Notes under the pieces: model-generated
Seen by the model: only the letters and a program-made list of their open reading frames with translations
Database searches by the model: none
What the model was told of the DNA's origin: nothing
Made by a program: the position numbers and the translations under genes
In this document: positions 1-64,000 of the stretch, one piece after another
How positions within the stretch are numbered: the stretch's first letter is position 1
How the letters are laid out: each line of letters begins with the position of its first letter
NCBI RefSeq assembly: GCF_964213995.1
Contig: NC_135810.1
Coordinates: forward strand, 83,638,001-83,702,000
Source of the DNA: Mustelus asterias
Lineage: Eukaryota
Direction: 5' to 3'
Length of the DNA: 64,000 nucleotides

Positions 1-209
1 ACTGTGGATGCAGAGTGAATTTGTAAATGGGTTTTACATAGTGAGGTCCCCATTATTGGGCATTTTATATTTTGGATTTCGATTGAAAAAGATCAAGCTT
101 GAGCTGTCTTTTGACATTTCTTGGTCATCGAAGAGACCTACGCTCAGCTGTTGTATCCTGTCTATTTCAAACAAACTAAATAAGCATAAAGAAGGCCAGC
201 TTCTTTAGT

Positions 210-740
210 GGTGTTGAAGCTGCACTCATCCAGGCAAGTGGAAATTATTCTACCACGCTCCTTGCATGTGCCTTTTAGATGGTGGACAGGCTTTGAGGAG
301 TCAGGAGGTGAATTACTCATTTCCACCTCTGACTTGCTGTATTTATAAGGCTGGTCCAGTTCAGTTTCTGGTCAACGATAGCCCCAGGATGTTGATGGTT
401 GAGGATTCATTGATGGTAATATCAGTGAACATCAAGGAAAGATGGTTCGATTCTATCTTGTTGGAGATGGTCATTGCCTGGCACTTAAGTGTCAAATAAT
501 ATTCAGCCCAAGAATGTTGTCCAGGCCTTGATGCACAGCATATAAGGAGTCGTGAATGGTACTGAACATTATAATTATCAGCAAGCTTCTGCACTTCTCA
601 CCTGGAGTGAAGATCATTGATGAGGCAACTGAAGATGGCTAGTTTGAGGGCCCCACCCTGAGGAACTCCTGCAGTGATGTCCTGGGGTTGAGAGAATTGA
701 ATTCCCACAACCACTTTTTTTTGTGCAAGGTATGACTTCA
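210..740 (-). mobile_element. Decayed CR1/L2-group LINE ORF2 fragment
   Basis: Reverse complement encodes a PLAWMSAAST-like motif; same family as the + strand copy at 50520-51195. Confidence 0.65.
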
Positions 741-1074
741 ACCCAGCTGTGTCGCAATAATGTAGTGCGTAGAACATACCAGTTTACTAGAATTGTACTG
801 ACTCAAATGTTTGAGATATTCATAAACAGCATGTTTGCATGGCCAAATTAGACTGAATTAGACAGGTAACAAACAAGTATGTTATAACATTTAAACTGAT
901 TTGGATCAGCCATAATCTTATTCAATGCTGGATCAAACTCAAGGGGCTGAATAACCTTCATTCTGCTAAAAAGGGAGAATTGTCATTTGAATGTTAAATT
1001 AGCCGAAGTGTACTCATTAGCTTTTCCTCGTAACTGAACAACTTGTGGATCTTTTTACAATGCGTGGAATTATG

Positions 1075-1795
1075 TTTTCTTCAAAGATGGAACCATCATT
1101 CCCACTCATTTCACAATTGTACGCAAATCTTTGATTACTCACCATTTTCCATTTGCTTTTTGAGCTTATGTGTCTTTCCATTCAGCCCTGCAACTATTCT
1201 GGTAAGTTCCATTATCTTTGTTTCAGAGCTAGCTGTGGATCTCTCACATAAATTCAACAACTTCACGTGGGCATTCAGTTCCTTTCAGAATCTTTCTTCC
1301 ATACTCACTGACTGCTCCTTGGACTCTTTCAATTCATTTGTTAGATCTTCAATCTGTTTCTTAAAATTTTCTGTATTTGCTTGATATCTGGATTTACTCT
1401 TCCACACTGCATCTCATCTGATTGGATTGAAGTTCAAGAATTTAATCAGATTTGGCTGTTCTGTTTTCATGCTCTGATGCATCAACAATTCTTTCTCAAA
1501 CTTCAACCATTCTGTTTCTTCCAAAGCCTCATTCTGCCTTTGTGGCACCTCAGAAATTTGTTTGTTCGGATCTTGAATACTTTGGTTCATTGAAGACATT
1601 AATTTATCATGTGTTTCCAAAGGTATATAGCTTGAATATTGCATTTCAAATCTTCTAGTTCAGCTTTGATACAAACATGTTCCTATCTTTCTTGTGCTTT
1701 TTCTTTCTCCACCTGCCTCAGAGCTTTGTCCTTATTGTTCATTTTGGTTTTAGTATTAGGCAAGTCTGTCTCTGGTCAAGTCTTAACTTGTTCCA
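1075..1795 (-). pseudogene. TPR: Nucleoprotein TPR N-terminal coiled-coil-derived portion
   Basis: NTENFKKQIEDLTNELKESKEQSVSMEERF*KELNAHVKLLNLCERSTASSETKIMELTRIV (1377-1192) vs recalled TPR [62 protein letters not shown]. Also KMNNKDKALRQVEKEKAQER~[31 protein letters not shown]~RLEQEKELL, ILELQSN~ILELKCN, and VIKDLRTIVK*VGMMVPSLKK~[21 protein letters not shown]. Confidence 0.85.
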
Positions 1796-1829
1796 TTTAT
1801 GTAATGGTGCTGCACCTGACCACATTATT

Positions 1830-2802
1830 CCTTTGTAGGGTGGAACAGTCCACAACTTTCCCCTCAACCATAGTCTGCTGGCTCAGCACTGCAGCTTGGA
1901 AAATGTCTAAAGCATTTTCTAAAACATTTACCTTTAAGACTTCCAGAAGATTTCCTGCCTTTCTGGCATCTTCATATGGTTTGCTTGAGTAGTGTATTCT
2001 TTCCTTTCACAGATTTACTGGAGATTTTCTATCATTTTAAGCTCTGTAACCTCAATAAGTTGAAGGTTAAAGTGTTTGTCAAAGGTTTTTAAATATTTCA
2101 TCGAAGCTGGTTGAGGCTTCATCGGTACATTGCATTTAGAATATTTTGTTAGTGAATTCACCAAACGAGTATAAAAATTTATTAGACCTGATGTACTCTG
2201 GTAATTTAAAATGTTCTCCTCCAGGAAGCCCAATTTTGTATCAGGTTTCGTCCTTGCATGAGTCCATGCTAACCTGGAAGAGCACATTTCTGATCTATAG
2301 TTAAAACATTTTAAATTGCAGGTTTAGCTTTAAGAGTTTTCAGAAAATCTAAGACAGCTTCATCGTACTCTTCTGCACAAAATTATTCCTGTGCTTGCCA
2401 GCTTTGGTGGACTTCTGCAGTAATGGTGTTTGCAATCTCAGCATTTAAATCTTTTCAACAATGGCTCAATGGATCGACTGGTTAGAGATTTCCCTGCTTT
2501 AGTGCTATGTTCTTGAGTTGTGGAAGTGTTGAATCGTGGCTTTTGTCAGGTTTTTAAAGCTGCCTACATGGTCATGATTAATTTTTAATTACTTTTACTT
2601 TTTGGTTCCGTGCTTGTTCAGCCGCCACCTGTTCAGGCACCAGCTCAGGAGTCGGGTTTCTGAGGCTATTAATTAAATGGCAATTTTTGACCACAGTAGT
2701 ATTTAACGTTCTTCAGGACTTGTATTGTCCAGGAATTTTAATTTAGCTCACCCCTAATAAGTCTGCTGACTCTGCACATTCTGGTTGTTGAAACTGGACC
2801 TC
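1830..2802 (-). pseudogene. DNAJC3: DNAJC3 (P58IPK)-derived tetratricopeptide-repeat portion
   Basis: Blocks vs recalled human DNAJC3: EVQFQQPECAESADL~DLQYEGAECGVNADV (2802-2758); QLKNIALKQGNL~QRGHLLLKQGKL (2520-2485); QAQE*FCAEEYDEAV~QALNAFGSGDYTAAI (2397-2353); EVTELKMIENLQ*ICERKEYTTQA/KPYEDARK~QVKKLNKLIESAEELIRDGRYTDATSKYESVMK (~2053-1960); VEGKVVDCSTLQ~VEAIRVCSEVLQ (~1868-1833). Order and spacing are collinear. Confidence 0.65.
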
Positions 2803-3154
2803 CATGGGATTCATTGGAGTCTTCTGTTACAGTGAAGAGTTGATTTTCTGCCTTCAACATCCAAGTTTTTCTTTGGAGCTTTTCTGTGGTGATTTCTTTC
2901 TGCACCATTACTTCTTGACCTTTACTTCAGGTCAGCTGCTTCTTTGATTTTTTTCCTTCAGTTTTCCAGGATTTTAATTATTTTCTGTAGTCTCTGCAAG
3001 TTGAGTTGTTCCATTCACTGTTACCATGTTGTGGAGTATTGGGAATAGGTAGGTCCTATTAAAATATTTGTAGCCTTGGGTAGTTCAACAGTAAGTTTTG
3101 ATTGAGTACTAAAAACTATATACATAGGTACAGTAAAGGCCCAAGTTAGTCTCC

Positions 3155-3612
3155 ATGGAGGCAGTTCAGAGCAGGTTTATTAGATTATTACTTAAAATGA
3201 GAGGTTGTCTTATGAGGATAGGTTGGGCTTGTTATTGTACAACTTGATTGAAGTACAAAAGATCCTGAATGGTCTCGACAAGACAGATGCGGAAAGGATG
3301 TTTCCTTTCGTGGGTGAGTATAGAACTTGGGGGCACTGTTATAAAATGAGGGGTTGCCCTTAAAGGACAAAGATGAAGAGAATTTTTTTCTGAGGGTTGC
3401 GTAACTTTGGAACTCCCTGCCTCAGAAGGTGGTGGAATTAGGGGCATTGAATAGTTAGAAGGTAGAGGTAGATAGATTCTTGTTAGACAAGGGATTCAGA
3501 GGTTATTGGAGGTTGAGGAGAATGTGGAACTTAAATCACAAACAGATCAACCAGGATCTTATTGAAAGATGGAGCAGACTTGAGGGGCCAAATGGCCTAT
3601 TTCTCCCTGTTT
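3155..3612 (+). mobile_element. CR1 (HER1-like) LINE 3' fragment
   Basis: EAVQSRF-like start, 'tggaactccctgcctcagaagg' and 3' tail 'ggagcagacttgaggggccaaatggcct'. Confidence 0.8.
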
Positions 3613-4107
3613 TGTATGTTGGCTTCTACGTGTGGCTCTGTCCAACACTACATTGATTCCTAATGTGAGTCATGTGTTCTGTTACATCAGTCCTACATTA
3701 ACCCTTTATGTGCCAGAGCTTTATACCACAAAAACAATTTTGGAAGGACTAGGATAAACTGGCGGACTTAGGTAATTTAGATGTCAAAAGTTGGGCCTAA
3801 GGAAGTGTAAATACCCGAATAGGGGGAGGGAAATTTGAAAAATCTGGTCAAGTGGACAAAGGCTTCTGTGCCCCTGAAATGTTCATAGAAAAAAGGTGGG
3901 TAGGCACAGTGTATATCAATAGGAGATCCAGGTGACTCTGGCTAGCCTTTGCTACATCTAGTGTCTGAAAGAAAATAGGAGTTGTCAAGGTCTAAAATTG
4001 TCAGAAACAGATTAGATGCAATTCTTTGAGGTTCATTTTAACAGTGTAGAAGACCCAGGTCAGAGTGTGTTGGAGAAATAGAGAAATGACAGAGGCAACA
4101 ATCATAT

Positions 4108-4232
4108 GGGCCGGTATTTTACAACTTCGCTCGGGCGAGGCTCGTAAAATTCCGTCCGAGGCTAACGGAAAATTCCGTTCTGCGAGCTACGCCTGCCCCA
4201 ATTCCGGGCAGGCATGGCGGTAAAATTCCAGC
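4108..4232. mobile_element. ~125-bp non-autonomous TIR element (Harbinger/PIF-like MITE)
   Basis: gccggtattttac ... gtaaaattccagc imperfect terminal inverted repeats, flanked by TAT on both sides; related copy at 37106-37233. Confidence 0.55.
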
Positions 4233-4807
4233 TATGTTTTTCATCAGTTCACTGAAGCAAACACAGATCAAATAGGCCAATCAAATGGCCAGAGAAGGAT
4301 ACAACAAATTAACGTTTCATATTTTATTTTTATTAGGAAGAAGTTTCGAAACTTCCAGTATGGTTAAATGGTCTATCCATTTATTATTGCAGCACTGATG
4401 TTTGCAGTGATGGTTTGGATTACTATTCTTTGCATTGGTTTTCTGCAGCTCAGCGATAAGGGCTTTCATTTACATTTCTCCTCATCTCTGTTTTACCTGG
4501 CCGTCAAAAAAACTATCCATCATTTTGTACAGTTCTGAATTTTACCGATAAATGTTTTGTTGTGAGTATATTCGATTTTTTTCATTGTTGAACTCTAAAT
4601 AGAGTTGAGAGCAGCTCTGTACAACCTTGGCCATATGATCCTACAGAAAGACTGCAGTAATGCCATCTTCAGTGACTGATTTTATTTTGCACCCTTAAAA
4701 ACAACTCTTGGCTGCCGGCAACAAATAATTGTTAGTGACGGGAAAAATTTCATACCAGAAATTTGGTTGTGTCAATTTGCATTTTGCTGTTTGTTGATGA
4801 CAAGGGA

Positions 4808-5515
4808 TATAGGAACATAGGACTTAGGAGCAGGAGTAGGCTATTCAGCCCTTCGAACCTGCTCCACCATTCAATAAGTTCTGGTTGTATCTCAACTTCA
4901 CTTCGCTGACTATTCCCCATAACCCTTGACTGCCTTGCCTATAAAAAATCTGTTTAACGCTACCTTGAATACATTCAATGTACAAGCTTCCAGTACTTTC
5001 TGGGAAGAGATTTCTACATACTAATGACCCTTTGAACGAGAATTTCAAATTTCACCTCATCTCCATCTTAAACAGTAGACTTCGAATTCTTAAATTGTGT
5101 CCCCTGGTTCTAGTCTCTCCCACAAGTAAAAATATCCTCCCAATATTGACACAATCAAGTCGCCTCAGGATCATATATGTTTCAATAAGGTCACGTCTCA
5201 TTCTTTTGAACTCCAATGGGTGGAGGTCCAACCTGTTGCAAACTTTCTTCATAAGGTAAGCCCCTCATCCCAAGAGTGAGTCAAATGAACTCTGAACTTC
5301 CTCTAAAGCAGTTATATCTTTCTTCAAATAAGGAGACAAAAACTGTGCACGGTGTTCCAGATATTGCCATGTCCCTGCATAGCTGCAGTAAAACTTCCTT
5401 ACTTTTATATTCTATTCTCCATGCAATAAATACCAACATTCCATTTGCCTTCCTAATCACTGTTGTGATTTATGTACCAGGACACTTGGATCCTTCTGTG
5501 CTGAGTTCTGCAATC
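4808..5515 (-). mobile_element. CR1 LINE 3' fragment
   Basis: ORF 5052-5252 LEFKRMRRDLIETYMILRRLDCVNIGRIF..TRTRGHNLRI is the CR1 ORF2 C-terminus; ataggaac-type tail. Confidence 0.85.
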
Positions 5516-5539
5516 TCTTGACTGTTATAAAAAATGTAA

Positions 5540-5670
5540 CTCTGCCCCTGCCTCAGCTCATCTGCAGCTGAAAACCACATCCACACCTTTGTTACCTCAA
5601 AACCAGACCATTAAGACGAGACCATTCAAAGCTCTCCTGGTCAGCTTCCCATATTCCACCCAAAATAAAC
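5540..5670 (+). mobile_element. L2 LINE fragment
   Basis: ccctgcctcagctcatctgcagctgaaa..atccacacctttgttacctc resembles the L2 ORF2 motif LSSSAAETLIHAFVTSRLDY. Confidence 0.55.
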
Positions 5671-7737
5671 TTGACAAACGGGGAGTGCTAATTTATCACT
5701 TACCAAACAACATATTGGCAACAGCTTTAAGTATTTGGGGAATTTTCTTTTGGAATGATTTCCATAATGATTCTGGAGAAATTGCAGTATTAGAATGTTT
5801 ACTACCTTGACCAAAAATGTCAGGGCCAAGGTCATGGTGTAATAACATTTTAAAGCTGTGGTACTTTATGGGAGTTTGGCTTTGTCAAAAAATAAAGAGA
5901 ACATGGAAATGATTGGACACCTTAGGGAAGTCAGTGGCATTGAAAGATGGCTTACAGGACTAATGGGTATTATCAATATCATAAAACTGCTAAACCAGTA
6001 GTAAAGAAAATTCTATTCTTCCTCTCCCGTTCCATTCCCCTTCATCCCACACCCTTTATGTTCAAGAATTACTTCTTAAGTAGAAGTAGTTCTGCATTAT
6101 ACTGGGGTTTCTGGTTTTGTGATCCCCCAGGTATAATAAAATCCTCTCATTTATGCTGTGGAGGAGTTTAAACTAGTACACTGACAAGATGCCGACTTTT
6201 GAAGTACAAAATGCTTCTCATGGGAGAACAAGATGAAACACTAAGCAGGAATTTGAAGAAGAGCTAACTAGAGGCATGATCAAATAATTAGCTTGTAAGA
6301 AGGCATCCGAAGATGGAGAGCTTAAGATGAAAATTCCAGAGCAAAGAATGATAGTGACTAAAGACTCCTCAGATTTGCAGTGTTATCTCTCTTTTTTTTC
6401 TCCTTGAGCTCCGTTCTTGACCTCCAGTTTCATTATTTCTAACTGGAATGCCCAATCTTTCTATTCTTGTAGTCAAAGAATCAGCACCATCTCTTTTATA
6501 TCCAGGGATTCTGAATTTTTTTGAGAAATATCTAACACAATTTCAGCTAACTTTAAATTGTAAATGTTTAACCAGCCTTCAGTCTGAGTGTTCAAATCTC
6601 AGATGCCGCCAGTGTCAAGTTTTTGAGTTCTTATGATGTATATACCCTTGAGTTCATTGTCACCCACTGTTCCCATACGCAGACTATCCCGTATGATCTG
6701 GAGTCTACGTTTCCTGCCCAGTACCTAGATTGCAAGACCCCCGGGTCACTGCAGGGAATCCTTACACTTCATGCCAACAAATGGAATGAGCTTGTGCCAC
6801 CACATGATTGTGAAAAGCACATCGAGCATAAACTCTGTCAGACAGCAACACAGGCTCCAAACAGCAGATGGTTTATTTAATTAAAGCAAGCAAATGAAAC
6901 AGTGTTACGTGTGATTACACTTGATGATCCTTTCTGATAAATATAAAATACGTACTCTCAACATATAGGTTTTAAAACGTAAGCGCTCATACTATGAAAA
7001 ATGCTGCATTTTGAAAAGACCTGGCTTTTTCTGCTACTGCATCCATAAACTCAGAACCTTGCTGCTTGCTGAAAAGCTGTCTGTCCACCAACTCTGTAAT
7101 GAAGGGGCATTCTCTTCAGTCTTCAGGATCAACACAACAATGCAATCCAAGCCCTTGTGAAGTTGAAAGATATAAAATTGCAAATGCAACTGACTGTATT
7201 TCCTTTCAGTGTTAAACGTATAACCATATTTTGACAGTGGCATATGGTTCTTGCCCTGCAATGTGAAATAAGCAGTCATTTATCTCAGCACCTCAGACTT
7301 CACGTTGAGCTTTTCGATACGCCTTGGCCAATAATTATTTTCTGTATTTAACAAAGCAGCAGATAATTCACTGGGAGAAAATAGATTTAAAAAAAAATAT
7401 CTTTAATAATGGATTGAAACCTGGTCTTGTGGACTGCAGCACCACTTTAGTCAGGGTAGGTTTAGAAATACAGTCAAACAGCTGCCTTTCCACAACACTG
7501 ATGCATTTCTGCAAGATGTTCCTCATGAAAAATGGGGACATTGTATATGGTTAACTTCCAACACTTTTAGATTGTGTTTTTCTTCCTTTTATTTAAATGT
7601 ATATAAATCTGATTTTTGGCTTTAAAAACAGACAAATCAGCCCCAGCACTTGGCTTCCTCAGGGCACCACTTTTAACTCCCCTCTCTCTTCCTTTTATTC
7701 TTTCTTTCCTTCATTTTATTTTATTCCTTTTCAGTGC

Positions 7738-7840
7738 AAAGACGAAGGGTCATCCAGACTCGAAACATTGGCTCTATTCTCTCTCCATAGATGCTTTTAG
7801 ACCTGTTAAAACTTTCCAGCATTTTCTGTTTTTGATTAAT
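7738..7840 (+). mobile_element. Penelope-like element terminal fragment with truncated hammerhead motif
   Basis: gacga-a-gggtc-atcca-gactc-gaaac followed by ctctctccatagatgct..ttccagcattttctgttttt; related copies at 30560 and 51572. Confidence 0.55.
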
Positions 7841-7946
7841 CTTGTTAGTGTTTTGAGTACATGCTGAGAAAGGATGAGTTGTTTTGTTCTTGCGCATCTT
7901 TTCATGACACCAAAGTACTCATTTTTGTTTGTTTAGTTTATTTTAG

Positions 7947-7982
7947 GCTACAGTGTCCATGATTAAATTTGATACTTGCAAG
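7947..7982 (+). CDS. Putative internal coding exon of host gene (36 nt, phase 0-0, ATVSMIKFDTCK)
   Basis: U-rich acceptor (gtttagtttattttag|G), donor AAG|gtatgg. Only the phase-0 frame is open. Confidence 0.55.
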
Positions 7983-8959
7983 GTATGGGAATTCACACTC
8001 AAATCTGTGAAGCCGAAGTCAGCGACTTTGCATCTGAGTTTTGATTCCTGTCAAATAACAAATAATTATTGTTTTAATTGGCCTAAGTTATTCATTTTGA
8101 ATCTCTTGACCTATGATCACTCTCGTTGGTGGCATAGATTGAAGAAGCAAGCTAGCCTGGAATGGTGGTATGTAATGACAGACCTTTGAGAAGGAGCAGT
8201 CTGTGACAGGCTGTGGAATTTGATGGACAGCTTTGTGGTTATACATTTCTAGTATGGACTTTAGGGCTGTCAGCGACCAGGTCATTAGTCAACTTGAAGC
8301 TGGCAGAGAGACTGTTCATCAATAACTTGCTTCAAGTGTTCACTATGAAAGCAATGAAGAATCGTGGTATATGTTTAGAGGTGGCTACGGAAAAAGTATC
8401 TGTTGTTTTAATATATTGAGCCACAAAGTATAACATTATGGAGAACATACAGCCTGGTTCAAAGGGGACAGTGCACCCATATTGAATACCTAGTGTAAAA
8501 TCTAAAAATGTAAAGCCATGCAAGAGTAAGGACTTTCTTTTTTCTCAATGTGCAAGATCTAAGACTAACCTGCGGCATAAAGTGTAAATGGTTCCAGGGA
8601 AAGAGAGATCTGATCAACGCTATCGTGCTGTTCAGCATCCTGGAGGGGAAATCGGCCTCACAGTGGGCATGTATTTTTGTCAAAGCTTTTCATAGGAATA
8701 CTTCGATTAAATAATGGCTGGTGTGTAATAATGGACTTGGGTGTTTAGAATGTTCATATATTAAAACATCACAAGCTTCTGTGTCAGCCATTCTACCTAA
8801 TCTCAGACCTAGTTTATAGTTGACAAGCGTTTAAGTGTTTTCTTGCCATTGGTACATTGGTCATATACAGAAAACATTGCAGTTTAACACATTTGTTGAG
8901 ACTGCGAGCTCATCTGTCCAGAGTTTGGTGCTTAGCACAATTGTGACTAGGAAATGCAG

Positions 8960-9390
8960 GAAGATGCTGATAAACCTGAGAGGTTAAGGAGACTGAACCT
9001 GTATTCTCTAGAGTTTAGAGGAACAAAAGGTGGTCTAATTTGAAACAAGGCTTGACAAGATAGATGCAGAAGAAGTATGTTTCCTCTGGCTGGGAGGTCA
9101 AGAATCATGGGACTATAGTATCGGAATATGGGATAGACCATTTAGAACCGAGATAAGGAGGGATTTCTCAGAGGGTGGTAAATCCACAAATTCTCTCCCA
9201 CAGCGAACTGTGAAGTCTCAGCTACTGACTATATTCAAAACTGAGATCGTAGGTTTCTATAAAGCAAACATATCAAAGGATATGGGGATAGTGCAGAAAA
9301 ATGGTGTTGAAGCAGATCCGATACCTTGATCTAATTGAGTAGCAGGGCAGGCACAAAGCATTGAATGGCCTAAGCCTTGTCTTACTTCCT
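8960..9390 (+). mobile_element. Old CR1 3' fragment
   Basis: gactgaacctgtattctctagagtttagagga.. and tail 'ttgaatggcct'. Confidence 0.7.
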
Positions 9391-9820
9391 TTGTTACGAA
9401 CCTTTGCACCTCCAATAGAAGCACCATTTAGAGTTGTGTGATCCATTAGCAGTCTCTATGTCATGGTGGGAGCTTATACAAATGTGCAGTTATATTTTAA
9501 TGGGGACATTTTCTGTTCAAGAGGGCTTTGCCCAATGAACAACTAGTGGCTCTTCTTTAGATTGGGAAAGAGGTAAGAGGGGGGTTTTTTTTTGGAGTAA
9601 AGTTGACTTCAAGGTGACATGTCTGAAGATAGAAAATTGGAAGTGACTCAGCTTTCCTGGCAGACCTGCTAATCAGGTACCTGAACTGGATATATCTTCA
9701 GTCTTCCGGACAGCCCAGCTCATTGGAATCTGTCATGGAGTGCTGGAATTGTTTTCCACTTGTACAAGAGCACTTCAATCAGACAGCTGCTCCAAGGTAC
9801 TTACCTCAACTGCCACCCTG

Positions 9821-9825
9821 TCCTC

Positions 9826-9860
<35 letters not shown>

Positions 9861-9863
9861 CCC
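9821..9863 (+). repeat. (CCT)n microsatellite merging into a poly-C run
   Basis: Directly visible. Confidence 0.95.
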
Positions 9864-10290
9864 GCCCAATATGCTAATAACCATCCCCAAGAGTTAGGTC
9901 AAAGTCATAGTAGGAGCAGGGCAGAGGTCAGCCCTGCCTCATCTTTGATGGCATGACAGTGTCACTGGAATTTTTCCTCTGAGTACTTTACTGCTTATTG
10001 TGTTGCCTTTCAGTTAGTTTTTCAATATTCATCAGTGGTATGTAGTAATACATGGAATATTTCCAAAGTCTTGCAGGTTTGTGGCATCTCCTAAAGTGCC
10101 AGCCAGCTGAAATGAAGAGAGGTGCTGTGATACACAGGTGGCTCATCCCACTATGAGTATGCTGGAGTTGCTTTTGAAAGACATCCAAAATGACAGTTCT
10201 CAATTCAAGTTGCACAAAATTAATTTTAATGCTGGTATTGTACGTCACCATTTTTCCTTACAGTTTGGGACAGTACTTTGACCAGTAAGT

Positions 10291-11643
10291 ATAGAAACAT
10301 AGAATAAATACAGCACAAACAGGCCCTTCGGCCCACAAGTTGCGCCGGTCATGTCCCTACCTACCTAGGCTTATATATAGGCTTACCTATAACCCTCAAT
10401 CCTATTAAGTCCCATGTACTCATCCAGAAGTCTCTTAAAAGACCCTGTCGAGTTTGCCTCCACCACCACTGACGGCAGCCGATTCCACTCACCCACTGCC
10501 CTCTGAGTGAAAAACTTGCCCCTGACATCTCCTCTGTACCTACTCCCCAGCACCTTAAACCTGTGTCCTCTCGTAGCAGCCATTTCAGCCCTGGGAAAAA
10601 GCCTCCGAGAATCCACCCGATCTATACCTCTCAACATCTTGTACACTTCTATCAGGTCACCTCTCCTCCTTCGTCTCTCCAAGGAGAAAAGACCGAGTTC
10701 CCTCAACCTATCCTCATAAGGCATGCCAACCGATCCAGGCAACATCCTTGTAAATCTTCTCTGCACCCTTTCAATAATTTCCACATCCCTCCTGTAATGA
10801 GGCGACCAGAACTGAGCACAGTACTCTTAAGTGGGATCTGACGAGGGTCTTATAAAGCTGCATCATTATCTCCGACTCCTAAACTCAATCCCTCGATTGG
10901 TGAAGGCCAGCACACCATACGCCTTCTTAACCACCTCCTCTACCTGCAAGGCCGATTTAAGAGTCCTGTGGACCCGGACCCCAAGGTCCTTCTGATCTTC
11001 TACACTGCTAAGAGTCTTACCCGTGATATTATACTCCTCCATCCCATTTGACCTGCCAAAATGGACCACTACACATTTATCCGGGTTGAAGTCCATCTGC
11101 CACTTCTCCGCCCAGTCTTGCATCCTATCTATGTCACGCTGCAGCTTTTGACATCCCTCCAAACTATCCACAACACCACCAACCTTTGTGTCGTCGGCAA
11201 ACTTACCAACCCATCCCTCCACTTCCTTATCCAGCTCATTTATGAAAATGACAAACAGCAAGGGTCCCAGAACAGATCCCTGGGGCACTCCACTGGTGAC
11301 CGACCTCCATTCAGAAAAAGACCCATCTACAACCACTCTCTGCCTTCTGCAGGCAAGTCAGTTCTGGATCCACAGGGCAGCAGCCCCTTGGATCCCATGC
11401 CCTCTCACTTTCTCGAGAAGTCTTGCATGGGGGACCTTATCGAATGCCTTGTTGAAGTCCATGTAAACCACATCTACCGCTTTTCCTTCGTCAATGTGTT
11501 TAGTCACATTTTCAAAGAACTCCACCAGGCTCGTAAGGCACAATTTGCTTTTGACAAAGCCGTGCTGACTACTTTTGAGCATACTAAACTTCTCTAAATG
11601 TTCATAAATCCTGTCCCTCAGGATCTTCTCCATCAACTTACCA
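10291..11643 (-). mobile_element. Young 5'-truncated CR1 (HER1-like) LINE, RT domain to 3' tail
   Basis: ORFs with [38 protein letters not shown]; (tctatgtt)-type tail; AAGTAT at both junctions. Confidence 0.95.
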
Positions 11644-13699
11644 AGTATGTGCATGGATTTTGTTTTCCCATTAAACTAAATGGACAGCAGATTAGACAGT
11701 AACGCTCAGTTTGAAACTTCCTTTCCTTTAAACAAAAATAACTGCCAGCAGTTACTTTCCAGTATTCCTCGTGTGCTAAATAGGGAAACTATTTGAAATG
11801 TAACTGTACCTTTGAGTCAGTGTAATTACAAAAATGGCTTTTGTCAGAACTACGCCCTTGTTCGTGCTAGAAAAGTACTCATTAAGAGTCATGATTTATA
11901 CAACTGCAAATTAATACAAGCCAAGGCTGAGGAAATGCTGATTCCTTCTTTCATTGTCATTTTTTAACAGCTGTGTAATGCTCCTGAAGTGAACTTGCTT
12001 GACATAAAAATTTCACTCACATTGCTTATTTGACACACCATCAGAATGTTTTCAGGGTTAATTATCCTGACAGTATGGCCACATCATTCCAGCAGCTTTA
12101 ATACTACTCCAGGTTATTCCCCCGTTGAAATGTGAATCCTTAATTAATCAACTACTTGCCTTTCATGAGTGGATTATCAAGACAAAGTGAAATCATATTT
12201 CCCTAGTACTTGATGTTTATCTTAAACTGACTATACTGATGGGACTGTGAGCTGTAATATATGTGTGGTATGCGTCACATTTAAACTGAAATAATGAGGT
12301 GCTTTCCTCAGCCAAAATGCTGATTCATTGCCTTGTAGAAAAAAGGACAAATTCCAGGGTCCTTAATGTGCGTGAGTGAGGACCTTTGCAGCTACTCAGA
12401 ATCTGCAATGTCATTGAATCTTAATAGCAGCAATTTATTACTAATTACTAATTGTCCATTCTCACCATTAATCTTTCAGAATACAAGCGATGTTGAGGCA
12501 ATAGAATGATAACTATTAATTTGAAGCTTGGGGAAAGATGAAAAGCCATTGTTTTTGCATAGCTGCTTTCTATAAGCGACCATAAATAAAACTACAGTGA
12601 TATTGCATAAATCAATATAACCAATTGATTATAATTTGAAACTGAAGTGCAAAATGGTTAATGTGAAAACTTCCATTTAAAAGAAAAGAAATCGCACTTT
12701 GGTGCCTTTTCCCTGTGAAATGTGAGCTGTCACAACCATTAAGGTCTTACTGTCAGCAATATGTTTTGATATGATGGAGCATGTGGTGAACTGAGATGCT
12801 AGCGGTTGGAGCTGTTGCTATAGTCACAAAGCATTTTCACTGTCTTGAGATTTTGGGAAAAAAGGCAGAGCTGATTATTAACAGCTTTAGATGCAGGTTA
12901 TTTTTAAAATGTGTTTGGGATATGAATATTAAGTGTCAGAATTGCAAGGTTAGGGTTTAAGCAAGAGTGTTGGAATTAAATTATAAGATGAGCTACAAAT
13001 CATATTCCGTTGACTAAGAGCAATATTCACAAAGGAATAGGGGTTCATTATGGGAATAATTCTGTGGCAAACAAGGCATTCCCTTGATATGAACTTTGCT
13101 ATCAAAGTATGCTCTGCATGGAGATTGCTCTGCACATTGTCCAAGAAGCAATGTCTTTAGCTTTTTCTATGGCAAAGTGTTATAGGTCGATAACTTCATG
13201 GGCTCTCCAGTATACTTTTTATGGCTGGGGACACAACATTGCAATTGTTAAACATCCTTCGATTATGATTGGTTGAAAATTGGTTTAAAAGCATATTTAC
13301 CAAATTAATGGAGATCATATTTAAAGTAAAATTACAAGGATTAAAATGAAATATTTATTGGGAGAAGGAAGGAAAGTGCTTTCTAGTTGGAATGACTAGA
13401 TGATGGGCCCAATCTATGCATGCCACCAACATGTTTACATTTACCTGTGCCAGCTTTTTTGTTTAGAGGAATCCAGCAAGTTTTTGTTGCTATAATTTGC
13501 ACTCGTGTTGTTAGGCATGCACAATCATAAATTCCCAATAAATGCTATCTTTCAGGTTTAAGTATAACAGTCAGCAGGTACTTCAGTTTATAGTAGAATT
13601 CTTCCTCCGTTAAAATTGAAAGCAGTATTCTGTAAAAATAATGGCAGTCAAGTAATGTTCCAGCAAAGTCAATTGCCACTCTGTATCAACTTACCAATG

Positions 13700-14560
13700 C
13701 TTAAATTCTAAAGCGTCTGTCTTGCCCGACCTTCCTGACTCAGGCTGTGTCGGTCTTGAGCAAAGAAGCGCGTCCCCAGCCCCAGTGACAAAGTGTAAAA
13801 GAAGCGGGTGAATGAGGACATGGCATCCTTTTTACAGCACTAGCTGTGATAAAGCAGGTGAGTTTAAATGTCCCATTGAAAATAGCAGGCCAGGGAGAAG
13901 GTAGGTTTCTCAGTGAATGGGATGTGGGGGTGGGTGTTCGGGCATTGGCAGGGAGGGATCCGGCCATCACGGTTGGGGCTGCTGGACATTGGGGAGTTGG
14001 GCATCAGTGGGGAGAGGTCGGACATGGTGGGGGGTGGCGTTGAACATTGGTGGGTCATTGAACATCGGTGGGTCTGGACATCAGGCGGCAAGTCAGAAAC
14101 TGGGGAGTTGGACATTAGCTGGGGGAGGGGGAGTAAGTCAAACATCAGAGGGAGGAGTCGGGCAATGGGGGGGGGGTTCAGACGAATATTGGGAGCGTGA
14201 CTCAGACATCGACAGGTGGGATCAGGTTGGGGGGCTTGTGGGCTGTCGGGCCTCAAGTCGGGGGGGGGGAAGATATCATGGGCAGCGGGGTGCTTAGACG
14301 GGAATGGGTGTCCCTGTGGGGTTATCCTGAGGGGCTTGGTCTCTAGGCATTTACAATAGTTATGCTGAAGTTAGAAGTGCTTTTATTTTTTTCTAGCACT
14401 TTCAGAGTAACTATTAACTTAACACTGGTGGAACCATCCGAAGTTAGCAATTTAAATTACTTTGTCAATGGATTCCAGAGCACTGCAATTGTCCAGGGGC
14501 AGTTAGTGCTTCTGGGTAGCCCCTAAATCTGACACTGGGGAGCCAGCAAGTTAAGGCCTC
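13700..14560. mobile_element. Unclassified GC-rich non-autonomous element with G-rich internal tandem units
   Basis: Repeated 'ggacat(t/c)gg(t/g)ggg' units at 13980-14280; segment 14358-14520 resembles 30317-30470. Confidence 0.45.
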
Positions 14561-15577
14561 ATGGGATAGAATGCCATGGAAAGATATTTTCTCAGTGGCC
14601 TAAGTTTGCAGCATTATTGGAGTTTGAGTGAAAAGCTTTGATTTGAATTTCCTTCGTTTATTTGGTTTGGGAACCTAGTTATTCAATCGCAACCCAATTT
14701 TTTGCTGAATGTTGTGAAAAACTAAATGCACACAAAATGTTATTCCGTGCATTAAGTTATAGGTAAATGTTGGGTGACTTGTGGTCAAAACTATATTTTC
14801 CCAGTTGGTTTAATGCACGGTTTCAAAGGTGCTAAAATGTCTAGACTTTTTGTTCAATTTAATCATGCAATGGTCATATTTAATTAATGTGGGTAAGTTC
14901 TGTGGTCTGTTAAGTGAACTCTGCGCTACTCTTCACTAATCATTTTTTGCTAAGAGTTATCTCCAAAGTGTCAATTCCCAGAACAATGACCTCAAACAAT
15001 TTATTTTCTGGATGATTTAGGACAGTTATGTGGAGCTGTTCTTGTACACTTACTGTGCGCTAGCAATATCCAGGGTTATTTTTCTTTTCTCTCACCATAG
15101 CCTCAATAGAAGCGCTTGTGGAGTTTCTCTGGGGTATCAACCAAGTTGCAGTAGGATGTTGAGCAATCCCAGTGGGAAATTCTATCCCACTGTTATTTGA
15201 CTGCAAAGAATAATTTCCCTCGCACTAAATAGAACCCTCAATCAAATATGCAATCTAATAGTTAAATTTGTCTTTATATAGCACTCTGAAATCTTTCATT
15301 ATATCAAAGGTGCCATATGATGTGAAGTGAAGAGAGTTTTTATCCAAGGGACTACGTGGGATGCTCTACCAGGAATATTAGTGAATTTGTGAAGGTTTTG
15401 AAAATAAGTAGTAGGCAGATACTCGAGTAATTAAAATTTAAAGAGTAGTACAAAGGAACTTGGCTAGGTGAAAAGCTGCATCACTGAGCCAATACGGACA
15501 AGATGTCCCCAGACATCTTGTAAAATTCTACAATTCTAAGTATAAATTGTTGTACATCCATCTTTGTAATTAAACAG

Positions 15578-15657
15578 GGGATGACAAATGAACTATTTGC
15601 AGGGTTCCCTTTATCTGGTAAATTTTCTGCCTTCGACGACTCGAGCACTATTCACTG
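15578..15657 (+). CDS. Putative internal coding exon (80 nt, phase 0-2, GMTNELFAGFPLSGKFSAFDDSSTIH-)
   Basis: Acceptor tctttgtaattaaacag|G, strong donor CTG|gtaagt, open frame, and retained CpGs (cgacgactcga) in a CpG-poor background. Alternative acceptor possible at 15602. Confidence 0.5.
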
Positions 15658-15996
15658 GTAAGTGGAGACCTTACTCTGAGAAGGAAAACGATGCTTTGAA
15701 TCAAGCACACACAGAATAATGCAGCAAAGTACTCAATTCAAAATCACTAGCCAAAACGTTGAGGAGTAAACTAATGTAAAATAAACATTCAGTACAATGA
15801 GTTAGATTTTAGTCTGTTGCATTCGTTCGTCCAAAATATTATCTGTATTAGCATGCTGTTATATATTCATTTAGTTGCCATTGAGTGATTTAATAAGGTA
15901 ATTGTAAAATCCGAATAAAAGACCAGAATCTCTCAACTTGAACTAATTCTGTTTTCTCAACTGAAATAATTTTGAACAGACTGTGATTTGATATTC

Positions 15997-16309
15997 ATAG
16001 AAATCATAGAATCATAGAAACCCTACAATACAGAAGGAGGCAATTTGACCCATCGAGTCTGCACCAACCACAATCCCACCCAGTCCTTATCCCGTAGCCC
16101 CATATATTTACCCTGCTAGTCCCCCAACACTAAGTGGCAATTTAGCATAGCCAATCAACCTGACCCGCACATCTTTGGACTGTGGGAGGAAACCCATGCA
16201 GACACAGAGAGAATGTGCAAACTCCACACAGACAGTGACCCAAGCCGAGAACTGAACCCAGATCCTGGTGCTGTGAGGTAGCAGTGCTAACCACTGTGCC
16301 ACCATGCCC
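15997..16309 (-). mobile_element. HE1 SINE (tRNA-derived, elasmobranch)
   Basis: Reverse complement has A-box tggcacagtgg, the core ttcctcccacagtccaaagatgtgcggg and a (tctatga)n tail. Confidence 0.9.
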
Positions 16310-16429
16310 TCCCCGTATCGTATCCACAGCCAGACAGGAGTATGGATTGGAGTGGTGTTTAGTGAGACCAAATTAAATGATTTTGGTTTTGCTTGTGTTA
16401 AAACTGGAGAAGATGGGTTTTAAACTCTT

Positions 16430-16503
16430 GACAGTGGCCCAAGCTGGGAATTGAACCCGGGTCCCTGATGCTGTGAGGCAGCAGTGCTAACCACCGTGCC
16501 ACT
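16430..16503 (-). mobile_element. HE1 SINE 5' (tRNA-head) fragment
   Basis: gggaattgaacccgggtccctgatgctgtgaggcagcagtgctaaccaccgtgccac. Confidence 0.8.
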
Positions 16504-17589
16504 CTAATATTGTTGCGGATGTTTCCTGCGCTTATTCTAAGGATACCAAAAGGCTGCTTTTGGATTACTCATTGCTTGAATTCTGCTCAAACTGAAACAT
16601 TTGAGAGCAGGCCTATAAACCTTGACAACCAAATGTCTCTGAAAAGCCAAATGCACATTTTGATAGTTGCAATGATCAAAAAGCTATTGCTATAGGAATT
16701 TAAAAAAAATTCATGTGTAATTTAGTTTGTTGATTAAAAATGTTCTATTTCTAAGTGATAATTAGCTGTTGCCCTTTCACCAGTTTTGGATCAGAAATTC
16801 AATTTAGCTCCAGATCACCTATGTAATCTTAGCACCTGGGCCATCCTTGTTATTTGAAGTGCTGATTTATAGATTGGAAGATACCACTGTTAAAAGCTTC
16901 TTCCTGTTAACAGTGATGGTACTTCAGTGAAATGATCTTGTTAAATGCTTCGCTGAGCACAGACTAACAGTTTTCTGCAGTATTTATCATAATAGAAGTT
17001 AATGGTGGTGATGAATAGTGATGAAAAGAGTTGTTTCAACAGAAAAATAGCAGCAATCTTTTCCTGCTGCGGTATCCGGTAAACATTCGTTCATCTTTCA
17101 CTTCTTTAGTTGGAAATAAATACTTTCCATTTATAAACATTGAAATTGACTTGAATGTTGCCAAAGCACCATTGACTTTGATTACAATGTCAGTCCTGAC
17201 CTTCCCAGGCCTGCATTGCCCATTGTAATTTTCAAATTAGATGCTACCTCTGATTATTGTTGATCAAATCAGACATCAGAACCATGAAGAACAAGGGAAC
17301 TGTTGATCAATAGTTATGTCTTACCTGTTGGTGCCCTGGTTCAGTGCATATTGATTGGATTTTGTCCATCATTTCACACATGGCAAGTTCCCAAATTTTG
17401 ACCTGATCTATATTTTAGTTGTGAAATGACTTGTGATCAATTTAAAGGGTGAAGGCAGTTACGAAAACACAAGTAATTTATATCACAACCCAATCTTTTG
17501 AAGGAAATAAGATATGGATGTACTCAAAAGATTACTTCCTTTTGCAGAATTTCTTAATTAATTCCTAATTTCAGTGAGTGAACCTATCT

Positions 17590-18225
17590 CAAATGGAGTT
17601 AGATTTGAGGAAATGTGAGGTCATCCACTTTAGATCGGCGAAAAACAATTCAGGATCTTAATGCCAAGAGGTTTGGAATTTTGGAGGAGCAAAGAAACTA
17701 GAACCAGAGGGCACAACCTCAGGCTAAAGGGACGATCCTTTAAAACAGAGATGAGGAGGAATTTCTTCAGCCAGAGTGTGTGAATCTGTGGAACTCTTTG
17801 CCGAAGAAGGCTGTGGAGGCCAGGTCATTGAGTGTCGTTAAAACAGAGATAGATAGGTTTTTGATTAATAAAGGCATCAGGGGTTATGGGGAAAGGCAGG
17901 AGAATGGGGATGAGAAAAACATCAGCCATGATTGAATGGCGGAGCAGACTCGATGGGCGAGTGGCCTAATTCTGCTCCTATGTCGTATAGTCTAACTTGG
18001 TTGTCCGTGCACACAAATCACTAAAATTTCATACGCATGTACAAAAAGTAATTTTAAAAACTTGTGGAATGTTGACCTTTATCTCAAGGTGAATGGAAAA
18101 TCATGGGTAGAAAATTATGTTTCAGTTGTGGAGAACCGAAGGCTCAATTTGAAGTATTGCATTCAATTCTGGGCAATGGCAAAAATTTAGTAGCGTTGGA
18201 GGGGATATTACACAGATTCACCAGA
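17590..18225 (+). mobile_element. Old CR1 fragment interrupted by a younger CR1 3' end (~17695-17995)
   Basis: KCEVIHF-like start; nested piece from actagaaccagagggcacaacc to ..gcctaattctgctcctatgtc; the older ORF2 then resumes. Confidence 0.75.
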
Positions 18226-18479
18226 ATTTATTTTTAATTTATTTAGTGAATGCAAATGCCTGAAACCAAGCAAGGTGAGGTGTTTGCCAATTAGCTCAGA
18301 GAGGGAACATTCCTTGGTAATGGGCAGCATTGTTTGGGATTTTCCAGAAGTCATAAAGAGTCTGTTCTGAGGCCTGAGTGGCAGAGGTTGGCTGCACAGG
18401 GGCCCAGTCTAGTCCTGAACCTACTTAGTAAGGACCATTGTTACTGTGTTGGTTCGATGCCTGCCATTTGACAATGGGA

Positions 18480-19045
18480 TTTGTCACAAGAGATTTATTG
18501 GTAACTTTGCATATTTCCCATTGTTTGAACCAAAGGATGTCTGCAGGTTACATATTGTTCAGGAAGGGTGTTTGGGATGCTGAGTGGAGGGTGGACAATA
18601 GGTGGTTTGAACAGGTCATCATGGAGTGGTAAGTGAGATGCAGCGCAGATGGTTTCAGCCAACTTGAGTTTTCGTCAGTTGGCACGGACGCGTGGCAGAG
18701 TGATGTTTGCACAGACAGGAAGCCTGGGAGAGGTGTTGAGCAGAGAGTTCCAGTTCTGATGTACCTTGTTGTGTTCAGTTGAGTGTCAACAAGATGCATG
18801 AGTGACAACCTTTGCCAGACAGGTGCAAGGTACTCTGCTGTGGAGTATGATACGGTAAGTTTTGAGATCCAGGGTGTTGCGACAATGGCACCCATGTGTA
18901 GATCCAGCAAGTTTGGTTAGTAAGTTGCTTCTGGTTTTGACCTTTGTTGCTGTTTCCTTCAAATGTTCCTGGAAGGACAGAAATTTTATCTAGAGTCATT
19001 CCCAGGTATATTGACTTCGGATCATGCTTTTTGTTTCTGACCATC
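18480..19045 (-). mobile_element. Vingi/Ingi-clade LINE fragment
   Basis: HDPKSIYLGMTLDK and YSTAEYLAPVWQR..HLVDTQLNTTRYIRTGTLCSTPLP match recalled Vingi ORF motifs (YSAAEYCAPVW..LVDTQL..MRIISGTLRPTPLPW). Confidence 0.7.
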
Positions 19046-19084
19046 CATGTGGATATTCTTTTTTTGCACTGAAATTAGGGGAAT

Positions 19085-19430
19085 TTAAAGGGTGTAGATC
19101 TTGTTGACTCTGATTGTTGTCATGGAAAAACCAATGGGGAGCTATAGACACCCCAAGCTTCTGAGTAATTGAAAAAAAGCATAAGGCGTGAACATAAAGA
19201 ATTGGTCCCTGTATGCGTGTCATGAGCCATGTTATGAGCTTGACTGATTATCTTAAATTGGTTGTTAGTGTAGCTATTAGCACACTCAGGATTGTTCAGC
19301 AAGTGCTGCCCAATCGTGGAATTGAATAGCAGATGTTTTGTTTTGGGATGGTTGAGTACGATCTGTACTCTGCTATTATGAACAACCAAAGCAATATGTT
19401 GTCTGATTTGATCAGCCAATCATGCGACCA
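19085..19430 (-). mobile_element. Penelope-like element GIY-YIG C-terminal fragment
   Basis: ADQIRQH..STIGQHLLNNPECANSYTNNQFKIISQAHN..IQGPIL is typical of PLE C-termini. Confidence 0.75.
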
Positions 19431-20418
19431 ATGTCCCTGGCATCACATTGGTATTGAAATTCATAAACAACATTATTCAGTTGTATGGTCAGCCAAATGT
19501 CCTTATGGACTGATTGTTAATGGAAAACAGGATGCTTTCCTTGTTTTTTCTTCCACAGTCTCAAAGTTTATGACTATCTTGTACTTTTCAGATCATCTTT
19601 TTGCGGTATCACTGTAGGTACTTCGTTGTGACACCATACATGTAAATCAGTCGGAAGGTACCTTTGGATATGCATTCAGGCCTCCAGTATATAAAGGGAC
19701 ATTTGATTTACAAATGCACTCAGAAAATGTAAGCACTTAAAAATTGTCGAGCAGAACACTGGAATGCAAAACAAATAGTGAGCTTCCAGATAATCTGTTT
19801 TGTGAATTTTGACCATTATTCTACCAGAAAATGAGTGTTTTAGGGTGTGATAAGTAAACTGAAGACAGTCTGTCCTGAATAGCTCAGGAATATCTCTATG
19901 TAGGATGTCTCTTAATTGGAGGTACAAGTTGAAGATTCAGCATCAGCAATAGTGGTTGTTGCTTTAAGTTGCCAAGACTGAACTGAATTAGATTCTGTGA
20001 TTCAAGTGCTTATGATTTAAATCTATGTACACAGTCATGCGTGACGGGATTATACAGTATAACAACCTTGCTATAGCATTTCTCAGAATTGTGTGGTTCT
20101 GTTTACAACATATTCATTGTTCCTTTCATATCCACATCATATTTTTGCTAGATACTTATATTGGTTTCGCTGCTATTTAAAATTAATATTATAGTTAGTA
20201 AACTGTGGAATTGTTTCCTGATTAAAACAATTTAATGTGACTGAAGTGCAGCACTCCTCTTAGTGTCTACACAGCAAGATTGCAACTTGAATCCCAGAGC
20301 TCTACCTGACTGACATAAAAGAGAGCTACCAGCTAGTATAGTAACAAGTTGGTGTTATAATTCACATGAACTCTGGATCTATTAACATTTTAAACGTGTA
20401 GAACTATAATGTTACCAG

Positions 20419-20489
20419 GAGCATGCATAATATTCCAGTAAATGCAGTAAAAGGCATGGTGACTGGTAACTTTGTCCACCATCAAGCAG
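20419..20489 (+). CDS. Possible internal exon (71 nt, phase 2-1, -SMHNIPVNAVKGMVTGNFVHHQA-)
   Basis: Weak acceptor (gttaccag|G), donor CAG|gtaatg. Phase-compatible with the 15578-15657 exon (TG+G = Trp). Confidence 0.3.
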
Positions 20490-21101
20490 GTAATGAATGC
20501 CAGATTCAGAGCATGATAATCAAATATGGTCCAGTTTATGCCATTTGATAAACTGCTAGCACAAGTTATAATCATTGGTGTTGGCAAATGTAAAGATCCT
20601 GAATTTCCGGTTGTCATGATGGTGAAATTGTCAGCTCTCAGGATTGTTACTATGTAGAACTTACAGGAACTTGTAGTGTATGCATGTCCACAATTAAACA
20701 TGGGAATCTGGATGTTGCCACCATCGATACCCTGCCTGACCACAGGATACACTGTTGCGGTCTTCACAGCTGCAATCAATGTACTCAGTGAATTAAAGTG
20801 CACTTCCAACTTTTTATGCACTATTCTTACTGTAGAAACAACAAAAATGTTAAGCCTTGTTGAATAAGGTTTAATTAAGTTTTTAACAGCTTACTGGGAA
20901 AATCCTTTCCCGCGTTGAAAAACTAATTTTACAAGTATGGTTATTCCCTCAGGAGAACATCTAAAATTCAACAACTTTTAAAATAAGGTAGTGTTATTTT
21001 TGTTAAAATTTGATACTGCATCGTATGTGTATTACCCAATTTTAAATCTGTCTTCTGTAAGATTATTTAAATGTGAATTAGAATCTTTCCTTTTTACTTC
21101 C

Positions 21102-21463
21102 GCGGCACGGTAGCACAGTGGTTAGCACGGTAGCACAGTGGTTAGCACTGCTGCTTCACAGCTCCAGGGACCTGGGTTCAATTCCCGGCTTGGGTCACTG
21201 TCTGTGTGGAGTTTGCACATTCTCCCCGTGTCTGCGTGGGTTTCCTCCGGGTGCTCCGGTTTCCTCCCACAGTCCAAAGATGTGCGGGTTAGGTTGATTG
21301 GCCAGGTTAAAAATTGCCCCTTGGAGTCCTGAGATGCGTAGGTTAGAGGGATTAGCGGGTAAATATGTGGGGATAGGGCCTGGGTGGGATTGTGGTCGGT
21401 GCAGACTCGATGGGCCGAATGGCCTCCTTCTGCACTGTAGGGTTTCTATGATTTCTATGATTT
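21102..21463 (+). mobile_element. Young full-length HE1 SINE with duplicated A-box
   Basis: (gcacggtagcacagtggtta)x2, B-box ggttcaattcc, many intact CpGs, tail (tttctatga)x2. Confidence 0.95.
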
Positions 21464-21859
21464 CCTGCTTTGCTGTCTTTGAGAGTTTTTCAATTTGATT
21501 GGCTGATTAAATCAATATAGGTAGCACCACATTTAAAGTCACTTTGGAAAAGACAAAATGATTCTCTCGGCACTGCTAAATGTTTGAGCAATTTGTTTAA
21601 AGTCAGCAGCGAGCACCACCCCTTTGTAGCTGACCACAAAATTCAGCCCATTTTCTTTAATCCTAGTTCAACCAAGCATGAAGGCAGCTGCAGTCTTCAA
21701 GATGCTATAACTCGGCTATCAATGTATGTTATATCTGTTTCAGTTGGTAATTGCTATTTTATGTACCTCCATAGATGACATGCATCTAAAATTACTGTGG
21801 CAATGAGGCTAGTCTAATTCAATTGGCCGACTTGCCAGATGTAATTTAGAATCATTGTT

Positions 21860-22220
21860 CAAAGCACAGCTTGGCTATGGGTAAGAAACTGGCTGAGGAG
21901 TAGGGAACAGTGGATACTGATTAGGGATAATCTTAGTTGGGGTGTGGGGGGCAGTATTGAGTCAGTGCCCCAAGGCTATGTTGTTGGGTTCATTACTTTT
22001 ACTAATTTATGTAAAATGATTTGTCTCCCAGTCAAGTATGTTTGCAGATGATAGCAAACTAGATGTGCACTGGACTTAAAGTTGGAAGTCCTGAAACTAT
22101 ATTAGTCAAAAAGGTGAATGGGACAAACAACGGCAAATGGAATTTAATGCAGATACTTGTAAAGTGTTGGATTCAGGAAGGTAAATAAATACCATAGAAA
22201 ATTAATGGTGTTAAGATAGT
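21860..22220 (+). mobile_element. Highly decayed CR1 RT fragment
   Basis: gtgccccaagg..gttgggt.. and atgtttgcagatgatagcaaa (MFADDSK). Confidence 0.6.
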
Positions 22221-22289
22221 TTAAGATGAGTTTTAAAGAGATTTTTGGCTCTTGATTCCCATCACCTTCATTGACTTTTCTTCCTGCAT

Positions 22290-22670
22290 CTGCACAGCTA
22301 TCTCTGGTGTCCCTCAAGGAACTATCCTTGCCCCCTCCCACCTATTTCTCATCTATATTCTGATCCTCAGCAAGATTCAAAAACACAACCTCAATGTACA
22401 TTGATGCCACCCAATTCTACCTCACTTGAATCCTCCGCTGAATCTGAATTGTCAGACTGCTTCTCTGATATCCAATACTGGGTGCGCAGATAGTTCTGCC
22501 AATTAAATATTGGTAAGTCTTAATTCCCCACCACAAACTATTCCATCGCAATCAATTCCGTCCCTCTCTTTGGTACGCGTTTGAGGCTGAACCACACTGT
22601 TGCAACTCTGGAGACGCATTGGATGACAAGATCAATGTCCAACCACATAAGATGGTCTATCTCAATTTCC
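22290..22670 (+). mobile_element. Decayed L2 RT fragment
   Basis: ctctggtgtccctcaaggaactatccttgccccc (SGVPQGTILAP), DATQFYL-like and LNIGK motifs. Confidence 0.65.
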
Positions 22671-23779
22671 TTAGCATCGTGCCACTCTGTACACTTGCAA
22701 TTACAGTAAAACATGCTGGTAACACAGGTCATGAAACTTTCAAGGCAGACCTGTTAGGATGCAATACATAAAAAGAACTAGAATCTTATACCTTGAACTG
22801 TTAATGTGCAGTAAAATAGTTAAGTAAATTCAGATTTATACAAGACAGCTGTGGGACTTGGACCTAATGTTTTGACAGGATTTGTTCCTTGGCCAAATTG
22901 AATTGTAGTCTTTCTGAGTTTAAGGAGAGCAGAATTAGGATTCAGAAACGTACAGATAATTGAAAAGTCACATGCTGCAATCCATGATTCAGTGGTATTG
23001 GGTTATACATGACTTTAAAAGTTGACTAGTGGCGTTGTAAAATAGTCAAGACAATAAAATTTTATTTTAAGGCAAAGAATGTTCTGAAATTGAAATCCTA
23101 GTAGCACAATTTGAAATCATCTTTGTTCAAATTCTAAGTGCTTTTAGTGAGAATGCATTTTACCTCGGATATAAATGGGTCTCCTGGAAAATGTATTAAA
23201 TGTAGCTAATGAGATGTGACCTAAATTAAACATATAAAATTCAATTTATTGAATGAGCCATATACAGTTCCTGCAAATTCTTGTGGTTTCCCAGTGTAAA
23301 CCTAAAAGGTCACATTGCATGCCTATTATAATGAATGGACTGGTTAGATTAATTGACTGAGGCATCTCAACATTGCTGCCAACAAAATGACATTTTATGT
23401 AAGGCACAGAGCATAAATTCACATCTAGTAATCAAGGGTATTCTGTACAGCTATAGATTTAAAAAAAAAATTCTGCCACAGTAACCTGCAGGGCAAGAAA
23501 GCCTGACGATAGATCTGCTTGACTAGCTTGAGCCAGTCAGTACTATTTACTAAATCATGCTATTTGCTAGTTGTAATGTGAATTCAGGGTTTCATATCAT
23601 TAACAAAAGCGAGTTCAAATGCAGGCCAAAATGAAGAATGTGTGGTAACTAAAGGAAAGATAAGGAGAATTACCTTTAGGTAGCCTCTTTCACAACCTCA
23701 GGGACCAGTTTTCTCACAGTTAGCTCCCAGAAACAGTAATGTGATGATTACCAGATGATCTATTTTTAGTGTTTGATGG

Positions 23780-25305
23780 ATAGAAACATAGAAAAACTAC
23801 AGCACAAACAGGCCCTTCGGCCCACAAGTTGTGCCGAACACATCCCTACCTTCTAGACCTACCTATAACTCTCTATCCTATTAAGCTCCATGTACTCATC
23901 CAGGAGTCTCTTAAAAGACCCTATTGAGTTCGCCTCCACCACCACTGACGGCAGCCGATTCCACTCGCCCAGCACCCTCTGTGTGAAGAACTTACCCCTA
24001 ACATCTCCCCTGTACCTATCCCCCAGCACCTTAAACCTGTGTCCTCTTGTAGCAGACATTTCCGCCCTGGGAAAAAGCCTCTGAGAGTCCACCCGATCTA
24101 TGCCTCTCAACATCTTATACACCTCTATTAGGTCTCCTCTCATCCTTCGTCTCTCCAAGGAGAAAAGACCGAGCTCCCTCAGCCTATCCTCATAAGGCAT
24201 GCCACTCAATCCAGGCAACATCCTTGTAAATCTCCTCTGCACCCTTTCAATCTTTTCCACGTCCTTCCTATAGTGAGGCGACCAGAACTGAGCACAGTGG
24301 GGTCTGACGAGGGTCTTATATAGCTGCATCATTATCCCCAGACTCCTAAACTCAATCCCTCGATTGATAAAGGCCAGCACACCATACGCCTTCTTAACCA
24401 CCTCCTCCACCTGCAGGGCCGATTTTAGAGTCCTATGGACCCGGACCCCAAGGTCCTTCTGATCCTCTACAGTACTAAGAGTCTTTCCCTTTATATTGTA
24501 CTCCTTCATCCCATTTGACCTACCAAAATGGACCACTACGCATTTATCTGGGTTGAAGTCCATCTGCCACTTGTCCGCCCAGTCTTGCATCCTATCTATG
24601 TCCCTCTGTAACTTCTGACATCCCTCCAGACTATCCACAACCCCACCAACCTTCGTGTCGTCGGCAAACTTACCAACCCATCCCTCCGCTTCCTCATCCA
24701 GGTCATTTATGAAAATGACAAACAGCAAGGGTCCCAGAACAGATCCCTGGGGCACTCCACTGGTGACCGACCTCCATTTAGAAAAAGACCCATCTATACC
24801 CACTCTCTGCCTCCTTTGGGCAAGCCAGTTCTGGATCCACCGGGCAGCAGCCCCTTGGATCCCATGCCCTCTCACTTTTTCTAGAAGCCTTGCATGGGGG
24901 ACCTTATCAAACGCCTTGCTAAAATCCATATAAACCACATCTACCGCCTTCCCTTCGTCGATGTGTTTAGTCACATTTTCAAAGAACTCCACCAGGCTCG
25001 TAAGGCACGATCTGCCCTTGACAAAGCCATACTGAGTATTCTTGAGCATACTAAGCCTCTCTAGATGTCCCTCAGGATCTTCTCCATCAGTTTACCAACC
25101 ACTGAGGTTAGACTCACCAGTCGGTAATTTCCTGGGCTGTCCCTATTCCCCTTCTTGAAAATAGGAACCACATCCGCAATCCTCCAGTCCTCCGGCACCT
25201 CTCCCGTCTCCATCGATGACGCAAAGATCATCGCCAGAGGCTCTGCAATCTCTTCCCTCACCTCCCACAGTAATCTGGGGTACATCCCATCCGGACCAGG
25301 ATAAA
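23780..25305 (-). mobile_element. Young 5'-truncated CR1 (HER1-like) LINE with a 396-aa open RT segment
   Basis: ORF 23859-25049 has all CR1 RT motifs; upstream PGPDGMYPRLL..PEDWRIADVVPIFKKG. Same subfamily as 10291-11643. Confidence 0.95.
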
Positions 25306-25926
25306 TGTTGACCAAGATACCGGGAATCGCTCCCCTGCTCTTTTATCAAAATAGTGTCTTGGGATTTTTAAGCCCACCTGAGATGATAGACAGGGCCTCA
25401 GTATAATGAAGCATCTGAAAAATGACACAGTGCAATGCCCCCTTAGTACTGAAGAATGTCTCCATTACGGAGAACAGTTTCCCTCTTATCAAAATTTGGT
25501 TTGTGAACATGCAGTCTAGGCTGCATACTTGGGAGGATTGCAGTGATCCATGATTGACGCCTTTCCCAAATAGCGTATTCAGCCTCTGACAAGTCGGGTG
25601 CAAAACGACTCAAGCATGGTTTCACAGAGTTTCACCAAACACTGTAAGCTGCCTTTGTTAGTGAGAATACTCGTGTACATGTTCGGCATAATTAACAGCA
25701 TTCCCAAATTTAAATGACCCAATCAGTAGCCACAGAGACACAAATATTTGAGAGACTCCTGGCTTTCAGAAAGGTGAATTCCTGCAGCCTAATGAGCATC
25801 TTAAATTGAATCGGAATTTCCTGTGTTGTGGCATGAAATAGCATAATGACATAAACACTCGAATGGAAAGAAACAACTCAATGTCAAAATTGACCATTGC
25901 CAATTATTATGGGATATTCTGCACAT

Positions 25927-26230
25927 GGCAGTGTGGTGGCACAGTGGTTAGCACTGCTGCCTCACAGCTCCAGCGACCTGGGTTCAATTCCGGTCTTGGT
26001 TGACAGTGTGGAGTTTACACATTCTCCTTGTGTCTGCATGGGTTTCCTCTGGGTACTCCGGTTTCCTCTAACAGTCCCAATTTAGATTAGATGGATTAGC
26101 TGTGGTAAATGAGGTTATGGGGATAAAGTGGAGAGGTGGGTCTGGTGGGATGCTCTTTCAGAGCGTCGGAGCAAACTCAGTGGGTCGAACAGCCTCTTTC
26201 TGCGCTGTAGGGATTCTATATAGTTCTATG
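25927..26230 (+). mobile_element. Older HE1-family SINE
   Basis: tggcacagtggttagcactgctgcctcacagc..gggttcaattcc.. tail gggattctat. Confidence 0.8.
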
Positions 26231-26438
26231 TAGTTTCTGTTGACATCTGATCTTGATCAAAGAATTTTGAAGGTATTGTTATGAGCTTATTTAACTTCTG
26301 GAATTGAATTGATTACGCCTAATAACCTGTGTAATGGTAATTAGCTAGCGTTTGGTGATTCTTCACCTTTCCCCATGGAATGGGTATATGTGAATATGAG
26401 TTGTTTTAAATGGCCTTATTTTGTTTTAAATTTTCCAG

Positions 26439-26455
26439 AACAGCAGGACTGGGAG
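26439..26455 (+). CDS. Possible 17-nt micro-exon (phase 1-0, -QQDWE)
   Basis: Strong acceptor tattttgttttaaattttccag|A, donor GAG|gtgtgt. Restores phase 0 before the 37609 exon. Confidence 0.3.
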
Positions 26456-27896
26456 GTGTGTGTTTTTCTAAAAGGGGTTTCTGAACTACCATCCCGATGA
26501 AAGGTAGTTTGGTTTTCCAGTGACATCATCATGGCTGCAACAGCCCTCTTGGTTTGAAGGAGGCTTTCGTTGTCAATGTCCTTGATTTGCCTCTTCCCAT
26601 AGAATCTGGGCCAATAATTCTCGAGGCATAATTTTGCGGTCAACAAGATCAAACCAAATCTTGGTGCTTCTTGTAAAAGCCTGATCTAGACCATATTCTC
26701 TTCATAAATTCTGTATCCCTTGAGGGGCGCATTAGGCCAACAGAGAAAAACATTTGATTCTTGTGAGTCTGCTTTGTAGTGCTCAGAAGCTTTCACTTGT
26801 CAACAGGCAGCTTAGCTCAGAAAATGCTCCCTATTTATCTCCTTGGGCTGCAGTCTCTATCACAAAGACTTGATGCAAGCCAAGTTTAAAATGTTGGCTT
26901 ACCTTTTCTCGAGCATAAAAGTAAGCAATGCAGACCAATAAGCAGCAGTTTCATTTTGAAGTTTTGTTTTTAGATTAATGATCACTGGATGTTGCAATTC
27001 AAGCTTCCTCCAACATCTCTTTTCTCATGTAAATTATTTGACGACAGTTTTCATTAGATGGTGTCTACTATGAATTGAAGCCTGCATCTCTCATTCTTTG
27101 CTGTACTGAGTTATCATAGCCTTTGTTCAGTATTTTACCCCTGTTAAATTATTCACTGGAGAACATGAGGGATGTACACTGCATTTGGAGCAGAAAATAT
27201 TCATAACACGAGTCCACTTTGTACACTTTGCATTGTTGAGATTTGTGTTCAAATAAAAACAATTCACAAAAAATACGTAGCGCGATACTATCCAATCGAA
27301 TCATTAATTCACACTGCATTTAACTACTGACTTTCTAAAAGAGTCTCTGGTGTGCCTGACGTTTTGGGAAATTCTTGGCAATGCACTATCCTTGTTGGTA
27401 AAGACCTAACTGTTGATCGCAGAGTTCTATAGCTCCAACCTTTACAATATGATTAACATAATCTGAAAAGTATTCGAATATCTGTATTCCAAACATATCT
27501 TTCCTCTTTGATGTTCTAGCAATTTTGTAACATCATACAGCCCACAAGGAAGGACATTCATCCCGTTTTGTCAGTGCTGGCTCTTTGAAGGAGTTTTCCA
27601 ATTAAGCCCATTCACCTGGTTTTCCCTCATAGCTGTGCAATCTCCTCAAGGATATATCCACTTCCCATTTGAAAGCTACTATTATATTCGTTTCCACCAT
27701 TTTTTTGAGGTAGTGCATTCCAGATCACCATAATGCATTGAATTTCTTTGAAGAACATTGTGAAAGAAGACTTCTCACCTTATCAAGTAATGAGATAAGG
27801 AAATTAGCACTGAAAGGCACAGCAACAATGTTCCTCAACACTGAAATTGGATTTAAATTACTCCTTTCCTATCAAAGATAGCTTTTAACTTGACTA

Positions 27897-29715
27897 ATTT
27901 TGATTTGATTTGATTTATTATTGCAACATGTATTAACATACAGTGAAAAATATTGCTTCTTGCGCGCTACACAGACAAAACATACCGTTCACAGAGAAGG
28001 AAATGAGAGAGTGCAGAATGTAGTGTTAAAGTCATAGCTAGGGTGTCGAGAAAGATCAACTTAATGCAAGGTAAGTCCATTCAAAAGTCTGATGGCAGCA
28101 GCAGGGAAGAAGCTGTTCTTGAGTCGGTTGGTACGTGACCTCAGACTTTTGTATCTTTTTCCTGACGGAAGAAGGCGGAAGAGAGAATGTCCGGGGTGCG
28201 TGGGGTCCTTAATTATGCTGGCTGCTTTGCTGAGGCAGTGGGAAGTGTAGACAGAGTCAATTGATGGGAGGCTGGTTTGCGTGATGAATTGGGCTACATT
28301 CACGACCTTTTGTAGTTCCTTGCGGTCTTGGGCAGAGCAGGAACCATACCACGCAGTGATACAACCAGAAAGAATGTTTTCTATGGTGCATCTGTAAAGG
28401 TTGGTGAGAATCATAGCTGACATGCCAAATTTCCTTAGTCTTCTGAGAAAGTAGAGGCGTTGGTGGGCTTTCTTAACTATGGTGTTGGCATGGGGGGACC
28501 AGGACAGGTTGTTGGTGATCTGGACACCTAAAAACTTGAAGCTCTTGACCCTTTCTACTTCATGCCCGTTGATGTAGACAGGGGCATATTCTCCTCTATG
28601 CTTTCTGAAGTCGATGACAATCTCCTTCGTTTTGTTGACATTGAAGGAGAGATTATATTTGCTGCACCAGTTCACCAGATTCTCTATCTCATTCCTGTAC
28701 TCTCTCATCATTGTTTGAGATCCGACCCACTCCAGTGGTGTCGTCAGCAAACTTGAAAATCGAGTTGGAGGGCAATTTGGCCGCACAGTCATAGGTGTAT
28801 AAGGAGTATAGTAGGGAGCTGAGAACACAGCCTTGTGGGCACCAGTGTTGAGGATGATCATGAAGGAGGTGTTGTTGTCTATCCTTACGATTGTGGTCTG
28901 TGAGTTAGGAAGTTCAGGATCCAGTCGCAGAGGGAGGAGCCGAGGCCCAGGTCACGGAGTTTGGAGATGAGTTTCGTGGGAATAATAGTATTGAAGGCTG
29001 AGCTGTAGTCAATAAATAGGAGTCTGACATAGGTGTCCTTGTTATCTAGATGTTCCAGGGTTGAGTGCAGGGCCAGGGAGATGGTGTCTGCTGTGGACCT
29101 GTTGTGGAGGTAGGCAAACTGTAGTGGATCCAAGTAGTCTGGGAGGCTGGAATTGATTCGTGCCATGACTAGCCTTTCGAAGCACTTCATAATGATGGAT
29201 GTCAGATCGACCAGCCAATAGTCATTAAGGCACGCTGCTTGGTTTTTCTTGGATACCGAGATGATGGTCGTCTACTTGAAGCAGATAGGGGTTTCAGATT
29301 GTTGTAAAGAGAGGTTGAAGATGTCTGTGAATACCCCTGCCAGCTGAACCGCGCAGGATCTGAGTGCTCGTCCGGGTACCCCATTCGGGCCAGTCGCTTT
29401 CCCTGGGTTGACCTTCGAAAAGGCTGTTCTGGCATCTGTAATGGTGACCCAGATACAGGTTCTTCCAGGGTGGAGGGCATGCTCTCGCTGACCTCTTGCT
29501 CAAAACGGACATAGAATGCATTGAGCTCATCAGGGAGGGGTGCGTTGGAACTGGTGATTTTACATGCCTTCATCTTGTAGCCTGTTATGTCTTGCAGACC
29601 TTGCCATAGTTGGCAGGGGTTGGTGTGGCTAGCCTGGGACTCTAGCTTGGTCCAGTACTGTCTTTTGGCATCTTTGATGGATGATCTTAGATCATATCTG
29701 GCTTCTGACTTGACC
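27897..29715 (-). mobile_element. Rex1/Babar LINE, 5'-truncated
   Basis: [42 protein letters not shown] and KKAHQRLYFLRRLRKFGM..ITAWYG; (ATCAA)n tail at 27897-27915. Confidence 0.92.
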
Positions 29716-30119
29716 ACATCTGTAGACTATAATACAGGCCAACCATCTCCAAGCAACCATTTAATTTCCAGGACAGTCCCTCATTTCAGAACTTGGCCAC
29801 AGGTCTTTTAAAATACAAATGAAATACATAAATGTGTCCAACAGGCCAAGAGTTCTATTTTTGTCACAGTTGAAATCATCCCGTCAGCAATGTGTTATTT
29901 TAAAATAAAGGTTTGAGCTTGCAGACTATGATGATTCATTATATAGAGTTTTGAACTCGAAATCCCATCTAATTCGACATTTTAATTCAGTCTTTTCAAG
30001 ACATTGTGTTGTTATCTTGTCAGGGTTATTTTTACTTGATTGAATTTGCTACTGAAATATGTGCCTGTCTACAAATCCGAGAGCACCATTTTTAACTTGA
30101 TCTCACTGAAGTGTAGGAA

Positions 30120-30545
30120 GATTCAGGGGGGATACATTTTTTATGGCTCCAAATTGGGTAGCTCTCTCCCACCAACAAGCATGTGAAATAAGGCGTGATG
30201 ACGTTGGGTCAGCAATATGAGGTCATCACACCAGTCTCCAATATTATAGAAGGGGGAGGGGCATTCCCAGGGGCGTGGGAGGCATACCATGGAGGCTCAG
30301 TGTGGATCTGTATAATAGTTACCCAGAAGTTGGAAGTGGTTTCAATTCTTCAAACCTTTTCTAGATAATTATTGATGCAACAGAGTCGGAGACTGCAATT
30401 TAAGTTGCCTTTTCGGAGGGTTCCCAGTGTAGGGAAATTGTCCCTCGGAAGTTTGCACTTTCCGGGCAATTGCCGTGCAAACCTTACCTGGGAACTTCCT
30501 GCACATCTTCGGGCTACCCCGCAGTTACACTGCCCTGCAGCTCTG
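30120..30545. mobile_element. Unclassified non-autonomous element related to 13700-14560
   Basis: agttacccagaagttggaagtg..gcaatttaagttgcctttt..aattgtccctcggaagtttgcactt resembles 14358-14520. Confidence 0.45.
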
Positions 30546-30559
30546 AAGTTACAGCACAT

Positions 30560-30628
30560 TGACTCTGTTTCTCTCCACAGATGCTGCCTGACCTGCTGAG
30601 TATTTCCAGCATTTTGTGTTTTTATTTA
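30560..30628 (+). mobile_element. Penelope-like terminal fragment
   Basis: ctctgtttctctccacagatgctgcctgacctgctgagtatttccagcatttt. Confidence 0.6.
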
Positions 30629-30699
30629 ACATTAACCTACATTCTGCTAAAGCATTGAAAGTGTCATTAGAAGTTCAGTGCTTTAAAAAGTCTTGTTGC

Positions 30700-31012
30700 T
30701 ATGGACAATCCAGAACAAGAGGTCATCAATAGAGATAGAGAGTGAGAGGAGGTAGGTTCAAAATTGAAATGCGGAGAAACTACTACTCCGATGGTTGTGA
30801 ATCTGTGGAACTCACCGCCCTAGACTACAGTGGAGGCAGAATCAATGAACAGATTCAAGAAAGAAATAGATATATTTCTGATAAAGGGCTATGGGAGCAG
30901 CAGAAAAGGAGTTGAAACCAGGGTGAGATCATGATCATATTAAAAGACAGGGTGGAGCGGGCTCAATGGGCTGAATTGTCGATTCCTGCTCCTAATTTCT
31001 ATGTTCCATGTT
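30700..31012 (+). mobile_element. CR1 3' fragment
   Basis: agaacaagaggtcatc..gtgaatctgtggaactc..tail ttctatgttccatgtt. Confidence 0.75.
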
Positions 31013-31049
31013 CAAAGTTCATTGATTTCACAATGTTATAATGTAGATG

Positions 31050-31250
31050 TCAGTTAGCTCAGTTGGCTGGACTTGGGATGCAGAGCGTCGCTCTGCATCA
31101 TGGGTTCAATTCCCGTACTGGCTGAGGTTATTCATGAAGGCCTGCCCACTCAACCTTGTCCCTCGCCTGAGGTGTGGTGATCCTCAGGTTACTCCCCAAT
31201 GAAGGGGAGAGCAGCCTATGGTCATCTGGGACTATGGCAACTTTACCATT
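31050..31250 (+). mobile_element. tRNA-derived SINE (non-HE1 family)
   Basis: A-box tagctcagttgg, B-box ggttcaattcc, tail gagcagcctatggtcatctgggactatggcaactttacc. Confidence 0.7.
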
Positions 31251-32267
31251 TATGTAGAAGTTGCAGTACAGAAACACACTATTTGGCCCATTTGGTTTAT
31301 GCTGCTGATTGTACGTCAAAAAGCCTTCTTTCACCTTATTGACTTCCCTCTATCAACACAACATTTTATTCCTTTTTCTTCAAATTAGGTATAGCTTTCC
31401 CTTAAATGTATCTATTGGTATTACAGGTGAATGCACTAAGCCCAAGCCTGCCAGGAGCAAAAATCAAAGGGTGATAAAATGCTGGACTCAGATATAAAAT
31501 ATGAGAACATATTCTAGGAACTGGTTTAAGCAGAGATTAGGAATTTATCAGCTACCTGTTCTCAACCAGAGAATAGTATATGGTGTGATGGCTCTCGAGA
31601 TGCGAAAGAAAATACATTTTAAAATAGAACAAAAATGTAATTTTTGCGCCCAAAAGCCAAAGGAAAGGTGATTTTTTTTAAAAAGTTGCAACAAGGGTAC
31701 AATTTGGACATTGATTGCTAAGGATTACTTTACTATCCAATTTTCTATTATAGGAAAAGAAACATTTTCAACAAATTATCTGACAGGACCATTCTGTTAC
31801 CCCAGAGGATATTTTAGATTTTCTAAATCAAAATCCGGTAAAAGCAGTTAAATTCATTCTTTTCATACTTGACTAATCCTTTACATCAAGTATCCCTTGG
31901 CACTTAAAGAAAATCAGCAAAGTCATGCAGCCTATGGAGCAGATAACTTAGTTTCTCAGCTGCTGATGTCACACTACATTACCTGTAGGATTATAGTGTC
32001 TGTAGATCTCAACAGTGACAAATGAGCTGAGCTGGGAGCTCTTCTGCCAGAAGACTTGATTTAAGTTTCTTGTTGCAAGTACAGGGGTCTGGAGAAAATG
32101 TTTTCACGCAGGCAGATAGTTCGTTAAATTCTACCATATAATTCTGTCATGGCAATATGATTGTATATTAAAACCTAAATTGTTTCACAGTGTGTGAAAC
32201 AATTTAGGTTTTAAAACTCTGCTGAGACCAATTAGTCAAGAGTATGACCTGCATTTTGGGGTAGTAA

Positions 32268-33220
32268 TAAGACCATAAAACATTGGAGCAGAATTAAGCC
32301 ACTCGGCCCATCAAGTTTGTTCCGCCATTCAATTATGGCTGATATTTTTCTCATCCCCATTCTCCTGCCTTTTCCCCATAACCCCTGATCCCTTTATTAA
32401 TCAAGAATCTATCTATCTCTGTCTTAAAGACACTCAATGACTTGATCTCCACAGCCTTCTGCAGCAAAGAGTTCCAGAGATTCACCACCCTCTAGCTGAA
32501 GAAATTCCTCCTCATTTCTGTTTTAAAGGGTCGTCCCTTTAGCATGAGGTTGTGCCTCTGGTTCTAGTTTTTCCTACTGGTGGAAACACCCTCTCCACGT
32601 CCACTCTATCCAGGCCTCGCAGTATCCTGTAAGTTTTAATAAGATCCTCCCTCATCCTTCTAAACTCCAACAAGTACAGACCCAGAGTCCTCAACTGTCC
32701 CTCATACGACAAGCTCTTCATTCCAGGGATCATTCTTGTGAACCCCCTCTGGACCCTTTTCAAGGCCAGCACCATCCTTCCTTAGATATGGACCCAAAAC
32801 TGCTCACAGTACTCCAAATGAGGTCTGACCAGAGCCTTATACAGCCTCAGAATACATTCCTGCTCTTGTATTCTCGCCCTCTCAACATGAATGCTAACAT
32901 TACATTTGCGTTCCTAACTGCCGACTGAACCTGCACGTTAACCTTAAGAGAATCTTGAACAAGGACTCCCAAATCCCTTTGTGCTTCTGATTTCCTAAGC
33001 ATTTCGAAAATAGTCTATGCCTCCATTCCTCCTTCCAAAGTGCATAACCTCACACTTTTCCACATTGTATTCCATCTGCCACTTCTTTGCCCACTCTCCT
33101 AACCTGTCCAAGCCCTTCTGCAGTCCCCCTGCTTCCTCAATACTACCTGTCCCTCTACATATCTTTGTATCATCTGAAAACTTAGCAACAGTGCCTTCAG
33201 TTCCTTCTTCCAAATCGTTA
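32268..33220 (-). mobile_element. CR1 LINE 3' half
   Basis: KFSDDTKIC..KWQMEYNVEKCEVMHFG and RVQRGFTRMIPGMKSLSYE. Confidence 0.9.
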
Positions 33221-33261
33221 ATGCCACCAAAACTATTAGCATTGACATTAGCATTAATATT

Positions 33262-33530
33262 AGCATTAGGACTGCTGCCTCACAGCGCCAGGGACCCAGG
33301 TTCAGTTCTGGCCTGGGTGACTATGGAGTTTGCATGTTCTCTCCGTATCTTCGTGGGTTTCCTCCCACACTCCAAAGATGTGCGGGTTAGGTTGATTGGC
33401 CATGCTGAATTGCCCCTTAGTGTCAGGCGGATTATGTGGGGTTACAGTGGTCGGGCTTGGGTGGGATTGTTTTCGGTGCAGGCTTGAAGAGTTGAATGGC
33501 CTCCTTCTGCACTATAGGGATTCTATGATT
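33262..33530 (+). mobile_element. HE1 SINE
   Basis: actgctgcctcacagcgccagggaccc..tccaaagatgtgcgggttagg..gggattctatgatt. Confidence 0.85.
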
Positions 33531-36354
33531 CACTATCACTACTTTATTGAGCTGAAAGGAACATTTGAAGTCTGTGCACACAGTTAAACATGGAGATAGA
33601 GAAGTTGCAGAAGTTCTGTACTGATGAGATTATTCCCTTCTTAGATCTTATGTAAAAGCCCGTGAAAAAATTGCATTTTGTTGAATGAAGTGTAACTGTG
33701 TTTGTAAGGGGCACTAGCAGTTCACAATTATTGCCGATAACCCTCACTGGCCTTGAGAAGCTATTTTTATATTTGTGGAATGTTAGATTTCTGCATTATG
33801 ATTTTAAAAATCCACATTTGACATTTTTTATGATATTTCAGTTTCTGTGTTTGTCTTGTGAACGTCCCAATCATTTATTTGCCTCTGTAAAAAATTAATT
33901 AGAAGTGATGCATTTTACATTTTACTTCCTGGTTTGCTCTCTGTGAGAATACTTCAACATGATTGGCTCTGTATCCAGATTGATGGCATCACTGTTGCTA
34001 GAAGCCGGGAGATCCCCTTGATTTGACTATGGATTCTAACTAATACCTGAAAGGTGGAATCCACACCAAAAAAATCACTACATCTTTGTGGGTGGCAATC
34101 TTTGAAGTCAACAGTGAATGATGTTGCTTTGGCATTGACTGCAAAATCTGGGCCAGTTATTCATCTCTGATATGTAACAATTTGCATATAACTGAGTGTG
34201 GCTGTGGCAACTATTTTAATTGGTAACCAGGTTATCCTAGCAGTTATCACTTGTACATTTTAAAATAAATATCAATGTCTTGATCATTTTCGCTGGATGA
34301 TTCTCTGTATCACTAATCACTGTCATGTATGCTATATGAAGTTTGCTGCAGAAGTATCTTAATACTTTGGTTTACACAAGCATTACAAAGTTCACACAAC
34401 CACTAAAAGGAAACCCATATCACCTACTCTGACTCTCAAATTAGTACGAACTACAGCAGATAAAGGGTGGAGGACAAATGGAGGCCCATTTCCAAATATC
34501 CGATGTGTATTAGTCCTAAAAGTACTTCGAGCTGAAGACCACTGATATCATCTGGCTTAGTTCTAAACCCAGTGTGTCAAGTTGTGTGATTCCTAGGATC
34601 CCGCCTATAGCAGGATTTTTAAACTTTTGATTTAAAAACAATCTCCCATCGAGCTGAGTGAGCTCTATTTCCACCGTATTAAAAGAATTGCTGGATTCAA
34701 GTGAAAGTGGCTTCTGTGGAAAAGTCATTCTGGAGCACATCAGTGGTGATGTTTCTACGATCTCCATGGCAGTTCTTTGTACTCCCACTCCTAAGCTCCC
34801 TTTGCTTCTTGTGCACTTGCCACCCTACTTCATTTGTGTCAGATGTAGAGAATGTTTTTGTGTATTTCATATTATAAGTTGAAGAGTCTCATGTAAAAGC
34901 TATTATTCATCATCCAGAAAAATACTACATTTTCCACATTGCATATGCTGCTCCAGCCTTGTCATCTTCTGTAACCAAGCAAATGGGGATTTCGAAGGTA
35001 CAATCCAGAAGCAATCATTTGAATGAGACAGCTATTAAGTAGTCTATCTAATGGTATTATATCATTGTAAAGATGAGAATTCAATGGACATTTAATTGTG
35101 TGAAGCCATGTATTAAAGATTGCACTAATGATATAGATCATCAGGCTGGGTCAGGTCATAGCATGTCAATTCTGGTACTGGGTGCAAGAAGTAACATCAA
35201 TTTGTATCAAGAACTTTTACAATAAACAATGTGAAGCAAGTACATAGTGCCCTCCAGAAACAGGAGGTAGCCATCCTCATAAACTACAAAGACCATTTGG
35301 CTCGACCCCAGTACATTAGCAACCTTTCTTCCCAAGGACAACCCCACAATGGAATGAGCTGCCAAAGGAAATCGTCACAGCCCCATCACTTGGAATTTTT
35401 AAGACCCATCTTTAGATTATTTTCATAAGTTTTCATTACCAGGTTATCATTTCAGCAGGCCATGCCTGGTTTAGCAAGCACTAGCTATAAAATGTTGGTT
35501 GATTATAGATATTAGTCCATGATGCCGACACAATTTAAGCAAAGTCAGATGCACGGAAAGGTTTGTTTTAATCTATTTGTAAATTAAGTAGCTGCTAACC
35601 AATCAGTCCGAGTTACAAAGCTGACAGACACCACATTGGAGAATCAAGGAGGTCATTATGTGCAAACTATCCTGCATTTCATGCATAAATCATAACCCGT
35701 TCTGAACTTTTGAAATTAACTCAATCACACAAGCCCACCTGGATTACTAGAATGGGCTGTGGTAGACCATTCAGCATCTGAAAGAGAATGAAAGGTTGAA
35801 ATGTTCTCTTTCATCAAAAATGGACTTCAAAATGTTTCACATTCAGACACTGAACAATCAGCAATTCATTTTTGGCATTTTCTGGTTTTTACCATGTGTC
35901 CAGTCAGTGTTTTTTTTTTGTTTTGCTCAACATCTACCAGGCTGATAGCTAATGAGGATAACAGACAGATGAAACGTCATTCTTTTTCTTTAATTGTAAT
36001 TTCTCCAACATTTATTGAGTACCTTCTGGAAAAAAGAGGATGGAATATTTTTTGTCTAATCCACCTCTATGGGCCCCAAGAAATTCTTCGATCAGATTTT
36101 AAAAATATCAGGTGGTTTTGGTTTGAAGAATCTAGAGGCGTTTATTGGAAATAATTGTATTGCAAATAATCTCACGTTCTTCATATTTTAAATAACCACT
36201 GAAATTCAAAATTGCATGGTACCTTGAATTGTTAGGGAAGAAAATATGCATACTGTGAGATTTAAAGTAGTGCTGCTACTGTAATGTTTGCAATACAGAA
36301 CTTACTGCACAATTTATCTTTCAGTTTAATTATAACTTGTACCACCTAAAAACC

Positions 36355-36670
36355 ACTCACAACCAGTTCTCTCCCTCTTTCATCCCATGATCTCTGTCCA
36401 CCCACTTGTTCTCTTCCTCCCACTCCACATGCTCTCCTTCCTCCCTCATCCTGTGGTATCTCTCCTCTGTCACCCTGAACTCTCTGTCAGTCCCCCATGC
36501 ACTCTCATCTGCCTTGCCCCGCGCACCCTCATCTCTTATTCCCCCCGCACACACTCATCTCTCATTCACCTGCACCCTCCCATCTCCCTCGCCTTCCACG
36601 CCCCATGCGCACTCTCCTTCCAGGCGTGCGCGCACACACACAAACACACACCCCAACACATGCACTCTTT
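36355..36670 (+). repeat. C/T-rich low-complexity tract with (CA)n
   Basis: Directly visible pyrimidine/CA-rich composition. Confidence 0.75.
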
Positions 36671-36859
36671 CCTGACACTAATGCCTTTCATGACAATTTT
36701 AAATATGACCTCCAACCCTTATCCCTAACAGTCTTTTACAATTTTTAGAACAATAGAATATGTTATTTTGGTCTTTGTTATACTTTGTTGCATGAATGCC
36801 TTAGTATTGTATTTAGTAAGCTGCATGGGAGAATACAGTTCATTGCTCAATCACTCACT

Positions 36860-37300
36860 GTCAATATTCTGAGTGTTACCGTTGACCCAGAAACTTAATT
36901 GGACCAGCCATAAACATACTGTGGCTTCGGGGACTGGCCAGTGGCTTTTATCTACAGCAGGTAACTCACACCCTGATTCCCCAAAGAAAATCCACCACCT
37001 ACAAAAGTCTACTGTCCACTCTCCTGAATGAATGCAGCTCTAACAGCACTCAAGAAGCTCAACACTACCCAGAATGAAGCAGCCATTCACCACCTGAAAC
37101 ATTTCAGGTGGGATTTTCCGGCTGTGCTTGCCCTGAAACGGAAAAATCCCACCTGAGGTCAACGGATCTTTGCTTGGTCCATGCCCCGCCCACTATGATT
37201 CCCGTGATGGACGGGACAGGAAAATTCCACCCTCCATCTCTCCTGCAGTGTGTACAATCTGCACTGCAGCAACTTGCCAGTTTGATCCCATGGGCCTTTC
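36860..37300 (+). mobile_element. CR1/L2-group LINE fragment interrupted by a MITE
   Basis: gacccagaaacttaattggaccagccat..gaatgcagctctaacagcactcaagaagctc; same family as 50520-51195. Confidence 0.65.
37106..37233. mobile_element. ~125-bp TIR element (MITE), relative of 4108-4232
   Basis: ggtgggattttcc ... ggaaaattccacc terminal inverted repeats plus an internal inverted copy ggaaaaatcccacc. Confidence 0.6.
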
Positions 37301-37608
37301 CTATATAGGTCCCCAAACATTGTACCTTTAACCTTTGCCGCATTATATTGAGCAAAATAGATCCCTCAACACGTTGATGATAGGATTCATGCATAATAAC
37401 TACCAATCGCATCAGGAGACACCTTGAGAGTAATGCATGTACTTTTGTAGTCCATAAGCTCTTATTATGAGATGGAATGGAAGTTATTGTGGGACAAACT
37501 GAATGACAACATTTCCTAAAGTTTTTAAGGTGATAATACCACAAAAAAAACTATTATGCTGAGATTTATTTAGTTAAGTACTCATAAGACTATGTTTGAT
37601 ATTTTTAG

Positions 37609-37754
37609 CAACCTGAAGAAGAAACCATTGCTTACCTTGGTCAGGGTGGTGAAGATGAATTTGACTCCACTGACCTTCCTGATTCTGATAAATACCAAGA
37701 TTATGAGGAGGATGATAGTAGCCCTGATGTTTCTGAAGCTGAAGAGAGCCACAG
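37609..37754 (+). CDS. Coding exon (146 nt, phase 0-2) for an acidic segment QPEEETIAYLGQGGEDEFDSTDLPDSDKYQDYEEDDSSPDVSEAEESH-
   Basis: Acceptor gatatttttag|C, donor CAG|gttagt, 48 open codons with strong GAN bias typical of D/E-rich coding sequence. Protein not recognised. Confidence 0.75.
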
Positions 37755-37801
37755 GTTAGTTCACTTTGCACAATGGAATCTCATTTCTTCTTTTCACACA
37801 G

Positions 37802-37825
37802 GTACTGACAAGTCCTGACGTACAA
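37802..37825 (+). other. 24-nt exon-like unit or alternative downstream 5' splice site
   Basis: tctcatttcttcttttcacacag|GTACTGACAAGTCCTGACGTACAA|gtaagt. Phase 0 reads VLTSPDVQ; the other two phases contain TGA. Confidence 0.4.
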
Positions 37826-38527
37826 GTAAGTAGTGTGAATCATTTGAAAATGTTCCCTGAATACAAGTAATGTATTAAGACTTCACTGCTGCGTGAGTGA
37901 GCTATGGCTGATATTAGTCTTGGGTATCTTTAAGGCAAACAAAAGAAGGAAAATTGATAGAAGCCTCTGCCAAATTGAAAGACTCATTTCATTTTATATA
38001 AAATGAAAGTATTGCATCATTCTGGTAGGTACATTTGTGACCATGGTGAACTTTAGAAACTGCAGGAATCATTGTGATGATTGAGATCAGTAATTGAGTT
38101 CCTTCACCACTGGAGCAAAGGTTTAGGACCAGAGATTTCCATTTTTAACAGAATATTTCTAAACACAAATTGAGTCAGAAGATGTCTGTTTTTGACAAGA
38201 TGTTCTTCAATTTTAACCATACTGAAAAATATCTTTCTTGACACAAAGCATAAGACAGATGCATTTTGTTTCTGGTTCTGTTGGTAAATGTTTTCCTGAT
38301 TTATTACTCTGCCTCTATATGGGAAAATGCCCTGCCGGCGTGATTATTTTGATAGTATTAGCTCTTTGTTTTGGCTTGATTTTCTTTCATTACGATGTGC
38401 CAAAATGTTTCAAAATGGACTGGTGAATCTAATTCTCTTGACCGCTGGATGTTAATACAGTATGTTGCCTGTAATGTTGGAAATGTTCAGGTTCCATATG
38501 TCCAAAGTAGGCTGCTTGTCCCTGTTC

Positions 38528-38786
38528 TTAGCACTGCTGTCTCACAGCGCCAGGGACCCAGGTTCAATTCCTGGCTTGGGTCACTGTCTGTGTGGAGTTT
38601 GCACGTTCTCCCCGTGTCTGCGTGGGTTTACTCCGGGTGCTCCGGTTTCCTCCCACAGCCTGAAAGACGTGCTGGTTAGGTACATTGACCCGAACAGGCA
38701 CCGGAGTGTGGTGACTTGGAGAATTTCACAGTAACTTCATTGCAGTGTTAATGTAAGCCTTACTTGTGACTCATAAATAAACTTTA
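38528..38786 (+). mobile_element. SINE with HE1-type head and a different 3' tail
   Basis: HE1 head through ttcctcccacagcc, then ..tttcacagtaacttcattgcagtgttaatgtaagccttacttgtgactcataaataaac. Confidence 0.75.
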
Positions 38787-39296
38787 AAAGCTACATTGAC
38801 AGTTGTGCAAGTAGACATGCACTTCATATCTGACATTAATTACAACTTGATAATTGCAAAGTGCTTCACAGCCTTTGGGTGAAGTGCTGATTTAATAATT
38901 GAATGCATTTTCCTTGAGTGCTAGAAGTGCATTTTTTCATGTATCTTATTAAGCAAGATACTTTATTGATACTTGAGCAGTATATTTTTTTCTTTATTTG
39001 AATAGATTAGGCTATAAATTGTGCCTGGAATCTGCAAAGTTAATATGAATGCAGGAGACTGATGTTTGGTGGTAGCATATCCATTGGAAAGCATTCTGAA
39101 GGCTAAGATGCACATTTCACGTAGACTTATTTAACCTTGTAATGTAGATGAGATAAACATAGCTCTTTTTACTGTGAGAATCTTACAAAGATGTTAAAAT
39201 CAACACAAACAATAATGTACTTTTAGGCTCATTTATTTTTCATGTTTAGTCTTTTTGTTTTCATGTTGTTCCTTCACCACTGCCCACATCTGCCCA

Positions 39297-39450
39297 CACC
39301 TGTTTGTGAACAGAATTCCCACTCACCTGAAGAAGGGGCTCCGAAAGCTTGTGTGGCTTTTGCTACCAAATAAACCTGTTGGACTTTAACCTGGTGTTGT
39401 TAAACTTCTTACTGTGTTTACCCCAGTCCAACGCCGGCATCCACATCACA
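39297..39450 (+). mobile_element. Penelope-like element terminal repeat carrying a minimal hammerhead motif
   Basis: cac-CTGAAGA-agg-ggct-cc-GAAAGCTT-gtg then ccaaataaacctgttggactttaacctggtgttgt. Confidence 0.7.
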
Positions 39451-40185
39451 TCTGGTTCCCCAGTGCACCTTTCCGTTTACATGCCCCTCCCACCCTCCTA
39501 TGACATTTTCTCCTCCATCCATGGTGGTTAGAGTAGACTGTACCACAGCTATTTCATGGAACTACCAAAGCCACAAACATGAGGTCACCCTCTGCGGAAA
39601 AGGGTCTGGACCTTCTGGTTTCAACACTGCAATTGCACCCTCTAGTGACTGGATAAGAGTTAACCCAACTCAACTATTGAGGAACCTGGTTTCTAAATGA
39701 CCATGAAGCATGAAATTCAAATTGAAAGCCTTTTCTTTACTGTACCATTGGCAGTGTCTGACCCAAAAACTAATATATTTTTATGGTGTGACTTTGTATG
39801 TACAAATATGCGGCAGTAATTAAACTACTCATAAATCCTTTTGATCCAACAGGATTCATTTAAATTACAAATTTTGTTTGTGGTGAACATTACCTGTCCA
39901 TAGTTATTACTTCCTGCAACACTTTTTACATCAATATTCATGATGCAAAAATTAACAGTGGGAAATCCAAATAAATATTTCAGAACCGGATTGTTGATGA
40001 ATCAATTGAATCAATCAAAATGCTTTTTGCTAAGAAAATACATTCCCTGTTTTTATCCCTAGACAACTGTTATTTGTAATGTCCAAAATAGACTTTTTTT
40101 AGTTCGTGCTTCTGAAGAACAATTACATTTTTCCATCCAGTTACCTTTTCTGTCTTTTCTTGCCTTCATTAAAATCTTTACTCAG

Positions 40186-41350
40186 CCATGGGCTTTAGCA
40201 AGGCCTTTGACAAGGTACCGCATGGTAGGTTGTTGCATAAGGTTAAATCTCATGGGATCCAGGGTGAGGTAGCTAAATTAATACAAAATTGGCTTCTTGA
40301 CAGACGCCAGAGGGTGGTTGTAGAGGGTTGTTTTTCAAACTGGAAGTCTGTGACCAGCCTCAGGGATCGGTGCTGGGTCCACTGTTATTTATCATTTATA
40401 TTAATGGTTTGGATGAGAATTTAGGAGGCATGGTTACTAAATTTGCAGATGACACCAAGATTGGTGGCATAGTGGACGGTGAAGAAGGTTATTGATGATC
40501 GCAGCGGGATCTTGATCAATTGGGCCAGTGGGCTGACGAATGGCAGATGGAGTTTAATTTAGATAAATGTGAGGTGATGCATTTTGGTAGATCAAAGAGA
40601 TCTACCAAAGAGTTAATGGTAGGGCCTTGGGGAGAGTTATAGAACAAAGAGATCCAGGGGTCCAGGTGAATAGCTCCTTGAAAGTGGAGTCACAGGTGGA
40701 CAGAGTGGTGAAGAAGGCATTCAGCATGCTTGATTTCATTGGTCAGAGCATTGAATACAGGAGTTGGGACGTCTCATTGAAGTTGTACAAGACATTGGTA
40801 AGGCCACACTTGGAATACTGTGTACAGTTCTGGTCACTCTGTTATAGAAAGGATATTATTAAACTAGAAAGAATGCAGACAAGATTTGCTAGGATTCTAC
40901 CGGGACTTGATGGCTTGAGTTGGAAGGAGTGGCTGGATAGACTGAGACCTTTTCCTCTGGGCTTGGAGGTGATCATCTAGAAGTCTACAAAATAATGAGG
41001 GGCATAGATCAGCTAGATAGTCAATATCTTTCCCCACAGGTAGGGGAGTCTAAAACTAGAGGGCATAGGTTTAAGGTGAGAGGGGAGAGATACAAAAGGG
41101 TCCAGAGGGGCAAATTTTTCACACAGAGGGTGGTGAGTGTCTGGAACAAGCTGCCAGAGGTAGTAGTAGAGGCGGGTACAATTTTGTCTTTTAAAAAGCT
41201 TTTAGACAGTTACATGGGTAAGATGGCTATAGAGGGATATGGGCCCAATACGGGCAATTGGGACTAGCTTAGTGGTTTTTAAAAAAAGGGGGCGGCATGG
41301 ACAAGTTGGGCTGAAGGGCCTGTTTCCATGCTGTAAACCTCTATGACTCT
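40186..41350 (+). mobile_element. CR1 LINE 3' half
   Basis: FSKAFDKVPHGRLL, KFADDTK, LVRPHLEYCVQFWS, TRGHRFKVRG; tail ctctatgactcta. Confidence 0.92.
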
Positions 41351-43329
41351 AAGATACTTTTATTGATACTTTTATCCAAAGCAATGACTGAAGACAGATT
41401 GTGTAGTCTGAGCCGGTGCAGTGTGCATTAGCAGTTTTTAGTTTCTTATACTAAAATCCACTTGGTTAAGGGAAGGTTAGAGAGCAAAATCTGTAACCTC
41501 AGTGTGCATACCTATCATCAAGCTGGGAAAACAACCCAGATTCAATGGGGAGTGTAAAATGATAGGCCAGGAAAAATCCCAGTAAATGTATGAAGAAGCC
41601 TTTACTCAATTTGTTCGCACCTTAAAATGGCCTGAGCTTGTAAAAGGATTAGAGTGGAGATGGCAACATTCTCTACTCGGGCTGCCTTGAACAACATTGT
41701 AAGAGTTCTAACAACACCAGGTTAAAGTCCAATTCCACATCTTGAACAACATTAGCAGACTTCAATGTTGGGATGGGCAGCCGTTCTCATCCTCGTCCTT
41801 CCTGGAGAGAATGCCTGCTGACCAAACTGTGTTCCAAGTTCACCTTGTGTTTCACAGTGGTGAACAAGCTTGATGGTGGAATTCCCCACTCTGTCACGAT
41901 GTCCGCTTGGCACCAAGGTATTCCACTTGCTGTAACAACTTCACCTTCTCACCAATCGACAGCACTTGAAATTTTCTCAAAGGTTTAGTCATACTCACAG
42001 GCATTGCAGATCCTTTCACAGGGAGATCTCAAGGTCAAATTATGGTTTACCCAGCACTACATGATTTTGAACTCTTGTTTGGTCTAACTCTGCTTTGATT
42101 GGTTGGCAGCAAGCTTGAACATGTTTGGTTAATCCAGAGCTACCAGTGTGGAATTTTGATTTATCAGGGGCATCATTCAGTGGTATTTGTTATTCTGCCA
42201 GCTGGATTGGTTGACCCCACTGACATAATCAAAAATTTGGGTCATCCGCATCTTCATAGTTTTGATGGTTTTCATCCAATAATGCCTTTGGTAGTTAAGA
42301 GTTATTTGGTTTTGCATTGCTCAGTGTCTTGTTTTCCAGGGCACTAGTCTTTGTTGTGGTCTGTGTTTTATAAGATGCATGCTGCTCAGGTGAGAAGTGC
42401 TGATTTTTTAATTTGTTTTGCAGTGCACTTGTCTCTTTTCCAATCCTGTTCTGTGTAAAGTTGCTGTTGTGAATTTGCTCTGGATCTTTTTCTATGTACA
42501 TACAGTTGGAATCATGAGTGTTTGAAGTTGACAATTGACCATTATGTGCACATATAGGGTGCATATCCTGTGCTGTGTGGGTGCTCCAGGACACTTCCCA
42601 TGTCCTGGATGACCAGAGTGCAGGAACAGTGTAAAGACCCAGCAACTACAGGCAAGTTGGTTTAAACTCCGTGATGGGAAGCTTCTAGAAATGATAATTC
42701 AGGACAAAATTAATTGTCACTTGGGCATATGCAAGTTAAGGAAAACCAACACAGATATGTTGAGGGGAAATAGTGTTTGACCAACTTGCTTGTGTTTTTT
42801 GATGTGTTAACAGTGAAAGTTGATGAGGGTAATGCTGTTGATTTGGTATCTATGGACTTCTGTGCTAGCTCTCCAAAGGAGCAATTCATCTTGTGCCACT
42901 TATTATCTGAACAACATGCTGTAGTGTGGGGAGAAGGTGGGGAGTGGCAAAAAGTCAGTTGCTCCTTTGGAGAGCTAGCACAGATACAATGGGCCAAATG
43001 GGCTCCTTGTGTGCTGTAACCATTATATGATTCTGTGGAGTTTGTGGTTGCTGATAGAACATAAAGATGCTCAAGCCAAATTACATAATCCTTGGACTTG
43101 ATGGACCTTTGTACCTGCAATATAGTATTTGTTCCCAATTGCAGTCAAGAGATCATAATTTTCAAATGGATTTAGCTGCAAAATGCTTCAGAATTAGATG
43201 GTGTTTTTTTACCCAACATTAACCTCAATCCAAGGAATGAGAAATTATTGTATACTACAATTTGAGGTATTTTAACAATTGGGTGGTCATGCACGTACCA
43301 TCATTAACACTTCGTATTTCTCCCTCCTT

Positions 43330-43900
43330 AACGTTGCCAGCCTCCCTCTGGCCCATCTTATCTACTGCTAAAAGCCTTATCCTTGTCTTTGCTACCTCTA
43401 GATTTAACTATTCTAATGCACCGCTAGCTGGCCACCCACATTCTATATTCTAAGTTTGCAGGCATTTAAAACTCTGCTGCATATATTGTGACTTACACCA
43501 TCACCTCCGTACTTGCTGACTTCCCTTGTCTCCCATTTAAGCAGTGCCTCTATTTTCACATTCTCACCATGTTTTCAAATCCCTCCATAGCCTCACCTCT
43601 ATCTAATTAGCATCGGCTCCAAGATTTTAGCAATGCTCTGGATCTGGCCTCCTAAGCATTCCCAATTTGAATTGCTCCACCGTACCTCACATTGGTGGTC
43701 ATGCCTTCAGCTGCCCTGATCCTGTGCTCTGGAATTCCCTCCCAAAACCTCCGCATCGCTCCCTTCCTTAAAGACACTTCTTCAGACCTATCTTTCTGAC
43801 CATGCGTTTGTCCTTGTATCTCTTTATGCGGCACTCTGTAATATTTGACTTTGAAATGTTCTGTAAACTACCTCCAGATGTTTTATGTTAAAATTGCTAC
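43330..43900 (+). mobile_element. Decayed L2 3' fragment
   Basis: LSTAKSLILVFATSRFNYSNAPLAG and ctctggaattccctcccaaaacc. Confidence 0.7.
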
Positions 43901-45389
43901 GTAAAAATAATTTATTGGTGGTTCCAATGTTCTAAGTTGCCAGTCTTATAACCAGAGTTGCCATTTTGAGTGAGTTTTTTTTTGTCAGTCATCCTACCCG
44001 TGACTCTCCGTGGATCCAGGTAATTATAAGTCAATTGCAAATATACTTTCTAACAAAGGGATACATTCTTCAAACATAGAATGAGTTAAATGCATTGACA
44101 GAAATTGGAGATCCAGGTGAATGCAGGGTTGTTACTGATATACCCTGATGTTTGATTTCAAGCAAGCCATTGTGACTCAGTCCCCAATAGCTCCATCTCT
44201 GCTTTTGCACGGTTATCTTTAAAATGCAATTCACTTTCCCACATATAATTGCTGTCATGGGGTTACTTCCTACTCATCCTTTCTGAAAACATAACTATGG
44301 CAGCAAAGCTGAAAGCAGCAATATGTTGAGAAGCCATCCATGACATTTATGCTTAAATTGGTTAGCTTAAATGACAAGCAGATAAAGAATGTGTAAAATA
44401 TTTTTCAGCTGGGATTTTGCGACATATATTTTCACTGAAATATAGATGAAACGAGCATTTAAGATTGCCTGAAATGTTTGTTGCGTATCACCTTTATGCA
44501 TCAAGGTTTACTGCTGTATCATATTTCTTACAGTTCTTCATGGTTGAGAAACCATCTCGTAATGCTTCACACTTTTGTTCCATGTGGAATGAATTTTAAC
44601 CTCTAGTTATCTATCTCAATTTCTGTTCAAAAAGAGTCTCGGCCAACTGTGCATGAATTGTTTCCTTGGTTTTATTTTTAAAATACATGAAAATTCTTAC
44701 TGGCTTAATTGCTTCTTTCCTGGCGCACACAGCTCACGGGTTGTGGTACTGAGAAATTTTAATGGGTTGAAACATTTTCACAGCAGAGATTGAAGAGTGT
44801 TGGTTGGTTGTACTATTTTTACAAGAGCCCACCGTCATTATCTCTCTTTACAAAAAGCCCGTTACAGCAACACTTTTAAAACCATTAAATCCTGATGGAT
44901 TTGTAAAAGAGGATTTTTTTCCTTCAGTGAATCGATTAGGGATATTAATGTGCATCTTTCTTTGTCCATTGCCAAGTAGGTGTTAGAAAAAAATATAAAA
45001 ATTGAACAGTTGCTCTGCTATCCCTTTGAAGATTCTCTTTCAGCCCTGCAACCTATATTTGTTCACCCTCTTCACACCTCGGTTCCATTGCCACCATCAA
45101 GCATTTTTATTCTTTCGGTGGCATTAGTCATATTGTGCTGTTCTCTGGAATGAAACACAAAACCTTTACTCGGCGTGGCCACAATTTCCTTTGTCCTCAA
45201 CAATTCATTTCAATTCAGAGTTTTCAACTTTGACTTGATATTTTTAACTTGTAGCATGCCCTGGCTTTAAAATCGCCAACCCCATGCATTGTATGAGAGA
45301 ATGAATTTGTGCAGTGAGAATTTGTCTCTTTTAGCAGAAGGAATATATTCCTTCATGATTAAGTACAAGGAGCTTCCCGAGTTTACTCA

Positions 45390-46330
45390 GGAGCCAGGGT
45401 CCATTACAAAGCAGTAACACGAGTTTTTGCCATTGGATAAAATCCTGAACTGCAGATAAAGTCCCAGATGAACTACCTCCCTGGATCCTAAAGTTGGTAC
45501 CTGAGGATCTGGCTCCAATATTGACAAATCTCTTTTAAGAGTCAATCAACACCAGCTGCTTATCAGACTAGTAGGTAGAGACAAGCTAACATCGTAGAAT
45601 ATACTCAAAAAGGGATAAAAGTCAGCCAGAAATTACAGTCTGGTATCTCTCACCAGTGTCATTTGCAAATTGCTTGAATATATTGCTCATTTTTATGTCA
45701 TGAAGCACTTTGAAGCTTACAATATCTTCATGGATAGTCAGCAAGGTTTATGGGTCAAAAAGATTACCAAAACGTTGCTTTTTACAGACTTGATAACATA
45801 GCTTCAGGTCTCGGAAGAGATGAAAACACTCGCATGGCATTTCTGGATTTCTCAAAAGCCTTTGACAAAGTTCCTCCTCTTGTCCAGACTTCATGACTAT
45901 GGAATCAGGGGGACATTATTGAATTAGATCGGGCATTTCCCAAGTAACAGAAGACAGAAAGTGGTGTGTCTTGTGGAATCATTCTCTCCTAGAGATGTCC
46001 TCTCTGGAGTGCCTCAGTGCACTGTGTTGGGACCTTTACCCTTGTTGGTATGCATACATTACTTTCCTAACAAGTTAAAAACAGAATGTGGCTATTTGCA
46101 GATGATTATGTGGTTTATGCAGCAGGGAAAACTCTCGGTCACATCAATCCACTGCAAGATAACCTTCTGGAATTGAAAAATTGGCAGGACCAATTGGAGA
46201 TGACATTCAATGCCAGAAGATGCAATTTCATGTCTATTACCAACCAAAAGGACCCACCAACAAACTCTACAGTCAAATTCTCTCAATACGCAGATACATA
46301 ACCAAACCTGGGGGTTTATCTTGAAAGTAA
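45390..46330 (+). mobile_element. Old CR1-group LINE RT fragment
   Basis: FLDFSKAFDKVP, SGVPQCTVLGPL, LFADDYVVY, MTFNARRCNFM. Confidence 0.8.
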
Positions 46331-47963
46331 TATTCAGTGCAGTTTCCCAAGATTGAGCTGAGAGATTACAGAAATATCTTTACATGGAGGTTTGTGTGGT
46401 TGAGCGAGATGTTACATTTTTAAAGGGAATTAGATAAACATATCAAAGACCTGAAACTGGGAAGTACAAGGGCAGAGGGAGAGCAGAGCAGTAGGATTAG
46501 CTGTTGCTTGCTCTAAAAAAGGCACGATGATCACCTTCGTCCCTATAATAGTTGAAACTCCAGATCCTATTTGCTCCCAATGCACTTGCTTCCACTTCCA
46601 TAAGATTGCCTGCTTCTGCCATTTACCTGGGATCGCTATCTACGAAAACCTTTTATCCATGCCTTTCTCACCTCTAATTTGCAAGCAGAAATCAGCTTGA
46701 AGCTGCACTATATCTGTGGTTTTGGCAAATGAAATTGAAACTATCATGTAATGTGTGCCTGTGACTGTTCTCATCAGGCCTGGCTACAGAGTTTTGTCAG
46801 AATCCCTTTTTAAGTCGTGATCTTCAGTGAGAGAACCAAACTCATGCTGGTAGCATAGACTGTGCCTGCTTGCTTAACACAAGGATACTGTTGCTATCGT
46901 TTCATTGCATTCCTTACAATTGTCCTGTCAGGTGTTGGATTAGCTTTATGATGGCTCCCAGGAACATTCCCTGCTTTTATTTGGGATTGTAGCACTTGAG
47001 GAATAACAAGTGTGTGGTACAATTGTATCATGAGCAGTTGAATTGCAAGTGAGAGTTACAAATGCTGACATCAGTTTATTTTAATTAGGAGAATTATACT
47101 TTGCCACTGAAGGTCTTATTGGTTTTATGCCTGGTTGTATGGCATTCCATGATATTTGACAGTTTAAATTGTTGAGAGTTGATAGTTTAATTTAATTGAA
47201 AGTTGGTGCGTTGAAGTGGGGTTTGAAAGATGCCATGTATTTAAGTACGAGGCTGAGGCTGAGAGTTGTCAAAGGGAATACGTGCTAATTTATGTTCCGA
47301 GCATATCGATCTGCTTTTCTCCTTGTAAGCCTATGTTTCTATAGGTCACTTTGATTCAAATACTAGGTTTACCATAGTTACTTCCAAAGCCCTAGCATGA
47401 GTTAGGAAGAGAGGCCACACATTTGTTTTAAACATCTGTAATCTGTATCTTATATCTACCATTATAATAATGATATGGTCTAACTAAACACCGTTTTCTA
47501 GCTACAATAATAATTTGGCAGACATCATTCCATTAATCAATTAAGTCTGAGTACACTGACCTTTAGTCCGTCATAATATGCACTATTTATGACCAGTAAT
47601 TTAATGTTGTTCCCTCAAAATTGTATTTGTATCTTTAGGCAGGTGTTTAAATGAGGAATGGCCCTAGCAGTCTGTGCAACAAATTTCTGTATGCATGATT
47701 AGCTAATGTTGCAGGATTGATAGTATTTGCTGAGAAACACTAATTTTTAGTACACAACCAATAACATGAATAGAAAATGTGTGAGCAATTTGATTTTTAA
47801 TAAGTAGCATCCCAAAACCAAAAACAAAACTGTTGGCTGAATGTGAATTCTGTTCCAAGGATTCGGAGTTTATCTACATATAATGTTTTAATAAAATGTG
47901 TAAATTAATTGTAGTAACTATTAACTAAGGCCTTTTTCTTTCTTCCTTTTATATCGTCTACAG

Positions 47964-47973
47964 CTTAAACAAG
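47964..47973 (+). CDS. Possible 10-nt micro-exon with GC donor (phase 2-0, -LNK)
   Basis: Very strong acceptor ctttttctttcttccttttatatcgtctacag|C, putative donor AAG|gcaggt. Completes AG+C = Ser after the 37754 donor. Confidence 0.3.
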
Positions 47974-48339
47974 GCAGGTCAAATTTTTTAATAGTTCCCA
48001 GCATTTTGGCAGCTTTGTTAACATTGCTAGTTGTGCACATCATCTTTTTTAAATTAGTCATCCCTGCTGATTTTTGCCACTCCTCTCTTTCCCTAAAGGC
48101 AGTGCTTCTTGGCAGGAGTGTGTTTCCACAAGTGCTATTGCTATTCATATGTGAAATGTGAACCATTTTCCATATCTTGGGAGGCAGGGATAGAGGATAA
48201 AATTTATCATCAATGTGCCAGCTCAGCCTTCGGCTGACTGAAGAAGAGTGCGTGACGACCAGGATGTCAAACCTGAGACTATGGTTGTGGTTTTGCGGGC
48301 AGCAGTGGTCCCTACACTCCAATATGCTTTAGAGATTTA

Positions 48340-48790
48340 GACAACCTACAGCAGGCACCTCAGAGCACTGGAAAAGAAGCACTTTGGTATCTTCGCAATA
48401 TCCTCCAAATCCATTCGCAAGAAAGGCTCTCCCAAGCCAACTTCCCCAGCATCAAGGCTCTACTCACTCAAAACCATCGCTGCTGGCCTGAACAGCGGAG
48501 ACCTGCAAGAGGACAGCGGAAACTTTGTAGGATGTCCTCAAAGCATCCCTGAAGAGATCAAACGTATCTGTTGACTCACCTGGAACATTCAAAAGCAAAA
48601 TCAAGGCACCAGAGGGAGTGCACAAACCTCCAAACAACTAATCTACTCAACCCTTCAAGCACCATTGGCACTGCATGTGGCAGAGTCTGCCGGTCGTACA
48701 TTGGAGTTGTCAGACATCTCAGAGCCCATTGAACCAGAGAAGTTGCAAGACATTCTCACTCCTGAAGGACCATCTAAGAAGAAGACCAAA
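48340..48790 (+). mobile_element. RTE (BovB-like) LINE 3' fragment
   Basis: HLRALEK..LRNILQIH..SQANFPSIKALLTQNHRCW-like translation; cactgcatgtggcagagtctgc near the end. Confidence 0.6.
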
Positions 48791-48849
48791 GGCACTGCTA
48801 TCCATATGTGAATCTTGATGGTGATGAGATGTATGACCATTCACGGATT

Positions 48850-49082
48850 GCAGCAAAGCCTGACTCTACCTACATCCAAAATTCATGCATCCATCAGTAG
48901 TGGGAAACATGGGCAGCATTTCTTTGAGCAGTTAACCTCCCAAACTCTGGGCGTTGGGGCCAATTGCAACACTTGTGCTGCCATTCGCTGGTCAATTAAC
49001 TCAGCAAAGACCAGGATTGAACCTGAGATCTTGCTGATCCAAATTGCTCACCACCTCACTAGATTAACTCACTGTGTCATTT
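48850..49082 (-). mobile_element. Old tRNA-derived SINE
   Basis: Reverse complement has B-box ggttcaatcc followed by tgctgagtta..aattggcccc. Confidence 0.5.
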
Positions 49083-49799
49083 GAGAAGCTGGGGTAGAAG
49101 TACTAATGTCTTTCAACTTGCTAAAACAGCTCGTTGAAGGTGACATGAAAAGTCTTATTCAGTAAGACTGTAATTATTAATCTTTACTTAACAGTTCAGT
49201 CAAATCCTGTAGGTTATATTTCACAATGAGGTATCAAAGCTATTGGTCCATAACAATTAACATCAGCATTGCAAGGAACAATAGAACTAAATCTTTTTCT
49301 TTGTTTAACAGTGAGCTTCTGTAGAAATCCTTGCAGTATACTGAATTCTCTTGGTAGAAGGAGCCCTCATTAGCTGATCTTTTTGATTATGGAGTTCCCA
49401 TTTTACAGTGTAGCAGCACTGAAGTATTGGTGGTGTAATTTAACAAGACAGCTGATTCCATTCAAAGACTGCAAAGCTGCACACTGTAGACTATGCCTTT
49501 CAAAAGATTAAGCTGGTTTTGTTGATTTAACTAGAGTGCACAGGCCATTGTGCATTTGCAAGCAATAATTAAACTCGAGCATGAAGTATTTTAGTTTTAG
49601 TGGAAAATGGAAATTAAAAGATGTCATCGTTTTTGAATTAAATGCAAGGTAATGAATAATGAGAAGGATTATAACTTTGTCACATAGCAAAGTTTCTGTA
49701 TTTTTTTGTGAAATGAGTGCCTTGCCTCCTTCCTGCCCCCTGTTTCCATCAGTGTGTCTCCTCTGTTTATCTTTGCAGTCATCATTGCCTGATCTCACA

Positions 49800-50510
49800 G
49801 GAGCTTGGAAACAGAAGGCCCTCAGTTAGATCATGGCTGATCTACATCTCCATTTCATTAAGGTGTTTTTGACCCCTTATGTAACAAAATTTAACAACCT
49901 CAGCCAAAAGATTTTAATAACTCAGCACCCATAACCTTTTGGAAAAAACAGTTCCAGGTTTTCATTAATTTTTTTGTGGAAACATGCACTCCCTAATTTC
50001 ACTCCTAAATGGCCTAGCTCTAATTATAAGATGTTTGATTGTCCATCCCATGAAATAGTTTATCTGCAACTACTCTATTAAATATTTATTTCGTTTTAGA
50101 GACTTTGATTACATCACCTAAACTCATGTGAATGCAAACCAATTTTTATGAAATCTGATATCCCCATATGTTGATCCTTCAAGCCCTCACATTATGTATC
50201 TTCCCTTAGGTTCTATACCTGAAACTGAATGTAGTGCTTCAGATAGGATCTGACCGAGTCTCGACAAATTCTTCACTTTTATATTCCATTTCTTTTTGAG
50301 ATAAGGTGCAACATCCCATTAGCTTTTTTGATTACTTTTTGTATTGCTACACTAGCTTTTAGTGATCAGCACACATGGATACCTATGTCTCTACTCCGCC
50401 ACAGCTCAGAATCTTTCTGCTTAGAAGAAAATTGTCTTTCTCAACTCTAAAGTAAATAACATCAAACCTCCTCATATTGAACTCCATCTGACAGAGCTTT
50501 GCCCACTTTT
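49800..50510 (-). mobile_element. Highly decayed CR1 3' fragment
   Basis: gatcatggctgatct tail and ..aactccatctgacagagctttgcccact. Confidence 0.6.
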
Positions 50511-50519
50511 CTCCAACAA

Positions 50520-51195
50520 AAGAGAATCTAACCATGTCCCCATGATATTACTGTTGCTGAATCCTGCACTATCAACATCTTGGGATTTACCAATGACCAG
50601 AAACTGAACTTGACCTGTGCAGGTCAGAGGCTGGGAATCCTGCGGCATGTAACTGTCCTCCTGATTCCCGAAAGCCTGTCCATTATCAACAAGGTACAAG
50701 TCAGCTATGTGACGGAATACTCTCCACTTACCTGGATGAATGCAGCTCCAATAATACTCAAGAAGCTTGATACCATCCAGGACAAAGCAGCCTGCTTGAA
50801 TGGCACCTCATCCATCAACATCCACACCCTCCACCACAAATGCACAGGGACAGTAGTGTCTTCCATCTTCAGGATGCACTGCAGCAACTTACTAAGGCTT
50901 CCTCGACAACACCTTTCAAACCTGTGACCTCTACCACCTAGAAGGGCAAGGTCAGCAAACACAAGGGAACACTACCTGCAAGTTCCCTTCCAAGCCCCAC
51001 ACCTTCCTGACTTGAAACTATATTACCATTCCTTCAACGTGGCTGGGTCAAAAACCTAGCACCCCTTTCCTAACAGACGTGTGGGTATAACATGCATGGA
51101 CTGTTCAATAAGTCCCTGCCTTCTCAGGGGCAGTTATGGATGGGCAATAAATGGTGGCCTTGCCAATGATGCCCATTTCCCTTGAAAGAATTTTA
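50520..51195 (+). mobile_element. CR1/L2-group LINE 3' end
   Basis: AGQRLGILRHV..LSIINKVQVSYVTEYSPLTWMNAAPIILKKLDTIQDKAACL; tail gggcaataaatggtggccttgccaatgatgcccat. Confidence 0.75.
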
Positions 51196-51571
51196 AAAAT
51201 CTCCTTTAGTCTGCCTGTTCCACTTTATGGCTTCCTGCTCCCATCTACAGGGCATGCTTAGTGCAACTAGAACCTATTGTCATCGGCATACATGGATATA
51301 CTACTCACTATTTATTTTTCTATTTATATACACATATGTAAAAGTAATTAAATATGGAATACCACTTTGTCACATTCTGGCATTTAGATAATGTTCCCTT
51401 TATCTCTACTTTCTCAATTCTATCCTTCCCATCCCCAATCTGTTTTGAATTCTTTGACATAAATTTAAGTTTAGGCTTCGAGTTTGCTGATAAACTAGTA
51501 TCTTTGGGAAGGGAGGAATGGTGGTTTGTTCTTCCCATCATTTTAAACTTCAATGCAAGGAGAAACTGAGT

Positions 51572-51705
51572 TGTGACGATGGATCATCCAGACTTGAAAC
51601 ATTGGCTCCATTCTCTCTCCACAGATGCTGTCAGACTTGCTGAGATTTTCCAGCATTTTCTGTTTTTGTTTCCGATTCCAGCCTCCACAGTATTTTGTTT
51701 TTAAC
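51572..51705 (+). mobile_element. Penelope-like terminal fragment with degenerate hammerhead motif
   Basis: tgacgatggatcatccagacttgaaacattggctc..cacagatgctgtcagacttgctgag. Confidence 0.55.
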
Positions 51706-52479
51706 TATGCAATAGACGTTTGTTATCTTTCAGCAACTTTTCTCCACAGTCACTCCATTTGTGAAGATATTAATGTTTCATTAGTTCTGTAATACATCTG
51801 TGAGTTCTATAATTTTATCCATGAGTGCTTTGTGATTTTATTTGCAGATAAATTACTTTGATCATATTGCTAAGCAATACTGTAGCATTTTTGTTAATAA
51901 ACTAATTACTTTTCTGAGAAACTTTAAGGAAGAGGTAAAATATACTTGACTCTGTTATTGTCAAAATCTAGCCATTTCATTACATCTGGAATGCTGTGAT
52001 TTGGGTTAGATGTCAAGGGGAGAGGGAGGGTAAAGGGGGTTGTAGATTTACTGGGAGAAATTGGATCAGGGTGTGAACCTGGTGCTGCCACGCTATGGGA
52101 GCCTGAAGAGACTGACAGCAGAACCACATAGTTGTGGTCCCAGATGCCATTCACGGGAAGCAGCCAGGAAGGTGGGGTGTGCGGTGGCCAGCAGCAACAG
52201 CCTTCAATTTTCGTATAAAGTTGAGAGGAGCCCACATTTAGGTGCCCACATTGAGAGGAGCCCACATTTCTTACCCCCATAAAGCTTACCTTTTTGTTGC
52301 TGAGCTCCAGTGGGAGCTTTACGGATTATTGATTAGACTGTATGTAAACAAATTAATCCAGTTCAACAGGAAACCCATCCCTCCCGCAGGCCCCCCCCCC
52401 CCCCCCCCCCGGGTGTTCAGGGTAATCCAATTTGGATTGTAAAAAAAGGCATTAGGCAACATTACAGCAGAACAATAAA

Positions 52480-53240
52480 AGCTTGTATTTTATATAAGAC
52501 ATTCCAAGGTATTTTGAAGGACGTTATAAAGCAAAATTTAACACTTAACCATATGAGATTCGAGGGGCGGTGAACAAGTGTTTGGCCAAAGATAGGTTTT
52601 AAGGAAAATCTTAATTGAGAAATAAAGGGTTGAGAGGCAGAGGAACTTGTGGACGAATTTCCCAAGCCTAGAGTTTTGGCAGTTGAAGGCACAACTAATA
52701 GTGGAACAATTAAACCCAGCTCAAAGCACCAAGATTAGAGTAGTGCAGAAATTTTGGAAAGTTGTGGGGTTGGAGGAGATTGCAGAGATGGGAAGAATGA
52801 GACCATGGAGTGAGGTGGTTGAAGTCAAACTGGGTGTTGCCAGGCTATGTGTGACACTGTTTTCAGATGACATCACCGAGGGACAATATATAGATGAGAA
52901 ATAGGAGGGGTAAAGGTCAGATCCTTGGGGGTGTGGGGAACACCAGAGATAATGATGTGGAGCAGGAAACAAAGCCATTTTAATTCTCTGGTACGATTAG
53001 ATAGATAAGAATGGAACCAGGCGAGCACAGTGCCAACCAAATGGGTGACAGTAAAGGGGCAATGGAGGAGGAAGATTATGCTGATGCGATCAGCCATGTC
53101 AAAGGCTGTGGACAGATCGAGGAGGATGAAGAGGCATAGTTTAATTTTGTTACAGTCACATAACATGTCTTTTGTGACTTTGGTAAGATCTGTTTTGGTA
53201 CCTTGGCATGGGCGAAAACCTGATGGGAGATTCAAGGATC
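52480..53240 (-). mobile_element. L2 LINE fragments
   Basis: SGFRPCQGTKTDLTKVTKDMLCDC..ILLDLSTAFD..VLAWFHSYLSNR. Confidence 0.8.
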
Positions 53241-54547
53241 TGTTAGGTGTCCCCAGGGAAGACTAAACCAATATGATGTCAGGCATGTTTTTGATGTTTT
53301 CTGGTGCAGGACATTGGACCTGGTGGAATATGGGTGTGATATGAGTCCTGATTTCACACCTAATGTAACTAATCCATCTTATTTGTCAGTATATACCTAG
53401 CTTGATGCTGTTTGTTTAAGATGCCTAATTTGCATAGTGATAGTCGTTAGCGAATTCTTTCACATGTGTTTGAAGAAAAGTAGCAAGTAAGTATTGAAAT
53501 AAAGTGTGATTGCGCAAAATGAATAATTTATTACATTTTTGGAAAATGGGTCAGGTGGTGTTACTAAATAAGTAATTTTCATGCTAGTTGCTGTGGTTAA
53601 AAATTAATTGTGTATTTATTGATTTGAGTGAGGAGTTGAATTGAAAACGGAAGAACAGTTGAACTAATATATTACTGGAAGAGAATTATACATTTAATTG
53701 TTTTTTAGGGTGCAGGGAATAAATTATTAATTTTAATTTGATACTTAGAGACTTTAGATTTGACAGTACAAGAGGAATTACACAAGGATAGATAGATTTG
53801 TTATGAAAAACTGGACATATTAATTTGGAACATAACTAGAATAATGCTGGTATCAGGTATGGAAAAGTTACTTAATTACTTTTACGTTAGAATATTGCGA
53901 TTAACAGAAGGAATTATTTCGAGCAGAAGGTCTGAATGAGATAGATTGAATTGACCAGAGTAACAGTGGAGGTGCAAAAGCATGCGCTGGGTTGAACCTC
54001 AATAGCCAATAAAGTCCAAAACAGCTTTTTCAAAATAAAAAATGTTGCTTTCAATATATTTCAATATATTATGAAATGCTTCTTGAGCGGTAGAAGTGAT
54101 AAGCTAACATGCAAAAAGAAATTGGATTTAACAGGAGAAATAACTAATATCTATGTTCCCTGTTATTCGAGTTATTTGGACAGCAGTTTCTCGCAACTGC
54201 ATACACAGGATTAAGTTATCCTGCTCAGAAAGGATAGAGAGGGAATTAATGAAAAGTTGGGGTGTAGCATTATTGGTTAAAGAATCAGTTACAGCTATGA
54301 AGCTGCATGATAAACTGAATGAACATCAAATGAGACCATATGGGTTGAGCTCAGAAATAAAACACAGGCAACCACGTGACTAGGAGTATTCTATATACAC
54401 CCCAAATAGTGAGAAGGAGATAGAAGAGCAAATATGCAACATTTTGAGTCCAACAACAATAGGGCAGTAATAGTTTGGGGCTTCAATTACCCTAATATCA
54501 ACTGGGGCACGAACAGTGTGGGGACACAAAATTCTCAATCTCCACTT

Positions 54548-54770
54548 TTCTTTATTCATTTGTGGGACATGAGCGTCACTAGCTGCCAGTATTTATTGCC
54601 ATCCCTAGTTGTCCGAGGACAGTTGAGAGTCAGCTACATTGCTGTGGCTCTGGAGTCACATGTAGGCCAGGCCAGGTAAGGACAGCAAAGGATGGTAAAG
54701 GACATTAGTGAACCAGATGGGTTTTTCTGACAATCGACAACGGATTCATGGTCATCAGTAGATTCCAGAT
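54548..54770 (-). mobile_element. DeuSINE (SacSINE1-like) SINE nested in CR1
   Basis: acattgctgtggctctggagtcacatgtaggccag..ggacattagtgaaccagatggg; its 3' end resembles the LINE tail at 51125-51190. Confidence 0.55.
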
Positions 54771-56399
54771 ATATTTTTTCAAGAGAACCTTTTTAGGCAG
54801 CACATAACAACCCCGACAAGAGGGAGTGTAATTCTAGATTTAGTCTTAGGAAATAAAGGTAGGCAAGTTGGTAAAATAGAATGGGTGACCATTTTGGAGA
54901 TAAGTGACCATAATATGATTTGGCATCATTATGGAAGTATAAATTCTAAATTGGGGAAAGACAATTTTTACAAAGCTGAGATGCGATCTGGTGAAAGTGA
55001 ACTGGTTACTGTTACTTGAAGGGAAATCAGTGACAGACCAGTGGAGGCGTACAAAAATAACATTCTACAGACAGTGTAGACACATCCCCACAAAGTAAAT
55101 GGGTGGGTGATGTTGCCAAACCTCGAGCCCCCTGGTTATCTAGAAGCATACAGGGTGAGCGAAAGCAAAAAAAAGAAAGCGTATGACAGTCACAAAACAA
55201 TTAATGTTCCAAAGCTGAGAGGAGTATAGAAAATACAGGGGTGAAGTAACAAAAATGAAATCAGGAAAGCAAGGAGAGAGTTTGGAAATATATTGGCAGC
55301 TAAAATCAAGAAAAACCCAAAAGTGTTTTATCAGTACATTAAGAACAAGAGGATAACTAAGGAAAGGTGAGGGTTTATCAGGGTGTCCAAGGTGACTTCT
55401 CTGCTGATGCAGAAGATCTGGGCAGGGTTCTTATTAACTCCTCATTAGATATGGATGAGATACCAGAGGCATGGAGGTCTGCAAACGCTGCACCATTGTT
55501 GCAAAAGAGTGAAAGGGATAGGTGAAATAATTATGGGCCGGTCAGTCTGACCTTGGTGGTTGGCAAATTATTAAAGGCAATTCTGAGAGCCAGGATAAAC
55601 TATCACTTAGAAAGGCACACATAATCCGAGGTAGTCAGCATGGTTCTGTTGGGGGAAAGTTATATCTTACTAACTTAATTGAATGTTTTGAGGAAATAAT
55701 GAGGAGGATTGATAAGGGGGGAGTGCAGTGGATGTGGTCAACATGATTTTTAGGTAGGCACTTGACAAGATCCCACATGGCAGACTGGACAGAAAAGTAA
55801 AAGTCCATGAGACACAAGGAAATGTGGCGAATTGAATCCAAAATTGGATCTGGCAGGAAACAAAGGGTGATAGTTGATGGATCTTTTAGCGAATGAAAAA
55901 CGGTTCCCACAGGGCTCAGTGTTGGGTCCCTTACTGTTTGTAGTATATATTAATAATTTGGACTTAAATATGAGCGGCATGATTAGGAAGTTTGAAGGTG
56001 AAACAAGGATTGGCTGTGTAATTGATAGTGAAGTGGATAGCTGTGGACTCCAGGATGATATCAAAGGTTTGGTTGAGTGGATGGAAAAGTGGCAAATGGA
56101 ATTCAGTCCAGAGACGTGTGAGGTAATGCATTTGGGGAGGGCAAACAAAGCAAGGGGGGGATACTCAATAAATGCAAGATATTGAGAGGGTTAGAAGAAG
56201 TGAGAGATCTTGCAGTGCATGTCCACAGGTTCCTGAATGTGGCAGGATAGGTAGATTGGGTGGTGAAGAGAGCATATGGAATAATTTCCTTTATTGGGCG
56301 AGGTATTTAATTCAAAAGCAGGGACGTAATGATGAAACAGTACAAAATGCTGGTTGGACCACAGCTAGAATTTTGTGTGCTGTTCTGGTCACCACATTA

Positions 56400-56522
56400 C
56401 AGACATAGACATAGAAAACATAGACATAGAAACCCTACAGTGCAGAAGGAGGCCATTCGGCCCATCGAGCCTGCACCGACCACAATCCCACCCAGGCCCC
56501 ACCCCTACCCATTTACCCGCTA
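56400..56522 (-). mobile_element. HE1 SINE 3' fragment nested in CR1
   Basis: catagaaaccctacagtgcagaaggaggccattcggcccatcgagcctgcaccgaccacaatcccacc. Confidence 0.8.
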
Positions 56523-57674
56523 AGGTAAAGGAAGGACATTAATTGCCCTGGAGAGAGCACTGAGGAGATTTACAAGAACGTTACCAGGGCTGGAAAATTG
56601 CAGCTCTGAGGAAAGATTAAAGGTGACTTGACTGCGGTGTACAAAACGATGTGGGGCCTAGACAGGAAAGACCTGTTTCCTCTTGCAGAGAGATCAGTTA
56701 CCAGGGGACACAGGAAAGATTAGAGGGAATATTAGGAAGAACTTTTTCACCCAGAGGATGATGAGTTTGGAATTTGCTGACTGGTTTGGTGGTTGAGACA
56801 GGAACCCTCAACTCACTTAGAAGGTACCTGGATCTGCACCTGAAGTGCTGCAACCTGCAAGGCCAGGGTCTGGATGCTGGATGTGGGATTAGAATGGGTG
56901 GCGCATTTGTTTCAGCTGGCACGGGCATAATGGACTGAATGGCCTCGATCTGCTGTTACAACCACAGCAGGTGTTACTTGCTGAGCAAGGCAGATCGCAG
57001 AAGGAAACCTATCTTAAACCTGGTTTTTTTTGTACTTTGAAAATGAGGAGGAAATGCAATTGACTCCTGAAAGCATAAAACGCATGTAACACTTTTAGGA
57101 TTTTAAAAATTATTAACAAGAACAAAAAACTTAAGCACATAAGATTAAAGTTGCACAGTTAAAGCAGTCTTACCGACTAACCCCCTCCAAAAAACCTACT
57201 TGATCAGAACACACAAGTAAACTACCTTCTTGACAGCAGCTTGTTTATAGATTGTTAACTATAAAAACCCAGTTATATTATCCATTTTAATAAAAGTATA
57301 CCGCACATCTCCTCAAAACACTTCCATTCTGATGTGGAAATCCAAAATAAAGGCTCTGCTTTCTGAAAACAAAGATTTTTCCGACTTGAACTGGTTTGAA
57401 CCTTCTCCCAGTTCAATTAATCATACGCACTCACAAAACCTTCTTTGCAGAATGTCACCATAAACTCCCAAAACATTAAAAAAATAACATCCATCATCAC
57501 ACTGTGCTGTAACTTTCCTATGGTTCTAATGCAACAGGTTCTGCCACAGTTGCAATGTTCATCCAGAAGCTTTGCTTTCCCAGTGTCTTGCTGTGAAATT
57601 TGGCATTCAGATACAGCGTCAAGTTGTGGTATCATACCCACTGAACATGCCAGAAAAAGTTAGTGTTTGCCGAC

Positions 57675-60600
57675 TCAAAGAACAGTACAGCATAGGAACA
57701 GGCCCTTCAGCCCTGGAAGCCTGCTCCAATCACATTGTCCTAACTAGACCAACCTCCTGTACCCCTCTATTCCCTGCCTGTTCCAGTGTCTATCCAGATG
57801 AGTCTTAAATGCTGCTAACGTGTTTGCCTCAACCACCTCACTTGGCAGTGCATTACAGGCCCCCACCACCCTCTGTGTAAAAGCTTCCCCCGCACATCTC
57901 CACTGAACCTTCCTCTCCTCTGTCATTTCTGCCCTGGGAAAAAGCTTCCAACTGTTCACCTTATGTGTGCCCCTCATAATTTTATAAACTTCTATCAGGT
58001 TGCCCCGCAGCCTCCATCTTTCCAAAGAGAATAATCCCAGTTTATTCAATCTCTACTTCTAACTCATACCCTCCGTACCAGGCAACATCCTGGGAAACCT
58101 TTTCTGTACTCCCTCCAAAGCCTCCACGTCCTTCTGATATATGGCGACCAGAATTGGACACAGTATTCCAAATGTGGTCTAATCAACGTTTTATATAACT
58201 GTAAACATAATTTGCCTACTTTTATACCCGATGCCCCGGCCGATGAAGGCAGGTATGCCATATGCTTTCTTCACCACCTTTCCCACCTGTGCTGCCACTT
58301 TTAAGGATCTGTGGATCTGTACTCCCAGATCTGTGTGAATTGCTCCTGATGTTTCTGCCATTTATTTTATAGCTCCCACCTGAACTGGATCTACCAAAAT
58401 GCATCACCTCGCATTTGTCCGGATTAAATTCCATCTGCCATTTCTCCTCCCAATTTTCCAGCCTATCTATATCCTGCTGTATTCTCTGACAATCTTCATT
58501 ACCATCCACAACTTCAGCAATCTTAGCATCATCCGCAAACTTGCTAATCAGACCAGTTACGTTTTCTTCCAAGTCATTTGTATATATTACAAACAACAGA
58601 GGTCCCAGCACTGATCCCTGCAGAACACCACTAGTTACAGACCTCCATTCAGAAAAACACCCTTCCACCACTACCCTCTTGTCTTCTATGGCCAAGCCAG
58701 TTCTGAATCCATTTAGCTAGTTCACCCTTGATCCTGTGTGATTTAACCTTTTGCACCAGCCTGCCATGAGGGACCTTGTCAAATACTTTACTAAGGTCCA
58801 TGTAGACAATATCCATGGCCCTTCCCTCGTCAATCATTTTTGTCACCTCCTCAAAAAACTCAATCAAACTAGTGAGACACAACCTCCTTCATACAAAACC
58901 ATGCTGTCTGTCGCTAACAAGACCATTCAGCTCCAAATGTGTATAGATCCTATCCCTAAGAATCTTTTCCAACAATTTCACTATCACTGATGTAAGGCTC
59001 ACTCGCCTATATTTACTCCGGTTATCCTTGATACCCTTCTTAAATCACGGGACAACATTGGCTATCCTCCAATCCTCTGGGACCTTGCCTGGGGCCAATG
59101 AGGAAACAAAGATCAAACAAAGGAAACAAAGGCCCAGCAATTTCCTCCTTTGTCTCCCTCAGTAATCTGGGATAGATACCATCTGGCCCTGGGGATTTGT
59201 CTACCTTAATACTTTTTAATACACCTAACACTTCCTCCCTTGTAATGATGACTTGCTCTTGAGGGTTTACATACCCCTCCGAGACACCATCAGTCAACAT
59301 GTCCCTCTGCTTTGTGAACACCGATGCAAAGTACTCATTAAGGATCTCACCCACTTTCTTTGGTTCTATGCATAATTTCCCTCCTTTGTCCCTGAGTGGA
59401 TCAACTCTTTCTCTAGCTACCCTCTTGTTCCTATTGTACGTATAAAATGCCTCGGGATTCTCCTTAACCGTGCCTGTCAAGGACATTTTGTGACCCCTTT
59501 TTGCTGTCCTAACTCCCTTTTTGAGTTTTCTATTTTCCTTGAATTCTTCAAGTGCTTCATCTGTTTTTAGTCACCGAGACCTTTTTCTTTTTGACTAGAC
59601 TCACAATTTCCCTGATCATCCACGGTTCCCGAATCCTAACTTCCCTGTCCTTCCTTTTCACAGGCACATGCCTGTCCTGTGCTCTGATCAACTGCTCCTT
59701 AAAAGACTCCCACATGCCAGATGTGGGTTTACCCTCAAACAGCCTCTCCCAAACAACAGCCTCCAAATCCTGCCTAATCCGGTTGTCGTTAGCCTTCCCC
59801 CAATTTAGTACATTAACCCAAGGATAACACTTGTCCTTTTCCATGAGTATCCAAAAACTTACGGAATTGTGGTCACTGTTCATCACGTGTTCCACTACTC
59901 AACTTTGACCTGGCTGAGCTCATTCTCTAGTACCAGGTCCAGTCTAGCCTCTTCTCTAGTCGGACTATCTACATTTTGTTCCAAAAAACCTTCCTGGACA
60001 CACTTAACAAATGCCTCACCATCCAGACCCCTACCCTAAGGGATTTCCAGTCAATATGAGGAAAATGAAAGTCTCCCATTACAACAACCCTACTATTTCT
60101 ACATCTGTCCAGAATCTGCTTACACATCTGTTCTCCAACTTCCCGTGGGCTGTTGGGAGGCCCCATCATAGTGACTGCCCCCTTCCTGTTTTTGAGTCGA
60201 CCCACAGTTTCTTGTTGCATGATTCTTCCAAGGTGTCCTCCCTCTGTACAGCTGTAATATGTTCTGTAATCAGTATTGCAACTCCGCCATCTCTTTTGCC
60301 TTCCCCTCTGTCTCGCCTAAAACACCCAGAACATTTAGCTGCCAGTCCTGTCCCTCTTTTAACCAAGTCTCTGTAACTGCAACCACATCCAAGTTCTGCA
60401 CATGAATCAAGGCTCTAAGTTCACTTGTCTTACCTGTTATACTCCTTGCATTGGAGCAGATACACTCCAGACCTCCAGGCCCACTGAGTTTGATCTCCCT
60501 CAGCCTACTTTTTCTCTTAGCTAGCCTGGCCTTGGTCCCATGCTCATCCCCAGTTTCTACACTTGCTGACCCCTCTGCCACACTAGTTTAAACCCACCCG

Positions 60601-61520
60601 ATCCACACTAGCAAATCTCCCAGCCAGGATATTGGTGCCCTCCAGTTCAGGTGTAACCCGTCCTTGTACAGGCCCTACCTTCCCTGAAAGACATCCCAAT
60701 GATCCACAAATCAGAAGCCCTCCCTCCTGCACCAGTTCTTTAGCCACGTGTTCAGCTGCACTATCTCTCTGTTTCTAGCCTCACTAGCACATGGCACGGG
60801 GAGTAATCCTGAGATTGCTACCCTAGAGGTCCTGCTTTTTAATCTTCTACCTAACTCCCTAAATTGCCATTGCAGGACTTCGCTACTTTTTCTATCTGTA
60901 TCATTCATGCCAATGTGGACAATCACATCTGACTGATCTCCCACTCGTTTTAGGATACTTTGTACCAGCTCAGAGACATCCAGGACCCTGGCACCAGGGA
61001 GGCAAACTACCATCCTGGAGTCCATTTCGTGGCCACCGAAGCACCTATCTGTGCCCCTGACTATTGAATTCCCTACCACTATTACTTTGTTACACTTTGT
61101 ACCCCACCTCTGTGCAGCAGAGCTAGCTGTGGTACCTTCGCTTTGGCCACTGCTGTTGCTGTCCACTGATGGACCTTCCTCCTCATCAGTATCCAAGACA
61201 GCATACTTGTTAGATAGGGGGACAGCCATAAGGGACCCCTGCACTGGCTGCCTACCCAGTCTGCCGGTCACCCATCTATCTTCCTGCATCTTGGGTGTGA
61301 CCACATCTCTAGCTATTATCTACAACAATTTCAGCTAATTGTGTGCTCCTCAGTGCTTCCAGCTGCTGTTCTAACCGATCCATGTGTTCGGTGAGCATTT
61401 GCAACTGGATACACTTCCCACAGATGTAGACCTCAGGGACACGTGAAGTGTCCATGATACCCCACATCTTGCAGGAGTAGCACACAACCCTGCCACTTGA
61501 CATCTCTCTCCCTCTATTGG
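57675..61520 (-). mobile_element. Near full-length degenerate CR1 (HER1-like) LINE: ORF1 (Cys motif + coiled coil + SGNH esterase-like) and ORF2 (APE endonuclease + RT)
   Basis: ORF1: VCYSCKMW..YICGKCIQL, VIVVGNSIVRG..CLPGARV..VHIGMND. ORF2: CSNARSI..VAVTETWL, MGDFHFPHIDW, SDHNSV, KFADDAK. Multiple frameshifts. Confidence 0.93.
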
Positions 61521-61874
61521 TTGTGAGATTAAAAACTAAATACTAGTTAGGCACTTAAAAATTACTGCTGCTGCTCTCACGATTAGGCCCCCTAAAATTA
61601 GTGAACTCGAGCAAGTGAATTTTTTTTTAAAGACATGATAGTTTCACTGACAAATAATCGTTCTGAGATTGAAAATCAACTTTCAAAGCCAAGAAGGATT
61701 GGGGGAATCAGGAGGGTGGGGGAGGATTGTGGGGGGCAGGAAAGTGGAGTTGAGGCAATAATCAAATCAGTCATGATGTTATCGAATGGTGGAGCATTCC
61801 AGAGGGGCCAAATAGCCTATTCCTCCTAATTCTTATGTTCTTGTGGGTCTCTGCATAACTCAGTGAGGATTCTT

Positions 61875-63015
61875 CAATCTGAGCTAAAGCTCATGGTGTA
61901 GGGGGTAACATACTGGCATAGCTAGAAGATTGGCTAGTTAACAGAAACTGTTGGCATAAATGGGTCTTTTTCTGGTAGAATATGACAAGTGGTGTGCCAC
62001 AGGGATCAGTGTTGGGGCCTCAACCTTTTACAATTGATATAAATGACTTGGATGAAGGGACTGAAGGAATGGTTACTTGACGGCACAAACCTAGGTAGGA
62101 AAGTAAATTGTGAAGAGGACATAGGGAGGATACAATGGGACATAGATAATTTAAGTGAGTGGGCAAAAATCTGGCAAATGGAGCATAATGTGGGCTAATG
62201 TGAAATTGCCCATTTTGGCAGGAAGAATAAGAAAGAAATGATTAACTAAATGGGTGAAAGATTGCAGTAGTTTGAGATTCAAAGGGATCTGTGTGTCCGA
62301 GTGCATGAATCACAAAAGACTTAGATACAGGTACAGCAAGTAATTAGGAAAGTTAATGGAATGTTATCATTTATTGTGAGGAGAATTGAATACAGAAGTG
62401 GGAGGTTACGCTTCAATTGTACAGGGCATTAGTGAGCCCATATCTGGAGTATTGTGTATAGTATTGGTAGTCTTATTTAAGAAAAGATGTAAATACATTA
62501 GAAGCAGTTCAGAGAAGGTTTACTAGACTAATACCAGGAATGGGTGAGTTACCTTAAGAGCGAGGATTGGAGAGGTTAGGTTGAGTTTAGAAGAGATTAG
62601 GAAAAGTAAGGAGTGACTTGATTGAAACCTTTAAAATCCTGAGGGGTCTTCACAGGGTGGATGTGGTGAGGATATTCCCTCTTGTTGGAGAGTCTAGAAC
62701 TAAAGGTCCACTGTTTAAGGATAAATGGTTGTTTATTTAAGACAAAGATTAGGAGAATTTTTTTCTCAGAGGATTGAGAGTCTCTGGAACTCTCTTCCTC
62801 AAAAGGCAATGGAAGCAAAGTCTTTGAATATTTTTAAAGCAGAACTAAATAGATTCTTGATTAACAAGGGGGTAGAAGGTTATTGGAGGTAGGCAGGAAT
62901 GTGGGGATGAGATTACAATCAGGTCAGCCATGATCTTATTGAATGGTGAGCAGGCTCAAGGGGCCGAGTGGCCTGGCTCGAGGGGCCGAGTGGCCTGCCC
63001 CTGCTCCTAATTCTT
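61875..63015 (+). mobile_element. CR1 LINE 3' half
   Basis: gtgccacagggatcagtgttggggcctcaac ([11 protein letters not shown]); tail with duplicated ggctc(a/g)aggggccgagtggcct. Confidence 0.88.
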
Positions 63016-63931
63016 AAGTATGTTTGTACGTATGTAGATATCTGTATATTTTTTAAAAATAGAATGAAAAGTAAAAATTGAGGAGCTTGCTATCTATTAA
63101 GCAATGGTTAATGTAAGAAAGTAGCCTTCTAAAATATAAATTCTAGTCCTTAAAATATTTAAAAAATTAAACTCCATATTTTACATTGTTTTGAAGAATA
63201 GGTGGTGATGAATGCTACGTGAGCAAGTGAGCTAGCTGAGTGGGCAGCCCATGGGGTATAGTCAGCAATGTGATATCATTTGAGCCTGCAGTGACTGTTG
63301 CAGGCATTTCACCAGAGTGTTGTTGTTTTATGAAGACAGAAGAGCTTTAGTATTCCTATCAGACTAGCCAGTAAAATTGACATTCCTATTTGAAGCATTT
63401 ATATAAAGCCAACCAACCGGCTGCTTAATTGTCAACAACAGCTTACATTAAAGGCACTATATAAATATATTAAAACATTCCAAGGCCCTTCACAGGGGCA
63501 CTATAAAAGAAAATATAGCACCAAGCCACGTAAGGAGATGTTGAGTCAGATGACAGGCTTCCTGAAATTCCCCAATCTCCGAGAATGATGGTGATGTCAA
63601 GTGTATGCAGTACAGAACTCTATACCTGCAAGGTAATTTTTTTAAAAATCCTTTACTAGATTATTTACTCAACAATATATTTGGGAATACTTGATCCTGA
63701 GTGTGTTAGCCTGAAACATTCTGAACTATTTAAAAAGAAACATTTGTATTGATTGTCAGTTTTAAACTATTTCCAGCCTTTCTCATTTAAGCATTGCCCA
63801 AAAAAATGAGTATCTTCTCTGTCGCTAAATGTTTCTACCTCTATCTTAATTTGATCTTCTATTCTAACGTAATGCAAAATACATTGGGATCAATTGTGAA
63901 TATACTTTCTCATTGTTTTCTGTACTTACAG

Positions 63932-63982
63932 GGAGATGATATTCCTTGGGTACACTGTAATGTAGTGTTTTCCTCCTTGTGA
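63932..63982 (+). CDS. Possible exon beginning GDDIPW (ends at a weak donor after 63949 or reads to TGA at 63980-63982)
   Basis: Strong acceptor ttctcattgttttctgtacttacag|G. 3' boundary uncertain, near the window edge. Confidence 0.3.
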   Translation, partial: GDDIPWVHCNVVFSSL

Positions 63983-64000
63983 ATATAATTTCGGCATTCC

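What the first reader, a model, noticed from the sequence alone, without database searches (positions are those of the whole stretch)
1000..3027. Fossil chimeric retrogene fusing a DNAJC3/P58IPK tetratricopeptide array to the nucleoprotein TPR coiled coil
Seen: a minus-strand decayed reading from a Kozak ATG at 3027 with five collinear DNAJC3-like blocks (2802-1830), followed with no intron by TPR-like blocks (1795-1075). Established: DNAJC3 and TPR are unrelated multi-exon genes. P58IPK is an ER co-chaperone and PKR/PERK inhibitor. The TPR N-terminal coiled coil is the dimerising module in TPR-MET and TPR-NTRK1 fusions. Inference: two processed mRNAs were joined into one ORF. Heavy amino-acid divergence with preserved frame continuity across the junction suggests it evolved as a protein before decaying, so intact relatives may exist in chondrichthyans. 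I know of no description of such a fusion.
Basis: partly seen in the sequence, partly recalled or inferred. Interest (0 to 1): 0.85.

Follow-up and report, generated by a model that had tools for sequence, protein, structure and literature searches.

The report
Shark retrotransposon carrying captured coiled-coil genes
This is not a fused DNAJC3-TPR gene but a dead copy of an abundant, ancient shark jumping gene whose enzyme genes are replaced by pieces of host coiled-coil genes (UACA and TPR here, a third in sister copies) strung into one reading frame, which was likely kept open so that its RNA could be translated to the end.

Summary
The TPR half is real; the DNAJC3 half is not. Shark DNAJC3 gives no significant match (best E 0.49; Z 2.0). 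The stretch is a decayed, 3'-truncated copy of a non-autonomous Ty3/Gypsy-type LTR element with at least 150, probably several hundred, copies. The 'Kozak ATG' is the LTR end plus a tRNA-Leu primer site. 3015-2299 is a non-coding leader and 2298-2060 is the start of gag. 1684-1500 is a piece of the giant UACA exon (79% identity), and only 1497-1079 is spliced TPR mRNA. Longer sister copies also carry a third host exon (ninein-like by recall). Across 47 copies one frame runs from the gag start through all cargo (2 shared-stop columns against 40 and 45), and in complete copies about 105 codons on into the element's own tail. 18 of 22 junction classes are in frame and no subfamily shares a frameshift, yet amino-acid change looks near neutral (omega-like 0.81). 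Capture by template switching is known (maize Bs1; Tan 2016). A multi-copy vertebrate family with in-frame multi-gene cargo was not found in three literature searches. No intact copy was found.

The parts
3027..3730 (-).
   Evidence: Same sequence at both ends of complete copies; LTR pairs 72.5-80.4% identical in 4 elements
3150..3615 (+). Later insertion into the LTR: 3' fragment of a CR1-type LINE (type recognised from recall)
   Evidence: Absent from other copies, where win 3616 joins win 3149; translation; very high depth
3016..3026 (-). Primer-binding site complementary to the 3' end of tRNA-Leu(AAG/TAG)
   Evidence: 17 of 25 other copies begin TGG here, 11 of 25 keep the first 9 bases, 2 of 25 all 11; tRNA identity
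2299..3015 (-).
   Evidence: Shared stops in all three frames; no DNAJC3 match
2060..2298 (-). N-terminal ~80 codons of gag, decayed
   Evidence: tblastn E 5e-10 to the gag start of copy L008; Z 9.3 against the gag of L186; sister elements continue into a CCHC knuckle and RT
1896..2059 (-). Unassigned coding segment, open in the family frame
   Evidence: 0 of 64 shared-stop columns against 3 and 5; no donor found
1791..1895 (-). First UACA piece (3' part of the giant exon), weak in this copy
   Evidence: Alignment; E 1e-4 in copy L099; clearer in L107, L115-L117
1685..1790 (-). Unassigned coiled-coil-like segment, open in the family frame
   Evidence: 0 of 39 shared-stop columns against 3 and 3; followed by the third host exon in other subfamilies
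1498..1684 (-). Second UACA piece (G000:C24:4679898-4680097)
   Evidence: 79% nt, E 1.5e-42; gene named
1079..1497 (-). Spliced TPR mRNA (parts of six exons) with family-wide internal deletions of 33, 96 and 186 nt; the copy is truncated at about 1080
   Evidence: other copies run on into tail, polypurine tract and 3' LTR; no 3' LTR in the window or the next 10 kb

Best explanation
The stretch is a dead, 3'-truncated copy of a multi-copy shark LTR retroelement in which the enzyme genes are replaced by pieces of host UACA and spliced TPR mRNA (plus a third host exon in sister copies), likely picked up by reverse-transcriptase template switching and likely spread by helper elements. Shown: the LTR-primer site-leader-gag anatomy, the donors, the dispersed copies, and one frame shared across copies from the gag start through the cargo into the element's own tail. 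Inferred: host mRNAs were co-packaged in the particle; switches at 3-10 nt microhomologies added and trimmed pieces in several rounds; autonomous relatives supplied Gag and Pol in trans. I commit to selection on translation of the RNA as the reason the frame stayed open: master RNAs that ribosomes could read to the normal stop would escape nonsense-mediated decay or reach particles better, whatever the protein said. Confidence is about 0.92 for the identity and 0.5 for this reason.
For: Anatomy. Gag/RT in sisters with the same LTR and leader: zf-CCHC E 0.007-0.008, RVT_1 E 2e-5, RT chain 4ol8 E 0.006. Donors. Frame: 2 shared-stop columns against 40 and 45 in 47 copies; 2 of 186 against 21 and 11 from gag to UACA in 12 copies; open to about 105 codons past TPR in 10 copies, in a tail shared with 4 of 8 gag-bearing sister loci. 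18 of 22 junction classes in frame. No shared frameshift in 5 subfamilies (71 copies) while 532 of 658 small indels shift the frame. Protein sequence unconstrained: 54 amino-acid changes against 66.5 expected. Microhomologies.
Against: Shared 6-10-mers in these genes are already 50-84% in frame (100% for 5 TPR 10-mers), so 18 of 22 has p 0.002 to 0.50 depending on the null, and the classes are not independent. One junction class is off frame in 3 of 4 copies. 4 of 84 subfamily-diagnostic changes involve a stop, the neutral share; one non-CpG stop is in 6 of 12 copies of subfamily A1. Expected shared frameshifts under neutrality are only about 3 (532/14614 x 84; my arithmetic, P(0) about 0.05). 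All Pfam hits for gag and RT are under the curated cut-offs. Target-site duplications could not be read. No decay or packaging mechanism was tested.
Confidence: 0.5

Rival explanations
1. Same element and capture mechanism, but the open frame is a by-product: template switches between codon-biased coiled-coil mRNAs favour in-frame partners, and the masters were active too briefly to gather frameshifts.
For: In-frame bias of microhomologies; star-like tree with short internal branches; omega-like 0.81 and neutral share of stops; candidate A1 stop.
Against: Joins between unrelated sequences (gag to cargo, cargo to tail) are also in frame; zero shared frameshifts against about 3 expected.
Confidence: 0.27
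2. The element made a working Gag-N/coiled-coil fusion protein that helped it spread, for example by co-assembling with helper Gag; selection kept frame and coil character but not exact residues.
For: All identified donors are long coiled coils; frame kept at both ends and through repeated remodelling; near-fixed differences to the host include no stop.
Against: No significant purifying selection (Fisher p 0.24 and 1.0); cargo length and order vary widely between subfamilies; no intact copy.
Confidence: 0.2
3. One reading: an L1-type chimeric retrogene joining DNAJC3 tetratricopeptide repeats to TPR, translated from the ATG at 3027.
For: Two short look-alikes (2553-2485, 2364-2320) in the right order, E 0.49; TPR is spliced.
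Against: No significant DNAJC3 match; leader closed in all frames; LTR, primer site, gag and UACA explain the stretch; hundreds of dispersed relatives.
Confidence: 0.01

Closest known systems
LTR-mediated retrocopies in animals (Tan et al. 2016, PMC5131818; 12 passages read)
   Same: Partial mRNAs replace the internal ORFs of an LTR element; microsimilarity at joins; several parental genes possible; further rounds of retroposition.
   Different: In the passages read the cases are young, with one or a few insertion sites. Here there are hundreds of old copies in several subfamilies, rebuilt repeatedly, with one frame from gag start to the element's tail.
Maize Bs1 (as summarised in review PMC13317346, passages read; primary paper not held)
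   Same: LTR element with pieces of three host genes forming one chimeric ORF.
   Different: Plant; enzyme-gene cargo; reported as transcribed and translated. Here vertebrate, all-coiled-coil cargo, and every copy examined is dead.
Acutely transforming retroviruses with delta-gag/cell-gene fusions (recalled, no call)
   Same: Helper-dependent genome with truncated gag fused in frame to spliced host sequence.
   Different: Those are short-lived and selected by tumour growth; this is a germline Ty3/Gypsy-type family with no sign of env or a signalling domain.
HERV-K/FAM8A1 capture (cited in PMC5131818)
   Same: Vertebrate LTR element that took up a spliced host mRNA.
   Different: One gene, described there as an untranscribed processed pseudogene.

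Membership tests
LTR retrotransposon | Two direct LTRs with TG...CA ends | tested here: met
   Complete copies L101, L102, L183, L184; the window copy keeps only the 5' LTR
LTR retrotransposon | tRNA primer-binding site after the 5' LTR | tested here: met
   tRNA-Leu complement
LTR retrotransposon | Polypurine tract before the 3' LTR | tested here: met
   G-rich run directly before the LTR start in most of 13 3' LTRs shown, read by eye
LTR retrotransposon | 4-6 nt target-site duplication | tested here: inconclusive
   Flanks too decayed
Ty3/Gypsy | gag with CCHC knuckle, protease, Gypsy-type RT in the parent | tested here: inconclusive
   Present in decayed sisters but below Pfam cut-offs; only PDB hit is RT chain 4ol8 (Ty3 by recall); Atlas gives DUF7041 and DUF1759
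Ty3/Gypsy | Order RT-RNase H-integrase | not tested
   No complete autonomous partner was fetched
LTR-mediated retrocopy (Tan 2016) | Spliced partial host mRNA replacing internal ORFs | tested here: met
   Six TPR exons in the window, up to ten in longer copies
LTR-mediated retrocopy (Tan 2016) | Microsimilarity at switch points | tested here: inconclusive
   3-10 nt exact at nine cargo-internal joins, read on today's host sequence, no null run; element-to-cargo joins not measured
LTR-mediated retrocopy (Tan 2016) | Secondary retroposition as a non-autonomous element | tested here: met
   150 of 150 scored, 118 of 150 at E<=1e-12, on many contigs
L1-type processed retrogene | Single copy without LTRs, with poly(A) tail | tested here: not met
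   LTR-flanked, multi-copy, no A-tail after TPR
DNAJC3-derived sequence | Significant similarity to DNAJC3 | tested here: not met

The most novel reading that the evidence does not exclude
An ancient shark LTR element family swapped its enzymes for a mosaic of host centrosomal, cytoskeletal and nuclear-basket coiled coils and was selected to keep making a Gag-N/coiled-coil fusion protein through many rounds of in-frame remodelling: a parasite of a parasite that built its own new protein from host parts and spread to hundreds of copies, possibly leaving a domesticated intact gene in some shark.
Probability: 0.2. Interest if true: 0.85.

Novelty: new variant of a known kind. Interest (0 to 1): 0.55.

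Why it matters
It gives a large natural sample of exon shuffling by an LTR element in a vertebrate. Hundreds of fossil copies record successive captures and trims, so one can test whether non-autonomous LTR elements must keep an open frame, and whether for the RNA or the protein. It also explains spurious TPR-like gene models in shark annotations (two catshark examples).

Tried and rejected
Pfam and PDB on raw frames of the window: nothing useful. Homologue search with the TPR piece was empty because it stops at 2000 aa. Atlas on the TPR piece gave only generic coiled coils. Single-sequence fold of gag: pLDDT 37, not used; gag profile against PDB gave only weak unrelated hits. The C18 donor got no name from Pfam or PDB. 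Donor search for 2059-1896 found only 3 element copies among 58 candidates. No RNA holder listed. Frequency-class N/S against the host (4.0 rare, 1.85 high, 0.98 near-fixed) was rejected as a selection test because it mixes host-lineage change and transition bias. Two of nine anchors were mis-phased by me and are not counted. Earlier scan findings: none relevant. Rfam: none.

Full report
Observation. The window is G000:C10:83638001-83702000 of a 3.68 Gb genome whose proteins are closest to sharks'. The flagged stretch is a dispersed repeat: 1478 first-look candidates for 900-3200 (40 scored, about 70-75% identical), 673 for the TPR part, 150 of 150 scored for the UACA part and 118 of 150 at E<=1e-12 for a TPR-piece protein. 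A public contig bridges 1331-2462 without a difference (possibly the same sample), so the junction is not a misassembly.

DNAJC3 is absent. I found the genome's own DNAJC3 and tested five cartilaginous-fish proteins and ten exon blocks. Best tblastn E on the window is 0.49; there is no hit at E<0.1 in 156 element loci; the best exon blastn hit within 1830-2802 is 12 nt (E 0.07). A frameshift-aware score gives Z 2.0, against 9.3 for gag, 29.8 for UACA and 29.6 for TPR.

What the parts are. The ATG at 3027 is the last base of an LTR plus the first two of a primer-binding site that complements the 3' end of tRNA-Leu. The LTR starts at 3730 and holds a 465-nt LINE insert. Complete copies have two LTRs, 72.5-80.4% alike in four cases, with a G-rich tract before the second. 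The leader to 2299 has shared stops in all three frames. From 2298 the sequence is the start of gag: sister elements with the same LTR and leader continue through gag, a CCHC knuckle and an RT fragment (all weak hits on decayed DNA, so 'Ty3/Gypsy' is likely, not proven). 1684-1488 matches the giant exon of UACA at 79%. 1497-1079 is TPR with introns removed (TPR named via PF07926 and P0243). The window copy stops at about 1080; others go on into a tail and 3' LTR.

The family. Copies fall into at least five subfamilies with different cargo: up to about 1.3 kb of UACA, up to ten TPR exons, and in 41 of 88 loci a piece of a third host exon (C18, 590 open codons, whose count of 42 includes the window, which has no such hit). 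I recognise that exon as ninein-like from recall only. Copies are 76% like the host and 74% like each other, in a star-like tree. A catshark gene model has the same TPR deletions (P0241), and a contig of another species covers 904-3319 at about 93%, flank included, so both the family and this insertion are old. In a protein tree of the 10 longest of 34 copies with 12 UACA orthologues, the copies join near the white shark, catshark and host (support 0.92 against carpet sharks and more distant groups; 0.73 within). This is weak, since copies were read on host coordinates.

The frame. Over 2298-1080, one frame has 2 columns where 40% or more of copies have a stop, against 40 and 45 in the others (47 copies); the seven correctly phased anchors from gag start to TPR lie in it. 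It holds separately from gag to UACA and in both unassigned segments, and continues about 105 codons past TPR, with one 40% column on the way, in a tail shared with gag-bearing sisters (10 sequences). Of 22 junction classes seen in three or more copies 18 are in frame; two of the rest are composites over an A-run, one has no mode, one is off frame in 3 of 4 copies. No subfamily shares a small frameshift, while 532 of 658 small indels overall shift the frame; 13 of 1822 codon columns have shared stops, 6 with the CpG-decay pattern. Against this: microhomologies in these genes are biased to in-frame; subfamily-diagnostic changes give 54 amino-acid changes against 66.5 expected and 4 stops of 84. 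The window copy itself has many stops and at least two net frameshifts. No element copy had an open frame over 284 codons, each of which scored only 150 candidates.

Mechanism. Inferred: co-packaged host mRNAs were copied in by template switching, as described for animals in PMC5131818 (passages read), and the product spread with helper enzymes. An open frame with unconstrained residues fits selection on reading the RNA through (0.5) better than a by-product (0.27) or a working fusion protein (0.2). None of these was tested directly.

Novelty. The mechanism is known, and maize Bs1 is a three-gene precedent (review PMC13317346, passages read). Searches for shark+UACA+TPR+retrotransposon, chondrichthyan+gypsy+LTR+gene capture and elasmobranch+retrotransposon+retrocopies+chimeric+gag returned no paper; some searches were seen as listings only. 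Repeat libraries could not be searched, so the family may already have a library name.

Noticed in passing
L180-L187 (e.g. L184:4991-9325): Sister elements with the same LTR and leader keep gag, knuckle, protease-like and partial RT but are only about 2.9-4.3 kb: internally deleted too; no full autonomous partner was seen.
   Followed up: partly
L205:3449-5218 (G000:C18): 590-codon coiled-coil exon, donor of the third cargo piece; ninein-like by recall, unnamed by tools.
   Followed up: partly
P0241, P0242: Catshark 'hypothetical proteins' that look like gene models called on decayed copies of this element (P0241 has the family's TPR deletions).
   Followed up: partly
G000:C21:8133500-8135500 and C71:10927900-10930000: Clusters of tRNA-Leu genes (3 and 2); the 15-base tRNA end occurs 211 times in the genome.
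   Followed up: partly
window 190-720 (-), 10866-11357, 23859-25091, 28061-28951, 58222-61319: LINE reverse-transcriptase and related fragments (CR1/L2/Rex-like by recall); no host exon among the 11 ORFs of 150 aa or more in the window.
   Followed up: no
window 4100-4232: Short GC-rich repeat with an internal 23-nt duplication, also found in L040 and L053; probably a small mobile element.
   Followed up: no
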